This document shows, piece by piece, positions 1 to 64,000 of a stretch of DNA of 64,000 nucleotides; position 1 is the stretch's first letter; the number at the start of each line of letters is the position of its first letter. The stretch is from Halomonas sp. HL-48 (lineage in GTDB: Bacteria > Pseudomonadota > Gammaproteobacteria > Pseudomonadales > Halomonadaceae): the NCBI GenBank assembly GCA_001314875.1, contig LJZS01000019.1, positions 276-64,275 of the forward strand. The letters are read 5' to 3'. The position numbers and the translations under genes were made by a program. The notes below the pieces were generated by a model. The model was not told the origin of the DNA, ran no database searches, and saw only the letters and a list, made by a program, of their open reading frames with translations.

Positions 1-416
1 TAACCACTTGTATGCCTTTCCATAGCGACTCGTAGGTTTTATCGACCAAGCGCTTTGCATAGGGTTTTACATCGCCGATAAGGTACATCTTGCTGGAATC
101 GGCAATAAACCCGCACTTCTCAAGGGTAATATCGACATTGACGATATCACCTGACTTGAGCGTTTGCTTTTCCGATGGTATGCCGTGACAAACCACATGA
201 TTGACTGACGCATTCAGGACAAATTGATAATCGTATTGCCCCTTGCTCGCCGGGCGTGCCTGCAAATCATCCACGATATAGCGCTCGGCCCAACGATTGA
301 TATCCATGGTGGATACGCCGGGCGCTATGTGTTTATCCAGATAACTGAAAACCAAAGCGAGTAGGCGCCCGGCTTCACGCATTACGCGCAGTTCCTGTTC
401 ACTTTTAAGGATCACA
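1..416 (-). CDS. map: Type I methionine aminopeptidase (M24), N-terminal part; the gene runs off the left edge
   Basis: Hand translation of the minus strand from GTG at 416 gives (M)ILKSEQELRVMREAGRLLALVFSYLDKHIAPGVSTMDINRWAERYIVDDL...VNHVVCHGIPSEKQTLKSGDIVNVDITLEKCGFIADSSKMY. This is a canonical Map N-terminus (HGIP and GDIVNVD motifs). It is absent from the ORF track because there is no stop codon inside the window. Confidence 0.8.
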
Positions 417-623
417 CTAGGCACCGACTACCTTCCTTACATCCACATCGGCTTGCTTCATTTGCTCGCGCATAATCTCAGAGAACGTCATGGTTGGGTT
501 GGCCTCGGCGAGCATGCCTATTTTGATCCAATACTCGGCTTGCGCATTGATAGAGCGCACCATGACGGCGCTCGCTTTGCGAATATCTTCATGCAACTGA
601 TCATTGATCTTAACGATACCCAT
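417..623 (-). CDS. ParD-like antitoxin family protein (PF11903-like)
   Basis: MGIVKINDQLHEDIRKASAVMVRSINAQAEYWIKIGMLAEANP matches my recollection of the ParD_like family. The start is moved to the internal ATG at 623 (GGTGG upstream), since family members begin MGIVKI. Its stop (417-419) directly abuts the GTG of map. Confidence 0.6.
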   Translation of the reverse strand: MGIVKINDQLHEDIRKASAVMVRSINAQAEYWIKIGMLAEANPTMTFSEIMREQMKQADVDVRKVVGA

Positions 624-695
624 CACACCACCCAATATATGAAGTGAATACATAATGTATACGAATCATATATTGACTATCTTCTACTGGCAAGG

Positions 696-2057
696 CTATG
701 AGGCAACGTTGACCAGTGGCACACACGCAAGGATCTCCTCGCGCAGTTTCTGCTTTGGCTCTTCCAGCGAAGCGCGCCATTGATGGCACTCCTGCTTCTG
801 CTGCGAGTCCGGTGAAAGGCTGGCGCAGAAGGCATCCAGCCAGGCCTGTCGAGTGCAGATATCCTGAAAGTCACCGAGCAGGCGCTGGCGGTGCTTAAGT
901 TGAGCGAGAAACCGTTTAGAGGTCGCGGGCGTCAGGTCGGCCAGATAGCGAATGCGCTTTACTCGCTTGCGCAGTTCATGCAAGTCGGCGTCGGACGCCA
1001 GTAGCGCCAAATCGTCATCATGGGCGGCGATACGTTTATCCAGCACTGTGTTGATGCGCTTCGACGTGAGTTTGGACAGCGCCTTCTTGACCTCCCCAGA
1101 GGCAATAAACGCCTGCCAGTTCTGCAACTGCTCGGCATATTCAGGTGCTCTCAACAGCTGGCATACCGCGTTATGCTGCTCCGCACGGCAAGCCTGAAGC
1201 CATTGTTGAAGGTCCTTACGAGTATTGACGGAAAGCGGCGGTGAGAGATTGCCCAGATCCTCCAGAAACACGTCCAGATCGCGGAGGTCACTGGTCGCCC
1301 GGGCACGGTGCTTGAGCGCCTTGAGCTGCTTCTTGAGCCCCGGCACCTTGGTAACGGAACGCAGGGATTCACCCACCGCCCGGCTGCGACGCAGGTTTAC
1401 CCGGTACTGGTGCAGAAACTCGGGATCCTCCCCCGCGATGACCCCGGGCTCCAGCGCCTCGATCATCCGGCACTGGTGCGCAAGCATGGCGCGGGTTCGT
1501 GTCGCCATATCGTTTTTAGGGTCAGGCGGCTTGGGCGCCCGGCGCTTGAACAGCGGATAACTCGCAGCTTCCGGGCTAAGGCTCCCCACCAGCGTCGCGC
1601 CGCCCTGCTCCATGGCCGACCAGGGCATTTGCGGCAGCGTGAAATGCAACACGCTGGCGGTGGACAGCTTCGTCGGCGAGGCTCTATCGAGCCAACGGGC
1701 AAGCTCCACCAGCGCCGGATTATGGCCGATTATCAATACCCGCTCGGCCCCTTCAGGCAGCGCCTTCAGCCAGGCCAGCAACGCGTCGCCCTCAAAGGTG
1801 TAAAGGGCTTCATCGAAATGCACCTGGTTCGCCAGAGGGCAGTCAGGCAGCCGCCCGGCGATTTCGTCGAAGGTCGCCCGTGTGCGCGCCGACGTGCTGA
1901 CGTAAACCTCGCCTTCCAACGCTTGCCAGCGCTGCAGCACCGGCGCCATCGCCGCGGCCTGGCGTTTTCCCCGCTTGCGCAACGGCCGTTGGTGGTCGGC
2001 CGTATCGCCGCTGGGTTGCTTGGCCTTGGCGTGGCGCATCACGAAAAGGTGGCGCAT
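696..2057 (-). CDS. SixA-like histidine phosphatase fused to a CHAD domain
   Basis: The N-terminus MRHLFVMRHAKA...VYVSTSARTRATF...LIIGHNPAL is a SixA/His-phosphatase signature. The C-terminal ~280 aa carry repeated LHxxRVxxRRxR and LHELRKRVKRIRY helices typical of CHAD. The track ORF start (2198) overlaps the upstream gene, so the ATG at 2057 is used. Confidence 0.65.
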   Translation of the reverse strand: MRHLFVMRHAKAKQPSGDTADHQRPLRKRGKRQAAAMAPVLQRWQALEGEVYVSTSARTRATFDEIAGRLPDCPLANQVHFDEALYTFEGDALLAWLKALPEGAERVLIIGHNPALVELARWLDRASPTKLSTASVLHFTLPQMPWSAMEQGGATLVGSLSPEAASYPLFKRRAPKPPDPKNDMATRTRAMLAHQCRMIEALEPGVIAGEDPEFLHQYRVNLRRSRAVGESLRSVTKVPGLKKQLKALKHRARATSDLRDLDVFLEDLGNLSPPLSVNTRKDLQQWLQACRAEQHNAVCQLLRAPEYAEQLQNWQAFIASGEVKKALSKLTSKRINTVLDKRIAAHDDDLALLASDADLHELRKRVKRIRYLADLTPATSKRFLAQLKHRQRLLGDFQDICTRQAWLDAFCASLSPDSQQKQECHQWRASLEEPKQKLREEILACVPLVNVAS

Positions 2058-2092
2058 GTATCTACTCCCTATCGCGACTTGATAAAAACAGT

Positions 2093-2518
2093 CTAGTACA
2101 CACCCTTGCTCGAGCGAACACGCCGATGGGGCCGCACCACCCACCAGCTCGCCAGCACCAAGCCACCAAACACGCTGTAACCCGCCACAAACACCCATTC
2201 CGGCGCGCTATAGTAAAGCAGGCTGTGCAGCCAATACTGAATAAACGACCCGGAATACGTAGCCGCGCCCGCTTTGGTTCTAAGTGCCATTTCCCAGGTG
2301 GTCAGCGGGCAGACGGCGCCCAACCAGGATTGCACCACCACATAGCCGATGGCACATAGATGAACGATACGGAATACTCTGTTCCGCACCCAACGCCATT
2401 TCAGAACATACCCTGCGTATACGGCAAACAGGCCGAGCACAACGAAGGCCACAAACAGCACGTGAATAATTAATATGGCGTCGGCTAAAAGCAGCAATAG
2501 CCACTGTTCAGACATCAT
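2093..2518 (-). CDS. DUF2784-like small membrane protein
   Basis: 141 aa with 4 hydrophobic helices and a CPLTTWE motif, which I recall as characteristic of DUF2784. Confidence 0.55.
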   Translation of the reverse strand: MMSEQWLLLLLADAILIIHVLFVAFVVLGLFAVYAGYVLKWRWVRNRVFRIVHLCAIGYVVVQSWLGAVCPLTTWEMALRTKAGAATYSGSFIQYWLHSLLYYSAPEWVFVAGYSVFGGLVLASWWVVRPHRRVRSSKGVY

Positions 2519-2567
2519 CCTTCACCTCGGCGTAGCTTAACTGTCTGAAAAGCTTGCCGCACAGGCT

Positions 2568-3179
2568 TCAAGCCCGTAACGGCAGCGCCGCGCCAATGGC
2601 CATGAACACGCCCCCGCAAACGCGATTAAACCCTCGCCCGGCACGCTCTAACCAATGTCGAATACGGCTAGCGGCGCTTGCCAGAATGAACTCTGCCAAA
2701 AATTCCGTCATCACGAAGGTCGCCGCCATAATGACAAACTGGTGCACTAGGCTGTTTTGCGGGTCTAAGAATTGCGGTAAGAAAGCGCTAAAGAACAGCA
2801 ACACTTTGGGATTGGTAATCGACGCCAGCGCCCCTTGGCGAAAAAGCGACCAACCGCTGGTCACCATTTCGTCAGGATGCGCTGTCGTGGAAATCGGCGG
2901 TGAGCGCCATACCTGAATGCCAAGCCAAACGAGATACGCGCCCCCTACCCACTTCAGAATGGAAAGCCACATAACCGACGACTTGATCAGTGCCCCAATA
3001 CCAAACATGCAAAGGGCAATGACGATGACAAAGCCTATCGCGCCGCCTGAAATGGTAAACAACGCCCTGCGGCTTCCGTGAAGTACGCCATGGGTCAGCG
3101 CCAGAAGCCCGTTGGGGCCGGGCGACAATGACAAGCCCACACAGCTAATGAAATAGATGACCCACGTTTCAAGCGGCAT
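2568..3179 (-). CDS. LysE/RhtB family amino-acid exporter
   Basis: LSLSPGPNGLLALTHG motif and ~200 aa with 6 TM segments. The start at ATG 3179 is preceded by GGGAGGG. Confidence 0.8.
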   Translation of the reverse strand: MPLETWVIYFISCVGLSLSPGPNGLLALTHGVLHGSRRALFTISGGAIGFVIVIALCMFGIGALIKSSVMWLSILKWVGGAYLVWLGIQVWRSPPISTTAHPDEMVTSGWSLFRQGALASITNPKVLLFFSAFLPQFLDPQNSLVHQFVIMAATFVMTEFLAEFILASAASRIRHWLERAGRGFNRVCGGVFMAIGAALPLRA

Positions 3180-3448
3180 TGATTCCCTCCCGTATCCCGC
3201 CATCTACGACACACAAGGCCCATACGATGGCTGCGTAGTAGTATTTTGGTGTAACCGGACAAGCTATCAGCGTAATCGCCAGAACATTGATCGTTTCGCC
3301 TGGGCCCAAGCAACATGCAGTAAAATGCAAGACGCTTCGCAAACATGGGTTCGTCATTGCGCCATTGATAACGACGACTTCTTGGCCTTATTAATACACT
3401 TCGTTTACGCTCAATGGCTGAGTCAAGCAACCATTAGGGAAGCGATCA

Positions 3449-3877
3449 ATGAAAATCAGCGCACGCAATGCATTAAAAGGCAAAGTTCTCAGCGTCAACG
3501 AAGGTGCTGTCAATTCTGAGGTTACCATGGAACTGCCAGGTGGCGAGCAGTTGGTCGCAGTGGTGACTTGCGAGAGCGCTAAAAACCTTAACCTGGTGCC
3601 GGGTAGTGACGCCACCGCGCTTATCAAAGCACCGTGGGTCATGCTGATGACCGAATCTGAAGGTATCCGCCTCTCTGCACGTAACTGCCTGAATGGAAAA
3701 GTCCTTAGCGTTAGCGATGGTGCGGTAAATGCCGAGGTAATACTCGAACTTTCAGGTGGCAGCCGAGTGTGTTCCATCGTCACCCGTGATGCCGTTGAGG
3801 AGCTAGGCCTCAAGCCTGGAGTTAATGCTTCCGCCATTATCAAGGCATCGCATATCATTCTCGCCGCTTCCGTTTAA
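3449..3877 (+). CDS. mop: Molybdenum-pterin-binding protein, tandem TOBE (di-Mop)
   Basis: Two repeats of (I/L)SARNxLxGKVLSVxxGAVNxEVxxEL...G...ATALIKA, the TOBE/Mop signature. Confidence 0.8.
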   Translation: MKISARNALKGKVLSVNEGAVNSEVTMELPGGEQLVAVVTCESAKNLNLVPGSDATALIKAPWVMLMTESEGIRLSARNCLNGKVLSVSDGAVNAEVILELSGGSRVCSIVTRDAVEELGLKPGVNASAIIKASHIILAASV

Positions 3878-3892
3878 ATCTCTTCAGTTACG

Positions 3893-3944
3893 TTACAAGC
3901 CTGTCGCGTCCCAATGAAAATCATCGCCGCGACGGCGCTTGTAA
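3893..3944. terminator. Hairpin between the convergent mop and transporter genes (possible bidirectional terminator)
   Basis: TTACAAGCCTGTCGCG ... CGCGACGGCGCTTGTAA is an imperfect inverted repeat (8+6 bp). There is no clear T-tract. Confidence 0.35.
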
Positions 3945-3973
3945 CAGCAGCGCTTACCGGTCATTTCGAAGCA

Positions 3974-5104
3974 CTATCTTTGCGCAACCTGTTGGCGACG
4001 CACCCAGGCAGCGCGGATAGCTTCAGCGCCCATCCCGGTCAGCAACCCTAAAAAGGGGTCTGCCCAGATAGTGACCGCTGCCGTCATCCCGATGACAGGC
4101 CAGCAAGACGGTTTGGCAGACGTAAGGCGCTTAGTAAAGGCCAACTCAGTGGCCGCCACTAGCAGCAATGCCCCAAGACCTGCCGTTGGAATGGCCGCCA
4201 ACAACGAGAGCCCACCCGGCACCAACGCCACCGAGCACAAACCAATCCCTAGCAAAACAGGCGCAATGCCGGTACGAGCCCCAAAGCGGTAATGCGCCGC
4301 CAAGCCACCCGCCCCATGGCACATGGGTAACGCCCCGAGCGGTACCATAAAGAAGTTGGCAAGCCCGGTACTCATTGACAACCGAGCAGGCGTTACATGA
4401 CGTGCTTGCACACCAAAATAATCCTCAGCCATCAAGGCCGTAAGCAGTATGGCATTGGTGAACGTTAGCGCTAACTGGGGTAACACCAACATCGAAAACC
4501 CTTCTTGCCAAGCGCTTACGCTCGATAAATCAGGTAGAGAGAAACTAGAAAAATTCGCCGTATGAAGAGCTATCCCTGGTGCCTCAACCAACGCACCCAG
4601 GGCGACTGACACTCCAAGACCCAATAGAACCGCCGGGAAATGTGGCAATGTCCGCAAGACAACAACCAATACCGACAACGTGACAATCCCGACCAGCGGC
4701 GACGTGGAGATCAGGCCAATACTCATGTAGGCAAGCATCAGACCCAACCCTAACTGAACCCCGCTTAGAACCGACCTAGGCACCAGCCGCGCTAGCCAGT
4801 TAATCCATCCAGTCGAACCCAATAGCAGTAAAACCGCGCCGATCAGTATGCCACTCGCGGCTAAACTTTCCGCACTTACCTGAGTCGTGAGCAACACTGC
4901 AGACACAGCCTTCATGGGCTGCACCGGTATAGGCAGACGATAATAAAGCCCCGTTGCGATATAAAACGCTGCAAATCCCAGCAGGACAGGTATCGGGGCT
5001 AATCCTGCCACCCCAATAGCGCCCAGGCTAGGCGGCAGCAACGTCCCCAAATCACCGAGCGCGCCGCTGGCATCTTTCAATAGATGATTTTTCGATGCAG
5101 ACAT
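3974..5104 (-). CDS. MOT1/SulP-related putative molybdate (sulfate) transporter
   Basis: GDLGTLLP and PVQPMK motifs (MOT1 signature) in a polytopic membrane protein. The start is moved to ATG 5104 (MSASKNHLL). Confidence 0.6.
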   Translation of the reverse strand: MSASKNHLLKDASGALGDLGTLLPPSLGAIGVAGLAPIPVLLGFAAFYIATGLYYRLPIPVQPMKAVSAVLLTTQVSAESLAASGILIGAVLLLLGSTGWINWLARLVPRSVLSGVQLGLGLMLAYMSIGLISTSPLVGIVTLSVLVVVLRTLPHFPAVLLGLGVSVALGALVEAPGIALHTANFSSFSLPDLSSVSAWQEGFSMLVLPQLALTFTNAILLTALMAEDYFGVQARHVTPARLSMSTGLANFFMVPLGALPMCHGAGGLAAHYRFGARTGIAPVLLGIGLCSVALVPGGLSLLAAIPTAGLGALLLVAATELAFTKRLTSAKPSCWPVIGMTAAVTIWADPFLGLLTGMGAEAIRAAWVRRQQVAQR

Positions 5105-5511
5105 ACGCGGGTACTCGTTTATCGCCCCTACCACTAGCAGGGAATTATTGATCAATAGACGCGTGTAAAGCGCCTATTACACACGCTTATTGCTCATCAA
5201 CACACTCATAAATGGCGGTGCCATATCTGAGAAAGTGTTAGCGCACTATCGCCAGAGCCACAAGGCTAGCGTTCGAATGCGAGCCCTAGCGTTTCAAAGT
5301 ACATTTTTGTGCATAAAGCTGCATAAATTCCAACGCCCAGTGCAGATGGCTCAATTACGGTAGATAATGCAACTCAAGGGCGCATGAACACAATGCCTCA
5401 ACGTGTCTTACCTTATTGAGCTGTGCACTCAACCGAGCGTTATTCGATAACGGCGCAGCCTGGCGAATGAGTAAATCCGTTTTGCACCCACATAGAATAA
5501 GGAAGGAAAAG

Positions 5512-6327
5512 ATGAAAAAGACTGGATTGATCCTTGCGACCACAAGCCTTGCGGGCCTTGCCTTTACGGTACAAGCCCAAGAGGAAGCAGACTTCATCAC
5601 CCTCGCCTCCACCACCTCTACCGAAAATTCGGGCCTGTTTGATCACATCAACCCACAGTTTACTGAGGCTACCGGTATTGAAGTACGCGTTGTCGCCGTG
5701 GGCACTGGCCAAGCCTTTGAAATTGCCCGCCGTGGCGATGCGGATAGCCTGCTGGTGCACGACACGACCGGCGAAGAGAAGTTTGTTTCAGAGGGTTATG
5801 GAACCGAGCGCGCCGACGTCATGTACAACGATTTCGTCGTCATCGGCCCGGAGGATGATCCGGCTGGAATTGCAGACGCCGAGACCGTGGAAGAAGCTTT
5901 CTCACTCATTGCCGAAGATGAGGCAGCTTTCGCCTCGCGTGGCGATGACAGCGGAACGAATCGCGCCGAGCTGCGCCTGTGGGAAGCTGCAGGTGTGGAA
6001 CCGGATGGCGAATGGTACCGTGAACTCGGAAGCGGCATGGGGCCGACACTCAATACCGCCGCTGGCATGGAAGCCTACGTGATGAGTGACCGTGCCACCT
6101 GGGTTGCTTTTGAGAATCCCCAAGACCTGACGATACTGTTCGAGGGCGACGAGGCTCTGTTCAATCAATACGGAAGTATTCTGATTGATCCGGAACGCCA
6201 CCCTCACCTCAAGCACGATTTGGCAGAACAATGGCACGAATGGCTTCTATCCGAAGAAGGCCAACAAGCCATTGGCGAATTCGAAGTAAAAGACCAGCAG
6301 CTGTTCTTCCCCAACGCCGCTGAATAA
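5512..6327 (+). CDS. tupA: TupA-like tungstate/molybdate periplasmic binding protein
   Basis: Signal peptide MKKTGLILATTSLAGLAFTVQA, then ASTTSTENSGL (a TTTS-type anion-binding motif). AAGGAAGGA lies upstream of ATG 5512. Confidence 0.65.
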   Translation: MKKTGLILATTSLAGLAFTVQAQEEADFITLASTTSTENSGLFDHINPQFTEATGIEVRVVAVGTGQAFEIARRGDADSLLVHDTTGEEKFVSEGYGTERADVMYNDFVVIGPEDDPAGIADAETVEEAFSLIAEDEAAFASRGDDSGTNRAELRLWEAAGVEPDGEWYRELGSGMGPTLNTAAGMEAYVMSDRATWVAFENPQDLTILFEGDEALFNQYGSILIDPERHPHLKHDLAEQWHEWLLSEEGQQAIGEFEVKDQQLFFPNAAE

Positions 6328-6605
6328 AGCGCAGAGGCTGGGCCTTTTTGTCAATAAAAGACCCAGCTCCGCCTACCCTCCGCCTCTTCAAACGCTTCAC
6401 TGTCCAGCTTGTGCATCAGGCCAATCAACACCATTGAAACATCGCGCAGACCAAGCTATGACGGCTGGCAAGGACGTCTACGTCTCCCTCATATGCGGCG
6501 TTTACCAATGAATTCTCTTGGCCCAAAGGGCTCGACCTCAAGCGAGCAAGCAGGCATGGTAGGTATTCTTATTCACCATGAGCAAACCAACGAGAGGTTA
6601 CGCCA

Positions 6606-7139
6606 ATGCTGCACTTTCTGAAGCAAGGCCTAGGCACGATGGGGCTATTATCGATCTTGATGATGTCTGCCAACGCCTTCAGCCAAGAACAACCAGAGAC
6701 GCCTTCCGGTGATGATGTCACCACCGAGTCGTTCCAGGACTGGGAAGTCCGCTGCCAGCGTAATGGCGAAGGCCCAAGCCCCTGTGCAATGGCGCAATTG
6801 GTCACGCAACCTGACAGCGACCAGCCCTTGATGCAGGTCATGCTCGACTACCCACCCGAGGCCGAAGGCCCGGTGATGAGCTTCTTCGTGCCGCTGGGGG
6901 TGCGTCTGGCCCCGGGCCTGCAAATGAGCGTGGATGACGGTGAGCCAATCCAATTCCCCTATCAGGTCTGCCAGGAGCAAGGATGCCGTGCCGACGCCCC
7001 CATTGAGTCGTCGATGTTAGAGCAGCTCCGCAACGGCACTACGGCCACCCTCAGCATGTTTGGTCCACAGGGTGATCGCATGGACCTGGATATTTCGCTG
7101 GCCGGCTTTACCGACGCCAGCAACCGCATCGCTCCCTGA
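6606..7139 (+). CDS. Invasion-associated locus B (IalB)-like periplasmic protein
   Basis: Signal peptide, W-x-x-x-C...C spacing and ~175 aa are consistent with the IalB family. This is recognition from memory only. Confidence 0.5.
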   Translation: MLHFLKQGLGTMGLLSILMMSANAFSQEQPETPSGDDVTTESFQDWEVRCQRNGEGPSPCAMAQLVTQPDSDQPLMQVMLDYPPEAEGPVMSFFVPLGVRLAPGLQMSVDDGEPIQFPYQVCQEQGCRADAPIESSMLEQLRNGTTATLSMFGPQGDRMDLDISLAGFTDASNRIAP

Positions 7140-7751
7140 TATCAGGGGCTTTTACCGACAAGGCCGGCCCTCAAGGGCCGGCAAGTCTACTCAACCGCTA
7201 TCAACATTCATTGCTAAATCTAAAAGCCCCACCAACAGACGCAACGCGTACTTTTGCGACGGGTACTTTATGGAGTAACTCTCCCACTCAACATAAGTTA
7301 TGGATAATCAGTATTATCAGGAAGTTGGGTGGGTTTCCACTAAACACAGTCGGGAAGAATTTTCGAGTCGTAATTGACACTAGGCTATTTTTGCTTTGGC
7401 ATTCAGCTATAACAGCAAGAACCAACCATTTCTGAAGATAGAAATATTGATTAGATCGTTTTAACCAAAAAACTACTGAAAAATTCTGACTTAAAAGGTA
7501 AGGCAACGTATGTAAAGCAATGGCCGTATTTATTACGCTCTCATCGGCAATTCTTGATTCTCTGATGTCGGCTTTCGGCAAAGAGCAATCTTTTAGACAA
7601 CGCTGATATAATGCGGAGCGCTGCAGAGCCCGGACCAATCGTCCAGTGCTTCCAAGGGACATTTTACATCCAAGAGTTTAAGTGGCTGGCCCAACCACGC
7701 AGGACCAGAACCAGTTCTTCGAGCATTCTTCGGATGCGTGCAATGCCTGTC

Positions 7752-7786
7752 GCACAACCAAGACGCCCCCGGAGTTCCGGGGGCGT
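7752..7786 (-). terminator. Rho-independent terminator of the 2OG-Fe dioxygenase gene
   Basis: Perfect 10-bp stem ACGCCCCCGG-agtt-CCGGGGGCGT at 7763-7786, followed on the minus strand by CTTGGTTGTG. It lies 34 nt downstream of the stop at 7820. Confidence 0.55.
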
Positions 7787-7819
7787 AGGTGTTGCTAGGC
7801 TCTCAATTTACCGAGAGTG

Positions 7820-8614
7820 TCAGTGGCTCTCATTGAGGACCGCTTCCGGGAAGTGGCGACGCAACATCCGGTTCTGGAAGTCGTCCACGAAGCGGCTATT
7901 GATGATGATGATGAACCGCTCAAAAGGTGCTTCGCTGTCGAGCTGTTCGATCCCGTCGACACTGTGGAAGAGCCGGTCATCGTTCAGATGAAGGATATCA
8001 CCCGGATCCAGAGTGATATCGACCAGGGGTTGCGTTCCAGCCTTGTCGCCGTAGAGGTGGTTTTCACCCCCCGCCACGTTTTCTCGATTGAGGACCAGAA
8101 TGCTCAGGGCCTTGCAGCCATCGGCATGAATTCCCTGACCCTGAAGGGGGTCGATGCTGCCTTCCCCGCGAACTCCGGTGATCTGCATCAGAATGGGTTC
8201 GTGCGCACCGATATTCCACAGCCTTGCCCAGGCGCGAACGAAGGCCTTCACATCGGGGCGTCCCATAAATTCCCGAGTCAGCGGATCATAGTACCGCAGG
8301 CGATCCGCCATGCTTTCCGCGTCGTTGAAGGCCCCTCCCTGGGCCATGGGGCATTGGCCCATATCCTCGACATCTCCCTGATCATTCAGGGCGAGCCATG
8401 ACATACGCTTCCATCGCTGATTAACATAGGGATCGCGCGGCAGGTCAGCGGTAAACCCCTGCCAGGCGGTCAGATCAATTCGCTTGCGAATATCGGTTTT
8501 CGCCCAATCCTGATGCCTCAGCGCCTCAATCACTTCCGGATGCCAATAATCGGCAAGTGAATCGGCAGGCATGGAGGTAGGGTCGAAACCATGCTTGAGA
8601 GTATCGAGTTTCAT
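7820..8614 (-). CDS. 2OG-Fe dioxygenase family protein (PF10014-like)
   Basis: 264 aa. GIHADG (HxD) and a distal RLFHSV histidine fit a 2-His-1-carboxylate facial triad. AGGAGA lies 8 nt upstream of the ATG. Confidence 0.55.
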   Translation of the reverse strand: MKLDTLKHGFDPTSMPADSLADYWHPEVIEALRHQDWAKTDIRKRIDLTAWQGFTADLPRDPYVNQRWKRMSWLALNDQGDVEDMGQCPMAQGGAFNDAESMADRLRYYDPLTREFMGRPDVKAFVRAWARLWNIGAHEPILMQITGVRGEGSIDPLQGQGIHADGCKALSILVLNRENVAGGENHLYGDKAGTQPLVDITLDPGDILHLNDDRLFHSVDGIEQLDSEAPFERFIIIINSRFVDDFQNRMLRRHFPEAVLNESH

Positions 8615-8869
8615 GTTGAGATTCTCCTGTTAACTGGGCGGAATTGCCCGGTGTTGCCGGTGTAAACATCGCGGTCAACAGGAGAAAAGTGAAAAGATTT
8701 GCAAGTAAATGTCAAAGAAATGTACTAAAAAAGCGTGCTTTTTTTAAAAATAGGATCAGACCGTTGAAGACGTATATATGTAGATTCTCCTATAAATAGG
8801 TGTAGGATAATCAAAACAAAGTGCCTATTGTTGCCATTATAATGGCTCTTGGCAGTGTTCTTTCTTTAA

Positions 8870-10747
8870 GTGGATTCCATGACTGCCAGCGATTCCCGAC
8901 ATCACAGAGATCCGGAACGCCTGAAGAAGAACCGCAGGGGGGTTTCCGGCGCACGTGTGTTGGCGGTGTCAAAGACACCTTCAACGGATGGCATCGATTC
9001 GCATGATGCCGGCAGGGAAGAAGTCGCGTTAGTACGCCGCCAGTATCTGGAAAGTGAGCAGCGATTCCGCGCCCTGCTGGAGAGTCTGCCGAAGGTGGCG
9101 GTTCAGGGGTATGATCGCGATCGGCGAGTGATTTACTGGAATGAGGGTAGCACTCGTCTCTATGGCTATACCGCTGAGGAAGCCCAGGGACAGTTACTGG
9201 AAGATCTGATCATTCCTGATTTCATGCGTGACGAGATGATCCAGGCGCATGATGCCTGGATCAAAGAAGGCGTCGAGATACCCGCCGATGAACTCGAGCT
9301 CAAGCATAAAACAGGTGAACTGGTATCGGTCTTTTCGCAGCATCTGATGCTCAATGAGCATACCGACTCTCCGTTGATGTTCTGCGTGGATGTCGATCTT
9401 TCCGACCAAAAGCGCGCCAACCGTGACCTGGAATTCGCCACCCGTTTCGACAGGCTCACCCATCTCCCTAACCGCCAGACCTTCGAGGTCGACCTGGACA
9501 GTCTGTTGGATTCCTGTCGGCGCCAGGGCAATGGCCTGGCAACCATCTACCTGGACATCGATCACTTCGTCGAGATCAATGATGCCCTTGGCTATGATCA
9601 GGGCGATCGCCTGCTCATTGAGCTGACGCGGCGACTGAGAGAGTGCCAGCGAATCACTGACCTGGTGTCCCGTGTTTCTAGCGATGAATTCGTGCTGGCC
9701 TTTCCCGGCGTCCACTTGGCTCCCGATGTCAGACGGGTCGTTCGCCATGTCCAGAATGTCTTTCGGAAACCTTTCGTCCTGGATGGTCGGGAGCGTCTCG
9801 TCACGGCCAGCCTGGGGGTGGCGCTCTTTCCCGAGAATGGTGAATCGTCACGCGAATTGATCCGTAATGCCGATGTTGCCAAGAATCGTGCCAAGCTGGA
9901 GGGCCGGGGTGCTGTACGTTTCTTCGAACAGAAGCTCCATGATGAGCTGGTTCGCCAGCACTATCTCTCGGCGCGACTCGAGGAAGCCCTGGATAACGGT
10001 GAATTCTCTCTCCACTACCAGCCCCAGGTCTCGGCGGCCAGTGGGCGAATAGAGAATCTCGAGGCCTTAATACGCTGGCAGCCTGCCGAGGGCCCGCCGA
10101 TCTCGCCTGGCGAGTTTATCCCGCTGGCCGAGCGCTCCGGTGTGATCCATCGGCTGGGAGACTGGGTCATCGAAGAGGCTTGCCGCCAGCAGGTGGAATG
10201 GCGTGCCAAGGGATTTCATGAGCACCGCATCGACATCAATGTCTCTGGTCGTCAACTGGTGCGCCCCGATGCCCTCAAGAGCTTCGAAGACACGCTGCAG
10301 CGTCACGGCTTAGGTCCACGGGATATCGGCATCGAATTGACCGAGAATGTCCTCATCGAAGCCGACGAGACCCTCCTCGAGGACCTGCGTCGCCTCTATC
10401 ATCGCGGTATTCGCATTGCGATCGACGACTTCGGGACCGGTTATTCCTCCCTGAGCTATCTCAAGCACTTTCCAGTCACCGCCCTGAAGATCGATCGCTC
10501 CTTCATCCACGACGCTCCCACACAGCCCAAGGATAGGGCCATCATGGAGGGTGCCATCTTCATCGGTCATCGGTTGGGATTGGAGGTGGTAGCCGAAGGC
10601 GTCGAGAATGCCGAACAGCTGTCATTGCTGCGCGAAATGCATTGCGACCTCATCCAGGGGTTCTTCTTCTACCGTCCTATGCCTGCCAAGGAAATCGACC
10701 GCCTGCTGGGCGGTTTCGTGCCTGGTCACGAGGGGCCGTCGAGCTGA
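8870..10747 (+). CDS. PAS / degenerate GGDEF (SSDEF) / EAL c-di-GMP phosphodiesterase
   Basis: PAS region (FRALLESLPKVAVQGYD...YWNEGSTRLYGYT). The GGDEF position reads SSDEF. The EAL domain has intact EALIRW, DDFGTGYSSL, KIDRSF and EGVE motifs. Confidence 0.85.
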   Translation: MDSMTASDSRHHRDPERLKKNRRGVSGARVLAVSKTPSTDGIDSHDAGREEVALVRRQYLESEQRFRALLESLPKVAVQGYDRDRRVIYWNEGSTRLYGYTAEEAQGQLLEDLIIPDFMRDEMIQAHDAWIKEGVEIPADELELKHKTGELVSVFSQHLMLNEHTDSPLMFCVDVDLSDQKRANRDLEFATRFDRLTHLPNRQTFEVDLDSLLDSCRRQGNGLATIYLDIDHFVEINDALGYDQGDRLLIELTRRLRECQRITDLVSRVSSDEFVLAFPGVHLAPDVRRVVRHVQNVFRKPFVLDGRERLVTASLGVALFPENGESSRELIRNADVAKNRAKLEGRGAVRFFEQKLHDELVRQHYLSARLEEALDNGEFSLHYQPQVSAASGRIENLEALIRWQPAEGPPISPGEFIPLAERSGVIHRLGDWVIEEACRQQVEWRAKGFHEHRIDINVSGRQLVRPDALKSFEDTLQRHGLGPRDIGIELTENVLIEADETLLEDLRRLYHRGIRIAIDDFGTGYSSLSYLKHFPVTALKIDRSFIHDAPTQPKDRAIMEGAIFIGHRLGLEVVAEGVENAEQLSLLREMHCDLIQGFFFYRPMPAKEIDRLLGGFVPGHEGPSS

Positions 10748-10898
10748 GCCTTGTCTTGATTTGACGTCCAATGCCCGGGGTTGCCATGACCTGGAGACTT
10801 TTGTGAACGCCCCCGATGCTCATTGATCGCAGGGACTGACACTGTGGCCCTAGCTGGATTGCCGTTATCGGCCAGGAGCTGTAATTCAGACGAAACTG

Positions 10899-10982
10899 AT
10901 GTAACACTTGCAGCATGCGCGCCCATGGAATGGAGCCGAAAGCGCAATGTGATGGGCGTCGCCGTGCCTGCACTTGTTAGCA
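10899..10982 (-). other. attC-like recombination site downstream of the NTPase gene
   Basis: Minus strand reads TGCTAAC-AAGT-GCAGGCAC...CGCCCAT...ATGGGCG...GCATGCTGC-AAGT-GTTACAT. TAAC pairs with GTTA, and GCAG[G]CA pairs with TGCTGC leaving a bulged G. The AAGT/AAGT spacers do not pair. Length is 84 bp. Confidence 0.5.
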
Positions 10983-10986
10983 TGGG

Positions 10987-12435
10987 TTACCACTTAAACA
11001 ACCTTAGTTTTCGATTTAAGCCAAAGTGAACAATTAGGTCCATGGAGGGGTTCCATGCGAGATCATCATCTTTATATTTGAACAACCACCTTTTACCATC
11101 CAAATTACCCACGACCCCAAAATCAAAGAGAATTTCCACAACATCTTCAGGCCCTTTTCCTTGATCTTTAAACCACTTACTAATAACCCGATCTGAATTG
11201 AGTTGGTCTACATAATCGCTATACTTTATCTTTCCAGTACCGATACGAGTTAGACATTGCAAAGCCTCCCTCCATACAGGTAGATAGCTATGTATTTCAT
11301 CCCTTAACTCATTGTAAAGCCACGCTGAATAATTATCCTCTGCCGCCCTCACTTCTTCAAACGTCAATCGACCTCCATTATTTTTCTTTTGGCAATTTTT
11401 TAAAAATTTAATTATATCTCTTGGTCGTTCATATGTTCTATTGACCATGTATTGCCATATACTATTGACCCGATTCGGCAAAGAAGGGTCACTATCGTCA
11501 ACTATCGCACACCAAGGATCACTGACACCCCCTAAATTGAGGCTAGTACTGATTCTGGCGTTCGGGACATTTTTCAGAGCATACTCTGATTCATCATCTT
11601 TGGAGATCCAATTAAGCCTTATAAGATGATCATCCAATTTGTTCAGATCATTATCTTCCAGGCGGTCAAATATATCAGAACGTAGTACTAGCAAAGGTCT
11701 ATATATTAGTGATGACCGCTGTAGCGATATGGCAGAATCCTCAACGGCACGAAGGAGAGCCAGAAGCAAAAGTCGCAATCCACTATCGCCAGATCTAAAC
11801 CCTTCATCCAGCTCATCCATAAACAGCCAATACTGACTATTAGTTTTGACGTTTATTAGCAGGTCTTTAAGTATATCAACAACTTTTTGATAATGAACTT
11901 GCATCTCAATTTGTGAAGAATCGCTTCTTTGGTACTCTCCTTCCAGCCACTTAGCTAAAATTTTTACTTTAGACCCAGAGCTTTTTAACAATGTTACGGT
12001 ATCTGTAAATCCCATTCCATCACTCAGATTATTCATCACCAAAAATGTCTCTAGCGCATCTATAGCTTCTATTGAGGATGCGCCGTTATCATCAATGGCA
12101 ATTTTTGCCAATTCGACATAGATTAAAAATAGCCAGACAGGTACAAACTGGGATTTATCCCTAGATGATCTATCTCGAAAGTCTCGAATATCATTTATAG
12201 GGAAGTCTCGTAAGGTTAGTGTTGAATAAAAACACATTGGGTCATCCTCTGCCTCCAAACGAAGACGTTCCAATATTGCCGTTTTTCCCGCGCCTTTTCG
12301 CCCAATAACGTACCTAACTTCTCCGCTCCTAATTAACTCAAATTCCGGAAACGGCACGAAATACTCAATAAGATCATCATCACCTTTCGCTTCATCCTGA
12401 CCCCAGCGAACTTGATTAAAATTCCAGATATCCAT
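10987..12435 (-). CDS. P-loop NTPase, unclassified (AAA+/STAND- or Sll1717-like)
   Basis: Walker A GRKGAGKT (aa 45-52 from M at 12435), Walker B WLFMDELDE (aa 203-211), and an RPRD motif at aa 337-340. AT-rich codon usage. The 18 extra N-terminal codons of the track ORF overlap the attC-like element, so the start is moved to MDIWNF. Confidence 0.75.
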   Translation of the reverse strand: MDIWNFNQVRWGQDEAKGDDDLIEYFVPFPEFELIRSGEVRYVIGRKGAGKTAILERLRLEAEDDPMCFYSTLTLRDFPINDIRDFRDRSSRDKSQFVPVWLFLIYVELAKIAIDDNGASSIEAIDALETFLVMNNLSDGMGFTDTVTLLKSSGSKVKILAKWLEGEYQRSDSSQIEMQVHYQKVVDILKDLLINVKTNSQYWLFMDELDEGFRSGDSGLRLLLLALLRAVEDSAISLQRSSLIYRPLLVLRSDIFDRLEDNDLNKLDDHLIRLNWISKDDESEYALKNVPNARISTSLNLGGVSDPWCAIVDDSDPSLPNRVNSIWQYMVNRTYERPRDIIKFLKNCQKKNNGGRLTFEEVRAAEDNYSAWLYNELRDEIHSYLPVWREALQCLTRIGTGKIKYSDYVDQLNSDRVISKWFKDQGKGPEDVVEILFDFGVVGNLDGKRWLFKYKDDDLAWNPSMDLIVHFGLNRKLRLFKW

Positions 12436-12470
12436 TTTCTTCAAAGCCCCATGATTTATGAAACGAAAAG

Positions 12471-12530
12471 TTTTAACGCCAGAGCACACCGGCTCACTTT
12501 AGTGCGTCCGCGTAGCGCGACTTGTTAGCA
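12471..12530 (-). other. attC-like element (less canonical) downstream of the 2-TM gene
   Basis: Minus strand reads TGCTAAC-AAGTC-...GTGAGCCGG...CTGGC-GTTAAAA, 60 bp. It shares TGCTAACAAGT with the 10899-10982 element and GTGAGCCGG with the 13145-13224 element. I could not build a convincing L''/L' pairing. Confidence 0.35.
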
Positions 12531-13133
12531 GATTTCCCAACGCTTGCTATTGGAATCCCATTCGTACTTCTGGGCGCGCACCCGATCGGACTTATGATAA
12601 AAAGTATACTCATAGATGATCGCAAGCTCTATCTTACTTCCCAAACCCTCTTGTGTTGGCATATCTACACCAACATTAGCTAACTCGTCGTAGGGTTCAA
12701 ACCTTCGTTGTCTTCGATCTTGACCAATCATTGTCATATTTGGGCGAAACAGATGGTCAAGCGAGTACTTCGTACCGCTTACTGTAACTGTTAATTTTAT
12801 AGTTAAGTCATCGAACTTGTTGTTAGTAATATTTTGATAGTGGATAAAGCTAACCGGTATACTGGTACCGCTTTCATATCTGTTATCCAAAACAATCAAT
12901 AGTTGCGGTCTTTGCGATTCTATGAATGCACGGTTCGTCTGCAAATAGCTGAAAATCACAAACGTTGCAGAAACCAATGCCCCAACACTCGCTGCAATTG
13001 CGATAATTGACGACACGAGTTCTGCATCCTCAAGATCTAATGACTTTGTAGTAACCAAATACCAGCTGGCAAACGAACCTGCCGCAATGATACAAATCGA
13101 TACTATCAATGAGCTTAAAAAATTTTTGATCAC
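12525..13133 (-). CDS. Hypothetical 2-TM membrane protein with a ~135-aa C-terminal soluble domain
   Basis: GTG start preceded by GGAGAA. There are two hydrophobic helices (aa ~5-27 and ~39-63). I recognise no family. Confidence 0.7.
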   Translation of the reverse strand: MIKNFLSSLIVSICIIAAGSFASWYLVTTKSLDLEDAELVSSIIAIAASVGALVSATFVIFSYLQTNRAFIESQRPQLLIVLDNRYESGTSIPVSFIHYQNITNNKFDDLTIKLTVTVSGTKYSLDHLFRPNMTMIGQDRRQRRFEPYDELANVGVDMPTQEGLGSKIELAIIYEYTFYHKSDRVRAQKYEWDSNSKRWEIC

Positions 13134-13144
13134 AATTCTCCAAC

Positions 13145-13224
13145 TACTAACGCCCGGCTCACGCCGCAGGTTTGGAGCCGCGAGGCGGCGGAAAACCGGT
13201 CCGCTGTGCAGCCGATTGTTAGAA
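13145..13224 (-). other. attC-like recombination site downstream of the HNH gene
   Basis: Minus strand reads TTCTAAC-AATC-GGCTGCAC...(GC-rich 43 nt)...GTGAGCC-GGGC-GTTAGTA. CTAAC pairs with GTTAG, and GGCT[G]CAC pairs with GTGAGCC leaving one extrahelical G. The spacers are unpaired. The HNH TAA stop lies inside the CTAAC box. Length is 80 bp. Confidence 0.6.
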
Positions 13225-14079
13225 ACGGTTACGAAGCTTCGCTCTAAGCTCTTCTATTCTATAAGGAGGATTACGCCTGTGAATCATTGAGTGGCAGTTC
13301 GGGCATACAGGGACCAAATCATTAATCGGATCTATTTGGTACTCGCCTTTTTGATGCGACACAGGGACAATGTGATGAACGTGAATAAATCCGCGTCCTA
13401 TATCTCCATATAAATCCTTAAAATTTAAATAACAGACTTTACATTTCACCCCATGATAATCGATACATTGCTGTCTTGCCTTTGAACTTCGCTCATATTT
13501 GGTCAACTCATAGGACAACTCTTGCCCTTCAACGATCTGGGCGTCATCAATTTTCGGAATTTCGTCACGATTTATTTCACCCGATTCGTGAACTTCAAAA
13601 TTGCCGTCTGATTTCACGACTTTTAACTCCCATACGCCCCATTCACCGATGTGGAGAGACGATTCAGGCGGCAATTCGTAAGCAAACTTCTCCGTTATGT
13701 TTCGTCGGTCCTCCGATGGAACCAATTCATTCATAATCCTTCTTCGCTTGTGTGTATACCAAGCAGGCCATTCTCCGAGCTGCCCTATCCAGGACTCTTC
13801 TTTTCCATAACAATGCCGTGCTATTTCAAAAGCTTGTTCTTTAGTAGGAACTTTAGCTTTTAGAGTATATATATTTTCCTGAAGAATTTCCGGTGGTTGC
13901 AGATATGCGTAGTTTTTCGTCGACTTAACTAGCTTCCACCCTCTTCTTGGCAACAGGACGGACAAAGTCATTGCTGCCCCGAAACGAAAGACCCCCTCAC
14001 CATACTTCTTAGGCGCCTTACCTTGCGCTTCAAATCTAATTGAGGCTTCTGACCAGTCAGAAGTATCGTATTCCATCAT
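13219..14079 (-). CDS. HNH endonuclease with an uncharacterised ~195-aa N-terminal domain
   Basis: C-terminus ARQQCIDYHGVKCKVCYLNFKDLYGDIGRGFIHVHHIVPVS...DPINDLVPVCPNCHSMIH is a CxxC...HVHH...CxxCH HNH/McrA-type motif (aa ~205-267). I do not recognise the N-terminus. Confidence 0.8.
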   Translation of the reverse strand: MMEYDTSDWSEASIRFEAQGKAPKKYGEGVFRFGAAMTLSVLLPRRGWKLVKSTKNYAYLQPPEILQENIYTLKAKVPTKEQAFEIARHCYGKEESWIGQLGEWPAWYTHKRRRIMNELVPSEDRRNITEKFAYELPPESSLHIGEWGVWELKVVKSDGNFEVHESGEINRDEIPKIDDAQIVEGQELSYELTKYERSSKARQQCIDYHGVKCKVCYLNFKDLYGDIGRGFIHVHHIVPVSHQKGEYQIDPINDLVPVCPNCHSMIHRRNPPYRIEELRAKLRNRF

Positions 14080-14127
14080 TTTCCTGCTTGTTTCTAAAAG
14101 CGTATTAGACAGCGCGTTCTATGATTG

Positions 14128-14278
14128 AAGGAACGCGCTGGCACTTTTTCGCGGCAAATGCAGCCTGTCAGATTCTCCCAAGCCTATGGCCCTTTGACTA
14201 TTATTTTCCATTAGTCAATATAGCCAAAATTCCCGCTCTTGCTGCATTTCCAAGAATGTCCGCTCAGGGTCGTTAGCA
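14128..14278 (-). other. Possible degenerate attC-like element upstream of the HNH cassette
   Basis: Minus strand reads TGCTAAC-GACC-CTGAGCGGAC...GCCAG-CGC-GTTCCTT. It shares the TGCTAAC box and a GCGGAC motif with the other elements. CTG[A]GC pairs with GCCAG. The length (151 bp) and the weak R' box lower confidence. Confidence 0.3.
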
Positions 14279-14561
14279 GCCTTTTCTCATTACAAGCACC
14301 TGATCAATTTCATACTAAACTTAGCCTAGCACAAGCTGCTTAAGCAGGCTGAGCTGTGTAAGCATTATTTTCAACGTTGCACCGATTTGTTCAGTAGGGC
14401 TAATAAACGACAAGCCCCACGCAGGTTTCAGTCAAGATCCCGATTAAGCCAATGCATGGGCGCTAGCCAGCGTCCGCGCCATACCTATAAGCATCAGCCT
14501 AATGGGGCGGCTGGGGCCGACAATGGCTACTGGCCTATCGCCGTGAAAGCTGGCCGGTTCA

Positions 14562-15458
14562 CTAGCGACTGCCTCTTTTGATCTTATACATATGGCTGTC
14601 TGCATGGCTTACCAGGGTTTCGGCGTCTTCCCCGTCGGCGGGATAACAGGCAACGCCGATGCTGCAGCTTGGCATTTTCACCTCACCGAACTCAGCACTT
14701 AGCGGCTGGTTGATGACAGCGAGTATCTGCTCAATCTTTTGTGTAACAGCATGCGCTGACTGAATCTCTGTTAACAGAACCGTGAATTCATCACCGCCTA
14801 TCCGGGCTACGTTATCTGTCTCCCTTACACAGCCTTCCAACCGTCTGGCTACCGTGCAGAGGATCCGGTCGCCCATGGCATGTCCATGGATATCATTGAT
14901 GCTCTTAAAGTCATTGATGTCCAAAAACAGCAACGCCAGTCTGTTCTTATGTCGATGGGCTGCGCGCAAGCCTGAGTCTAGTCGATCATAGAATAGCGCT
15001 CGGTTAGCCAGTTTTGTCAGCGGGTCGTGAAGGGCGAGGTGACGCAATTCCTCCTCGGCCTGCATGAGGTCGGTAACGTTGCGCGCCACCCCGATCCGCA
15101 CGCCCTCCTCCTCGTACCAGCGGGCAGACCACAGTATGTGGACGACTCCACCGTCTTTACGTATATAACGGTTGCGGAAATCAAGGTGGGGCTTACCACT
15201 CATCACGCGAGTAATGGAATCCCGCGTGGCCGCTAAATCGTCAGGGTGCATGTAGTCAATGATTTGGGTGTCGATCAACTCGTGCGGAAGGTAACCGAGC
15301 AGTGACTCGCAGGCGTCACTCACAAAGATGATCTGGTTGTCTTTATCCACCACGAATACGGTGTCTAGCATCAAGTGAATCAGTTTTGGATAGAGCGCTT
15401 GCAGGTCAACGGCCATAGGTTGGGATAATCCGGTTAGCATTCCTCGACTATAGAGCAA
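14562..15458 (-). CDS. PAS-GGDEF diguanylate cyclase
   Basis: PAS domain followed by an intact RIGGDEF. An RETD (RxxD I-site) lies five residues upstream of GGDEF. Confidence 0.85.
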   Translation of the reverse strand: MLYSRGMLTGLSQPMAVDLQALYPKLIHLMLDTVFVVDKDNQIIFVSDACESLLGYLPHELIDTQIIDYMHPDDLAATRDSITRVMSGKPHLDFRNRYIRKDGGVVHILWSARWYEEEGVRIGVARNVTDLMQAEEELRHLALHDPLTKLANRALFYDRLDSGLRAAHRHKNRLALLFLDINDFKSINDIHGHAMGDRILCTVARRLEGCVRETDNVARIGGDEFTVLLTEIQSAHAVTQKIEQILAVINQPLSAEFGEVKMPSCSIGVACYPADGEDAETLVSHADSHMYKIKRGSR

Positions 15459-15871
15459 TCGCGAAGAGGAAATACATGATTCTGTTCACTTTGGGTCGTT
15501 AACTGACTAACCCCAACTTTCAAAACGAGCCCATAAACCCTTGCAGGATATTCCTTTATCAATACTCACGCGCTGACAACGTCGCCAGTGGCCTTCTGCA
15601 CTCCATCTGCATAACGAAAGGCTAACTCCTCAACCACCTTAGCACCTGAACGTCGGCTATGCCCTTTACTCTGCGATTTTTTCATGGGAAGCGTTGTTGC
15701 AAAATATCATGTTAATCATGAACTCCACAGCGCTTAAGGGCTTTGATAGCCAAGTCGCCGATACCACGCTTGCCGCTGAAAATGGCGCTGGCCCCCAATC
15801 GACGGCGTAGTGTCACTGTGCCAAGATCATGATGAATCATTGACCCGCAGCAAGAGGAGCACAGAACCACC

Positions 15872-16726
15872 ATGCCTGAGGATTCCTTTTGGTTGGAGCT
15901 GTTGAGCAACCGTCTGGTGAGCTCGATTGCGCTCGTGGCGATTCTTATAACGCTGCGCATCCTTGCCGTGCGTGTCATTCGCGGACGCCAAGAGATCCTG
16001 TCCGATTACCGGCGCGCCTGGCTGGCCCGGACCCGGAACGCTGCCGTCATTCTTACGTTACTCGGTTTGGCGCTGATCTGGCTGCCGTCCCTACACGCCT
16101 TTGCGCTTTCCATCACCGCCTTCGCCGTGGCCTTGGTGATTGCAACAAAGGAACTGATTCTTTGCCTTTCGGGCACCGTGCTGCGTATCGTCAACCAACC
16201 GTTCGAGATTGGCGACTGGGTCGAAATCGGCGACCTGCGCGGCCAGGTGGTCGACGAAACCATGCTGGCAACGACCCTGCAGGAAATTGGCGGCGCGGTG
16301 GGACGTTTTGAATACTCCGGCAAGACCATCGTGGTGCCCAACAGCATTTTCCTGACCACGCCGATCCAGAATCAGAACTTCTTCAATAAGTGGGTGTATC
16401 TTGAAGTCTGCGTCGTTTTAGAGCCCAACGTGGATATGCGATCCGAACTGCCGGCTCTTGAGGAGGAGGTGGCAGCGCTTCATGCCCCGCATTCCGAATT
16501 GGCCCAACGCTACAGCGAGGTGATCAGAAAACGCAGCGGTATCGATATCGCCGACCCCCATCCCCGCGTGACCCTTTCGACCACGGACATTGGCAAGCAG
16601 CGCATCGGCGTCACGCTTTTCTGCCCCACGCCCAGCGCCTTTGAAATGGAGCACGCCATCAACGACACCGTGCTGCGCCGTTATTGGCATTTGCGCAATA
16701 TGACGAACGCCTCGGCACACGCGTGA
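15872..16726 (+). CDS. MscS-family mechanosensitive channel
   Basis: Three N-terminal TM helices, then FEIGDWVEIGDLRGQVVDE (MscS beta-domain signature). Confidence 0.8.
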   Translation: MPEDSFWLELLSNRLVSSIALVAILITLRILAVRVIRGRQEILSDYRRAWLARTRNAAVILTLLGLALIWLPSLHAFALSITAFAVALVIATKELILCLSGTVLRIVNQPFEIGDWVEIGDLRGQVVDETMLATTLQEIGGAVGRFEYSGKTIVVPNSIFLTTPIQNQNFFNKWVYLEVCVVLEPNVDMRSELPALEEEVAALHAPHSELAQRYSEVIRKRSGIDIADPHPRVTLSTTDIGKQRIGVTLFCPTPSAFEMEHAINDTVLRRYWHLRNMTNASAHA

Positions 16727-17075
16727 CCAGAAACCGCCTGCCTTCATTTGTTATTGATGGCGGTCACGAACCCCACATCGCCTCAAGCATACTTTGTAAT
16801 TTTTATTGCTGTCTGAAGAGATTAGCTGATTGATGTGGGGCATTTGTAGCGTGGTCTCTCGTTTGTTTTAGGTGTGCTGCCGCACGGAACAATTGGATGT
16901 TTCGGTTCAAGCTCATGGAGATCATTTGAAAAGGCGTTGCGCAACAAAACGGCTTTGTGCGTTTACGTAATTTAAATTGGTCATCGCCGATGAAAACCAG
17001 GCAAAGCGTTACGAATGCCATGTGTATTTATCAGTGAATTTTGATGTATCTCGTCACAAGACAGTGAGGTCTTAG

Positions 17076-17549
17076 ATGAACGCTGAAAAGATGAAAAAAG
17101 AAAACGACACAAAGGCTGACCAAGCCACAAATCGCACTAAACAGAAAATTGATCAATCGGTTACTGAGCCTTTACGCGCCTATGGCACACTAACAACCGA
17201 TTATTACGAAAAACTATTCTCAACCCAGTTCGATACTGTTCGCGCGCTTGCAGATAGTAGCTTGGCCCAATCCCGCTCTTGGCTTGACGTGCGGGATGCC
17301 GAAAGCTTTCAAAAAGTCGCTGAAGACCAGCAACAAGCCTTTCGGGAAATAAGCGAGCGGCTGAAGGACGATACCGATAAAATTCGCTCGCTAAGCCAGG
17401 AATTTCTGCAAGAAAGCAAACAGTTAGCAATGGACAACATGCAGGTCAACCGTAAACACCTGGAAGACAATATGCAGCAGGGTAAGAAGCAGGTTGAGGA
17501 CAGCATGCAAAAGAGTAAAGACCAGGCAGAAAAGAGTCAGCAGCACTAA
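17076..17549 (+). CDS. Phasin-family (PHA granule-associated) protein
   Basis: 157-aa helical, Q/E/K-rich protein with YYEKLFSTQFDTVRALAD, similar to phasin_2 proteins. It lies near a PHB depolymerase-family gene (next called CDS, ~740 bp downstream). Confidence 0.55.
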   Translation: MNAEKMKKENDTKADQATNRTKQKIDQSVTEPLRAYGTLTTDYYEKLFSTQFDTVRALADSSLAQSRSWLDVRDAESFQKVAEDQQQAFREISERLKDDTDKIRSLSQEFLQESKQLAMDNMQVNRKHLEDNMQQGKKQVEDSMQKSKDQAEKSQQH

Positions 17550-17616
17550 TACCAGCAATAAATCTACTAGCAAGTCCAAGTAACGTTGCCAATATCACTG
17601 CCAGCTTTATATAACT

Positions 17617-17648
17617 AGACCGTTGCCCCAGGGAAACGGTCTTTTTGT
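17617..17648 (+). terminator. Rho-independent terminator of the phasin gene
   Basis: AGACCGTT-gccccaggga-AACGGTCT followed by TTTTGTTG. Confidence 0.6.
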
Positions 17649-18287
17649 TGCGCGCCAGTCATGGCAAAAGCACCTTGACGGGCACTGTTTATGAGCGTGG
17701 TGACTCAGGGTGACTTTGGTGTGAACGTTACTTAAGAACCCTGATAGCAGTAACCACATCCGGAGAGGAAGATAGTTAAGGCAGAAGGCAATAGTGTCTC
17801 GAGGATCGATCATCATATAGGTTCTGGCGCTAATGATGTAACGCACAGGGACAGTCACAGAAGTTCTCCAGGGCAGGTGCGCCGATTCTACCCCCTCTGG
17901 CCGAAGATCGAGAAAAATTAGAACAGTCGGCCTACGAAGAAAAAGTGACGCCACGATCCTTGCAGCGCACAACGCAACATCCTTGTTTAGGCATTTCCTT
18001 TGCCACGCTTATTCTTAGGATGACCCTTATGACACGTATTCTCTGTGCGCTAGCGAACTCGGCACAAAAAATCGCTAGCTAACCGGCATCATTTACTTGA
18101 TCTTTATCATTTAAATCCTAGTTCAATTTGCTCACTGAAGGCCTTCCAGGCAGAAAACCCCATAGCGACTAAAGTCGCATGTTCGCTTACGCACAGAGAA
18201 ATCTCTGCCTGTCGAATAACATGACGCTTAATGTGTGGTGGAGGAACAGCCCATTGATGGGAGTCACGCCATGCCTCAGGAGATAAG

Positions 18288-19229
18288 TTGATGTTCAATC
18301 TTATGGATCCCAGTGGGTATATGGGCGGAATCAACAGCCATAAAGACCGTCTGGTAGACCTGAAAAAATTTGGGTCAAACCCTGGTGCCTTAAAGGCCAA
18401 GACCTACATACCAGAAGATTTGCCCTCAGACGCTCCACTCGTCGTCGTTTTGCATGGCAGCGATCAGACAGCAAACGAATATAATACGGGTGCCGGTTGG
18501 TCTGATATTGCTGACCTATACGGCGTTGCTTTGCTTTTCCCCGAGCAGCAGCGCATGAACAATTTGATGCTCAGTTTTAATTGGTTCGAACCTGCCGACT
18601 GCCATCGCGGCGCTGGCGAGCCACTCTCCATTCTAAATATGATTGAAAAAGTCGCCAGCGATCATGGCATTGACCGCCAGCGTATCTTCATCACAGGGTT
18701 GTCATCCGGCGGTGCCATGACAGCCGTCATGCTTGCGACTTACCCGGAAATCTTTGCTGGTGGTGCCATTATCGCCGGGTTGCCTTACGGCAGTGCCGAC
18801 ACACTCCCAGCGGCCTTACTGCGAATGAAAGGGCTCGGATCCCCGACAGCGCAACAGCTTGAAACACGGCTACGGGATGCTTCGGAGCACGAAGGCCCTT
18901 GGCCAACACTTTCTGTCTGGCACGGAAGCGGTGACCATACGGTAAATTCCTCGAACGCCAAAGCGATTCTCAGACAGTGGCGAGCGCTTCATGACCTTAA
19001 CCAAACGCCATCCAGCATACACACCGTGAGTGGCTATCCACGCAGAGCCTGGAGTGATGACGAGGGTCGAGAACTCATTGAAGAATTCAGCATTACCGGG
19101 ATGGACCACGGCACACCGTTGAAGACGCATGGTAAAAACAGTTTCGGTTCGAGCGGCGACTACATGCTTGAGGTGAATATCTCTTCCACACACCACATTG
19201 CTGACTTCTGGGGATTGAGTGCAGCATGA
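18288..19229 (+). CDS. PHB depolymerase-family esterase
   Basis: FGSNPGALKAKTYIP, LVVVLHG and GLSSGGAM (nucleophile elbow) are typical of the esterase_PHB family. Confidence 0.75.
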   Translation: MMFNLMDPSGYMGGINSHKDRLVDLKKFGSNPGALKAKTYIPEDLPSDAPLVVVLHGSDQTANEYNTGAGWSDIADLYGVALLFPEQQRMNNLMLSFNWFEPADCHRGAGEPLSILNMIEKVASDHGIDRQRIFITGLSSGGAMTAVMLATYPEIFAGGAIIAGLPYGSADTLPAALLRMKGLGSPTAQQLETRLRDASEHEGPWPTLSVWHGSGDHTVNSSNAKAILRQWRALHDLNQTPSSIHTVSGYPRRAWSDDEGRELIEEFSITGMDHGTPLKTHGKNSFGSSGDYMLEVNISSTHHIADFWGLSAA

Positions 19230-19262
19230 TGCCCGCGATGGGCTAAGCATACGTTCAGCCAT

Positions 19263-19452
19263 ACCACGCCGATCCAGAATCAGAACTTCTTCAAAGAAGT
19301 GGGTGTATTTTTGAAGTCTGCGTCGTTTTAGAGCCCAACGTGGATATACGATCCAAACTGCCAGCCCTTCCAGCCCTTGAGGAGGAGGTGGCATCGCTTC
19401 ATGGCCCAGCATTCCGAATTGGCCCAACGATTCAGCGCGGTGATCAGAAAAC
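19263..19452 (+). pseudogene. Fragment of an mscS paralogue (frameshifted duplicate of 16355-16532)
   Basis: Alignment by eye gives roughly 85-90% identity to the mscS region encoding TTPIQNQNFF...SEVIRK. It carries a 2-nt indel after TTCTTCAA and a 9-nt duplication (CCAGCCCTT). The frame hits TAG after ~20 codons. Confidence 0.6.
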
Positions 19453-19522
19453 ACCAGCCTTCAATTCCTGGCAATGAACACGGTAAGCTTGGCGGCGACA
19501 CCGCCGCTGAGTAACGACCTCA

Positions 19523-20458
19523 ATGACAACATCCCACTGGATACTCGGCCCTGGCGCCATTGGCCGCCTGTTGGCCCATTCGCTCTCGCCTATAGCCGCC
19601 GTCACGCTGATTGGTCGTCGGGCGCTGACTGAGCAACAATGGCTTGCCACACCGGAAGGCGAGCAACGGTCGCAGCTCCTTAATACGTTTACGGTGGCCC
19701 AACTGGCTTCTGAAAAGCATGCGCCACCTGCCTTTGTGCATATCACCACCAAAGCCATGGCGGCTGAAGCGGCGCTTGAGGGCATCGCAAGCGTGATCCC
19801 CCCTTCTACCCCGCTGGTACTTTGGCAGAACGGCTACCTGGCCCAGCCTCGTATTACTCAGGCGTGGACCGGGCCGGTGCTATGCGCGACGACCACGGAA
19901 GGCGCGTATGTAACCGACGATAACGGTGTGGTACATGCGGGGCGCGGAGCGACGTTTATTGGGGATTTACATCATCAGCATGGCGCCCTTTCACAGTCAC
20001 TTGCCGAAACGTTAACGCAGGCCGGGCTTGCCACCACGGCAGTGGCGGATATTCGTCAGCGGCTATGGCAAAAGCTTGCGATAAATGCGGCGATCAACCC
20101 GCTGGTGGCGCTGCATGGGGTGCGCAACGGTGAATTGAGCAGCCAGGCGTATTCAGGCCGGGTACAGGAGGTGGTGAAAGAAGTGGCAGCGATCATGCAG
20201 GCGGAAGGCATTAAGCCGCCAAAGGGTAGGCAAGACGAAGCCGCATGGTTAGTGCTGGTTTGGCAGGTGGTGAAGAACACCGCCCATAACAAGGCGTCGA
20301 TGCTTCAGGACATCGAAGCCAAGCGCCCCACCGAGCGCGGGGCGATCTTGCGGCCATTGATTGAGAGCGCCCAGCGCCATAGCTTGCCGTATGGCGTTCT
20401 ACAGGCGCTGGATACCGATATAGCGACGCTTGAGAACCGCTACGCTCCTAGGCATTAA
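19523..20458 (+). CDS. panE: 2-dehydropantoate 2-reductase
   Basis: ILGPGAIGRLLA Rossmann N-terminus and KASMLQDIEAKRPTE (ApbA/PanE C-terminal motif). Confidence 0.8.
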   Translation: MTTSHWILGPGAIGRLLAHSLSPIAAVTLIGRRALTEQQWLATPEGEQRSQLLNTFTVAQLASEKHAPPAFVHITTKAMAAEAALEGIASVIPPSTPLVLWQNGYLAQPRITQAWTGPVLCATTTEGAYVTDDNGVVHAGRGATFIGDLHHQHGALSQSLAETLTQAGLATTAVADIRQRLWQKLAINAAINPLVALHGVRNGELSSQAYSGRVQEVVKEVAAIMQAEGIKPPKGRQDEAAWLVLVWQVVKNTAHNKASMLQDIEAKRPTERGAILRPLIESAQRHSLPYGVLQALDTDIATLENRYAPRH

Positions 20459-21047
20459 GCCCCAGCACCGGATACAGCGAGGCAATGAGCAGCATGGCCA
20501 TGGCGATATTGAACACCCGGTAGCGCCGGGGGCTGGTCAACCATTGGCGCACCACCAGGCCCAACCACGCCCATATCGAAATCGCGGGGAAACTCACCAT
20601 GGCAAACACACTCGCCACCAGCACGACCGATAGAAACGTATGGTCCGGTGCGTAGAGCGTGATTGCCGAAAGGCACATTGCCCAAGCTTTGGGATTCACC
20701 CACTGAAAGGCAGCAGCCTGCAAAAACGTCATGGGCGTGCCATTTTCATCGCTGGCTTTCAGTGGCGCGGCGTTGGCCACTTTCCACGCCAGCCAAAGCA
20801 GATAGGTAATGGAAACGGCTTGTAACAACGTATTGAGTACCGGGTACGTGTCAAAAAGCGTCATCAACCCGCCGCCTACGACCATTACCATCACGCTCAC
20901 TCCGACCATGATGCCCAGCATATGCGGCAGGGTTCTTTTGAAACCGAAGTTTGCGCCCGACGCCATCAGCATCAGGTTATTGGGTCCGGGGGTTACCGTG
21001 GTCACAAAGGCGAAGGCCATCAAGCCCGCCAGGATGGATGCGTTCAT
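20448..21047 (-). CDS. LysE family exporter
   Basis: VTPGPNNLMLMASG motif. The start at ATG 21047 is preceded by GGAGA. It is divergent from an Lrp-family regulator gene. Confidence 0.8.
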   Translation of the reverse strand: MNASILAGLMAFAFVTTVTPGPNNLMLMASGANFGFKRTLPHMLGIMVGVSVMVMVVGGGLMTLFDTYPVLNTLLQAVSITYLLWLAWKVANAAPLKASDENGTPMTFLQAAAFQWVNPKAWAMCLSAITLYAPDHTFLSVVLVASVFAMVSFPAISIWAWLGLVVRQWLTSPRRYRVFNIAMAMLLIASLYPVLGLNA

Positions 21048-21150
21048 CGGCGCTATCTCCATGCAATGGGTATAGCGTAGAATTTTACGTCCGGATGAGC
21101 GCAATGATGCGCCTAATATCAATGCTTAACGCCAAATAACGCAATAAATC

Positions 21151-21600
21151 ATGAAAATAGACGCTATAGACCAAAGAATATTGCAAGCACTAAAGCGCGA
21201 CGCCAAGGTCAGCAATGTTCAACTTGCCCAACGCGTTGATCTATCGCCCTCGGCATGCCTGCGTCGCGTCCAGGAGCTGGAGAAAAGCGGCGTGATCCGC
21301 GGCTACCGCGTGGTGACCGACCCAGAGCTTATGGGCCGTGGTTTTGCCGCTTACGTGACGGTAGGGTTATCGCTGCACACCAAGGCAGCCCAGGAGGGTT
21401 TTGAGCGCGCGATGCTGGTCGCCAAGGAAGTGGTGGAATGCCATAACATTGCCGGTCCGTTCGAATACCTACTGCGCGTCGAAACGCAAGACTTGGCGAG
21501 CTATAAGCGCTTTCATACAGAGATACTGGGCACCCAGACACACGTCAGCGCCATCTCTACCCATATTGTCATGGGGTCGCCCAAAGACGAGCGGGCATAG
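21151..21600 (+). CDS. Lrp/AsnC family transcriptional regulator
   Basis: MKIDAIDQRILQALKRDAKVSNVQLAQRVDLSPSACLRRVQELEKSGVI is the canonical HTH_AsnC N-terminus. Confidence 0.85.
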   Translation: MKIDAIDQRILQALKRDAKVSNVQLAQRVDLSPSACLRRVQELEKSGVIRGYRVVTDPELMGRGFAAYVTVGLSLHTKAAQEGFERAMLVAKEVVECHNIAGPFEYLLRVETQDLASYKRFHTEILGTQTHVSAISTHIVMGSPKDERA

Positions 21601-21614
21601 CCGCGCTCCCCGGC

Positions 21615-22241
21615 TCACGCCACCGGAATCATCACCACCTTGCGGAAGCTGGGCAATTCAGTGAGTGCTTGATACCACTTTTCCAGGTGTGGGCGTGGCT
21701 GCCAGCTAAGCCCGCAGTTGAGTAGGTTATACACCGATGGCGCGATGGCTATATCGCCCAGGCCACACGCCTCGCCGGAGAACCAGGGCTGTGTGGCAAG
21801 CGCGTCGTCCATCATGCCGAACAACCCTTCGCAGCCCTGCATAGCCGTCTCGATGGCGGCGTGGTCGCGCTGCTCGGGTGGGGTTCTGACATACCCTGCC
21901 AGAATGGCGCGATGCAGGGGCGACAACGCGCCGTTGGACCAGTCCATCCACTTCTCGGCCTGGGCGCGCTTAGCGGGCTCTTCAATCCAGAGCTTGCCCT
22001 GGCCATACTGGGCCGCCAGGTAGCGGATGATGGTGTTGGACTCCCATAGCAGGCTATCGGTGGCCTCGTCGCACAGCAGCGGCACCAGCCCGTTGGGGTT
22101 CATCGCCAAGTACTCTGGGGTCTTGTTGACCCCATGCTGGAGCCCGGCCTGGATCTGCTCATACGGCAAGGCCAGTTCGTCCAGCACCCAGCGCACTTTC
22201 TTGACGTTGGTGGAGTTATCGCGGCCCCAGAGTGTGATCAT
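21615..22241 (-). CDS. Glutathione S-transferase
   Basis: GST N-terminal thioredoxin-like fold ([19 protein letters not shown]) plus a helical C-domain. Confidence 0.8.
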
Positions 22242-22251
22242 GGCAATTCCT

Positions 22252-23154
22252 TTAGGCGTTAGACTCGTTGTCCTGATAAAAGCGCATCAGGCTAGAAAAG
22301 TCGAGCTTGCCGTTGCCGTTGGCCTTGTGGAAGGTGAACAGCGAGCGGGCAGCGGAGCCCATGGGCACCGGCGCGGCGCTTAGCTGGCTGACATCCATGG
22401 CAAGCCCCAAATCTTTGATCATCAAATCGACCTGGAAACCGCCTTGATAGTCTTTCGACGCAGGCGCATTTTCCATTACCCCTGGGTAGGGGTTATACAC
22501 ATTCAGCGCCCAGTTGCCGCCGGAGCTTTGCTTCATGATTTCTGACAGCACCGCCGGGTCCAGGCCATTCTTGACGCCCATGTTGATGGCTTCACAGGTG
22601 CCCGCCATGAGAATCGACAGCAGCATGTTGTTGCACACCTTGGCGATCTGCCCGGCCCCGTGGTCGCCCGCGTGGAAGATGTTCTTGCCCATGGCGTCCA
22701 GCACCGGTTTGGCCTGTTCGAACTGGGCATCCGAGCCGCCGACAATAAACGTCAGCGTGCCCGCCTGGGCGCCGCCCACCCCACCGGACACCGGCGCATC
22801 AACAAAGCCAATGCCCTTTTCGGCGCCGATGGCGGCAACGCTGCGGGCGGTGTCGGCATCGATGGTCGAACAGTCGATCACCAGCGCGCTTGATTTCATG
22901 ACGTTGAACAACGGCGCATCGCCTTCCGCGTACAGGCCCATCACGTGCTTGCCGGCGGGCAGCATGGAGATCACCACGTCGGCGTCTTTCACCGCGTCCT
23001 GGGCGGAGCTTGCCACCTCACAGCCCTGGGATTGTGCGGTGGCAAGCGCGCTTGATGAAAGATCGAAGGCGCGCACCTGAAAGCCTGCCTTGACCAGATT
23101 GGCGGCCATCGGGCCACCCATATTGCCCAAGCCAATAAATGCAACGGTTATCAT
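22252..23154 (-). CDS. mmsB: 3-hydroxyisobutyrate dehydrogenase
   Basis: [24 protein letters not shown] and the overall match to MmsB. It sits in a valine-catabolism context. Confidence 0.85.
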
Positions 23155-23195
23155 GGCGATTGTCCTTGTTGTTGATAGCTATAGGGTCGTTGTAC

Positions 23196-24311
23196 TTAAC
23201 TCAGGTTGGCGAGCGGGTTATTCGCCCAGGGCGGCGTCAGCAGCTCCTCGATGAACGAATCCTCGACGGCGGCCACATCGGGATACGTCCAGTCGGGCTT
23301 GCCGTCCTTGTCTACTAGCAGCGCGCGCACACCTTCGGGGAACTCGCGGTGGCGGCAGCACTGAACCGAGAGTGCCAGCTCCGCCTGGAACACTTCGGCA
23401 AGCGACATATATTTGGCGCGCTTGAGCTGCTCGTCGATCAGCTTGATGGACACCGGGCTACCGTGCGCCAGTGTCTTTTGCGCTTTGGCGAACCATTTAT
23501 CGTCAGTGTTCACCGCACTGATGGCCGCGACAATTTGCTCGACGGTGTCGTGGTCCATCAGTTCACGGATCAGCGGCGAGAATTTATACACCGGCGCCTC
23601 GAGCTCTTCAAATACCGACTGCGAGGCCTGCTCCAGCTCGCGCAGAATGCGATTAACCACCCCGTGGGCGTCGGTCTTCGCGCCCTCACCCCATGTGGCC
23701 TTGGTCAGCGCTTTCGCCATGGCATCGCGCTGGTGGCTGGCAATCGCCCGGTCGGCAAGGCCGAGGTGGACGGCATCCGGCGCGTTGATCTGGCTGCCGG
23801 TCATGGCTAGAAAGCGCCCGGTTCCGTTGGGCAGGCGGTTGAGAAACCAACTGGCCCCCACGTCCGGGTAAAGCCCGATGGTGACCTCAGGCATCGCCAA
23901 ACGCGACGTTTCAGTTACCACGCGGTGGCTGCTCGCACTCAGCAGGCCCATACCGCCGCCCATGACAATGCCGTTCCCCCAGCAGATCACCGGTTTGGGG
24001 TAGGTATGCAGCGCGTAATCCAATCGGTACTCGTTGTCGAAAAAGCGTTCAGGGAAATCCGGGTCGCCCTCGCCCTTGATCGCCTTGTAGAGGTTAACCA
24101 CGTCACCGCCGGCGCAGAAAGCCTTTTCACCGGCGCTGTCCAGCAGCACGGCCACCACGCGTTCGTCGCTTCGCCATTCGGCCAGGCGCGGCAGTATTTC
24201 CTCAATCATGTCCAGCGTCAGCGCGTTGAGCGAGCGCTCGGCATTGAGGGTAATTTCCGCAATGACGTGACCGTCTTGGGTGGGGTGTTCGGCAAACAGT
24301 ACGCTACTCAT
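23196..24311 (-). CDS. 3-hydroxyisobutyryl-CoA hydrolase (enoyl-CoA hydratase/isomerase family)
   Basis: Crotonase fold (FCAGGDV, WGNGIVMGGG) with the long C-terminal extension typical of HIBCH. The start at the internal ATG 24311 is preferred (AAGGA 7 nt upstream). The alternative start is 24365. Confidence 0.8.
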   Translation of the reverse strand: MSSVLFAEHPTQDGHVIAEITLNAERSLNALTLDMIEEILPRLAEWRSDERVVAVLLDSAGEKAFCAGGDVVNLYKAIKGEGDPDFPERFFDNEYRLDYALHTYPKPVICWGNGIVMGGGMGLLSASSHRVVTETSRLAMPEVTIGLYPDVGASWFLNRLPNGTGRFLAMTGSQINAPDAVHLGLADRAIASHQRDAMAKALTKATWGEGAKTDAHGVVNRILRELEQASQSVFEELEAPVYKFSPLIRELMDHDTVEQIVAAISAVNTDDKWFAKAQKTLAHGSPVSIKLIDEQLKRAKYMSLAEVFQAELALSVQCCRHREFPEGVRALLVDKDGKPDWTYPDVAAVEDSFIEELLTPPWANNPLANLS

Positions 24312-24372
24312 CTCACCATCCTTATTCGGGGCAATCACTACAACGATTTGATCAACGACCGGCATTCCGTGC

Positions 24373-25527
24373 TTACAGCTCGGCGGCGCCTTCCGCCAAC
24401 ACGCGGCGTGAAATGATCAGCCGCATGATCTCATTGGTCCCCTCAAGAATACGGTGCACGCGGGTATCACGAACAAAGCGTTCCATTGGGTACTCCTTGA
24501 TATAGCCGTTTCCGCCGTATAGCTGAAGCGCTTCGTCGCACACCTTGAAGCCTACATCGGTGGCAAAGCGTTTGGCCATGGCGCAGTACGCAATCGCATC
24601 GGCGTCCCCGGCATCCAGCTTGGTGGCGGCCAGGCGCACAAGCTGACGCGCGGCGACCAGCTCGGTCACCATGTCAGCCAGACGAAACTGGAGCGCCTGG
24701 AAATCTGCCAGGCGTTTGCCGAACTGCTTGCGTTCGAGCATGTAGGCCCGCGCCTCGTTGATGGCCTGCTGGGCGGTACCGATGGAGCAAGTGGCGATGT
24801 TGATCCGCCCGCCATCCAGGCCTTTCATGGCAATCTTGAAGCCGTCACCCTCGTTACCGAGCATCTGCTGCGCGGGCACCCGCACGTCTTCAAAAGTAAT
24901 CATCCGGGTCGGCTGGCTGTTCCAGCCCATCTTGTCTTCCTTGCGCCCGTAGCTGATGCCCTCTGCGTTGGCATCCACCGCAAAAGCGGACACCCCGGCC
25001 GCGCCCTCGCCGCCGGTGCGCGCCATCACCACCAGCACATCGGTGCTGCCCGCACCGGAAATGAACATCTTGCTGCCGTTGAGCAGAAAATCATCGCCGT
25101 CGCGTCTGGCAGTGGTTTTCAGCGATGCGGCATCCGAGCCCGAGTTGGGTTCGGTCAAACAGTACGAGCCCAGAAGCTCGCCGGTGGCCAGCTTTTCGCC
25201 CCACTGTTCAATCACTTCTGGCGTGCCGAAATCGGCCACCATCCAGGTCACCATGTTATGGATGGTCAGGTATGCCGTGGTCGAGGTACAGCCCATCGAC
25301 AGCTGCTCGAAGATGATGCTGGCATCCAGCCGCGAAAGACCCAGTCCGCCGACGCTTTCAGGGGCATAAAGCGAGCAGAACCCCAGCTCGCCGGCTTTGC
25401 GGATCACCTCGACAGGAAAAAAGGCGTCCCGATCCCACTCGGCGGCGTGGGGGGCCAGTTCCTTCTGGGCAAAGGCGCGGGCCATATCGGCGAACGCAAC
25501 CTGATCTTCACTGAGTTCGAAATTCAT
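24373..25527 (-). CDS. Acyl-CoA dehydrogenase (isobutyryl-CoA dehydrogenase-like)
   Basis: MNFELSEDQ start with GGAGAG upstream. ACAD motifs CLTEPNSGSD and YGGNGY are present. Confidence 0.85.
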   Translation of the reverse strand: MNFELSEDQVAFADMARAFAQKELAPHAAEWDRDAFFPVEVIRKAGELGFCSLYAPESVGGLGLSRLDASIIFEQLSMGCTSTTAYLTIHNMVTWMVADFGTPEVIEQWGEKLATGELLGSYCLTEPNSGSDAASLKTTARRDGDDFLLNGSKMFISGAGSTDVLVVMARTGGEGAAGVSAFAVDANAEGISYGRKEDKMGWNSQPTRMITFEDVRVPAQQMLGNEGDGFKIAMKGLDGGRINIATCSIGTAQQAINEARAYMLERKQFGKRLADFQALQFRLADMVTELVAARQLVRLAATKLDAGDADAIAYCAMAKRFATDVGFKVCDEALQLYGGNGYIKEYPMERFVRDTRVHRILEGTNEIMRLIISRRVLAEGAAEL

Positions 25528-25573
25528 GGCGACTCTCCGGGAACGCGCTAAGGCACTGTCTGCTGTCATTTAG

Positions 25574-25591
25574 TTGACGTTTACGTTAACT
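25574..25591. promoter_or_regulatory. ACGT-N2-ACGT pseudo-palindrome, candidate LiuR (MerR) operator, proximal to the valine block
   Basis: GTTGACGTTTACGTTAAC lies 47 bp upstream of the ACAD start codon. Confidence 0.4.
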
Positions 25592-25697
25592 TATATTTTA
25601 CTTTTACCACAAGCAATCACTTGCTCCCTAGACCTTTGGCGGAAGCTGCTGTGGATTCGTCACGCATGCAGTAACTGGCACCGTCCATGATGCCTGA

Positions 25698-25713
25698 TTA
25701 ACGTCAACGTAAG
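25698..25713. promoter_or_regulatory. Second ACGT-N2-ACGT box, candidate LiuR operator, proximal to liuR
   Basis: TTAACGTCAACGTAAG lies 76 bp upstream of the liuR ATG. Confidence 0.4.
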
Positions 25714-25788
25714 CTTGTTTCCACCTCAGCGGCCGTGTTCCATAGCGGTATATGTCTGGAATAACGCCCTTTTGAGAGAATACCGATC

Positions 25789-26238
25789 ATGAGCAAAACC
25801 TACTCGATCAGTGAACTGGCCAACGAGTTTGATTTAACCACCCGCAGCATCCGCTTTTACGAGGACCAGGAACTGCTGCACCCGACGCGGCGCGGACAAA
25901 CCCGTGTCTACAGCAGCAAGGACCGGGTGCGCCTGAAGCTAACCATTCGTGGCAAGCGGCTGGGGTTTTCACTGGCCGAAATCCGCGAGCTGTTCGAGCT
26001 CTGGGATGAGACCCGCAGCGGCAGTAAAAAGCAGCTGCGTTTGATGCTCAGCAAGATTGCCGAACGCCGAGCAGCCCTCGACCAGCAGATGAAAGACATC
26101 ACCATGGTCCAGCTCGAGCTTGAAAGCGCCGAAATCCGCTGCCGCCAGGCGCTGGAAGAGCTAAATGAAAAACAGCGTGAAGAAGAGCAGTCGGCACCTT
26201 CCGACGCAACATCGCCTTCCTCCGCCACCGTGGACTGA
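25789..26238 (+). CDS. liuR: MerR-family regulator of leucine catabolism
   Basis: YSISELANEFDLTTRSIRFYEDQELL is a MerR HTH. It is the first gene of the liu cluster. Confidence 0.8.
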   Translation: MSKTYSISELANEFDLTTRSIRFYEDQELLHPTRRGQTRVYSSKDRVRLKLTIRGKRLGFSLAEIRELFELWDETRSGSKKQLRLMLSKIAERRAALDQQMKDITMVQLELESAEIRCRQALEELNEKQREEEQSAPSDATSPSSATVD

Positions 26239-26317
26239 GCCGGTCGCCTGCCTCATACCCCAGCACACGCTCGCTAAAACCACGTTCGCCAAAACAATGC
26301 ACAACAGGTGATTGACC

Positions 26318-27487
26318 ATGTTTTCACGCTACTCAGAACTCAACTATGGCCTTGATGACGAACTGAACATGCTGCGCGAGCAGGTCAACGCTTTTGCGGC
26401 TAGCGAGATTGCGCCCCGCGCCGCCGAGATCGACCAGGCCAACGAGTTCCCCAACGACTTATGGAAGAAGTTCGGCGATATGGGACTGCTGGGAATTACC
26501 GTTCCCGATGAAGACGGCGGCAGCGGCATGGGGTACCTGGCCCACTGTATTGCCATGGAAGAGATTTCCCGGGCCAGTGCGTCTGTGGCGCTCTCCTACG
26601 GCGCCCACTCCAACCTGTGCGTCAACCAGATCAAAATTAACGCCTCTGCAGAGCAAAAAGCCAAATACCTGCCCAAGTTAATCAGCGGCGACCACGTGGG
26701 GGCACTTGCCATGTCCGAACCCGGCGCCGGCTCGGATGTAGTCTCCATGCAGCTGCGTGCCAAGCGAGATGGCGATCATTACATTCTCAACGGCAACAAG
26801 ATGTGGATCACCAACGGCCCGGATGCCGACGTGCTGGTGGTCTACGCCAAGACCGACCCGGACGCCGGCTCCAAAGGCATCACCGCCTTTATTATCGAAA
26901 AGGGTATGCCCGGTTTCTCTACCGCCCAGAAGCTCGACAAGCTGGGCATGCGCGGCTCCAACACCTGTGAGCTGGTGTTCCAGGACTGCAAGGTGCCCGC
27001 CGAGAATATCCTCGGCGCTGAGGGCAAAGGCGTTCACGTGCTGATGAGCGGCCTGGATTTTGAGCGCACCGTGCTCGCAGCCGGCCCCATCGGCATCATG
27101 CAGGCCGCCATGGATGTGGTGCTCCCCTATATCCACGAGCGCAAGCAGTTCAACCAGTCGATCGGCGAGTTCCAACTGGTGCAGGGCAAAGTGGCGGACA
27201 TGTACACCACCCTGAACGCCTGCCGGGCCTATCTGTATGCCGTGGCGAGCGCTTGCGACCGCGGCCAGACCTCCCGCAAAGACGCTGCCGGGGTGATTCT
27301 CTACTGCGCGGAAAAAGCCACCCAGGTAGCGCTGGATGCGATTCAGCTACTCGGCGGCAACGGCTATATCAACGAGTACCCCACCGGGCGGCTGCTGCGC
27401 GACGCCAAGCTTTACGAGATCGGCGCGGGCACCAGCGAGATCCGGCGGATGCTGATCGGCCGCGAACTCTTCAACGAAAGCCTTTAA
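26318..27487 (+). CDS. liuA: Isovaleryl-CoA dehydrogenase
   Basis: ACAD with the IVD-type sequence ([16 protein letters not shown]...). The start at ATG 26318 is preceded by AGGTGA. Confidence 0.9.
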
Positions 27488-27509
27488 TAAACGTTAGTAG
27501 GGTCGCCCC

Positions 27510-29117
27510 ATGAGTACTATTTCCACTCAGATCAACCCGCGTAGCGATGTGTTTCAAGCCAACGAAGCCTCAATGCTCGGTGAAGTCAACAAACTGCGTG
27601 AACTAACCGCGGCCATCTCCCAGGGCGGCGGCGCCAAGTCCCGCGAACGTCACGAAAGTCGCGGCAAGCTGTTCGTGCGCGACCGCATCGATCATCTGAT
27701 TGACGAGGGTTCGCCGTTTCTGGAGTTGTCCGCGCTGGCCGCCCATCAGCTATATGAAAGCGACGTGCCCGCCGCCGGGGTTGTCACCGGCATTGGCCGC
27801 GTTTCCGGCGTCGAGTGTGTGATTGTCGCCAACGATGCCACGGTGAAAGGTGGCACCTACTTCCCGATGACCGTCAAGAAGCACCTGCGCGCACAGGAAG
27901 TTGCCCGCAAGCATCGCCTGCCGTGTATCTACCTGGTTGATTCCGGCGGCGCCTTCCTGCCCCGCCAGGATGAAGTCTTCCCCGACCGCGACCACTTCGG
28001 GCGCATCTTCTACAACCAGGCAACCCTATCCGCCGAGGGCATCCCGCAAATTGCCGTGGTGATGGGCTCGTGCACCGCAGGCGGCGCCTACGTGCCGGCC
28101 ATGGCCGATGAGTCGATCATCGTCAAAGAACAGGGCACGATTTTCCTCGGCGGCCCGCCTTTAGTAAAAGCCGCCACCGGCGAGAGCATCAGCGCTGAAG
28201 ACCTGGGCGGTGCCGACGTGCATGCCAAGGTCAGCGGCGTGGCCGATCACTACGCCGAAAACGACGCCCACGCGCTGCAGCTGGCCCGTGCCTGTGTCTC
28301 GCGGCTCAACTGGCAGAAGCGCGGCCAGCTCGCCATGCAGGCACCCAAGCCCCCCAAGCTAGATCCTTCCGAGCTGTATGGCATTGTCGGCACCGACCTT
28401 AAAAAGCCCTATGACGTGCGCGAAGTCATTGGCCGCATCGTCGATGACTCCGATTTCGATGAATTCAAGCGCTACTACGGCGAAACGCTGGTCACCGGCT
28501 TTGCCCATATTCACGGCTACCCGGTGGGCATCGTGGCCAACAACGGCGTGCTATTTTCAGAGAGCGCGGTGAAAGGCGCGCACTTTATCGAGCTTTGCGC
28601 CCAGCGCAAGATCCCGCTGGTGTTCCTGCAAAACATTACCGGCTTTATGGTCGGCTCCAAATACGAGCACGAAGGCATCGCCAAGCACGGCGCCAAGCTG
28701 GTCACTGCCGTGGCCTGCGCCAAAGTGCCCAAGTACACCGTGCTGATTGGCGGTAGCTTCGGCGCGGGCAACTACGGCATGTGTGGCCGTGCCTATGATC
28801 CCAACCTGCTATTCATGTGGCCCAACGCGCGCATTTCGGTGATGGGCGGCGAACAGGCCGCGGGCGTGCTTTCCCAGGTGAAACGCGAGCAGTACGAGCG
28901 CGAAGGCCGCGAGTGGACGCCGGAGGAAGAGGAAGCCTTCAAGCAACCCACCCGCGAACAGTACGAGCACCAGGGCCACCCCTACTACGCCAGCGCCCGC
29001 CTGTGGGACGACGGCGTGATTGACCCGTTGCAAACCCGCGATTTACTGGGGCTTTCACTGGCTGCCGCGATGAATGCTGAAGTCGAAGAGACACGCTTTG
29101 GCGTGTTCCGGATGTGA
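27510..29117 (+). CDS. liuB: Methylcrotonyl-CoA carboxylase, carboxyltransferase (beta) subunit
   Basis: 535-aa carboxyl transferase domain protein in liu operon context. Confidence 0.9.
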
Positions 29118-29118
29118 T

Positions 29119-29247
29119 CCCTTGCTGCGCAAGGGAGCTGGAAGCTTGAAGCGGTAAGCTGGAAGTCTCCTCCTCACGCTGCAGCGACAGGGCATCAGGT
29201 TTCTTACAACTTTCAGGCGCGAAGCGCCGCTCTTCAAGCTTCCAGCT
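29119..29247 (+). repeat. Highly structured intercistronic spacer (nested inverted repeats)
   Basis: Three structures are visible. A hairpin CCCTTGC-tgc-GCAAGGG at 29119-29135. A long-range inverted repeat AGCTGGAAGCTTGAAGCGG (29136-29154) / CCGCTCTTCAAGCTTCCAGCT (29227-29247). An inner hairpin GGCGC-gaa-GCGCC (29216-29228). Confidence 0.5.
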
Positions 29248-29265
29248 TTGCTAACGAGGTCCAAG

Positions 29266-30105
29266 ATGTCACATAACACCACCTACTCAAGACTCGAAAT
29301 AGACGAGCGTGGCGTCGCCTGGCTAACCCTGAACCGCCCCGAGGTGCATAACGCCTTTGACGACCGCCTGATTGCCGAGCTCAACGCTCACTTGGGCCGG
29401 CTGCATTCGCTTGCGGACACGGGCGACCTGCGCGTGGTGGTACTGGGTTCCGAGGGCAAGAGCTTCTCGGCGGGTGCGGACCTGAACTGGATGAAGCACA
29501 TGGTCGATTACGACCTTGACGATAACCTCGCCGATTCGCGCAAGCTCGCCGCGCTGATGCACGGCCTGGACACACTGCCCTGCCCCACGCTGTGCCGCGT
29601 GCAGGGCGCTGCTTTCGGCGGCGCGGTGGGTCTTGCCGCCTGCTGCGACGTGGTCGTGGCCTCCGAAAAAGCCAGGTTCTGCCTCTCCGAGGTCAAGATA
29701 GGCCTGTCGCCCGCGGTGATCAGCCCCTACGTTCAGCGTGCCCTTGGCGAGCGTCAGATGCGCCGCTTTGCGTTGACCGCCGAGGTGATGGACGCCCCTA
29801 CGGCGCTTGAGCTTGGCCTGGCCCATCAGTTGGTGGAACACGACGCGCTGGATAGCGCAGTGGACGCCATGCTGGCCACGCTGCTGGCGGGTTCGCCCCA
29901 GGCCCAGCGCGCCACCAAGGCGCTGATGGCCACGGTGGCCCAGGCAACCGATGCGGACGCCACCCGCGAGCATACCTGCCAGGTCATCGCCCGGCTGCGG
30001 GTCAGCCCGGAAGGCCAGGAGGGTCTGGCGAGTTTCCTGGATAAGCGCCGCCCAAACTGGGCCGAACCCAATAACACACCCCACGCGTCGGAGCGTCGCT
30101 CATGA
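29266..30105 (+). CDS. liuC: Methylglutaconyl-CoA hydratase
   Basis: Crotonase fold (FSAGADLNWM) in operon context. The ATG at 29266 is preceded by GAGG. Confidence 0.85.
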   Translation: MSHNTTYSRLEIDERGVAWLTLNRPEVHNAFDDRLIAELNAHLGRLHSLADTGDLRVVVLGSEGKSFSAGADLNWMKHMVDYDLDDNLADSRKLAALMHGLDTLPCPTLCRVQGAAFGGAVGLAACCDVVVASEKARFCLSEVKIGLSPAVISPYVQRALGERQMRRFALTAEVMDAPTALELGLAHQLVEHDALDSAVDAMLATLLAGSPQAQRATKALMATVAQATDADATREHTCQVIARLRVSPEGQEGLASFLDKRRPNWAEPNNTPHASERRS

Positions 30106-32174
30106 GTCATTCGCCCCCTATTGATAAGAACGCCCTCCCCGCGCGCACGACGCCCTTTGATACGTTGCTGATTGCCAATCGGGGCGAGATTGCCTGCCGC
30201 GTGATGCGCACCGCGCGCCGCATGGGACTTAAAACCGTCGCTATCTATTCCGACGCCGATGCCAGCGCCCGCCACGTGCGTGAAGCCGACGAAGCCATTC
30301 GCGTGGGCCCTGCCCCCGCGCGGGAAAGCTATCTTGACGTCGAGGCGGTCATTGAGGCCGCCAGGCGCACCGGCAGCGGCGCCATCCACCCCGGCTACGG
30401 TTTTCTTTCCGAGAACGGCGACTTCGTCAAAGCCCTTGAAAAAGCGGGTATTACCTTTGTCGGCCCGCCCGCCTCGGCGATCGCCGCCATGGGCGATAAA
30501 TCCGCCGCCAAAGCGCGTATGGCCGAGGCGGGTGTACCGCTGGTGCCCGGCTACCACGGCGACGACCAGAATGATGCTCTGCTGCGCGATGAGGCCGACA
30601 GGATAGGCTACCCGGTGATGCTCAAAGCCAGCGCCGGCGGTGGCGGCAAGGGGATGCGCGTCGTCGAGTCGGGGGATGGCTTCCAGGCTGCCCTGGACGG
30701 CTGCCGACGCGAGTCCAGGGCCGCCTTCGGCGACGATCGCATGCTGATCGAGAAATATCTGGTCAAGCCCCGCCATGTGGAAGTCCAGGTGTTCTGCGAC
30801 CGCTACGGTAACGGCGTTTACCTGTTCGAACGCGACTGCAGCGTGCAGCGCCGCCACCAGAAAGTCATCGAAGAAGCCCCCGCTCCCGGCATGACGGCCG
30901 AGCTGCGCAGCGCCATGGGCGACGCTGCGGTGCGCGCCGCCCAGGAAATCGGCTATGTGGGCGCGGGTACCGTCGAGTTTCTACTGGATGCGGACGGGTC
31001 GTTCTTCTTTATGGAAATGAACACCCGCCTACAGGTGGAGCACCCGGTCACCGAGATGATCACCGGCCAGGATCTGGTCGAGTGGCAGTTACGCGTGGCT
31101 ATGGGCGAACCGCTCCCCTGCACCCAAGACGCACTGACCATCACCGGGCATAGCTTTGAAGCGCGTATTTACGCCGAAGACCCGGATCAGGATTTTTTAC
31201 CGGCTACCGGCCTGCTCACCCGCTTTGCGCTGGATTTAGCCGGTGCGGGCTTGAGCGCTGATCAGGTACGCCTGGACAGCGGCGTGGAGAGCGGCGATAC
31301 GGTGTCGATGCACTACGACCCCATGCTCGCCAAACTGATCGTACACGGCGTTGACCGCAACGCCGCCCTGGCGACGCTTAATCGCGCCCTGGCAGCACTC
31401 GACGTTCAGGGCGTAGTGACCAACCGCGCCTTTCTGATGCGTCTGGCGACCCATCCTGGTTTCAAGAACGTGGAGCTGGATACGCGCTTTATCGAGCGCA
31501 ACGAGGCCACGCTGTTTGCGCCACCCACCTATAGCCGAGAAGCCTACGCCAGCGCGGCGCTGATCGGCCTGCACCAGCTTGCCCAGGAATGCGAGAGCGA
31601 CTCGCCCTGGGACCGCCACGACGGCTTTCGCCTCAATGCGCCCCACACCATACGCATCGCGCTGTGCGACCCGGCAAGTGCCCAGACGCCGGATAGCGAT
31701 AAAGCGGTGGTCATCGTCGAAGGCAAGCGCAACGCCGGAGAATCACTTTGGAATCTGACAATCAATGATGAAACCCTGACCGCCAGTCTGCAGCCGCTCA
31801 GCGGCGACGCCGTCGCGATAACGCTGGACGGCCACCGTCGCCGCCTGCAGGCACGCCGCGATGGGCACGTGGTGGTCATAGCCGACCCGAGTGGTGAAAC
31901 ACGCCTGTTTTGGCGGCGCATCGACGCCATCGACCACGGCCACCACGAGGCCGAATCGAACCTCACCGCGCCGATGCACGGCACCGTGGTCGCGCTGCTC
32001 GTGGAACCAGGCGCCAGCGTCGAGAAAGGCATGCCACTGATGGTCATGGAAGCCATGAAAATGGAGCACACCATGACCGCGCCGGCCGATGGTAGCGTGG
32101 CATCGTTCCACTTCCAGCCAGGCGATACCGTCGGCCAGGGCGACGTGCTGCTCGACTTTGCCCCCAGCGAATAG
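30102..32174 (+). CDS. liuD: Methylcrotonyl-CoA carboxylase, biotin carboxylase/BCCP (alpha) subunit
   Basis: Biotin carboxylase N-terminus (LLIANRGEIACRVMRTA), an ATP-grasp domain, and the C-terminal biotinylation motif EAMKMEH. Confidence 0.9.
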   Translation: MSHSPPIDKNALPARTTPFDTLLIANRGEIACRVMRTARRMGLKTVAIYSDADASARHVREADEAIRVGPAPARESYLDVEAVIEAARRTGSGAIHPGYGFLSENGDFVKALEKAGITFVGPPASAIAAMGDKSAAKARMAEAGVPLVPGYHGDDQNDALLRDEADRIGYPVMLKASAGGGGKGMRVVESGDGFQAALDGCRRESRAAFGDDRMLIEKYLVKPRHVEVQVFCDRYGNGVYLFERDCSVQRRHQKVIEEAPAPGMTAELRSAMGDAAVRAAQEIGYVGAGTVEFLLDADGSFFFMEMNTRLQVEHPVTEMITGQDLVEWQLRVAMGEPLPCTQDALTITGHSFEARIYAEDPDQDFLPATGLLTRFALDLAGAGLSADQVRLDSGVESGDTVSMHYDPMLAKLIVHGVDRNAALATLNRALAALDVQGVVTNRAFLMRLATHPGFKNVELDTRFIERNEATLFAPPTYSREAYASAALIGLHQLAQECESDSPWDRHDGFRLNAPHTIRIALCDPASAQTPDSDKAVVIVEGKRNAGESLWNLTINDETLTASLQPLSGDAVAITLDGHRRRLQARRDGHVVVIADPSGETRLFWRRIDAIDHGHHEAESNLTAPMHGTVVALLVEPGASVEKGMPLMVMEAMKMEHTMTAPADGSVASFHFQPGDTVGQGDVLLDFAPSE

Positions 32175-32183
32175 GAGCTACCC

Positions 32184-33092
32184 ATGGCGCTGCCGACGTC
32201 CGTCAAACTGTTTGAAATGGCCCCCCGGGACGGCTTGCAGAACGAGCCGGGGGAGATCGTGCCCACCGCGACCAAGATTGCGCTAATTGAGCGGCTCGCC
32301 AACACGGGGCTCGCACACATCGAAGCCGTCAGCTTTGTCTCCCCAAAGTGGGTGCCGCAAATGGGCGATGCTGCCGAGGTGATGACCGGCATCCACCGTC
32401 GGCCGGGCGTGGTCTATTCGGCATTGACGCCTAACCTTAAGGGCCTGGAGAACGCGCTTTCGGCGGGCGTTGAGGAAGTCGCGGTGTTCGGCGCGGCGTC
32501 TGAGACGTTTTCGCAAAAGAACATCAACTGCTCCATCGCCGAGTCTCTGGCACGCTTTGAACCGGTACTGGAACGCGCCAACGACGCTGGCGTGCGGGTG
32601 CGTGGCTACGTTTCCTGCGTGCTGGGCTGCCCTTACGAAGGCGAGATTGCGCCTCAAAAAGTGGCCGAGGTAGCCAAAGCGCTGTATGCGATGGGCTGCT
32701 ACGAAATATCGCTGGGCGACACCATTGGCGTGGGTACCCCGCTGGCCGCCAAACGCATGATCGAGGCGACCCGTCAGCAGGTGCCCATCGAGTTTCTGGC
32801 CGCCCATTTCCACGATACCTACGGCATGGCGATGGCGAATCTCTATGCCGTGCTGGAAGAAGGCGTCAGCGTGATCGATGCCGCCACCGCCGGGCTCGGC
32901 GGCTGCCCGTATGCCCAGGGCGCCTCGGGCAATGTGGCCACCGAAGACGTGCTTTATCTGCTGGCGGGGCTGGGCATCGATACCGGCGTTGACCTGCAGG
33001 CAGTGATTGATACCGGCTACTGGATTACCGGCGAACTGGGCCGCAAACCCAGCTCCAAAGTCGCCCTGGCTAAAGGCCGCGTAAGCTTCTAA
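32184..33092 (+). CDS. liuE: Hydroxymethylglutaryl-CoA lyase
   Basis: [11 protein letters not shown] and [10 protein letters not shown] motifs. Confidence 0.9.
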
Positions 33093-33153
33093 CCAATAAC
33101 AACCCGACGCCGCCTATTCGCTCGAACAAGACAATAATATGTGGAGAGATACC

Positions 33154-34872
33154 ATGGCATCACCTGCACCTAGCCTTCCAAGCTACACCAGCAGCACCGC
33201 CGACAAACCCCTGCTGGGCATGACGATTGGTGATAAATTCGACCAGATCGCCGCGCAATACCCCGATAACGACGCGCTGATCGTGCTACACCAGAACATC
33301 CACTGGCGCTACCGGAAACTTCAGGAAGAGGTTAACCGCTGCGCCCGCGCGCTACTCGCCATCGGCGTCAAGCCAGGCGACCGGGTGGGCATCTGGGCGC
33401 CCAACTGCAGCGAGTGGACGGTAACGCAATTCGCCACCGCTAAAATCGGCGCGATTCTGGTCAACATCAATCCATCCTACCGTAGTCACGAACTGGAATA
33501 TGCGCTCAACCAGTCCGGCGCACGCTTCCTGGTCACCGCCGATAGCTTCAAAACGTCGGACTATCGCGGCATGCTGTATGAACTGGCCCCTGAATTGAAA
33601 ACCAGTGCCGGGGGCAGGCTGAAATCACAAAAACTGCCCGACCTCGAGTGTGTGATCAACCTGAGCGCCGACAAGCACAACGGCATGTGGCGCTGGGCTG
33701 ATCTGATGGACGAAGCGAATCAGGTCAGCCAGACCGACGTCGACGACCTCCAGGCCACGCTGCAGTTCGATGACCCGATCAATATTCAGTACACCTCGGG
33801 CACCACCGGCTTCCCCAAAGGCGCCACGCTTTCCCACCACAACATTCTCAACAACGGCTTCTTTGTCGCCGAAAGCATGGGCTTTACCAGTGAAGACCGC
33901 CTGGTGATTCCGGTGCCGTTGTATCACTGTTTCGGCATGGTCATGGGCAACCTGGGCTGCATGACCCACGGCGCGGCGATGATCTACCCAGACGAGGGCT
34001 TTGACCCCGGCAAGGTGCTCGAGGCGGTGCAGGCGCAGAAAGCCACCGCGCTGTTCGGCGTGCCCACCATGTTTATCGCCGAACTGGACCATCCCGACTT
34101 CCCGAGCAGGGACCTATCGTCGCTGCGCACCGGCATCATGGCGGGATCGATCTGCCCCGCCGAAATCATGAAGCAGGTCATCAGCAAGATGAACATGAAA
34201 GGCGTGCAGATCGCCTACGGCATGACCGAAACCAGCCCGGTGTCCACTCAAACTGGCGCCAACGACAGCATTGAAAAGCGCGTATCCACCGTCGGCCGCA
34301 CCCAACCGCACCTGGAAAACAAAATCGTCGACCCCGGCAACGGTGGCATTCTGCCCCGCGGTGAAATTGGCGAGCTGTGCACCCGCGGTTACAGCATCAT
34401 GCTGAAGTACTGGAACAACGACAAAGCCACCGCCGAGTCCATCGACGAGGCGGGCTGGATGCATACCGGCGACCTGGCTACCATGGACGACGAGGGCTAT
34501 ATCCAGATCGTCGGCCGGATCAAGGACATGGTGATTCGCGGTGGTGAAAACGTCTATCCTCGGGAGATTGAGGAATTTCTCTACGCCCACCCGGCCATTT
34601 CGGAAGTCCAGGTCACCGGCGTACCCGACAGGAAGTACGGTGAAGAGCTGATCGCCTGGGTCAAACTCAACGGCACCGACCACGAGGTTAGCGGCGAGGA
34701 CCTGCGCGAGTACTGCAAGGGCAAGATCACCCACTTCAAGATTCCGCGCTACTTCAAATTCGTCGATGAATTCCCGATGACCGTCACCGGCAAAATCCAG
34801 AAGTTCAAGATGCGCGAAATCTCCATCGAGGAGCTGGGACTGGACGACCAGTTGAATGGTCCCGGCAATTAA
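33154..34872 (+). CDS. AMP-dependent acyl-CoA synthetase (YngI-like)
   Basis: [14 protein letters not shown] (AMP-binding motif) and GWMHTGD. The ATG at 33154 is preceded by GGAGAG. Confidence 0.8.
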
Positions 34873-34951
34873 ATTGGCGCAAACCAGGGCCAATTGCTAC
34901 TCTGAAAAGATATGCCTTTGACCTTTGCTTGACGCCTCCAGGTACACAAGA

Positions 34952-35521
34952 ATGCCAATGAAACGCTTGGCGAGCACCTTACTCTGCTGTGCAGTCCCAT
35001 ATGCCAGCACCTTTGCTGACGAGTCCGCCCCTCCCCTGGCCTACACTTCGCCGCAAGGCGAGCTATTGCAGTTGGAAAACGGCGTCGTCCTTGAGGGCAG
35101 CGACCTTGCCAGCATCGACAGCTACACCAGCGGTTTCCGCCTATCGGCGGGCTTCAGTCCCTGGCAGCTTCCCCAAGTGGACATTGGCGCTGAACTGGCC
35201 TACCGCGAAAGCGAAGAAGTGCCCATTTCGTCGAGCATTAACCCGCTTATCATGGATACCCTAAGCCTGGGCGGCGCCCTGGTCGCCGGCCTGCGAATGG
35301 GGGCGTTCAGCATCTACGCCAAGTCGGGGCTTACCGAATGGCGCGGTGAAAGCTATCGCCCCGCGCAGGAAATCGACGACGGCGGCACCGCCATGCTCCA
35401 GGGCTTTGGCGCCACCCTCACCATTGATCGCCTCGTCAGTCGCCTCGAGTACGAACGTATCGACACCCCCACTCTCGACCACCTCAATACCCTCAGCGCC
35501 TCGCTACACCTGCCGTTTTAA
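34952..35521 (+). CDS. Small outer-membrane beta-barrel protein
   Basis: Signal peptide MKRLASTLLCCAVPYASTFA, alternating amphipathic strands, and a C-terminal LHLPF. Confidence 0.5.
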   Translation: MPMKRLASTLLCCAVPYASTFADESAPPLAYTSPQGELLQLENGVVLEGSDLASIDSYTSGFRLSAGFSPWQLPQVDIGAELAYRESEEVPISSSINPLIMDTLSLGGALVAGLRMGAFSIYAKSGLTEWRGESYRPAQEIDDGGTAMLQGFGATLTIDRLVSRLEYERIDTPTLDHLNTLSASLHLPF

Positions 35522-35691
35522 ATTTCCACTATCCCAGCGCTTATGATTGCATTGCAAGCAGTCACGGCCTCAATATTATACCGTCTTGGCATTGATCAAT
35601 GTGTTTTGTCGGCCCAAGGCTGCAAACGCTCTAGCTGAACCACTAGTGACGCGAGCTATCGTCAATAATTCAACAAAGGAACGTTAACGCT

Positions 35692-36312
35692 ATGTCGATT
35701 GAGCTTTGGTTATCATTTGTGCTGGCGTCTTTTTTGGTCATCGCATCACCAGGCCCCGCCGTTGCGCTATTGGTAATGACCGGCATCAATCAAGGTCGCA
35801 GAGCTGCTCTGGCGATGTTGCCGGGCTTTTTCTTGGGTGACCTGGTGGCGATGTCACTTTCGTTTGCAGGCGTAGGCGCGCTGCTGATGGCATCGGCGGA
35901 GCTATTCGCCATGCTTAAATGGCTAGGGGTTCTCTATCTGCTGTATCTGGGCATTAAGATGTGGCGTGAATCCGGCCAGTTGAACGACTTGGAAACTTCG
36001 GGAGCTAACGTCAAGCAAGGCACCGCGAAAGCATTTTGGGTAACTCTCCTGAACCCCAAAAGCATTCTGTTTTTCATGGCATTCATGCCGCAGTTTATTA
36101 GCCAAACCCAACCCTTAGCTCCACAGTTGGCGATTTTGTTTACTACGTTTCTTGTGATGGGCGTTATCTCGGATCTAGGCTATACACTGTTGTCGACGAC
36201 TAGCCGACAGCTAATGACCGCCAAGTTTCGCCGCCTGCTACACCGCTGTGGTGCCGGCAGCTTGATTGGCGCCGGGTTATTTATGACCGTTATGCGGCGT
36301 CCGGCTGGGTAA
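35692..36312 (+). CDS. LysE family exporter (third paralogue in the window)
   Basis: ASPGPAVALLVMTG motif, 206 aa, polytopic. Confidence 0.8.
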   Translation: MSIELWLSFVLASFLVIASPGPAVALLVMTGINQGRRAALAMLPGFFLGDLVAMSLSFAGVGALLMASAELFAMLKWLGVLYLLYLGIKMWRESGQLNDLETSGANVKQGTAKAFWVTLLNPKSILFFMAFMPQFISQTQPLAPQLAILFTTFLVMGVISDLGYTLLSTTSRQLMTAKFRRLLHRCGAGSLIGAGLFMTVMRRPAG

Positions 36313-36366
36313 TGGCGGATCAATATTTGCGTTTTTCAACATCGACCAGTGAGCAAAGCCTTCCAC

Positions 36367-37605
36367 TCACTGCCCCCACAACATGCGAATAGGGACGGCA
36401 AAGCAACCGGGCACATTGAGCTTTATACAGTGGTGCCCTGTGTATATCAGCATGCCGCCCTGAAACTGCTCGCCTGCTTGATCAGCGAGGCGGGCGAGCC
36501 CTGCAGCATCCCTTGCCTGAACGGTAGCAGACCGCTTGACCTCGACTCCCCAGATCGCCTGACCACGCTCGATGACAAGATCTACCTCAACCTGATCTTT
36601 GTCGCGGTAGTGAGAAAAGCGCAACTCAGGCTCGGTCCAAGAGGCTTGGGCCATGAGCTGCTCAACCACATGGGTTTCCATCAGGGCTCCGAACCGTTCT
36701 GCTTCCATAAACCACTGATCTGTTGATAACCGCCCTAACGTAGCCGCAAGCCCAGTATCGACCAAGTGTAGCTTAGGGCTCTTGATAAGCCGCTTAGCTT
36801 GATTGCGATGCCAAGCGGGTAGCTGACGAATAAGGAAGAGGCGCTCTAAAATACTAAGGTATTTGGTAACCGTGCCACGCTCCATCCCTAGCTCTTTGCT
36901 CAAATTGCTTACATTGAGCAGACCTGCGGTTCGATAAGCCAGCAGCTCCATCAGCCGTAGCATGCCATCCTCATCTTGAATAGCGGCGATATCCTTTACA
37001 TCCCGCTGGATAATGGCATTGAGATATTGGCGATACCATTGACGAGCCCGATTGGGCGCTCGACGGCTGGGCTCGGGGTAGCCGCCCTGACAGATAACAT
37101 CTGACGTAGTGGGCTGCAGCCTTTGGTCTGGCACTATCTTGGCGGCTAGCTGCCCTTTGATCAGTTTGGCCAGCAAGGTGGATTCACTAACTCGCTTCTC
37201 CTGCTCAGTTAGCGGATGCAGGTAAATAACCTCCATACGGCCCGCTAGAGAATCCTGCGCCCTGGGGAGCAGTAGCAAATTGGCAGAGCCCGTCAGCAGA
37301 AAACGTCCCGGCTGGCGATTGCGATCCACCACCGATTTGATCGCCAACAGCAGATCGGGGACGCGTTGTACTTCGTCCAGTGTAGTGTACTCGGGCAGGC
37401 TCTCGATAAAGCCCACCGGATCCTGCTGCGCTGCCGCCATCAGGGTCGGGTCATCCAGATTCAGATACGTTCGGTTGGGATCTATGCGCTGCGCGAGTGT
37501 CGTTTTACCCACCTGTCTAGGCCCTAGTAAGCAGACTACTGGCGTATCTGCGAGCGACTCTTCCACTCGATCACTGATCAGTCGGGGCAGATAGGAGGTA
37601 TCCAT
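36367..37605 (-). CDS. AAA_14 / DUF4143 family ATPase
   Basis: Walker A GPRQVGKTTLA, Walker B-like TTLDEVQ, and a C-terminal YRDKDQVEVDLVIE...GVEVK (PD-(D/E)xK-like) region typical of DUF4143 proteins. Confidence 0.8.
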   Translation of the reverse strand: MDTSYLPRLISDRVEESLADTPVVCLLGPRQVGKTTLAQRIDPNRTYLNLDDPTLMAAAQQDPVGFIESLPEYTTLDEVQRVPDLLLAIKSVVDRNRQPGRFLLTGSANLLLLPRAQDSLAGRMEVIYLHPLTEQEKRVSESTLLAKLIKGQLAAKIVPDQRLQPTTSDVICQGGYPEPSRRAPNRARQWYRQYLNAIIQRDVKDIAAIQDEDGMLRLMELLAYRTAGLLNVSNLSKELGMERGTVTKYLSILERLFLIRQLPAWHRNQAKRLIKSPKLHLVDTGLAATLGRLSTDQWFMEAERFGALMETHVVEQLMAQASWTEPELRFSHYRDKDQVEVDLVIERGQAIWGVEVKRSATVQARDAAGLARLADQAGEQFQGGMLIYTGHHCIKLNVPGCFAVPIRMLWGQ

Positions 37606-37619
37606 AGCTTGCCTCTAGT

Positions 37620-37734
37620 AGCGTCCAATTGTGGGTTATTATAGCGTCCAATTGTGGGTTATTGTAGCGTCCAATTGCGCATTACCATCTCGTCTAATTG
37701 AAGGTTTCATCAGCGTCCAGTTGCAGGCTGATAG
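37620..37734. repeat. Five direct repeats at exact 23-bp phasing (iteron-like array)
   Basis: AGCGTCCAATTG starts at 37620, 37643 and 37666. CTCGTCTAATTG starts at 37689 and AGCGTCCAGTTG at 37712. The array begins 15 bp upstream of the DUF4143 ATPase start codon. Confidence 0.85.
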
Positions 37735-37907
37735 ACTTAACCATGGACTACTATAACGATGAACATGGGCTCCACGTCACCGCAATCAAGCGCTTACCTC
37801 TATATATTGAGGAATAGAAGGCATTGCAGCCGTGGTCACAAGCGGCAAAATGGACCTATGGCTAACCGACGATTTTGTGGTTTTCTCAGTCCAAGTAGAG
37901 CTTATTT

Positions 37908-38147
37908 ATGCCACACCCGATGAAGAGAGAGGACTTTCCGGTCTCCAACGTCAGGCACTTTCTTGAGCCGGGACCTGTTGTGCTGGTGTCATCGCAATGG
38001 CAGCAGCAAACCAACATCATGACCCTGGGATGGCACATGGTCATGGCGTTTTCCCCTTCGCTTATCGGCTGCGTGATTGATGCCGTGAACCACTCTAACG
38101 CCTCTATTTTAGAAACTCAGCAGATAACCTCTTTAATTCATTGTTGA
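37908..38147 (+). pseudogene. Truncated flavin reductase-like (PF01613) gene fragment
   Basis: FPVSNVRHFLEPGPVVLVSS...NIMTLGWHMVMAFSPSLIGCVIDAVNHS resembles the N-terminal ~70 aa of ~190-aa flavin reductase family proteins. The ORF then runs into the 3' end of the convergent kef gene and stops. Confidence 0.5.
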
Positions 38148-40027
38148 TCCTCTTTAGGCGCGGTCCAGATCGGCGCATCCTCAGGCTGTGGCTCGGGCCA
38201 GTCCTGCTGCATGGCGATGTTCAGCGCTTCTTCCAGTTTCATGAACAGCTCGCTATAGCGAGGGCCGAAAGCATTCCCTCCCTCAATGTTCTTCCATGTC
38301 TCAAACAACTCGTCTTCGTGTGCATCCTCATTTTGCACAAACGCCCAGGTCATTTGCTTAGCCCGCATGGGGTGTACGCCCATCGCCGTCAGCGCATGGC
38401 CGCCTAGCTCCAACGCGGAATGGTAGGTTTCGCTGACAACGTCATCAGCGCCTGCATCACGCAGCTGATAGCCATGCCCGCGGTCGAACGCCCGGGCTAG
38501 CACCCATACGTTGGGATAGTAATGTTTGACGTGTTTCACCACTGCCAACGCCCGCTCTCGATCGTCAATGGCCACGACCAGCAAGCGCGCCTGTTCGATA
38601 CCGGCGGTTTCCAACAGGTCTGAACGGGTGGCATCGCCGAAATAGCTTTTGATGTGGATTCGCCGCAGGTTCTCGATTTGCTCGAGCTCATGGTCGAGCG
38701 CGACGATGGGCATGTTGTTGGCCCGCAGCAGGCGGCAGATAATCTGCCCGAAGCGCCCCACGCCCGCGACGATCACCGGCGCCTGTTCGTCGATGGTATC
38801 CGCCTCGCGCCCGTCGTTTTTGACCCGGCGATAGCGCGGCAGCACCAGGCGGTCGTAGGCGATGAACAGCAGCGGCGTCAGGAACATCGACAGTGCGATG
38901 ACCAGCGACAGCACCCGGGAAATCTCGACGGGAATCACGCTGCTCTGCACGCTGTAGGTCAACAGCACAAACCCGAACTCACCGGCCTGGGCCAGGCTCA
39001 GGGTGAACAGCCAGCCGTTGCTGCCATGCACTCGAAACAGCAACGCCAAGCCGAGCAGAATGGCCGCCTTGACGGCAATCACCAGGACGCCAAGGGCCAG
39101 CACCGTGCCCCACTGCGAGGCCAGCACCTGAAAGTCGATCCCCGCGCCGACGGTGATAAAGAACAGGCCCAGCAGAAGCCCCTTGAACGGTTCGATATTG
39201 GCTTCGATTTCATGCTTGAACTCGCTGTTGGCCAGCACGATGCCGGCCAGAAACGCGCCCAGCGCCGGGGAAAGGTTCACCAGGCTCATGAGGGCGGCGA
39301 TACCGATGACTAGCATCAGCGCCGTGGCCGTGAATACCTCGCGCAACCCCGAGCCCACCACATAGCGAAACAGTTTCGGGCTGAGGTAGTAGCCGCCGGC
39401 AATCACGCTGCCGATCGCCGCGACCACCACCAGGGCGTGCGCCCAACCGGGCAAGTGCGCCACCAGGCTGATGCTCGCGTGACTCGCTTGATCGCCACCG
39501 GCCCCCATCAACTCGGGTAGCGCCAGCAGGGGAATCAACGCCAGCATGGGAATGACCGCGATATCCTGGAACAGCAACACGGAGAAGGCGCTCCGGCCGC
39601 CCTCGGTTTTTTCCAGGCCTTTTTCACTCAGGGTTTGCAGCACAATCGCCGTCGAGGAGAGTGCGAACAGCAAGCCGATAGCCAGCGACGTTTGCCAGGC
39701 AAGCCCCAGCCACCAGGCAATGGCGGTTCCTGCGGCGGTGGTCAGAGCCACCTGCAACCCGCCCAGGCCGATCAGCCGCACGCGCATCGCCCACAGGCCT
39801 TTCGGGTCGAGCTCCATACCGACAAGGAACAGCATCATTACCACACCAAATTCGGCAAAGTGCTGGATCGTGGTGGTTTCCTGGCCCACCAGACCGAGTA
39901 TTGGGCCAATGACCACGCCGGCCATCAGGTAGCCGAGCACCGAGCCAAGCCCGTAGCGTTTTGCCAGAGGGACGGCAATCACCGCTGCCACAAGATATAT
40001 AAACGCCTGGATAAAGTACGCGGTCAT
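38138..40027 (-). CDS. CPA2 K+/H+ antiporter with TrkA-N domain (KefB/KefC-like)
   Basis: An Na_H exchanger membrane domain followed by VIVAGVGRFGQ (Rossmann, TrkA-N). 629 aa. Confidence 0.85.
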   Translation of the reverse strand: MTAYFIQAFIYLVAAVIAVPLAKRYGLGSVLGYLMAGVVIGPILGLVGQETTTIQHFAEFGVVMMLFLVGMELDPKGLWAMRVRLIGLGGLQVALTTAAGTAIAWWLGLAWQTSLAIGLLFALSSTAIVLQTLSEKGLEKTEGGRSAFSVLLFQDIAVIPMLALIPLLALPELMGAGGDQASHASISLVAHLPGWAHALVVVAAIGSVIAGGYYLSPKLFRYVVGSGLREVFTATALMLVIGIAALMSLVNLSPALGAFLAGIVLANSEFKHEIEANIEPFKGLLLGLFFITVGAGIDFQVLASQWGTVLALGVLVIAVKAAILLGLALLFRVHGSNGWLFTLSLAQAGEFGFVLLTYSVQSSVIPVEISRVLSLVIALSMFLTPLLFIAYDRLVLPRYRRVKNDGREADTIDEQAPVIVAGVGRFGQIICRLLRANNMPIVALDHELEQIENLRRIHIKSYFGDATRSDLLETAGIEQARLLVVAIDDRERALAVVKHVKHYYPNVWVLARAFDRGHGYQLRDAGADDVVSETYHSALELGGHALTAMGVHPMRAKQMTWAFVQNEDAHEDELFETWKNIEGGNAFGPRYSELFMKLEEALNIAMQQDWPEPQPEDAPIWTAPKEDQQ

Positions 40028-40081
40028 CGGGGCTCCCTATATTTTGTCAAACGGCTTGACTTCACGGCACAATCATATAGC

Positions 40082-40099
40082 GTACTAGTACGCTAGTAC
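40082..40099. promoter_or_regulatory. Trp-repressor operator
   Basis: GTACTAGTACGCTAGTAC matches the symmetric E. coli trp operator GTACTAGTTAACTAGTAC at 15 of 18 positions. Both CTAG boxes are at identical spacing. It lies 39 nt upstream of the trpR-like ATG, with TTGACT at 40056-40061. Confidence 0.65.
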
Positions 40100-40137
40100 A
40101 TTGCTTATTACCCGGTGGCCAACGGTGCCTTCACGAC

Positions 40138-40404
40138 ATGCACACAAACGATGATTACCAGGCGGAGCTGGTTCGCCATTTGCTTGCCATCGACTCTCCA
40201 GAGGCAATGGATCAGGCGCTGGCCAGCCTGCTGACCCCGGCAGAGTATCAAGAAATCAGCAAGCGCCTGCAGATTTTCAAGCTGCTGCGCGAGGGTGTAC
40301 CCCACCGCCAAATTGCTGAAACCCTGGGCGTGGGGATTGCCACGGTGTCGCGTGGCTCTCGGGCCCTCACCACGTTACCTTCTTCATGGACCGACCACCT
40401 ATGA
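40138..40404 (+). CDS. trpR: Trp repressor family protein
   Basis: LLTPAEYQEISKRLQIFKLLREGVPHRQIAETLGVGIATVSRGSRAL aligns with E. coli TrpR [49 protein letters not shown]. Confidence 0.7.
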   Translation: MHTNDDYQAELVRHLLAIDSPEAMDQALASLLTPAEYQEISKRLQIFKLLREGVPHRQIAETLGVGIATVSRGSRALTTLPSSWTDHL

Positions 40405-41828
40405 CAACTGCCGAAACGCACGCGACTAAAGGCCCGCAACCTTTTACGCTGCCGCGCAAGCCTCACTACGTGACCCTGGCGGCGGACTGCGATTTTTTTG
40501 CCCTGTTTCAAAAAATCGAGCGGCAATTCGATACTTGCTACATGCTGGAGTCGCTGGGCGAGGACAGCCACATGGCGCGTCACTCGATCATCGGCTTTGA
40601 CCCCGAGTATACGCTCTACGCCAATGGCCGGACGCTGACGATCGAAGACCGCGACGGCCATGCTAATCACTACCCGAGCGATAACCCTTACGAGCTGCTG
40701 CGCAGCCTGATACCCCAGAATATTATTTCGCGTAAATATGCCGGGGGGTTAAGCGGTTACCTCGGTTACGACGCCATGCAGTATTTCGAACCCTCGCTGA
40801 CGCTAAAGGCTAGCGATGACTTCGATACGTTTAGGTTCGGGCTCTATAAAGACGGCTTGATCCTCGACAAAATGACCGGTGAGGTCATCTATTTTTATTA
40901 TGAAAACAGTCGCTACGACTTCCTGCAGACGCTGATCGACACCGACGACACGCCACCCGGCCCCCTGAAAATCAAGGCGCTCGGCGACACCATGGGCCAG
41001 GCTGAACACGCCGACGCGGTGGCCAAGGTGAAACAGGACATCATCGACGGCAAGGTGTTTCAGTGCGAGGTGGGCTTCAAGAAGCGCTTCCAGATCCAGG
41101 GCGACACCCTGGCGCTTTACGACCAGCTTCGCACCATTAACCCCTCTCCGCAGATGTACTACGTCAAGTTTGGCGAGCAGAAGCTGATCGGCGCCAGCCC
41201 CGAGCTGCTGTTCCGCCTGCGTCAGGGCGAAATGGAGACCTTCCCGCTGGCAGGCACCACCACCCGGGGCCAAACGCCTCAGGAAGACACTCAGCTTGCC
41301 CGGGCGCTGCTCAACGACCCCAAGGAGATCGCCGAGCACCATATGATCGTCGACCTGCACCGCAACGATATCGGCCGGGTGGCGCAATTTGGCACGGTGA
41401 AAGTTCGCAGCCTGATGGATATCAAACGGTTCAGCCACGTGCAGCATATTTCCAGCGAGATCGTCGGCATCATCGCCGAGGGCGAAGATATGTTCAGCGC
41501 CCTGGCCAGCAACTTCCCAGCGGGCACCCTCACCGGCGCGCCGAAGATCGAGGCGATGAAGATTATCGACGATTTGGAAAATGACGGGCGCGGCCCCTAC
41601 GGCGGCGCGGTGGGGCAGTTCTCGTTTAACGGCGACTGCACCTTTGCCATTCCCATCCGTACGGTGTTCGTCAACGGCGAGCGCGCCTACGTGCAAACCT
41701 GCGGCGGCAACGTTTTCGACAGCAACGCCGCTGACGAGTATGAAGAGATTCGCCGCAAGTTTGCGGGCACCCGCAAAGCCCTTGCCCCTTTTATGAGTAC
41801 GGATAAGGACACGGAGAGCCACGCATGA
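40401..41828 (+). CDS. trpE: Anthranilate synthase component I
   Basis: Chorismate-binding enzyme motifs (GTLTGAPK, GPYGGAVG). ATGA overlap with the trpR stop, followed by an amidotransferase gene. Confidence 0.8.
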   Translation: MTTAETHATKGPQPFTLPRKPHYVTLAADCDFFALFQKIERQFDTCYMLESLGEDSHMARHSIIGFDPEYTLYANGRTLTIEDRDGHANHYPSDNPYELLRSLIPQNIISRKYAGGLSGYLGYDAMQYFEPSLTLKASDDFDTFRFGLYKDGLILDKMTGEVIYFYYENSRYDFLQTLIDTDDTPPGPLKIKALGDTMGQAEHADAVAKVKQDIIDGKVFQCEVGFKKRFQIQGDTLALYDQLRTINPSPQMYYVKFGEQKLIGASPELLFRLRQGEMETFPLAGTTTRGQTPQEDTQLARALLNDPKEIAEHHMIVDLHRNDIGRVAQFGTVKVRSLMDIKRFSHVQHISSEIVGIIAEGEDMFSALASNFPAGTLTGAPKIEAMKIIDDLENDGRGPYGGAVGQFSFNGDCTFAIPIRTVFVNGERAYVQTCGGNVFDSNAADEYEEIRRKFAGTRKALAPFMSTDKDTESHA

Positions 41829-42493
41829 AGGTGCTGATCATCGATAACTACGATTCTTTCACCTATAACCTCTACCAGTTTATTGGTGAGATTCTGACGA
41901 CCGAGAAAAATCGTCGGGGACTTCCCCATTTCGAGATACTCGTTAAGCGCAACAACCAGATCGATTTTAAGGCCATCGAAGCCATGGCGCCGGATCGCAT
42001 TATCATCTCGCCTGGCCCCGGCTCACCGGATGACCCGCGTTACTTCGGCGTCTGTGCAGAGGTGATCGAGAAGTTGGGCAAGACCACGCCGCTGCTGGGC
42101 GTGTGTCTGGGGATGCAGGGCATCGTCCACGTGTTCGGTGGCAAGGTGGTCAAAGCGCCGCTTCCCATGCACGGCAAGATCAGCCCGATCAACCACAATA
42201 ACCGCTCCGTGTTCAACGGCGTGCCCGACCAGCTCGAAGTCATGCGTTACCACTCGCTGATTGCCGATGCGGACTCGCTACCCGAATGCCTGGAAGTGAC
42301 CGCCACGGTGGGCGCCCTGGCGGCTGACAATTTCGAACAGCGCAGCCGCTGGCAGGCGCTCGGCGAATTTGAGCTGATGGGGGTAAAGCACCGTGACTAT
42401 CCGATTCACGGCATCCAGTTTCACCCGGAATCCTTTGCGACAGAGGGCGGCAAGGAGCTGATTGGCAACTTTTTGTTTGCCTATGACGCCTGA
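41825..42493 (+). CDS. trpG: Anthranilate synthase component II (type-1 glutamine amidotransferase)
   Basis: MKVLIIDNYDSFTYNLYQ, GVCLGMQ (catalytic Cys) and GIQFHPES. ATGA overlap with trpE. Confidence 0.85.
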   Translation: MKVLIIDNYDSFTYNLYQFIGEILTTEKNRRGLPHFEILVKRNNQIDFKAIEAMAPDRIIISPGPGSPDDPRYFGVCAEVIEKLGKTTPLLGVCLGMQGIVHVFGGKVVKAPLPMHGKISPINHNNRSVFNGVPDQLEVMRYHSLIADADSLPECLEVTATVGALAADNFEQRSRWQALGEFELMGVKHRDYPIHGIQFHPESFATEGGKELIGNFLFAYDA

Positions 42494-42530
42494 CGTTAGG
42501 CTTTGTATGAAAAGTCGGCGAGCGAAGGCC

Positions 42531-42605
42531 AGGCAAGGCAAGGCAAGGCAAGGCAAGGCAAGGCAAGGCAAGGCAAGGCAAGGCAAGGCAAGGCAAGGCA
42601 AGGCA
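42531..42605. repeat. Pentanucleotide microsatellite (AGGCA)x15
   Basis: 75 bp of perfect AGGCA units read directly from the sequence, between the convergent trpG and rluF genes. Confidence 0.95.
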
Positions 42606-42712
42606 AAAATCGGCGAAAATACGGAGTTTACATAGTGTAAATGAGTAATTTGAGCCGATTTTTAACGCCGCATGGTCGAGCGCAGCCAGTTTTCAGGCAG
42701 AGCCTAGCGCCA

Positions 42713-43732
42713 TTACTTACGGCGCGAAGAAGTTTTCCCTTTCATAGGCTTGTGTTTGCCAGCAACGCCTTTGGCAGGCTTTCCTCGCCCGCCCGCCTTC
42801 CGGCCGGAGGGCACCCCACTCGACTTACCCTTGAGCGCTGGTTTACCGCCAGCGCTTTTGGCCTTGGGCTGCCCTGATCCGGTGGCCCTGCGTTTTCCCG
42901 GCGCTTTTTCACTTGGTTTATCGCCACGCTTGCCTGGCGCCGCAGCGGTACTTTTACGTGCTTTTTTCTGACCGCCCGAGCGCTTTGAGGTCGCTGGCGG
43001 CGAGGGCTTGGCCTCTGAAGCAGCGGTTAACGCCTCGATCCTTGCCATCTCTTTCGGGGTCAAGTCTCGCCAGTCGCCCAGCGCCAGCCCCTTGAGCGAC
43101 ACGTTCATGATCCGCGTGCGGATCAACTGGGTGACCTCGTAGCCAAAGTACTCACACATCCGCCGGATCTGGCGGTTCAACCCCTGCACCAGCGTGATGG
43201 AGAACTCGAACGTGGACAGCTTCTCAACGTGGCATTTCTTGGTGACCTGACCAAGAATCGGTACGCCGTTTTGCATGCCGTCGATAAACTCCTCGGTGAT
43301 CGGCTTGTTGACCGTCACCCGATACTCTTTCTCGTGCTGGTTGTTAGCACGCAGGATCTTGTTGACCAGATCGCCGTTATTGGTCAGCAAGATCAGCCCC
43401 TGGGAGTCTTTATCCAGGCGGCCGATCGGAAAAATACGCGTGCCGTGTTTGACGAAATCAACGATGTTGTCTTTTTCACTCGACTCGGTCGTGCTGACAA
43501 TGCCCACCGGCTTATTGAGCGCAATCAGGACGAGGTCCTCCTCTTCCTGGGGCTCAATATCCTGGCCGTTCACCTTGACCCGATCACCCGGCACCACCTG
43601 ATCACCGGTGGTCGCCCGGCGGCCGTTGATCCAGACATTGCCCTGCTCGACAAAGCGGTCGGCCTCTCTGCGCGAGCAGAGTCCGCTTTCGCTGATGTAT
43701 TTGTTGATGCGAGTAGATTTTCGTAACGACAT
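42713..43732 (-). CDS. rluF: 23S rRNA pseudouridine synthase F
   Basis: [33 protein letters not shown]...[18 protein letters not shown]...[14 protein letters not shown] is near-collinear with E. coli RluF, including the basic C-terminal tail. Confidence 0.9.
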
Positions 43733-43768
43733 AAAGCGCCATCGACAAAAGTGAAATTAGGTAACCGC

Positions 43769-44314
43769 TTAAAAAGACGTGCCCGGCTGCTTGAGAAACT
43801 CGACTTCTTCCCGGGTGGACGCCCGCCCCAGCACGGCATTGCGGTGCGGGTAGCGCCCAAAGCGGTCAATGATGGCTTTGTGGCGAGCTTCAAAGTCCCG
43901 GTTTCTCTCTAAGCCCGGCTGGTCAAACAGCTGCATCGCCAGCGCATGAATGGCGGCTGACTCGCTGTGCATATAGGGCATATACAGGAAACTGCGCTCG
44001 ACGGGGGTCAAGTCGCCATCGGCACCGGCAGCCACCGCTTCCTGGGCGAGCGCCAGTGCCAGCGCATCGTTGGCGAAGGCACGGGCATCGTCGCGGTAAA
44101 TGTTACGCGAGAACTGATCCAGCACAATGATTTCAGCCAAGCGGCCGTGCGCCGTCTGGCGCCATGCGTAGCACTCGCACTGCCCGGCCTGGGCATGCAG
44201 GCTTTCAAACCGTGCCGCGATCGCACGGTCCAGCTCAGGGTCTTTTTTGAACCACTGGGCAGGCGTCAAGGTTTCAAACCAGAAATCGAGTACCGCTTGA
44301 GCCTCTGTCGGCAT
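43769..44314 (-). CDS. DUF924 family protein
   Basis: VLDFWF...QWFKKDPELDRAIAARF is the DUF924 N-terminal signature. The ATG at 44314 is preceded by AAGGAGG. Confidence 0.75.
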   Translation of the reverse strand: MPTEAQAVLDFWFETLTPAQWFKKDPELDRAIAARFESLHAQAGQCECYAWRQTAHGRLAEIIVLDQFSRNIYRDDARAFANDALALALAQEAVAAGADGDLTPVERSFLYMPYMHSESAAIHALAMQLFDQPGLERNRDFEARHKAIIDRFGRYPHRNAVLGRASTREEVEFLKQPGTSF

Positions 44315-44343
44315 TGACGCCTCCTTTGCTTTCATGGGGATGC

Positions 44344-46992
44344 CTAGCCAGTATTACGCAGGCCCGCGGCGATCCCTGCCATGGTGACCATCAGCGCACG
44401 GGAAAGGTCGGCGCTGATCGCGCCATCGGCATCCCGGTTACGCTGCAGGAGCTCTGCCTGCAGGCCATGCAGCGGGTCGATGTAGGGGTTGCGCACATCG
44501 ATCGCCTGGCGGATCAGCGGCGTGTTTTCCAGCAGCGCGTCCTGCTGAAGAATATCCAGCACGGCCTCTTCCAACCGTGCAAAGCGTTCGCGCAGTTGCT
44601 TGCCCAATGCCTTGAGCGACGGCTCGTCCACCAGACGGTGCTCGTAGTAGGCCGAAATCGCCACGTCGGCCTTGGCCAGCAGCATCTCCAGCATGTCCAG
44701 GTAAGTACCAAAGAACGGCCACTCATTGCGCATTTCCTGCAGCACCTCGCGACCGCCAGGCTGCTCGAGACGCCGCGAGAACGCTTCGCCGCTGCCCAGC
44801 CACGCCGGCAGCATCAGGCGAATCTGCGTCCAAGCAAATATCCAGGGAATGGCGCGCAGGGTTTCCACCCCGCCGTCCTGACGGCGCTTGGTGGGCCGCG
44901 ACCCCAGCGGCAGCCTGCCCAGAGCGCCTTCCGGGGTGACCGCACGGAAATACGGCACAAAGTCCGGATCCTCGCGCACCACCCCAACATAGGCAGCGTG
45001 AGCGACCTTGGCGAGTTGATCCATCTCATCGCGCCAGTGGGGCTCCGGGGCCCTGGGCGGCAGCAAGGTGGCTTCGAGCACCGCACAGGCGTAAATTTCC
45101 ATCGAGCGCAGGGCGATATCCGGCTGGCCGAACTTGAAGCGAATCATCTCGCCCTGTTCGGTCACCCGAAGGCTGCCGTTCACCGATCCCGGCGGCTGGG
45201 AGAGAATCGCCGCGTGGGCGGGGCCGCCGCCACGCCCGACCGTGCCGCCGCGGCCGTGGAACAGGGTCAAATCGACGCCGTGGCGCTCGCAGACGTTAAC
45301 CAGAGACTCCTGTGCCCGGTACTGCGCCCAGGCCGCGGCCAGCTGGCCGGCGTCCTTGGCCGAGTCGGAGTAGCCGATCATCACTTCCTGGCCGTTGCGC
45401 ATCAGCTTGCGATAGCCCGGCAGCGCCAGCAGCTGGTCGATCACGTCACCGGCATGGTCGAGGTCGTTGAGAGTTTCAAACAACGGCGCAATGGGCAGCG
45501 TCACCTGGCCGCCCGCTTCTTTCATCAGCAGCGCCACGGTGAGCACATCGGAGGGCTCGGCCGCCATGGAAATGATGTAGGTGCCCAGGGCTTCGGCGTG
45601 TTCCTTGGCGATGACCTTGAAGGTATCCAGCACCTCGCGGGTTTCCGCCGAGCATTCCCAGCGGCGTGGAATCAGCGGACGCCGCGAGTCGAGCTCGGCG
45701 AGCAGAAAGTCCTGACGCTGCTTTTCATCCCACTCGCGATAGTGGCCCAGGTTCAGCGTAGCGGTCAGTTCCTCCATCACCTGGGCGTGGCGGCTGGCCT
45801 CCTGACGCAGGTCGAGTTTGGTCAGCGTGACGCCAAAAACCGCGACCCGGCGCAGCGTATCGAGCAGCGCGCCGTTGGCGATGGTGTCCAGCCCCACGTC
45901 GCATAGCGATCGGTAGCAGGCCAGCAGAGGCGCATACAGCTGGTCGCGGGTTTCGATGATCGGCCCGCCGTCAAAGTTGCGCCCATCCAGCTCGGCCTTG
46001 GCCCAATCGCGGGTTGTCTCCATCTTCGCCAGCAGGCGTTTCAGCACCTCGCGGTAAGGCTCGGCCACATCACCCGCCTCAGCCTTGAGGGCGCTGTTGG
46101 CCTTCCACATGGAAAGCTCGGTCTTGAGCTGCTCAAGGTCGCGCAGATAAAGATCCGCCGCCATCCAGCGGCCCAGCAGCAATACTTCCTTGGTCACCCG
46201 CGAGGTCACGTTGGGATTGCCGTCGCGGTCGCCGCCCATCCACGAGGCGTAGCGAATCGGCGCGGCGTCCAGCGGCAGACGTTCGCCGGCGGTGTCCAGC
46301 AGCAGGTTATCCAGATCGCGGTGAAAGTCGGGCACGGCCTGCCACAGGGAATTTTCGATGACCGCAAAGCCCCACTTGGCCTCGTCCACTGGCGTGGGGC
46401 GCTCGTGGCGAATTTCATCGGTATGCCACGCCTGACTGATCAGCTCCTCGAGCCGCCCCTGAGCGCGGGTGCCCCGCTCGGGATAGTCCTCGGAGCCTTC
46501 GATGGCCGTCAGGCAATCGTCGATGGCGTCGTATTTCTGGATCAGCGTGCGGCGGATGACCTCGGTGGGATGTGCGGTCAGCACCAGTTCCACGCGCATG
46601 TTGGAAAGGGTTTCGACCAGCTTGCGCGGCGAATTACCCGCGGTTTCGGCGCGTTTCAGCAGCTCGCCGAGCACCGGCTGCGAGCCCGGCTTGTAGTCCT
46701 CGACGCGACGAAAGCGCGCCCGGTAATGCTGCTCGGCGATATTGGCCAGGTTGAGAAACTGGTTGAACGCCCGAGTGACGGGCAGCAGATCCTGCTCGGG
46801 AAGCTTGCGCAAGTACTCGATGAGATTACGCTGCTGGAGCGAATCGCCCTGCCGCCCCTGCTTGGCATGGGCACGAATGGTTTCGATTTTATCGACAAAT
46901 CCCTGGCCTAAATCATCGGCAATGGTCCGCCCCAGGCTGTCGCCCAGGATACGCACGTTATCGCGCAGCGATTCGTGTAGGTCATGGCTCAT
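44344..46992 (-). CDS. ppc: Phosphoenolpyruvate carboxylase
   Basis: VLTAHPTE, GYSDSAKDAG and FHGRGGTVGRGGGP motifs, with C-terminal RNTG. The ATG at 46992 is preceded by AAGGAGG. Confidence 0.95.
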   Translation of the reverse strand: MSHDLHESLRDNVRILGDSLGRTIADDLGQGFVDKIETIRAHAKQGRQGDSLQQRNLIEYLRKLPEQDLLPVTRAFNQFLNLANIAEQHYRARFRRVEDYKPGSQPVLGELLKRAETAGNSPRKLVETLSNMRVELVLTAHPTEVIRRTLIQKYDAIDDCLTAIEGSEDYPERGTRAQGRLEELISQAWHTDEIRHERPTPVDEAKWGFAVIENSLWQAVPDFHRDLDNLLLDTAGERLPLDAAPIRYASWMGGDRDGNPNVTSRVTKEVLLLGRWMAADLYLRDLEQLKTELSMWKANSALKAEAGDVAEPYREVLKRLLAKMETTRDWAKAELDGRNFDGGPIIETRDQLYAPLLACYRSLCDVGLDTIANGALLDTLRRVAVFGVTLTKLDLRQEASRHAQVMEELTATLNLGHYREWDEKQRQDFLLAELDSRRPLIPRRWECSAETREVLDTFKVIAKEHAEALGTYIISMAAEPSDVLTVALLMKEAGGQVTLPIAPLFETLNDLDHAGDVIDQLLALPGYRKLMRNGQEVMIGYSDSAKDAGQLAAAWAQYRAQESLVNVCERHGVDLTLFHGRGGTVGRGGGPAHAAILSQPPGSVNGSLRVTEQGEMIRFKFGQPDIALRSMEIYACAVLEATLLPPRAPEPHWRDEMDQLAKVAHAAYVGVVREDPDFVPYFRAVTPEGALGRLPLGSRPTKRRQDGGVETLRAIPWIFAWTQIRLMLPAWLGSGEAFSRRLEQPGGREVLQEMRNEWPFFGTYLDMLEMLLAKADVAISAYYEHRLVDEPSLKALGKQLRERFARLEEAVLDILQQDALLENTPLIRQAIDVRNPYIDPLHGLQAELLQRNRDADGAISADLSRALMVTMAGIAAGLRNTG

Positions 46993-47029
46993 GGCGAGGC
47001 CTCCTTGCAGGGGTCGCATCAATAGTTAA

Positions 47030-47869
47030 TCAGAAGTGAGTCAGTGTTTTCTCTTCAGCTTTGGCCGACTGCCAGTGGGCTTCCATCTCGTCCAAGGAAG
47101 CCTCAGCCAGCGGACGCCCCGCGCCTGCAAGGGCACCCTCGACGTAGCGAAAGCGCCGTTCGAACTTGGCATTGGTGGCGCGCAGACACTGCTCGGGATC
47201 GGCCCCGAGGGTGCGCGCCAGATTGGTCACGGCAAACAGCAGGTCGCCGACCTCTTCATGGGCGTGCTGCTGATCGCCGGCGGCGAGGGCTTCTTCCACC
47301 TCATCGAGCTCTTCACGTATCTTGGCCAGCACGCCCCGGGAATCGGGCCAGTCAAACCCCACCCGCGCAGCGCGCTTGGAAAGCTTGGCGGCCCGACTGA
47401 GGGCCGGCAGGGTGCGCGGCACGTCATCGAGCACCGAGGGCGGCTGGTCGGCGCGCTCGGCGCGTTCCTCGGCCTTCAATGCCTCCCAGCGGTTATTAAC
47501 CTGCCGGGTCTGCACGTCGTCGGCATTGACGCCCGGCGGCCGGCGCGACGCCAGGGTGCCGTCGGGAAACACATGCGGGTGGCGACGCAGCATCTTGGCG
47601 GTGAGCGTGTCGACGATGTCGTGGAAGTCAAAGCGCTGTTCTTCCGCGGCAAACTGGGCGTAGTAGACCACCTGAAACAGCAGGTCGCCCAGTTCGCCGG
47701 GCAGCTCGTCGAACGCACGCCGCTCGATGGCGTCGGCCACTTCGTAGGCTTCTTCAAGGGTATGAGGGACGATGCTGTCCCAATCCTGCTTGATGTCCCA
47801 GGGGCAGCCCTGCTCGCGGTCGCGGAGCACGCGCATCAGGGTAAGCAGATCGTCCAGCGAGTAGCGCAT
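47030..47869 (-). CDS. mazG: Nucleoside triphosphate pyrophosphohydrolase MazG
   Basis: Tandem MazG domains (EEAYEVADAI, EEVGDLLF). ATGA overlap with the relA stop, as in enterobacterial relA-mazG. Confidence 0.9.
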   Translation of the reverse strand: MRYSLDDLLTLMRVLRDREQGCPWDIKQDWDSIVPHTLEEAYEVADAIERRAFDELPGELGDLLFQVVYYAQFAAEEQRFDFHDIVDTLTAKMLRRHPHVFPDGTLASRRPPGVNADDVQTRQVNNRWEALKAEERAERADQPPSVLDDVPRTLPALSRAAKLSKRAARVGFDWPDSRGVLAKIREELDEVEEALAAGDQQHAHEEVGDLLFAVTNLARTLGADPEQCLRATNAKFERRFRYVEGALAGAGRPLAEASLDEMEAHWQSAKAEEKTLTHF

Positions 47870-50145
47870 CAGGCCCCTCCTCCACGGATATTCTTGTCAG
47901 GGTCGGTATCGCGCAGACGGCGCACCTCGGTAACGTTGGGCAGCTGCTGAATACGCGAGAACAGCCGACCCAGCGCTTCCAGGCCATCGACTTCCAGAGT
48001 GATGCGCAGGCGGGCAATGCCTTCGTCGGTATCGGTCAGCGTATTGACCGCCAGGACGTTGACCTTTTCATTGCCTAGCAAGCCGGTGACATCGCGCAGC
48101 AGGCCCGAGCGGTCCCAGGCTTGAATCTCGATGGTTACCGGATAGCGCGTCTGGGCACGCTCGCCCCATTCCACTTCGATGATGCGCTGGGGCTCATCCA
48201 GGCGCAATTGCAGAATGTTACTGCAGTCCTGGCGGTGCACGGTGACGCCGCGCCCCTGGGTAATGAAGCCGACAATCGGCTCGCCGGGAACCGGCCGACA
48301 GCAGTTGGCCATGCTGGTCTTGAGATTGCCCACCCCGAGCACGGTAATGTCACTTTTGGTCGCCTTGCTGGACTGGCGCTTGGGCTTAGCCAACAGGCGA
48401 TCGAGCTGTTCCTGGTCGTCGGATTCGCCAAACAGCTGCTGGGCCTGGTTGAGCACCTGGCCGATACGCAGATCGCCGGCGCCCAGCGCCGCGTACATAT
48501 CGTCTGCCGTCTGATAGTTGACGGCTTTCGCCAGTTTGGGAAGGTCCAGCCCCTCGACGTCAAGGCGGCGCATTTCGCGTTCAAACAGCGCGCGGCCTTC
48601 ATCGAGGTTCTGATCGCGCGCCTGATACTTGAACCAAGCCTGAATCTTCGCCCGGGCGCGGGAGGTGCGCACGTAACCCAGACTGGGGTTCAGCCAGTCG
48701 CGGCTGGGCCCGCCCTTGGTGGCCGTCAGAATCTCGACCTGCTGGCCGGTTTTCAGCTTGTAGGTCAGCGGCACGATGCGGCCGTTGATCTTGGCGCCTC
48801 GGCAGCGGTGGCCAATTTCGGTATGCACGCGGTAGGCAAAGTCAATCGGCGTGGCGATACGCGGCAGGTCGATCACATGGCCGTCGGGGGTAAACACGTA
48901 GATGCGATCCGGCGCCACATCGCTTGACAGCCCTTCGCGCAGGTCGCCAAAGCCGCCGACTTCGTCCTGCCACTCCAGCACCTGACGCAGCCAGGCGATC
49001 TTTTCCTCGTAGCTGCGGCTCTTGGCGTTGGTGTCGTGGCCTTTGTAGCGCCAGTGGGCACAGACACCCAGCTCGGCTTCGTCGTGCATGGCAAAGGTGC
49101 GAATCTGGATTTCAAGCACCTTGTTTTCAGGGCCCATCACGGCGGTGTGCAGCGATTGATAGCCGTTCTTCTTGGGGTTGGCGATGTAGTCGTCGAACTC
49201 GTTGGGCACGTGATGCCAGCGCGAGTGAATAATGCCCAGCACGGTGTAGCAGTCGGTGACTTCTGGCACCAGAATGCGCACCGCGCGGACGTCGTGAACC
49301 TGGGAAAAATCGATCCGCTTACGCTTCATTTTGCGCCAGATCGAATAGATGTGTTTGGCCCGGCCGTCCACGTCGTAGTGGTTGATGTGCTGGGCTTCCA
49401 TCAGGGCTTTGATCGTTTCCACTACATCGTGAATATAACGGTCGCGGTCCAGGCGTTTCTCGGCCAAAAGCTTGGCAATCGCTTTGTACTCGTCCTCGTG
49501 GAGGTAGCGAAAGGAAAGGTCCTCGAGCTCCCACTTGATCTGCCCGATACCCAGCCGGTGCGCCAGCGGCGCGTAGATATCGGCGACTTCCCGGGCCACC
49601 TGGAGGCACTTTTCCCTGGGCGCATCCTTGACCTGGCGCAGCGCACAGGTGCGCTCGGCAATCTTGATCAGGGCAACCCGCACGTCGCCGATCATGTTGA
49701 CCAGCATCTTGCGCAGGTTTTCCTGCTGGTTGTGCTGGCCCATGCCATGGTTGGGCGCCAGGGGATAGCTGATCGCGGCCATCTGCAGGACCCCATCAAT
49801 CAGGCTGGCCACTTCGTCGCCAAACCGCTTGGTCACCGTTTCCAGGCTCAACAGGCCTTCACGCACCGCACGGTAGAGAACCGCGGCTTCCAGGGTCGAC
49901 TGATCGAGCTTCAACTCACCCAGAATGTCGGCCATTTCCAGGCCCATGCGAAAGCTCGACCCCGGCGTCAGCCAGACGCGATGCGACCGGGGAGCGTCCA
50001 GCTCCAGGGTCTGGGCGAGCTCGCAGGCCTGATGCAAACGCTCAGGCTCCGGAAGGCGCACATCTTCTTGCAGGCGCGTTAACCATTGCTGCAGGTCCAC
50101 CTTTCCGCTGTCGGTTAGCGGCTGGTCTTCACGCACTTTTACCAT
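47869..50145 (-). CDS. relA: GTP pyrophosphokinase RelA
   Basis: 758 aa with RelA/SpoT synthetase domain, TGS and ACT regions, in rlmD-relA-mazG context. Confidence 0.95.
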   Translation of the reverse strand: MVKVREDQPLTDSGKVDLQQWLTRLQEDVRLPEPERLHQACELAQTLELDAPRSHRVWLTPGSSFRMGLEMADILGELKLDQSTLEAAVLYRAVREGLLSLETVTKRFGDEVASLIDGVLQMAAISYPLAPNHGMGQHNQQENLRKMLVNMIGDVRVALIKIAERTCALRQVKDAPREKCLQVAREVADIYAPLAHRLGIGQIKWELEDLSFRYLHEDEYKAIAKLLAEKRLDRDRYIHDVVETIKALMEAQHINHYDVDGRAKHIYSIWRKMKRKRIDFSQVHDVRAVRILVPEVTDCYTVLGIIHSRWHHVPNEFDDYIANPKKNGYQSLHTAVMGPENKVLEIQIRTFAMHDEAELGVCAHWRYKGHDTNAKSRSYEEKIAWLRQVLEWQDEVGGFGDLREGLSSDVAPDRIYVFTPDGHVIDLPRIATPIDFAYRVHTEIGHRCRGAKINGRIVPLTYKLKTGQQVEILTATKGGPSRDWLNPSLGYVRTSRARAKIQAWFKYQARDQNLDEGRALFEREMRRLDVEGLDLPKLAKAVNYQTADDMYAALGAGDLRIGQVLNQAQQLFGESDDQEQLDRLLAKPKRQSSKATKSDITVLGVGNLKTSMANCCRPVPGEPIVGFITQGRGVTVHRQDCSNILQLRLDEPQRIIEVEWGERAQTRYPVTIEIQAWDRSGLLRDVTGLLGNEKVNVLAVNTLTDTDEGIARLRITLEVDGLEALGRLFSRIQQLPNVTEVRRLRDTDPDKNIRGGGA

Positions 50146-50205
50146 GACGATATCTCATCCTTTCGAGGCAGCGGCTTGTGAGTTCGCTGCCGAGGCTAAC
50201 TGCGT

Positions 50206-51609
50206 TTACTCACACCCCGTGTGTTCAAACAGCATCAGCGTTTCCATATGGGCAGTGTGCATGAACATATCAGCCACTGCGACTTGCGCAATACGGTAAC
50301 CCGCATGCACAAGGTGTGCCGCATCACGGGCAAGCGTGGCAGGATCGCAGGAAATATACACCACCCTGGCCACCGGACGGCACGCCAGCTCCTGACAGAT
50401 CGCTTCTGCACCGCTGCGCGGTGGATCAAGCACCAGCGCGTCCCTGTCGCCTTCGTCGCGCAGCAGCGTGGCAACGGTCGTGGGATCGCTAAGATCCAGC
50501 TGCTGACCGGAGACGCTCAACTGATTGCGTTCGGCGTTACTGGCCAGCCTTGCCACCATGGCGGGGCTGCCCTCCACCGCATGAACGTCGGCGCCGGCCG
50601 CCGCCAACGGCAGACTGAAGTTACCAATGCCGGCAAATAAATCCATCAGCCGTTGGTCGGGGTAAGGCGTCAACCAGTCAACGACCGTGGGGACCATTTG
50701 CTGGTTCACCCCGGCGTTCACCTGTAGGAAGTCGCCCGGGGCAAAGGTTAGCGTCAGGGGCGGACTGCCAGGGATCTCTAGGCGCTCTTCCAGCGGCGGT
50801 GGCGCACCATGCCAGTGCAATTCCGGCGACTCCCGCCCTAACCAGGTGCCCAACGCCAGCTCATGCTGCTCGGCAAACGCCTGCCAGCGCTCGGCGTCCG
50901 CAGCGTTGGCCTTGAGTTGACGGACCAATACCACCCGTTGGGTGTCCGTCGCCAGCAGCTCGATATGCCCGACATGGCGCGGCGCCTCCAGGGCGTTGAG
51001 CAAGCCGCGTAACGGGGTAATCAGTGCCTGCAGCGGTTCCACCAGCACCAGACAGCTTTCGATATCGACCAGCCGATGGGAATGGGCAGCGCGAAAACCT
51101 AGCCGCGGGTGGCCGTCGCCATCAACCTTGACGCCCAGGCGGGCCCGCCGCCGGTAGCCCTGCGCCTCACCGTACAGCGATGCCATCGCGCCGAGGGTGA
51201 TGCCCTGACGGGCAAACAGGTCGCGCACCACATTCTCTTTATGCGCCCGCTGGGAAGCCACGGCCAGGTGCTGTAAATCGCAGCCGCCACAGTGGCTGAA
51301 ATGCGGGCACGGCGGTGAGACGCGCTCCGCCGAGGGGCTAAGCACCTGCTTCACATGCGCTTCGTCATAGCGCTTGCGGGTCAGGTGAACGGCCACCTCC
51401 ACGCGTTCGCCGGGAAGCGCCTGATCAATAAAGACCGTCTTGCCATTGGCGGTATGCGCCACCCCACGCCCGTCATGGGCCAGCCGTTCAACGACCAGGG
51501 CGGAGGCGTCCTGGGTCGACGGGGGCGATGGCTTGGCGGCTTGCTGACGGGCCAGCCCGGAATGCCCTGAGGCAGGCCGAGGGGGCCGGCGTTTTCCCAA
51601 CATGGCCAT
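50206..51609 (-). CDS. rlmD: 23S rRNA (uracil1939-C5)-methyltransferase
   Basis: TRAM-like N-terminus, a Cys cluster CPHFSHCGGC (Fe-S), and SAM-MTase motifs DLFAGIGNF and DPPRSG. Confidence 0.9.
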   Translation of the reverse strand: MAMLGKRRPPRPASGHSGLARQQAAKPSPPSTQDASALVVERLAHDGRGVAHTANGKTVFIDQALPGERVEVAVHLTRKRYDEAHVKQVLSPSAERVSPPCPHFSHCGGCDLQHLAVASQRAHKENVVRDLFARQGITLGAMASLYGEAQGYRRRARLGVKVDGDGHPRLGFRAAHSHRLVDIESCLVLVEPLQALITPLRGLLNALEAPRHVGHIELLATDTQRVVLVRQLKANAADAERWQAFAEQHELALGTWLGRESPELHWHGAPPPLEERLEIPGSPPLTLTFAPGDFLQVNAGVNQQMVPTVVDWLTPYPDQRLMDLFAGIGNFSLPLAAAGADVHAVEGSPAMVARLASNAERNQLSVSGQQLDLSDPTTVATLLRDEGDRDALVLDPPRSGAEAICQELACRPVARVVYISCDPATLARDAAHLVHAGYRIAQVAVADMFMHTAHMETLMLFEHTGCE

Positions 51610-52506
51610 CTATACCTCCGGGGCAAACAGGCCCGTGGAAAGGTAACGATCTCCGCGATCGCAGACGATAAACACGATGACCGCATTCTCGGTTTCTTCG
51701 GCAATCCGCAGCGCGCCGGCCAGGCTGCCCCCCGACGACACCCCGGCAAAGATGCCTTCCTCACGTGCTAAGCGACGCATATGTTCCTCGGCTTCGTGCT
51801 GGGCGATATCCAGCGTTCTATCCACGCGCGGCGCTTCGAAAATCGCCGGCAGATATTCCTTCGGCCAACGGCGGATGCCGGGAATGCTCGCCCCATCGGC
51901 GGGCTGCAGGCCGACAATCTGGATCGCCGGGTTCTGTTCTTTCAGGTAGCGCGACACTCCCATGATGGTCCCGGTGGTGCCCATGGAGCTGACAAAGTGG
52001 GTCACTTCTCCGCCGGTTTGCCGCCATACTTCGGGGCCGGTGGTGCGGTAGTGAGCCAGAGGGTTATCCGGGTTGGCAAACTGATTGAGCGGTTTGCCTT
52101 CGCCACGGGCAATCATGCCTTCGGCGATATCGCGGGCTTCTTCCATGCCGCCTTCTTTGCTCGCCGAGACCAGCTTCGCCCCAAAGGCGGCCATCGCCTG
52201 CTTGCGCTCCTCGGACGCGTTCTCCGGCATGATCAGCACCATCTTGTAGCCCTTCATCGCCGCGGCCATGGCCAGGGCAATGCCGGTATTGCCCGACGTG
52301 GCTTCGATCAGCGTGTCGCCGGGGGTAATCTCGCCCCGCGCTTCGGCTTCGCTGAGCATTGACAGCGCCGGGCGGTCTTTCACCGAACCCGCCGGGTTAT
52401 TGCCTTCCAGTTTCGCAAGCAGGGTATTGTTACGCCCGGCACTGATCCGCTTCAGGCGGACTAGAGGCGTATTGCCAACCACCTCTTCTAACGTGGGATA
52501 ATCCAT
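51610..52506 (-). CDS. cysM: Cysteine synthase B
   Basis: GNTPLVRL, NPAGSVKDRPA (PLP lysine) and SSGNTG-type motifs. Confidence 0.9.
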   Translation of the reverse strand: MDYPTLEEVVGNTPLVRLKRISAGRNNTLLAKLEGNNPAGSVKDRPALSMLSEAEARGEITPGDTLIEATSGNTGIALAMAAAMKGYKMVLIMPENASEERKQAMAAFGAKLVSASKEGGMEEARDIAEGMIARGEGKPLNQFANPDNPLAHYRTTGPEVWRQTGGEVTHFVSSMGTTGTIMGVSRYLKEQNPAIQIVGLQPADGASIPGIRRWPKEYLPAIFEAPRVDRTLDIAQHEAEEHMRRLAREEGIFAGVSSGGSLAGALRIAEETENAVIVFIVCDRGDRYLSTGLFAPEV

Positions 52507-52599
52507 CGTATCGATTCCTTATCATGACCGTTACCCTGCATTATATCGGTGCTACCGTACACTGGACAGGTAACCCTCTTGAATCAGCAGGCTGCTTTC

Positions 52600-55287
52600 A
52601 TGTCTTTGAACACGCGACTTCTTTTTGCGCTGCTTGGTCTTCCCCTCGTGGTGTATGCCTGCATGGCGATACTACTCGTTCTGCAAAACGACCATAAAGC
52701 CCAAGAGCTCCTGGAAGAGCGCGTCGTCAGCGCCAGCGAAAACATTGCGCCGAGCATGGCAGAAGCGCTGATGGACACCGATATCGACCAGTTGGAGCGC
52801 CACGTCGCGCGGCTACTCGACCAGTCGGGTGTTAGCTCGGTGACCGTGCTTGACGACCAGAACAGCCGCCTGTTGGTGCGTGGACGCACCCACCAGACCT
52901 CGCGGCTTTCCTCCCCGCCCGAGACCACACAGCTGGTAACCGACAATAACGTCTGGCGCTTGCAGATGCCCCTCGAACTCCCGGCCGTGGGTAGCGAGAC
53001 CACCACCCGGGCAGGATGGTTGGACGCCACGATCGACACCAGCTCGCTCAATCTGGCCCGCTACCAGATGATCGCCAGCTTGAGCCTCGGGGGAATGCTG
53101 CTTGGGCTATGCCTGTTCCTGATTGCCTTTGCCATCAGCCGCTATGCCACCCGCCCCATCGAATACGCCAGCCACGCCCTCTATCGCCTGTCACGCGGCG
53201 ACTATGAGCAGACGATCACGTCCCACAACACCGCTGAGCTCAATCAGCTTGCCAAGCAGATCAAGGCGCTGGCGGCGCACCTTCAGCAGTCTCAATACGA
53301 TATGCAGTCGCAGATCGAGCAGGCAACCAGCGAACTGCAGGAGTCCATGGAGACGATCGAAGAGCAGAATATCAAGCTCGACCTGGCCCACCGCAGCGCC
53401 GTGCGCGCTAACACCGTCAAATCCGAGTTCCTGGCCAACATGAGCCACGAAATCCGCACACCGCTCAACGGCATCATCGGTTTTTGCCGCCTGCTGGGCC
53501 GCTCTTCCCTTGACGACCGCCAGCGCGACTGGCTCCAGCACGTTCACCGCGCCTGCGATAACCTGCTCATGCTGGTCAACGACGTCCTCGATTTTTCCAA
53601 GCTCGAAGCCAACCGGTTGACGCTGGAAGAGGCCGACATCGACGTCGTGACCCTGGTAGACGAAATCCTCGGCCTGCATGCCCCCGAAGCCCAGCGCAAG
53701 CATCTTCACCTGGTCGCCATGGTGTACGACGACGTGCCCACCCCGCTGTGCGGCGACCCCTTGAGGCTGCACCAGGTACTCAATAACCTGATCAGCAACG
53801 CCCTGAAGTTTACCCAGCAGGGCGACGTGGTCGTGCGGGTGATGCTCGAGCACTTTGCGGGCAAGCACGTCGTGCTGAACATCAGCGTCAGCGATACGGG
53901 CATCGGTCTGAGCGAGGAGCACCAACAGCAGCTGTTCAGCGCCTTTTCCCAGGCCGAACCCAGCCACCCACGCCAGTTCGGCGGCAGCGGCCTTGGCTTG
54001 ACGATATGTCGACAGCTCATTCATCGCATGGGCGGTGAAATCAGCGTCGAAAGCGAGCTCGACAAAGGCACCACCTTCTCGTTCACCCTGCCGCTGCAGG
54101 CGCATCATGCCGACGAACGCAGCTCAGAGCTATTGCTCGATGGCCCGATCATTGGTGTTCATGAGCCCCACACCACCACGCGGCATGTGCTCGAGCACCT
54201 GCTGCAACGCTGGGGGGCCATCCCCGTGGGGCTGGCAAGCGACACAGACTGCGATCTGGTGTTGATCAGCCTCGACCGCGATGACCTGCAGGACACGGCG
54301 ATTGCCGACTGGCAGGCGTTTATTCACGCCGCACAATGCCCGGCGCTGGTGCTCGTCAACGGCTCCAGCTTTGAGCTTCCAAAGCTCGACTTTCCGTTTA
54401 AAGGCGAGCTGCTCTGTAAACCATTTACCCGTGCGCAGCTGGTAGCTTCGCTGACCCACCTGCTGGTACCGGTGGGCGAGCCGCGACCGCTGCCAGCCAC
54501 CAGCGTCGCGCCCCCCGTCGCCAATGAAGATCACCGGCTGCTGGTGGTCGATGACAACACCTCCAATCGTCAGTTGCTCAGTGCCTTGCTCGAAGCACCC
54601 GGACGGCATATCACCCTGGCGGAAAGTGGCCAGCGGGCGATCGAGATCGGTCGCGAACACACCTTCGATCTGGTCTTTATGGATATTCGCATGCCTGGGA
54701 TGGACGGTGTGCAGACCACTCAGGCGCTGCGACGCCTGAGCACCCGCTGGGGCCGCTGCCCAATCGTGGCGGTCACCGCTCACGCCCTCAACAGCGAACG
54801 GCAGCGCTGGCTGGCAGAAGGACTCGACGACGTGATCATCAAACCCATCGATGAACATGATCTGAATCAGCTGCTCAGTCGTTTCTTGGGCATCACGCCG
54901 ACGCAAGCCCCGCCGCCGGTCAAGAAACCCCTGCCGAGTGGCAATTCCGCCACCCTGCCGGCGATCGACCTGACCCTGGGTGCCCGCCTCGCGGGGGGCA
55001 AGGAAGACCTTGCGCGCGCGCAGCTGAGACGCTTGATCGATCATCTGCCTGCCACCCGGGACACCATGGACGCCGCTTATCAGCAGCGCGATCTGGAAGC
55101 GCTGCTCGACAGCGTCCACGGGCTGAACGGTGCCAGCCGCTACTGCGGCGCACCAGAGTTGGCATTGATCGTCGAAACGCTGGAAACCCGGCTACGCACT
55201 AGCGGGCTGGACCACGTGGACACGCTGATTCAGGATCTTTATCAGGCGATGGACAAGCTCATTGCCCAGCGTGGCACGCTTGGTTAG
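52600..55287 (+). CDS. barA: Hybrid sensor kinase BarA/GacS (HAMP-HisKA-HATPase-REC-HPt)
   Basis: H-box [14 protein letters not shown], the G-boxes, a receiver domain ([14 protein letters not shown]), and a C-terminal HPt ([17 protein letters not shown]). It lies next to rlmD-relA as in E. coli. The ATG at 52600 is preferred. Confidence 0.85.
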
Positions 55288-55301
55288 TAGAGATAGACGA
55301 C

Positions 55302-55679
55302 TTAACTCTCCAGCACCACAAACGCAATGGCGTAGTCGTCTTCATCGCTTAGCGTGATATGCATGGCGGTAATTCCGGCGGTCGCCGCCTTGTCGGCGGC
55401 GGCTCCGGCGAGTTTCAGGTAAGGCTTGCCCAGCGAGTCGTTGAGCACCTGAATATCGCACCACTTAAGGCCTCTGCGTAGCCCCAATCCCAGCGCCTTG
55501 ACGAAGGCTTCCTTGGCGGCGAACCGCTTGGCAATAAACGCCACCGACTGGCCCTTGTGCTGCCATACCTGATGCTCTTCGGGCCCCAGTATGCGCTGCG
55601 CGAAGCGTGGCCCATGGCGGTTCATTGCGCGGGCAAAGCGCTCCACCCGGGCGATATCCGAGCCAATCCCGACGATCAC
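55302..55679 (-). CDS. acpS: Holo-ACP synthase
   Basis: MIVGIGSDIARVERF...FAAKEAFVKALG is the canonical AcpS sequence. Confidence 0.9.
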   Translation of the reverse strand: MIVGIGSDIARVERFARAMNRHGPRFAQRILGPEEHQVWQHKGQSVAFIAKRFAAKEAFVKALGLGLRRGLKWCDIQVLNDSLGKPYLKLAGAAADKAATAGITAMHITLSDEDDYAIAFVVLES

Positions 55680-55682
55680 GGC

Positions 55683-56498
55683 TCAGTGCCCGCAGCAGCC
55701 GTCATGAACATGATCGTCATGCTCGTGATCGTGGGCGTCCAGCGCGGCCATGAGCCCCGCTTCCTGCCCCGCAATGATCAGCCGTTTCATTTCGGCAACG
55801 GCGTCTTTCAGCCCCACGAAAAGCGCGCGGGCGATGATCGCGTGGCCGATATTCAGCTCGTTGATGCCCGGCAATGCGGCGATGGCCTCGGCGTTATGGT
55901 AATGCAGCCCGTGGCCGGCATTGACCACCAGCCCCTGCGATACCGCGTGGGTGGCGGCGGCGGTCAGCCGCTGGTACTCGGCCATGGCGGTCTCGCTACC
56001 GGGGGGCGCCTCGGCAAAGGCGCCGGTGTGCAGTTCAATGACTGGCGCACCCGTGCGCTGGGCCGCGTCGATCTGCTCGGCCTCCGGGTCGATGAACAGC
56101 GACACCTCGCAGCCGGCTGCGGCAAGGCGCTGGCAGGCACTGGCAATGGCTGCAAAGCCGCCGACCACGTCGAGTCCACCTTCGGTGGTCAGTTCTTCGC
56201 GCTTCTCGGGCACCAGGCATACATGGGCGGGGCGAATCTCCTCGGCTAGGGCCAGCATTTCCTCGGTCAGCGCCATTTCCAGGTTCATGCGCGTATTGAG
56301 CACCTCGGCGAGCAGCTTTACATCGCGCAGTTGGATATGGCGGCGGTCTTCACGCAGGTGGACGGTAATGCCGTCGGCGCCGGCCTCTTCGGCCAACAGC
56401 GCGGCCTGCACGGGATCCGGATAGCGGGTGCCGCGTGCCTGACGCAGCGTGGCAATGTGATCGATGTTGACGCCTAGCAGTATCCGAGGGGGATGCAT
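55683..56498 (-). CDS. pdxJ: Pyridoxine 5'-phosphate synthase with a His/Asp-rich C-terminal tail
   Basis: [25 protein letters not shown] and ELHTG motifs. About 25 extra C-terminal residues read [18 protein letters not shown]. Confidence 0.9.
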
Positions 56499-56529
56499 AA
56501 TAGCCTCCAGTCAAAACAGGGGTTGCCGC

Positions 56530-57222
56530 CTAACGTTGGCGGCGTTTGGCAAGGTCGAGCATCAGTTCGCGGGAGCGCAATGCCTTGGTGCCCAGGTGCG
56601 GTGCCAGCGCGGCACGCATGACGGCCTTCAAGGCGTTGGCAAGTGTCGGCTCCTGCCAGTCATGGTGATCAATATAGCGCAGGGTGCGACCGTCCAGCCC
56701 TTTGGCGGCCGGGATGAACGCCCGGCTGGCGGCATCGAACCGGTACTGGCCCTGGGGGTCGAGCGCGCCGCCGTCGGGGGTGCAGAAGCGTGGCGTGGCG
56801 TCCAACGCCTCCAGCAACGACCATTCGTAACGACGCAGGGCCAGTGCGCGCGCGGCAGGAACCGGCAAGGCTTCCAACAAGGCGGTGTAAAAGGCAAAGG
56901 CGTAACCGGCGGGAAGCTCAAGGGGCAGCAGCCGCGTGGCAATTTCATTGGCATAAAGTCCGCACAGTAGGCCTTCACCCGCCAGCAGCGCCGTCGCCCC
57001 GCGGGACTCCATCAGGGTCAGCCGCTTGAGTTCACGCTCGCCGCGCCAGGTAACCAGCAGCGGCGTAAACGGCTGCAGACGCTGACGCGATTTGGAGCTC
57101 GGCCGCTGGCCACCTTGAGCCACGGCGCGTATCCGGCCGTGATCCAGCGTCAAAAGGTCTACCAGCGCACTGGTTTCGCGGTATGGCCTGCGGTGCAGCA
57201 GGAAAGCAGGCTCCGCCGACAT
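56530..57222 (-). CDS. recO: DNA repair protein RecO
   Basis: MSAEPAFLLHRRPYRETSALVDLLT is a typical RecO N-terminus. The start at 57222 avoids overlap with era. Confidence 0.85.
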   Translation of the reverse strand: MSAEPAFLLHRRPYRETSALVDLLTLDHGRIRAVAQGGQRPSSKSRQRLQPFTPLLVTWRGERELKRLTLMESRGATALLAGEGLLCGLYANEIATRLLPLELPAGYAFAFYTALLEALPVPAARALALRRYEWSLLEALDATPRFCTPDGGALDPQGQYRFDAASRAFIPAAKGLDGRTLRYIDHHDWQEPTLANALKAVMRAALAPHLGTKALRSRELMLDLAKRRQR

Positions 57223-57230
57223 GCCGACAC

Positions 57231-58130
57231 TCAATCGAGGTCGTAGCCCAGGCTTTTCAGGGCACGCTCGTCGTCGGACCAGCCACGCTTCACCTTGACC
57301 CACAGGTTGAGCATGACTTTGGTGCCCAGCGCCCGTTCCATGTCCAGCCGGGCTTCACGGCCAATATTCTTGATGCGCTCGCCGTTCTCACCGATCAGGA
57401 TGACTTTCTGGCCCTGACGCTCGACCAGAATCAGCGCGCTGATATGCGTGACCCGCTCGGTTTCACGAAATTCTTCGATTTCGACGGTCATCTGATAGGG
57501 CAGCTCGTCGCCCAACTGGCGCATGACTTTTTCACGTACCAGTTCGGCGGCCATGAAACGCAGGCTTCTGTCGGTAATCTGGTCCTCCGGGAAGAAGTGC
57601 ACACTCTCAGGCAGGTGTTTGGCCACCTCCTCTTCCAGCGTATCCACCTGGGTGCCGTGCTTGGCCGAAATCGGCACGATCGCGGCAAATTCACGGCGCG
57701 CGCCTACATCGGCCAGCCAGGGCAGCAGATCGCCCTTGTCATTCAGCCGGTCCACCTTGTTGACCGCCAGGATGATGGGCGCTTTGACATGTTCGAGTCG
57801 TTTGAGCACCGCCTGATCTTCATCGGTCCAGCGGGTGCGATCGATAATGAACACCACGCAGTCGACGTCGCGCAATGCCTGGGTTGCCGCCTGGTTCATG
57901 AACCGGTTGATCGCTTTATTGCGATCCTTGGACATGATGTGCATGCCGGGGGTGTCGACATAGATGAACTGGGCGTCGCCTTCGGTCTTGATCCCCATGA
58001 CCTGGTGGCGCGTGGTTTGCGGCCGCCGAGAGGTGATCGAGATCTTTTGCCCCAGGATACGGTTCATCAGGGTGGATTTGCCGACGTTAGGTCGGCCGAC
58101 AATCGCAACGAATCCACAGGTTTGGCTCAT
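57231..58130 (-). CDS. era: GTPase Era
   Basis: [20 protein letters not shown] and NKVD motifs plus a KH domain. Confidence 0.95.
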
Positions 58131-58819
58131 GCATTGTCTCCAGGACGTTTTTCAAGATAAGCGAGCGCTTCTTCGGCCGCCTGCTGTTCTGCGTGGCGGC
58201 GGCTCGGGCCTTTGCCTGTGGTGTGTTCACTTAACAGGTCGATATAGCACTCCACGGTGAACGTCTGTGCATGGGCTTCCCCCTTGACGCTCACCACCTC
58301 ATAGCGCGGCAGTGCCGCCTGGCGGGACTGGAGGAACTCCTGCAGCCGCGTCTTGGGGTCTTTTTGGGTATCCTGAAGCGAGATGTTGGACAGCCGTTCA
58401 GCGTACCAGGCCAGCACGCGCTCGCGCACCGCATCCATGCCCGCATCCAGATAGATGGCGCCGATCACCGCCTCGACGGCATCCGCCAGAATCGATTCCC
58501 GGCGGTGTCCGCCGCTTTTCATTTCGCCTGAGCCTAACCGAAGGCACTCGCCAAACGTCATTTCCCTGGCCAGTTCCGCCAGCGTCTGGCCTTTGACCAG
58601 TCGCGCGCGCAGCCGAGAAAGCTGCCCTTCCCGCGCCTGGGGAAAGCGCTCATAAAGGGCTTCGGCAATGACGAAGTTGACGATGGAATCGCCCAGGAAT
58701 TCCAGGCGTTCGTTGTTGCGACCGCCGTAGCTGCGGTGGGTCATGGCCAGTTCGATCAGCGTGGCGTCGCCGAACGTATGGCCGATGCGTCGGCAAAAAG
58801 CGGTTAACGAAGTACTCAC
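58127..58819 (-). CDS. rnc: Ribonuclease III
   Basis: [10 protein letters not shown] signature plus a dsRBD. Confidence 0.95.
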
Positions 58820-58880
58820 AGGGCCCCTACGTCATTGACGTTGACAAAAAAATAATGGCTAAACATGACGGCCTGCCTCA

Positions 58881-59675
58881 TCACTCAATGCGGCGCACGT
58901 CGGTAAAACTTGGCAGCCCGCCGTCCCAGTGCATCCAGACGGCAAAGGCGCGCCCGACGATATTTTCCTCGGGCACAAACCCCCAGTAGCGGCTGTCGTT
59001 GGAATGATCGCGGTTATCACCCATGGTGAAGTAGTGGCCTTCGGGCACTTCGACTTCGCGCATCTGCGGACCCGGGTCGCGGGGGTTATTGTAAATATAG
59101 TGTTCAACGTCGCCTAACTGCTCCTCAAGCAACAGCTGCTGGGAAGCGGCCTCCTCCATCAACTCCTTGGATACCGGCTCACCGTTGATGTACAGCTGCT
59201 TGTCTTCATAGCGGATACGGTCGCCAGGCAACCCGACCACGCGCTTGATGAAGTTGACCGAGGGCTCTTCGGGGAACCGGAACACCATCACATCGCCGCG
59301 CTCGGGATCGTCCACCTCAAGAAAACGCGTATTGACGACCGGCAGACGCAGCCCATACGCGAATTTGTTGACCAGGATAAAATCACCGACCTCAAGCGTT
59401 GGACGCATCGAGCCAGAGGGGATCTGAAACGGCTCGACGACAAAGCTGCGCACCACCAGTACGACCAGCAGCACCGGGAAGAAAGAGCGCGAGTAATCAA
59501 CCGGCCACGGCTCTTTAAGGAGCTTTTCACGGGTTGCCTGATCGAGCCCTTCTTGGGTCTGGGCGTCGGCATGGGCGACCCGCTCGCGGCGCTTGGGACG
59601 TAACCAGACCACATCGAGCAAGTAGATAACGCCAGATAGCGCAACGGCAAGTACCAGCAATAATGCAAAATCCAT
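58881..59675 (-). CDS. lepB: Signal peptidase I
   Basis: IPSGSMRPTL (catalytic Ser), GDNRDHSNDSRYWGFVP. Confidence 0.9.
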   Translation of the reverse strand: MDFALLLVLAVALSGVIYLLDVVWLRPKRRERVAHADAQTQEGLDQATREKLLKEPWPVDYSRSFFPVLLVVLVVRSFVVEPFQIPSGSMRPTLEVGDFILVNKFAYGLRLPVVNTRFLEVDDPERGDVMVFRFPEEPSVNFIKRVVGLPGDRIRYEDKQLYINGEPVSKELMEEAASQQLLLEEQLGDVEHYIYNNPRDPGPQMREVEVPEGHYFTMGDNRDHSNDSRYWGFVPEENIVGRAFAVWMHWDGGLPSFTDVRRIE

Positions 59676-59690
59676 GGGTGGAGGTTTTCC

Positions 59691-61505
59691 CTAGTCGTTA
59701 ACCTTGAGTACAGCAAGGAAGGCTTCCTGGGGGATTTCCACCCGACCGACCTGCTTCATGCGTTTCTTACCGGCTTTCTGTTTCTCGAGCAGTTTTTTCT
59801 TGCGGCTGACATCACCGCCGTAACATTTCGCGGTCACGTTCTTGCGCAATGCCTTGACGGTGGAGCGCGCCACCACCTGACCGCCGATAGCCGCCTGGAT
59901 GGCCACATCAAACATCTGCCGGGGGATCAGCTCTTTCATCTTTTCCACCAGCAGTCGACCACGCGAATGAGCGTGATCGCGATGGATGATTACTGCAAGG
60001 GCATCCACCTTATCACCGTTAATCATTACGTCCAGACGAACCAGCTTGGCGGCTTCAAAGCGTTCAAAGTTGTATTCGAGCGACGCATAGCCGCGCGAGA
60101 TAGACTTCAGTCGATCGAAGAAGTCCATCACGACTTCCGACATGGGCAGCTCGTAGGTGAGCTGAATCTGGTTGCCCAGAAACTGCATGTCCAGCTGAGT
60201 GCCGCGGCGCTGCTCGCACTCGGCGATCACGTTGCCGACAAAGTCTTGGGGTACCAGGATGCTCGCCCGCACGATGGGTTCACGCATTTCCTCGACGTCG
60301 GCCATGTCGGGCAGCTTGGACGGGTTGGACACATAGATGACGTCACCATTTTTCATGGCCAACTCATAGACCACGGTCGGGGCGGTAGTCAGCAGGTCAA
60401 GATCGTACTCGCGCTCCAGACGCTCCTGGATGATCTCCATATGGAGCGTGCCCAGAAAGCCCACCCGGAAACCAAAACCCAGCGCATCCGAGTTTTCCGG
60501 CTCGTACTCGAGCGAGGCATCGTTGAGCGCCAGCTTTTCCAGGGCATCGCGAAAATCTTCGTAGTCATCGGCGCTGACCGTGAAAATGCCGGCGTACACC
60601 TGCGGTTTGACCTTCTTGAAGCCGGGCAGCCTTGGTACATCCGGGGTCTTGGTGTGGGTAATGGTATCGCCCACCGGGGCACCGTGAATGTCTTTGATAC
60701 CGGCGACGATGAAACCAACTTCGCCCGCGCGCAGGATATCCGTCTGCTTGCGCAGCGGGGTGAAAATACCCACTTCCGTGGTGTTCCAGTCCCGCCCGGT
60801 AGAGTTGATGCGAATCTTGTCGCCCTTGCGCAGAGTGCCGTCAAACAGGCGAACCAGTGAGACAACGCCAAGATAGTTATCGAACCACGAGTCGATGATC
60901 AGCGCCTGCAAGGGGGCATCGGGATCCCCTTTGGGTGGGGGAATATCACGCACCAGCCGCTCTAATAGCGCATCGATACCGATTCCGCTTTTCGCCGAGA
61001 CCTGGCAGGCATCGGTGGCATCAATGCCGATAATCTCCTCGACCTCCTGGGCCACCCGATCGGGGTCAGCCTGGGGCAAGTCGATTTTATTGAGCACCGG
61101 CAAAACTTCGAGGCCCTGCTCGACGGCGGTGTAGCAGTTGGCCACCGATTGCGCTTCAACGCCCTGGGCGGCATCAACCACCAGCAGCGCCCCTTCGCAA
61201 GCGTACAGAGAGCGAGACACTTCGTAAGAAAAATCAACGTGCCCTGGCGTATCGATGAAATTGAGCTGGTAGACCTGCCCGTCCTGCGCGGTGTAATCCA
61301 GAGTGACCGACTGGGCCTTGATCGTGATGCCACGCTCACGCTCGATGTCCATGGAATCAAGCACTTGCTCTTTCAATTCACGCTCGGTCAAGCCACCGCA
61401 GGTTTGAATCAAGCGGTCTGACAGCGTGGACTTGCCGTGATCAATGTGCGCGATAATCGAGAAATTTCTTATGTGCTTAATCTTGCTTACTTTTTCTTGG
61501 GTCAT
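59691..61505 (-). CDS. lepA: Elongation factor 4
   Basis: [25 protein letters not shown] and the LepA C-terminal domain. Confidence 0.95.
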
Positions 61506-61633
61506 TGGGCGTTTTTAATCCGCTATATGTACGCAACCATGTACGGTAAAAAAATTGCCTTTGGTTACGCAGTAGAAATTTGACGCCATTGTACCGTTAC
61601 GACGGTCCCGGTGCTATGTGCAAAAAAAGCGGG

Positions 61634-61671
61634 CAAAAAAACGGCAGCCCGCCAATGGAAGCGGGCTGCCG
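61634..61671 (-). terminator. Rho-independent terminator after mucD/degP
   Basis: CGGCAGCCCGC-(8 nt)-GCGGGCTGCCG followed on the minus strand by TTTTTTT. Confidence 0.7.
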
Positions 61672-61691
61672 AGCTAGCCACCGACTAGTCG

Positions 61692-63104
61692 TTATTCAAA
61701 ACGCAACGCTACGAACAGTGAGCGGCCATCACGGTAAAGGCGCAAGGGAATCGCACGATCCGTCGGCAGGTCTTCAACTATGCTGTGCAGTTCTTCCGGC
61801 GAAGACAGACTGCGGTGATCCAGGCTGACCAGCACATCGCCAGGGCGAAGGCCCGCGCGTGCCGCGACGCTATCGGGCTCGACGTCGCGCACGACCACAC
61901 CGCCCTGCAGGTTCAGCTGCTCCTGCGTCTCGGGGTCAATTTCAGCCACAGAGGCGCCAAGCCGTACTTGGCTGTCGCTGGACGATGATGACGCGGAAGG
62001 CTGTTCTGCATTGGGCCAGCTGCCCAGCTCGACCGCTTCGCTGCGCTCTTCACCGTCACGCATCAGGCGCAGGTCCACTTCGTCGCCGGGCGCCACGCGA
62101 CCAATCAGGCGCGGCAGACTGCTGGAGCGATCAACGGTTTCGCCGTTGACTTCGAGGATCACGTCGCCGGCTTCAAGCCCGCCTTTGGCCGCCGGCCCTT
62201 CAGGGTCCAGATCCGCGATCAGCGCGCCCTGGGCATCTTCCATGCCGAAGGACTCGGCCAGATCACTGGATACCGGCTGGATCATCACGCCCAGCCAGCC
62301 CCGGTTGACGTATCCGTCTTCGCGCAGCTGGTCAGCGACATCCATGGCCACATTGATGGGAATCGAGAAGGAAACCCCCATGAAGCCGCCGCTACGCGTA
62401 AATATCTGGGAGTTGATACCAACGACTTCGCCATCCAGGTTAAACAGCGGACCACCAGAGTTACCGGGGTTGATCGCCACATCGGTCTGGATAAAGGGCA
62501 CATAGGCATCGCGGGGCAAGGTGCGATTGATGGCACTGACGATACCCGCGGTCACCGAATGGTCGAAACCGAACGGCGAACCAATCGCGGCGACCCATTC
62601 CCCGACCTGGAGGGCATCTGAATCACCCAGTGTCAGGGTGGGCAAGTCCTCGGCTTCGACTTTCAGCAGCGCCACGTCGGTTTGCGGATCGCTACCGATA
62701 AGCTCAGCGGTCAATTCACGGCGATCGTTCAAACGCACGAGGATTTCATCGGCGTCATCCACCACATGCGCATTAGTCATCACATAACCGTCTTCACTGA
62801 TGATGAAACCGGAACCCAGCGACTGACGTTGTTCAGGACGCCCCTGGCCACGAGCTGGAGGCGCGGGGAAGCTATCGCCAAAAAAGTGGCGGAATATCTC
62901 GGGGACGTCCTCACCGCCGAAGTTATCAAAGGGCGAAGCACCCCGCTGCACGGTGCGGCTGGTGGAAATGTTGACCACCCCGGGGGCAGCGTCTTCAACG
63001 AGCTCGGTGAAATCAGGTAGATTTTGCGCGTGGGCACTGTGTGCCAACGACAGCAGCAAAACGCAGCAGAACCATAACGAAGAGGGAAATATCAAGCGCT
63101 TCAT
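61692..63104 (-). CDS. DegP/DegQ/MucD-type periplasmic serine protease (2 PDZ domains)
   Basis: Signal peptide MKRLIFPSS...AHA, TNAHVV (His), and GNSGGPL (Ser). Two PDZ regions follow. Confidence 0.85.
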   Translation of the reverse strand: MKRLIFPSSLWFCCVLLLSLAHSAHAQNLPDFTELVEDAAPGVVNISTSRTVQRGASPFDNFGGEDVPEIFRHFFGDSFPAPPARGQGRPEQRQSLGSGFIISEDGYVMTNAHVVDDADEILVRLNDRRELTAELIGSDPQTDVALLKVEAEDLPTLTLGDSDALQVGEWVAAIGSPFGFDHSVTAGIVSAINRTLPRDAYVPFIQTDVAINPGNSGGPLFNLDGEVVGINSQIFTRSGGFMGVSFSIPINVAMDVADQLREDGYVNRGWLGVMIQPVSSDLAESFGMEDAQGALIADLDPEGPAAKGGLEAGDVILEVNGETVDRSSSLPRLIGRVAPGDEVDLRLMRDGEERSEAVELGSWPNAEQPSASSSSSDSQVRLGASVAEIDPETQEQLNLQGGVVVRDVEPDSVAARAGLRPGDVLVSLDHRSLSSPEELHSIVEDLPTDRAIPLRLYRDGRSLFVALRFE

Positions 63105-63165
63105 GCAAGAGCTCCTAATGAAACCACTATCAAGCCAGGTCAATGCAGCTCACCCGAGCCGCCAG

Positions 63166-63618
63166 TCAAACTGCATCGGTCAGGCGCGGTCGGAAGTTCT
63201 CCGCACGCTGACCTAAGGCATATTTAAGGCCCATCATGCCACTAATCAAGACGCCGAAAAAAAGACTCGGTGCCAGCCACGCGGCCGCTGACAGGCTTCC
63301 AATGGCGGACATTGCAAGCGCCAGGAGTAACGGCAAGCCATAGACCATCCACGTCAGCTGTGTCACGGAGGCCCTGGGCATTACCAACGTTACCTCGCTA
63401 TGCATCGCGGGCATGCTGCCATCTTCACGGCTGGACGGTACATCCACCGCCAACTGCCACGCAGAGCGGCGTGCGAGCAGGCCTGCGCCACAGCCCTGGC
63501 CCTTCGCGCATTGCGCGCACCCGGGCGAGGCCGCCACTTCGACGACGACACCGTGTGGGTGATAACCCACCACCTTCGCCCGACGCTCAATCACCCTTTC
63601 ATCCGTCCCCTGGAACAC
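63166..63618 (-). CDS. rseC: RseC/MucC family protein
   Basis: The N-terminal CAQCAKGQGCG motif followed by two TM helices is typical of the RseC family. Confidence 0.7.
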   Translation of the reverse strand: MFQGTDERVIERRAKVVGYHPHGVVVEVAASPGCAQCAKGQGCGAGLLARRSAWQLAVDVPSSREDGSMPAMHSEVTLVMPRASVTQLTWMVYGLPLLLALAMSAIGSLSAAAWLAPSLFFGVLISGMMGLKYALGQRAENFRPRLTDAV

Positions 63619-63685
63619 CGAATTCGTCTCCTTACCAAGGGTTAGTCACGTTGCCAGTCACGCTCAATCCCACTTATGCCCTGAC

Positions 63686-63733
63686 AAAAAAAATGGACGT
63701 TGAAACAGAGAACAACTCTTTTCAACATCCATT
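63686..63733 (-). terminator. Rho-independent terminator of the partial upstream gene
   Basis: AATGGATGTTGAAA-(14 nt)-TTTCAACGTCCATT on the minus strand, followed by TTTTTTTT. Confidence 0.65.
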
Positions 63734-63766
63734 TGAATTTTATCCTGCGCAAGTTGTTCAGTCGGT

Positions 63767-64000
63767 TCAGCGCTGGCCCAAGGGTTCCGTCACGCCAGAG
63801 GAGCGCATCAGAGGCATCCACTGGTCACTTTGGCTTCCTGCTCCGCCCTGCGTCTGCTGCTCAAGGTAGGACTGCAGCAACCGAAGCTGCTCGACGTCAA
63901 TATTCATGCCCTGTTTCGCCGAGACGCTCTGCTGACTGGAGGAACCCCCTTCGCTGACGTTCATCAAACCGCTGCCCGATGATTGCCCACTGACACGGAA
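63767..64000 (-). CDS. 3' end of an unidentified gene (Gln/Ser/Gly-rich C-terminus); runs off the right edge
   Basis: The frame is open to the window edge and the codons are GC3-rich like the host genes. I recognise no family. Confidence 0.4.
   Translation of the reverse strand, partial: FRVSGQSSGSGLMNVSEGGSSSQQSVSAKQGMNIDVEQLRLLQSYLEQQTQGGAGSQSDQWMPLMRSSGVTEPLGQR

What the first reader, a model, noticed from the sequence alone, without database searches (positions are those of the whole stretch)
10899..14278. GC-rich attC-like sites after each ORF: an integron cassette array without an integrase (CALIN)
On the coding strand each ORF ends at, or 4 nt before, a CTAAC box. The next ORF is preceded by a GTTA box, and GC-rich DNA lies between the boxes.

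- Best example (13145-13224): TTCTAAC-AATC-GGCTGCAC...GTGAGCC-GGGC-GTTAGTA. CTAAC pairs with GTTAG. GGCT[G]CAC pairs with GTGAGCC, leaving one extrahelical base on the R''-L'' arm. The spacers cannot pair.
- Second example (10899-10982): TGCTAAC-AAGT-GCAG[G]CAC...GCATGCTGC-AAGT-GTTACAT.

This is the R''-L''...L'-R' geometry of integron attC sites (consensus RYYYAAC...GTTRRRY). The elements at 12471-12530 and 14128-14278 share the TGCTAAC box and GCGGAC/GTGAGCCGG motifs but fold less convincingly. The TAA stops of the HNH and TM genes lie inside the CTAAC box, as is often seen in cassettes.

No intI or attI is visible. The next gene upstream is a diguanylate cyclase.

Cassette-borne nuclease and NTPase genes would fit the idea that chromosomal integron cassettes store defence functions.
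Basis: seen in the sequence. Interest (0 to 1): 0.8.

Follow-up and report, generated by a model that had tools for sequence, protein, structure and literature searches.

The report
Integrase-less integron: attI plus three cassettes
This is a real but ordinary integron gene-cassette array (three imported genes, each ending in an attC recombination site) in a Vreelandella/Halomonas chromosome; it has lost its integrase gene but still carries the attI insertion site.

Summary
Two GC-rich elements are full-length attC sites: 13145-13224 and 10899-10982, minus strand. They belong to two attC types conserved across marine and halophilic Gammaproteobacteria. A pattern shared by both found 99 genomic stretches. 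A covariance model built from those gave 70.1 and 89.1 bits (E about 1e-17 and 3e-23) in the window.

Elsewhere these sites form co-oriented arrays. In nine loci they lie upstream of, and divergent from, an integron integrase or a fragment of one.

The element at 12471-12530 is a decayed copy of a 60-nt attC type.

The fourth element (about 14093-14282) is not an attC. It matches the intI-attI intergenic region of integrase-bearing Halomonadaceae integrons, down to the TCTAA...TTAGA core. Its CTAAC box is a chance match.

DNA similarity to a Pseudoalteromonas cassette (91.6% over 950 nt) starts and stops at the predicted crossover points of cassette 1.

No integrase-like sequence occurs in the 64 kb. 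The locus is therefore a CALIN, most likely a chromosomal integron that lost intI. The cassettes encode an HNH endonuclease, a two-helix membrane protein of unknown family and an Sll1717-family P-loop ATPase. A defence role is plausible but untested. This is a known kind of element.

The parts
14098..14282 (-). attI-like region, a relic of the integron platform. The core inverted repeat is TCTAA (14108..14104) ... TTAGA (14097..14093). The base at the crossover position is T14098 where relatives have G.
   Evidence: 83% over 190 nt to L015 and 75% to L068. The 3' 74 nt match the intI-attI intergenic region of the intI-bearing loci L067 and L071. The seven-way alignment A3 also covers L082 and L064. 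Motif search. The CM gives no attC hit here.
14200..14227 (-). Candidate cassette promoter (Pc): TTGGCT-16-AATAAT.
   Evidence: Consensus scan only, 9 of 12 matches. It lies in the part of the attI region conserved in A3. Not tested.
13151..14097 (-). Cassette 1 (947 bp): HNH endonuclease gene 14079/14076..13219 plus its attC.
   Evidence: PF01844 at E = 4.9e-8. blastn to Pseudoalteromonas L111 covers window 14097..13148 at 91.6% over 950 nt, so it starts at the TT after the crossover and ends in R'.
13145..13224 (-). attC of cassette 1 (type A, 80 nt).
   Evidence: CM R1 gives 70.1 bits, E = 1.1e-17, full length. attC-like DNA hairpin.
12477..13150 (-). Cassette 2 (674 bp): 202-aa protein with two N-terminal hydrophobic helices, ORF 13133..12525.
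   Evidence: No Pfam, NCBIfam, PADLOC or PHROG hit. About 100 representative homologues, nearly all around 200 aa.
12471..12530 (-). Decayed attC of cassette 2 (60-nt class).
   Evidence: CM gives 16.3 bits, E = 0.058, with broken pairs. No stable fold. 89% identical to L027 3224-3277 and 85% to L067 1085-1137; both of those are significant attC hits inside arrays.
10905..12476 (-). Cassette 3 (1572 bp): Sll1717-family P-loop ATPase, ORF 12435 (or 12489)..10987.
   Evidence: NF047389 at 285 bits, cut-off 75. A 75%-identical homologue in L115 is followed by an attC within an array.
10899..10982 (-). attC of cassette 3 (type B, 84 nt), the last site of the array. The crossover is G10905 | TTACAT.
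   Evidence: CM gives 89.1 bits, E = 3.2e-23. Fold.
10748..10904 (-). Chromosomal backbone after the last crossover (TTACATCAG...TGGCCGATAACGG...), running to the convergent GGDEF-EAL gene.
   Evidence: Similar to the same junction in L100 (V. nanhaiensis) and L108, starting at or a few bases after the TT.
8870..10747 (+). Flanking core gene (PAS-GGDEF-EAL).
   Evidence: Pfam. 94% aa identity to Vreelandella nanhaiensis.
14562..15458 (-). Flanking gene (PAS-GGDEF), sitting where intI would be expected.
   Evidence: Pfam. No IntI similarity in the window.

Best explanation
The region is the cassette end of a sedentary chromosomal integron of a Vreelandella (formerly Halomonas) species that has lost its integrase gene.

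On the minus strand it reads: an attI-like region (14282..14098), then three independently acquired cassettes, then the chromosomal backbone. The cassettes are HNH endonuclease, a membrane protein of unknown family and an Sll1717 P-loop ATPase. Each ends in an attC site.

Shown:
- attC family membership of E1 and E3.
- Homology of E2 to attC sites.
- Homology of E0 to attI regions.
- Cassette-exact boundaries for cassette 1.
- Absence of intI from the 64 kb.

Inferred:
- Each cassette entered as a circle by IntI-mediated recombination between its folded bottom-strand attC and attI at G|TT. This pushed older cassettes away from attI, so the HNH cassette is the newest.
- The genes are read from a promoter in the attI region.
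- Without intI in cis, with a G-to-T change at the attI crossover base and a decayed middle attC, the array is now largely frozen. An integrase supplied in trans could still excise between the two intact attC sites.
- The cassette products plausibly act in phage or foreign-DNA defence.
For: attC family:
- A pattern shared by E1 and E3 hit 99 genome stretches. I estimate about 1-2 expected by chance.
- These fall into two conserved types, 78 and 84 nt.
- The attC fold holds in 92.8% of cells, with compensatory changes at 9 of 20 pairs and conserved bulged G and A.
- The CM gives 89.1 and 70.1 bits in the window and nothing else significant.
- It gives 245 hits across the 99 loci. By nhmmer, 40 of the 41 loci with at least two hits are co-oriented, with median spacing 1416 nt.

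Link to integrases:
- Five neighbouring integrases pass TIGR02249 at 389-453 bits, cut-off 265.
- In all nine loci with intI or an intI fragment, the attC sites are on the opposite strand, upstream of intI.

Other elements:
- E0 aligns with the intI-attI intergenic regions down to the core.
- E2 is 85-89% identical to array attC sites.
- The cassette 1 homology breakpoints fall at the crossover points. In Pseudoalteromonas the same cassette sits between two attC sites.
- No IntI similarity in the window.

Locus in relatives:
- The same chromosomal locus holds different cassettes with attC sites in L100, L108 and L015.
Against: - The IntegronFinder attC model itself could not be run. My CM was seeded from the window's own elements, so its hits on E1 and E3 are partly circular. 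The independent support comes from context and covariation in other genomes.
- Folding z-scores are weak.
- The first bulged base is G on the top strand, so C on the recombined bottom strand. From memory, classic sites such as attC-aadA7 have G on the bottom strand.
- The attI assignment rests on homology and position next to intI in relatives, not on a recombination assay.
- The crossover base is T, not G.
- Whether the rest of the genome carries an intI is unknown.
- The defence role is unsupported beyond weak PADLOC hits and the genomic company of homologues.
Confidence: 0.87

Rival explanations
1. The array is a true orphan CALIN. Cassettes were inserted by an integrase acting in trans at a secondary (attG-like, GTT) chromosomal site, and the locus was never an integron platform.
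For: No intI in 64 kb. The crossover-position base upstream of cassette 1 is T, not the canonical G. The far flank differs between relatives.
Against: The 190 nt upstream of cassette 1 are homologous to the region between intI and the first cassette in L067, L071, L082 and L064. The match includes the TCTAA..TTAGA core at the same distance. Related genomes carry different cassettes at the same junction (L015, L068, L108), as expected of an attI platform.
Confidence: 0.07
2. The three genes form one defence operon (nuclease, membrane protein, ATPase), and the GC-rich intergenic hairpins are terminators, attenuators or REP-like stabilisers.
For: The genes are co-oriented and tightly packed, with low GC like many defence islands. 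There are weak PADLOC hits for the HNH protein and a GajA-like P-loop stretch.
Against: - Each gene occurs on its own elsewhere. The HNH cassette is flanked by two attC sites in Pseudoalteromonas with cassette-exact homology. The ATPase homologue sits in a different array in L115 and in a Vibrio island without the other two.
- The terminator scan finds no terminator-like site at any of the elements.
- The elements are absent from the rest of the window.
Confidence: 0.04
3. The platform is still active. An integron integrase encoded elsewhere in the genome or on a plasmid keeps exchanging cassettes at this intI-less attI.
For: Window, L015 and L068 share the same attI-proximal 190-nt segment without intI, yet each has a different first cassette. 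L100 and L108 hold other cassettes at the same chromosomal locus. E1 and E3 are near consensus.
Against: The same pattern could arise from whole-array replacement by homologous recombination between relatives, or from independent intI losses. E2 is decaying and the attI crossover base is mutated in the window. No second integrase could be looked for.
Confidence: 0.3

Closest known systems
[quoted passage not shown]
   Same: At least two attC sites are clustered within 4 kb, co-oriented after ORFs, with no integron integrase nearby. [quoted passage not shown]
   Different: An attI-homologous region is still attached upstream of the first cassette. One of the three attC sites is decayed below what a model would normally call.
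Sedentary chromosomal integrons of Gammaproteobacteria (e.g. the Vibrio cholerae superintegron, Xanthomonas integrons with decayed intI)
   Same: It lies at a fixed chromosomal locus shared by related species. The attC types are conserved, the cassettes are of low GC and mostly unknown function, and cassette content differs between relatives.
   Different: There are only three cassettes. intI is absent altogether rather than present or pseudogenised. The attC sites in the array are of three different types rather than one species-specific repeat.
Integron cassettes encoding anti-phage systems (bioRxiv 10.1101/2024.07.02.601686 and 10.1101/2024.07.02.601719)
   Same: These are compact nuclease and NTPase genes carried as single cassettes. 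Homologues sit in defence-rich islands.
   Different: None of the three proteins matches a named defence system at a meaningful score. No functional test exists.

Membership tests
integron attC site | Inverse core (RYYYAAC) at the ORF end and core (GTTRRRY) at the distal end; these pair as the R box with the conserved AAC/GTT. | tested here: met
   E1 has TTCTAAC...GTTAGTA and E3 has TGCTAAC...GTTACAT. The AAC/GTT columns are invariant in 67 family members. E2 retains CTAAC...GTTAA.
integron attC site | L''/L' stem separated from the R box by an unpaired central spacer. | tested here: met
   A 5-bp L stem with full compensatory exchange between types (CGGCT/AGCCG against TGCAG/CTGCA). The 3-nt spacers are unpaired on both arms. 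Not met by E2, which has stem-breaking substitutions.
integron attC site | Extrahelical bases on the R''-L'' arm (features listed in PMC5027507). | tested here: met
   A conserved bulged G (column 16) and A (column 24) on the 5' arm in all 67 sequences, and in E1 and E3. The first base differs in identity from the classic bottom-strand G; that comparison is from memory.
integron attC site | Detected by the IntegronFinder attC covariance model. | not testable with these tools
   The model is not available, and Rfam has no match. As a substitute, my own CM R1 gives 89.1, 70.1 and 16.3 bits for E3, E1 and E2.
integron attC site | Occurs in co-oriented arrays after ORFs, next to and divergent from intI in some genomes. 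| tested here: met
   245 CM hits in 99 loci. 40 of 41 multi-hit loci are co-oriented. Nine loci carry intI or a fragment on the opposite strand.
integron attC site | Recombined by an integron integrase through the folded bottom strand. | not testable with these tools
   This needs an assay. Indirect evidence: the homology breakpoints of cassette 1 fall at G|TT.
CALIN | At least two attC sites clustered (4 kb or less apart) with no integron integrase nearby. | tested here: met
   E1 and E3 are 2.2 kb apart with E2 between them. tblastn with five IntI proteins finds no hit below E = 0.4 in the 64 kb. Neighbouring genes are GGDEF, EAL and MscS.
complete integron | An intI gene adjacent to attI. 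| tested here: not met
complete integron | An attI site upstream of the first cassette. | tested here: met
   Met by homology and position only. The crossover base is T instead of G. Function was not tested.
complete integron | A Pc promoter reading into the cassettes. | tested here: inconclusive
   One consensus-level site at 14227..14200.
REP / intergenic repeat family | Copies scattered between unrelated genes throughout the genome. | tested here: not met
   No further copies in the 64 kb. Elsewhere the elements are confined to arrays.
known anti-phage defence systems (PADLOC) | Proteins match the models of a defined system. | tested here: inconclusive
   Only weak hits: the HNH protein to mREase_IV at E = 8e-5, and the ATPase to GajA at E = 0.003 over 46 residues.

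The most novel reading that the evidence does not exclude
An intI-less attI platform is conserved at one chromosomal locus across Vreelandella and Halomonas lineages and still turns over its first cassettes. This would imply routine service by integrases acting in trans, or recombination-driven array swapping. The HNH cassette would be a new modification-dependent restriction enzyme whose confidently predicted 170-residue N-terminal beta domain has no solved-structure match.
Probability: 0.25. Interest if true: 0.5.

Novelty: new member of a known kind. Interest (0 to 1): 0.3.

Why it matters
The result shows that a reader working from raw sequence can recognise attC sites correctly. It also gives a clean, well-delimited example of how chromosomal integrons decay: the integrase is gone, attI is retained with a mutated crossover base, and one attC is eroding.

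The locus is a small natural experiment. Related strains carry different cassettes at the same integrase-less platform, which bears on whether CALINs are dead relics or are still serviced in trans.

The cassettes themselves are candidates for compact defence genes. They are an HNH nuclease with an unmatched N-terminal domain, an uncharacterised membrane protein and an Sll1717 ATPase.

None of this changes current understanding of integrons.

Tried and rejected
- Rfam scan of the whole window: no family at gathering score.
- Thermodynamic significance of the hairpins: weak. Folding alone cannot carry the claim.
- Exact-protein look-ups for the HNH and PAS-GGDEF ORFs failed, probably because the called start codons differ.
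- E0 as a long (about 160 nt) attC: I could draw R/L pairings by eye. However, the fold z-score is about 0, the CM gives no hit, and its CTAAC is not conserved in homologues. Rejected in favour of attI.
- REP hypothesis: rejected.
- Search for intI remnants in the window and in L100-L108: none.
- L102-L107 (metagenome relatives) have four small minus-strand ORFs at the locus but no CM hit, so their status is open.
- Fold search of the HNH model against the PDB: only the C-terminal HNH motif matches locally (Cap5, probability 0.98 over 95 columns). No hit reaches E = 0.001 or better.
- Literature search for 'Sll1717': no papers.
- The genome-wide scan did not return the window's own genome, so the presence of an intI elsewhere could not be checked.
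Full report
**What is in the sequence**

Between a PAS-GGDEF-EAL gene (8870-10747, plus strand) and a PAS-GGDEF gene (15458..14562, minus strand) lie three minus-strand ORFs:
- 286 aa, with an HNH domain (PF01844, E = 4.9e-8).
- 202 aa, with two N-terminal hydrophobic helices and no family hit.
- 500 aa, or 482 aa from the ATG at 12435.

The 1-kb windows covering the genes have 39-44% GC, against about 52-58% around them.

On the coding strand each ORF is followed by a GC-rich element:
- E1: 13224..13145.
- E2: 12530..12471.
- E3: 10982..10899.

A further segment, E0, lies upstream of the first ORF. The HNH and TM stops are the TAA inside CTAAC. The ATPase stop lies 4 nt before TGCTAAC.

**Folding**

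The fold has a 5-bp CTAAC/GTTAG-type stem, 2-3 unpaired bases on each side, a second stem and a bulged G on the 5' arm. The bottom strand is slightly more stable: -20.0 and -19.6 kcal/mol, against -19.3 and -18.8 for the top.

The energies are not unusual for the composition. The z-scores are -1.3 to -1.8. E2 and E0 do not fold above background. Folding alone therefore proves nothing.

**Are the elements a family, and which one?**

E1 and E3 share CTAACAA-N6-GCAC-N-GCG-N21-CGGCTCCA. Allowing small gap variation, I estimate about 1-2 chance matches in the 596-Gb genome collection. The scan returned 99 stretches. Nearly all were in Marinobacter, Halomonas/Vreelandella and other marine or halophilic Gammaproteobacteria.

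The matches fall into two sharply conserved types:
- A 78-nt type, to which E1 belongs.
- An 84-nt type, to which E3 belongs.

The sites typically begin at a stop codon. An RBS and start codon follow 10-40 nt after the GTT.

On an alignment of 67 distinct copies I tested an attC-style structure. It has a 5-bp R box, 3-nt unpaired spacers, a 5-bp L box, a bulged G, 2 bp, 3 bp, a bulged A, and further pairs. Results:
- 92.8% of cells form standard pairs, against 21-40% when the partners are slid by 1-3 columns.
- 9 of the 20 pairs carry changes on both sides.
- The whole L box is exchanged between types (CGGCT/AGCCG against TGCAG/CTGCA).

These are the features that define attC sites in the literature: R and L boxes, an unpaired central spacer, extrahelical bases near L'' and a variable terminal structure (PMC5027507).

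**Covariance model**

Model R1 was built from that alignment. I ran it over the whole window with filters off:

| Element | Bits | E-value | Note |
|---|---|---|---|
| E3 | 89.1 | 3e-23 | full length |
| E1 | 70.1 | 1e-17 | full length |
| E2 | 16.3 | 0.058 | placed exactly on the element, several broken pairs |
| E0 | none | - | no hit |

Nothing else in the window reached E < 0.1.

Because the model descends from a pattern taken from E1 and E3, those two scores are partly circular. The independent evidence is what the family does in other genomes.

**Context of the family elsewhere**

- Over the 99 loci the model finds 245 sites at E < 1e-3, including shorter and longer variants.
- With a sequence-only profile, 41 loci have at least two sites. 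In 40 of them all sites are on one strand. Median spacing is 1416 nt.
- Clustering the long ORFs of these loci gave one recurrent protein.
- Five copies of that protein pass the NCBIfam integron-integrase model TIGR02249 at 389-453 bits, against a cut-off of 265.
- tblastn added further loci with intI cut by the locus end or present as fragments.
- In the nine intI-bearing loci I checked (five with full-length intI, four with end-cut or partial copies), the attC hits lie upstream of intI on the opposite strand. This is the canonical integron layout.

E1 and E3 are therefore members of genuine attC families. The REP alternative is excluded. The boxes do not recur in the other 60 kb of the window either.

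**E2**

blastn of E2 against the fetched loci gives 89% identity over 54 nt to L027 3224-3277 and 85% to L067 1085-1137. Both are significant CM hits (33.3 and 35.4 bits). Both lie inside co-oriented arrays, and the L067 array adjoins an intact intI.

Aligned with 17 members of this 60-nt class, E2 keeps CTAACAA, GGACGC and GGCGTTA. It carries substitutions that break stems: GCAC to CTAC, and GTGCG to GTGAG. E2 is a decaying attC.

**E0 is the attI region, not an attC**

- Window 14281..14093 matches L015 (Vreelandella sp. F11) at 83% over 190 nt and L068 (Halomonas litopenaei) at 75%.
- Its last 74 nt match L067 and L071.
- In L067 and L071 the matching piece lies between the intI start codon and the first cassette.
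- A seven-way alignment that also includes L082 and L064 shows shared blocks ending in ...CAATCATAGAACGCGCCGTCTAATAC-CTG|TTAGA.
- The window reads ...CAATCATAGAACGCGCTGTCTAATACGCTT|TTAGAA. The TCTAA/TTAGA inverted repeat is kept, but T replaces the crossover G.
- The 'TGCTAAC box' that made E0 look like an attC reads CTTTC in L015 and CTTCA in L068. It is a chance match.

Where the intI-bearing loci have a LexA-box-like CTGT-N8-ACAG and the intI start, the window, L015 and L068 have an unrelated 40 nt (GGCTGCT..CGACCCTGAGCGGACATTC). This is consistent with one ancestral loss of intI. It is not proof, because L068 has that segment in another context, just downstream of a phage-type tyrosine integrase.

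tblastn with five IntI proteins finds nothing below E = 0.4 in the window, and no convincing similarity (best E = 0.026) in the relatives' loci L100-L108.

**Cassette boundaries**

The HNH protein has an 87%-identical homologue in a Pseudoalteromonas genome. At the DNA level the similarity covers window 14097..13148 at 91.6% over 950 nt.
- It begins at the first T after the crossover position. The window has ...ACGCTT|TTAGAAACAAGC and Pseudoalteromonas has ...GAAGCG|TTAGAAACAAGC.
- It ends inside the R' box of E1.
- In Pseudoalteromonas the unit lies between a 60-nt attC (33.6 bits) and a type A attC (81.7 bits). In the window it lies between the attI-like region and E1.

That is the signature of an integron cassette moved by G|TT recombination.

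The ATPase has a 75%-identical homologue followed by an attC (37 bits) within another array, L115. Another homologue lies in a Vibrio island without the other two genes. The three genes are therefore separate cassettes, not an operon.

Cassette coordinates:
- Cassette 1: 14097..13151.
- Cassette 2: 13150..12477.
- Cassette 3: 12476..10905.

**Host and locus**

The flanking GGDEF-EAL protein is 94% identical to that of Vreelandella nanhaiensis. The chromosomal backbone resumes right after the E3 crossover (G|TTACATCAG...TGGCCGATAACGG). It is shared with V. nanhaiensis (L100) and Halomonas sp. SIMBA_159 (L108).

Those genomes hold other small minus-strand ORFs with attC hits at the same place:
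- L100: 48.8 bits.
- L108: 56.8 and 27.4 bits, plus two weak hits.

L108 and L015 show that the locus lies between the GGDEF-EAL gene and an ApbA gene. The window has an extra 5 kb there, from PAS-GGDEF to the gene at 18288-19229. Two metagenome contigs carry the same island in the same context.

**Cassette products**

- The ATPase belongs to NCBIfam NF047389, 'P-loop ATPase, Sll1717 family', at 285 bits against a cut-off of 75. It also matches a PHROG of unknown function. I found no literature on the family.
- The HNH protein has only weak PADLOC hits (mREase_IV at E = 8e-5). Some sources name its homologues McrA-like.
- An AlphaFold model of the HNH protein has mean pLDDT 85.5. It shows a confident beta-rich N-terminal domain (residues 1-170) joined by a disordered linker to the HNH motif. 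Foldseek against the PDB matches only the HNH part locally and gives no hit at E = 0.001 or better.
- The membrane protein has about 100 representative homologues, nearly all around 200 aa, and no annotation.
- In relatives, the cassettes at this platform include a HerA-like ATPase pair, a RES-domain protein and a weak TIR-like protein. The Pseudoalteromonas copy sits among defence-type genes next to type I-F CRISPR-associated transposon genes.

A defence role fits published work on integron cassettes (bioRxiv 10.1101/2024.07.02.601686 and 10.1101/2024.07.02.601719). It is inference only.

**How it most likely works**

Shown: the anatomy, namely attI-like region, three cassettes each with an attC, backbone, and no intI.

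Inferred from established integron biology:
- Each cassette was captured at attI by an IntI acting on the folded bottom strand of its attC. The HNH cassette is therefore the latest arrival and the ATPase the oldest.
- Transcription probably starts in the attI region. One consensus-level promoter lies at 14227..14200.
- With intI lost, the attI crossover base mutated and E2 eroding, the array is largely fixed. An integrase supplied in trans could still act on E1 and E3.

**Comparison and verdict**

The locus meets the IntegronFinder definition of a CALIN: at least two clustered attC sites and no integrase. The authors proposed CALINs to be degraded integrons (PMC9024848). Here the retained attI homology supports that origin directly.

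Taxon-specific attC conservation in Oceanospirillales and Alteromonadales has been described (PMC8352920).

This is a new member of a known kind.

Noticed in passing
L002, L029, L057, L066, L087, L098 (sequence directly after the matched attC): Six Halomonadaceae loci end their attC with GTTGAGGCTGTAGAAAAA(C/G)CCC.... This conserved post-array junction differs from the window's GTTACATCAG. It suggests a second conserved integron platform or array terminus in the family. The motif is absent from the window.
   Followed up: partly
window 13219-14079 (-), protein residues 1-170: The N-terminal domain of the HNH protein is predicted with pLDDT above 90 as a beta-rich fold. It is conserved in 790 homologues but has no significant PDB match. 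It may be a DNA- or modification-sensing domain.
   Followed up: partly
L111 1017-14081 (Pseudoalteromonas sp. JBALXK010000001): The 87%-identical HNH cassette lies downstream of TniQ, Csy2, Csy3 and Csy4 (type I-F CRISPR-associated transposon genes). Around it are Mrr_cat, SIR2_2, adenosine deaminase and Ham1-like genes, with several attC hits. Integron cassettes appear to sit inside or beside a CAST cargo region.
   Followed up: no
window 14150-14245 (-); L067 4150-4240 (-): The attI region holds a 9-bp inverted repeat, AAATGCAGC...GCTGCATTT. In the intI-bearing L067 it reads AAATGTAGCC...GGCTACATTT, so it is kept through changes on both arms. It may be a regulatory or integrase-binding element.
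   Followed up: no
L071 about 405-425; L067 about 4270-4290 (alignment, columns 25-45): The intI-bearing relatives carry a LexA-box-like CTGT-N8-ACAG next to the intI start (perfect in L071). This fits SOS control of the integrase. The box is missing from the window, L015 and L068.
   Followed up: no
window 14283-19456: About 5 kb separates the attI-like region from the ApbA gene in the window. It holds PAS-GGDEF, an MscS-like channel, phasin and two more ORFs. The segment is absent between these landmarks in L015 and L068-like relatives and in L108. This is an insertion here or a deletion there.
   Followed up: partly
L068 4219-5346 (-) and L068 1875-3978; L015 4746-7792: In H. litopenaei a phage-type tyrosine integrase (PF00589, not IntI) ends 37 nt upstream of the attI-like segment. 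The cassettes there encode a weak TIR-like protein and a RES-domain protein. In Vreelandella sp. F11 the first cassette holds a 427-aa protein plus a HerA-like DUF87 ATPase.
   Followed up: partly
L084 3363-8000, L094 1-5969, L012 4779-8000: In three other Halomonadaceae genomes, attC arrays abut homologues of window genes at about 25-35 kb. The integron neighbourhood is broadly conserved, but the exact position differs.
   Followed up: no
L102-L107, downstream of the GGDEF-EAL gene: Metagenome relatives (90% flank identity) have four small co-oriented ORFs without Pfam hits at the same locus. The attC model gives no hit there. They may have a different attC type or may not be cassettes.
   Followed up: no
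L108 about 12300-12420 (-): Halomonas sp. SIMBA_159 has AAAACGCGCATGCGCATGAATAAAACTGTTAGTT upstream of its cassettes. This resembles a shortened version of the attI region (AACGCGCAAGCGCGCGAAT ... CTGTTAG).
   Followed up: no
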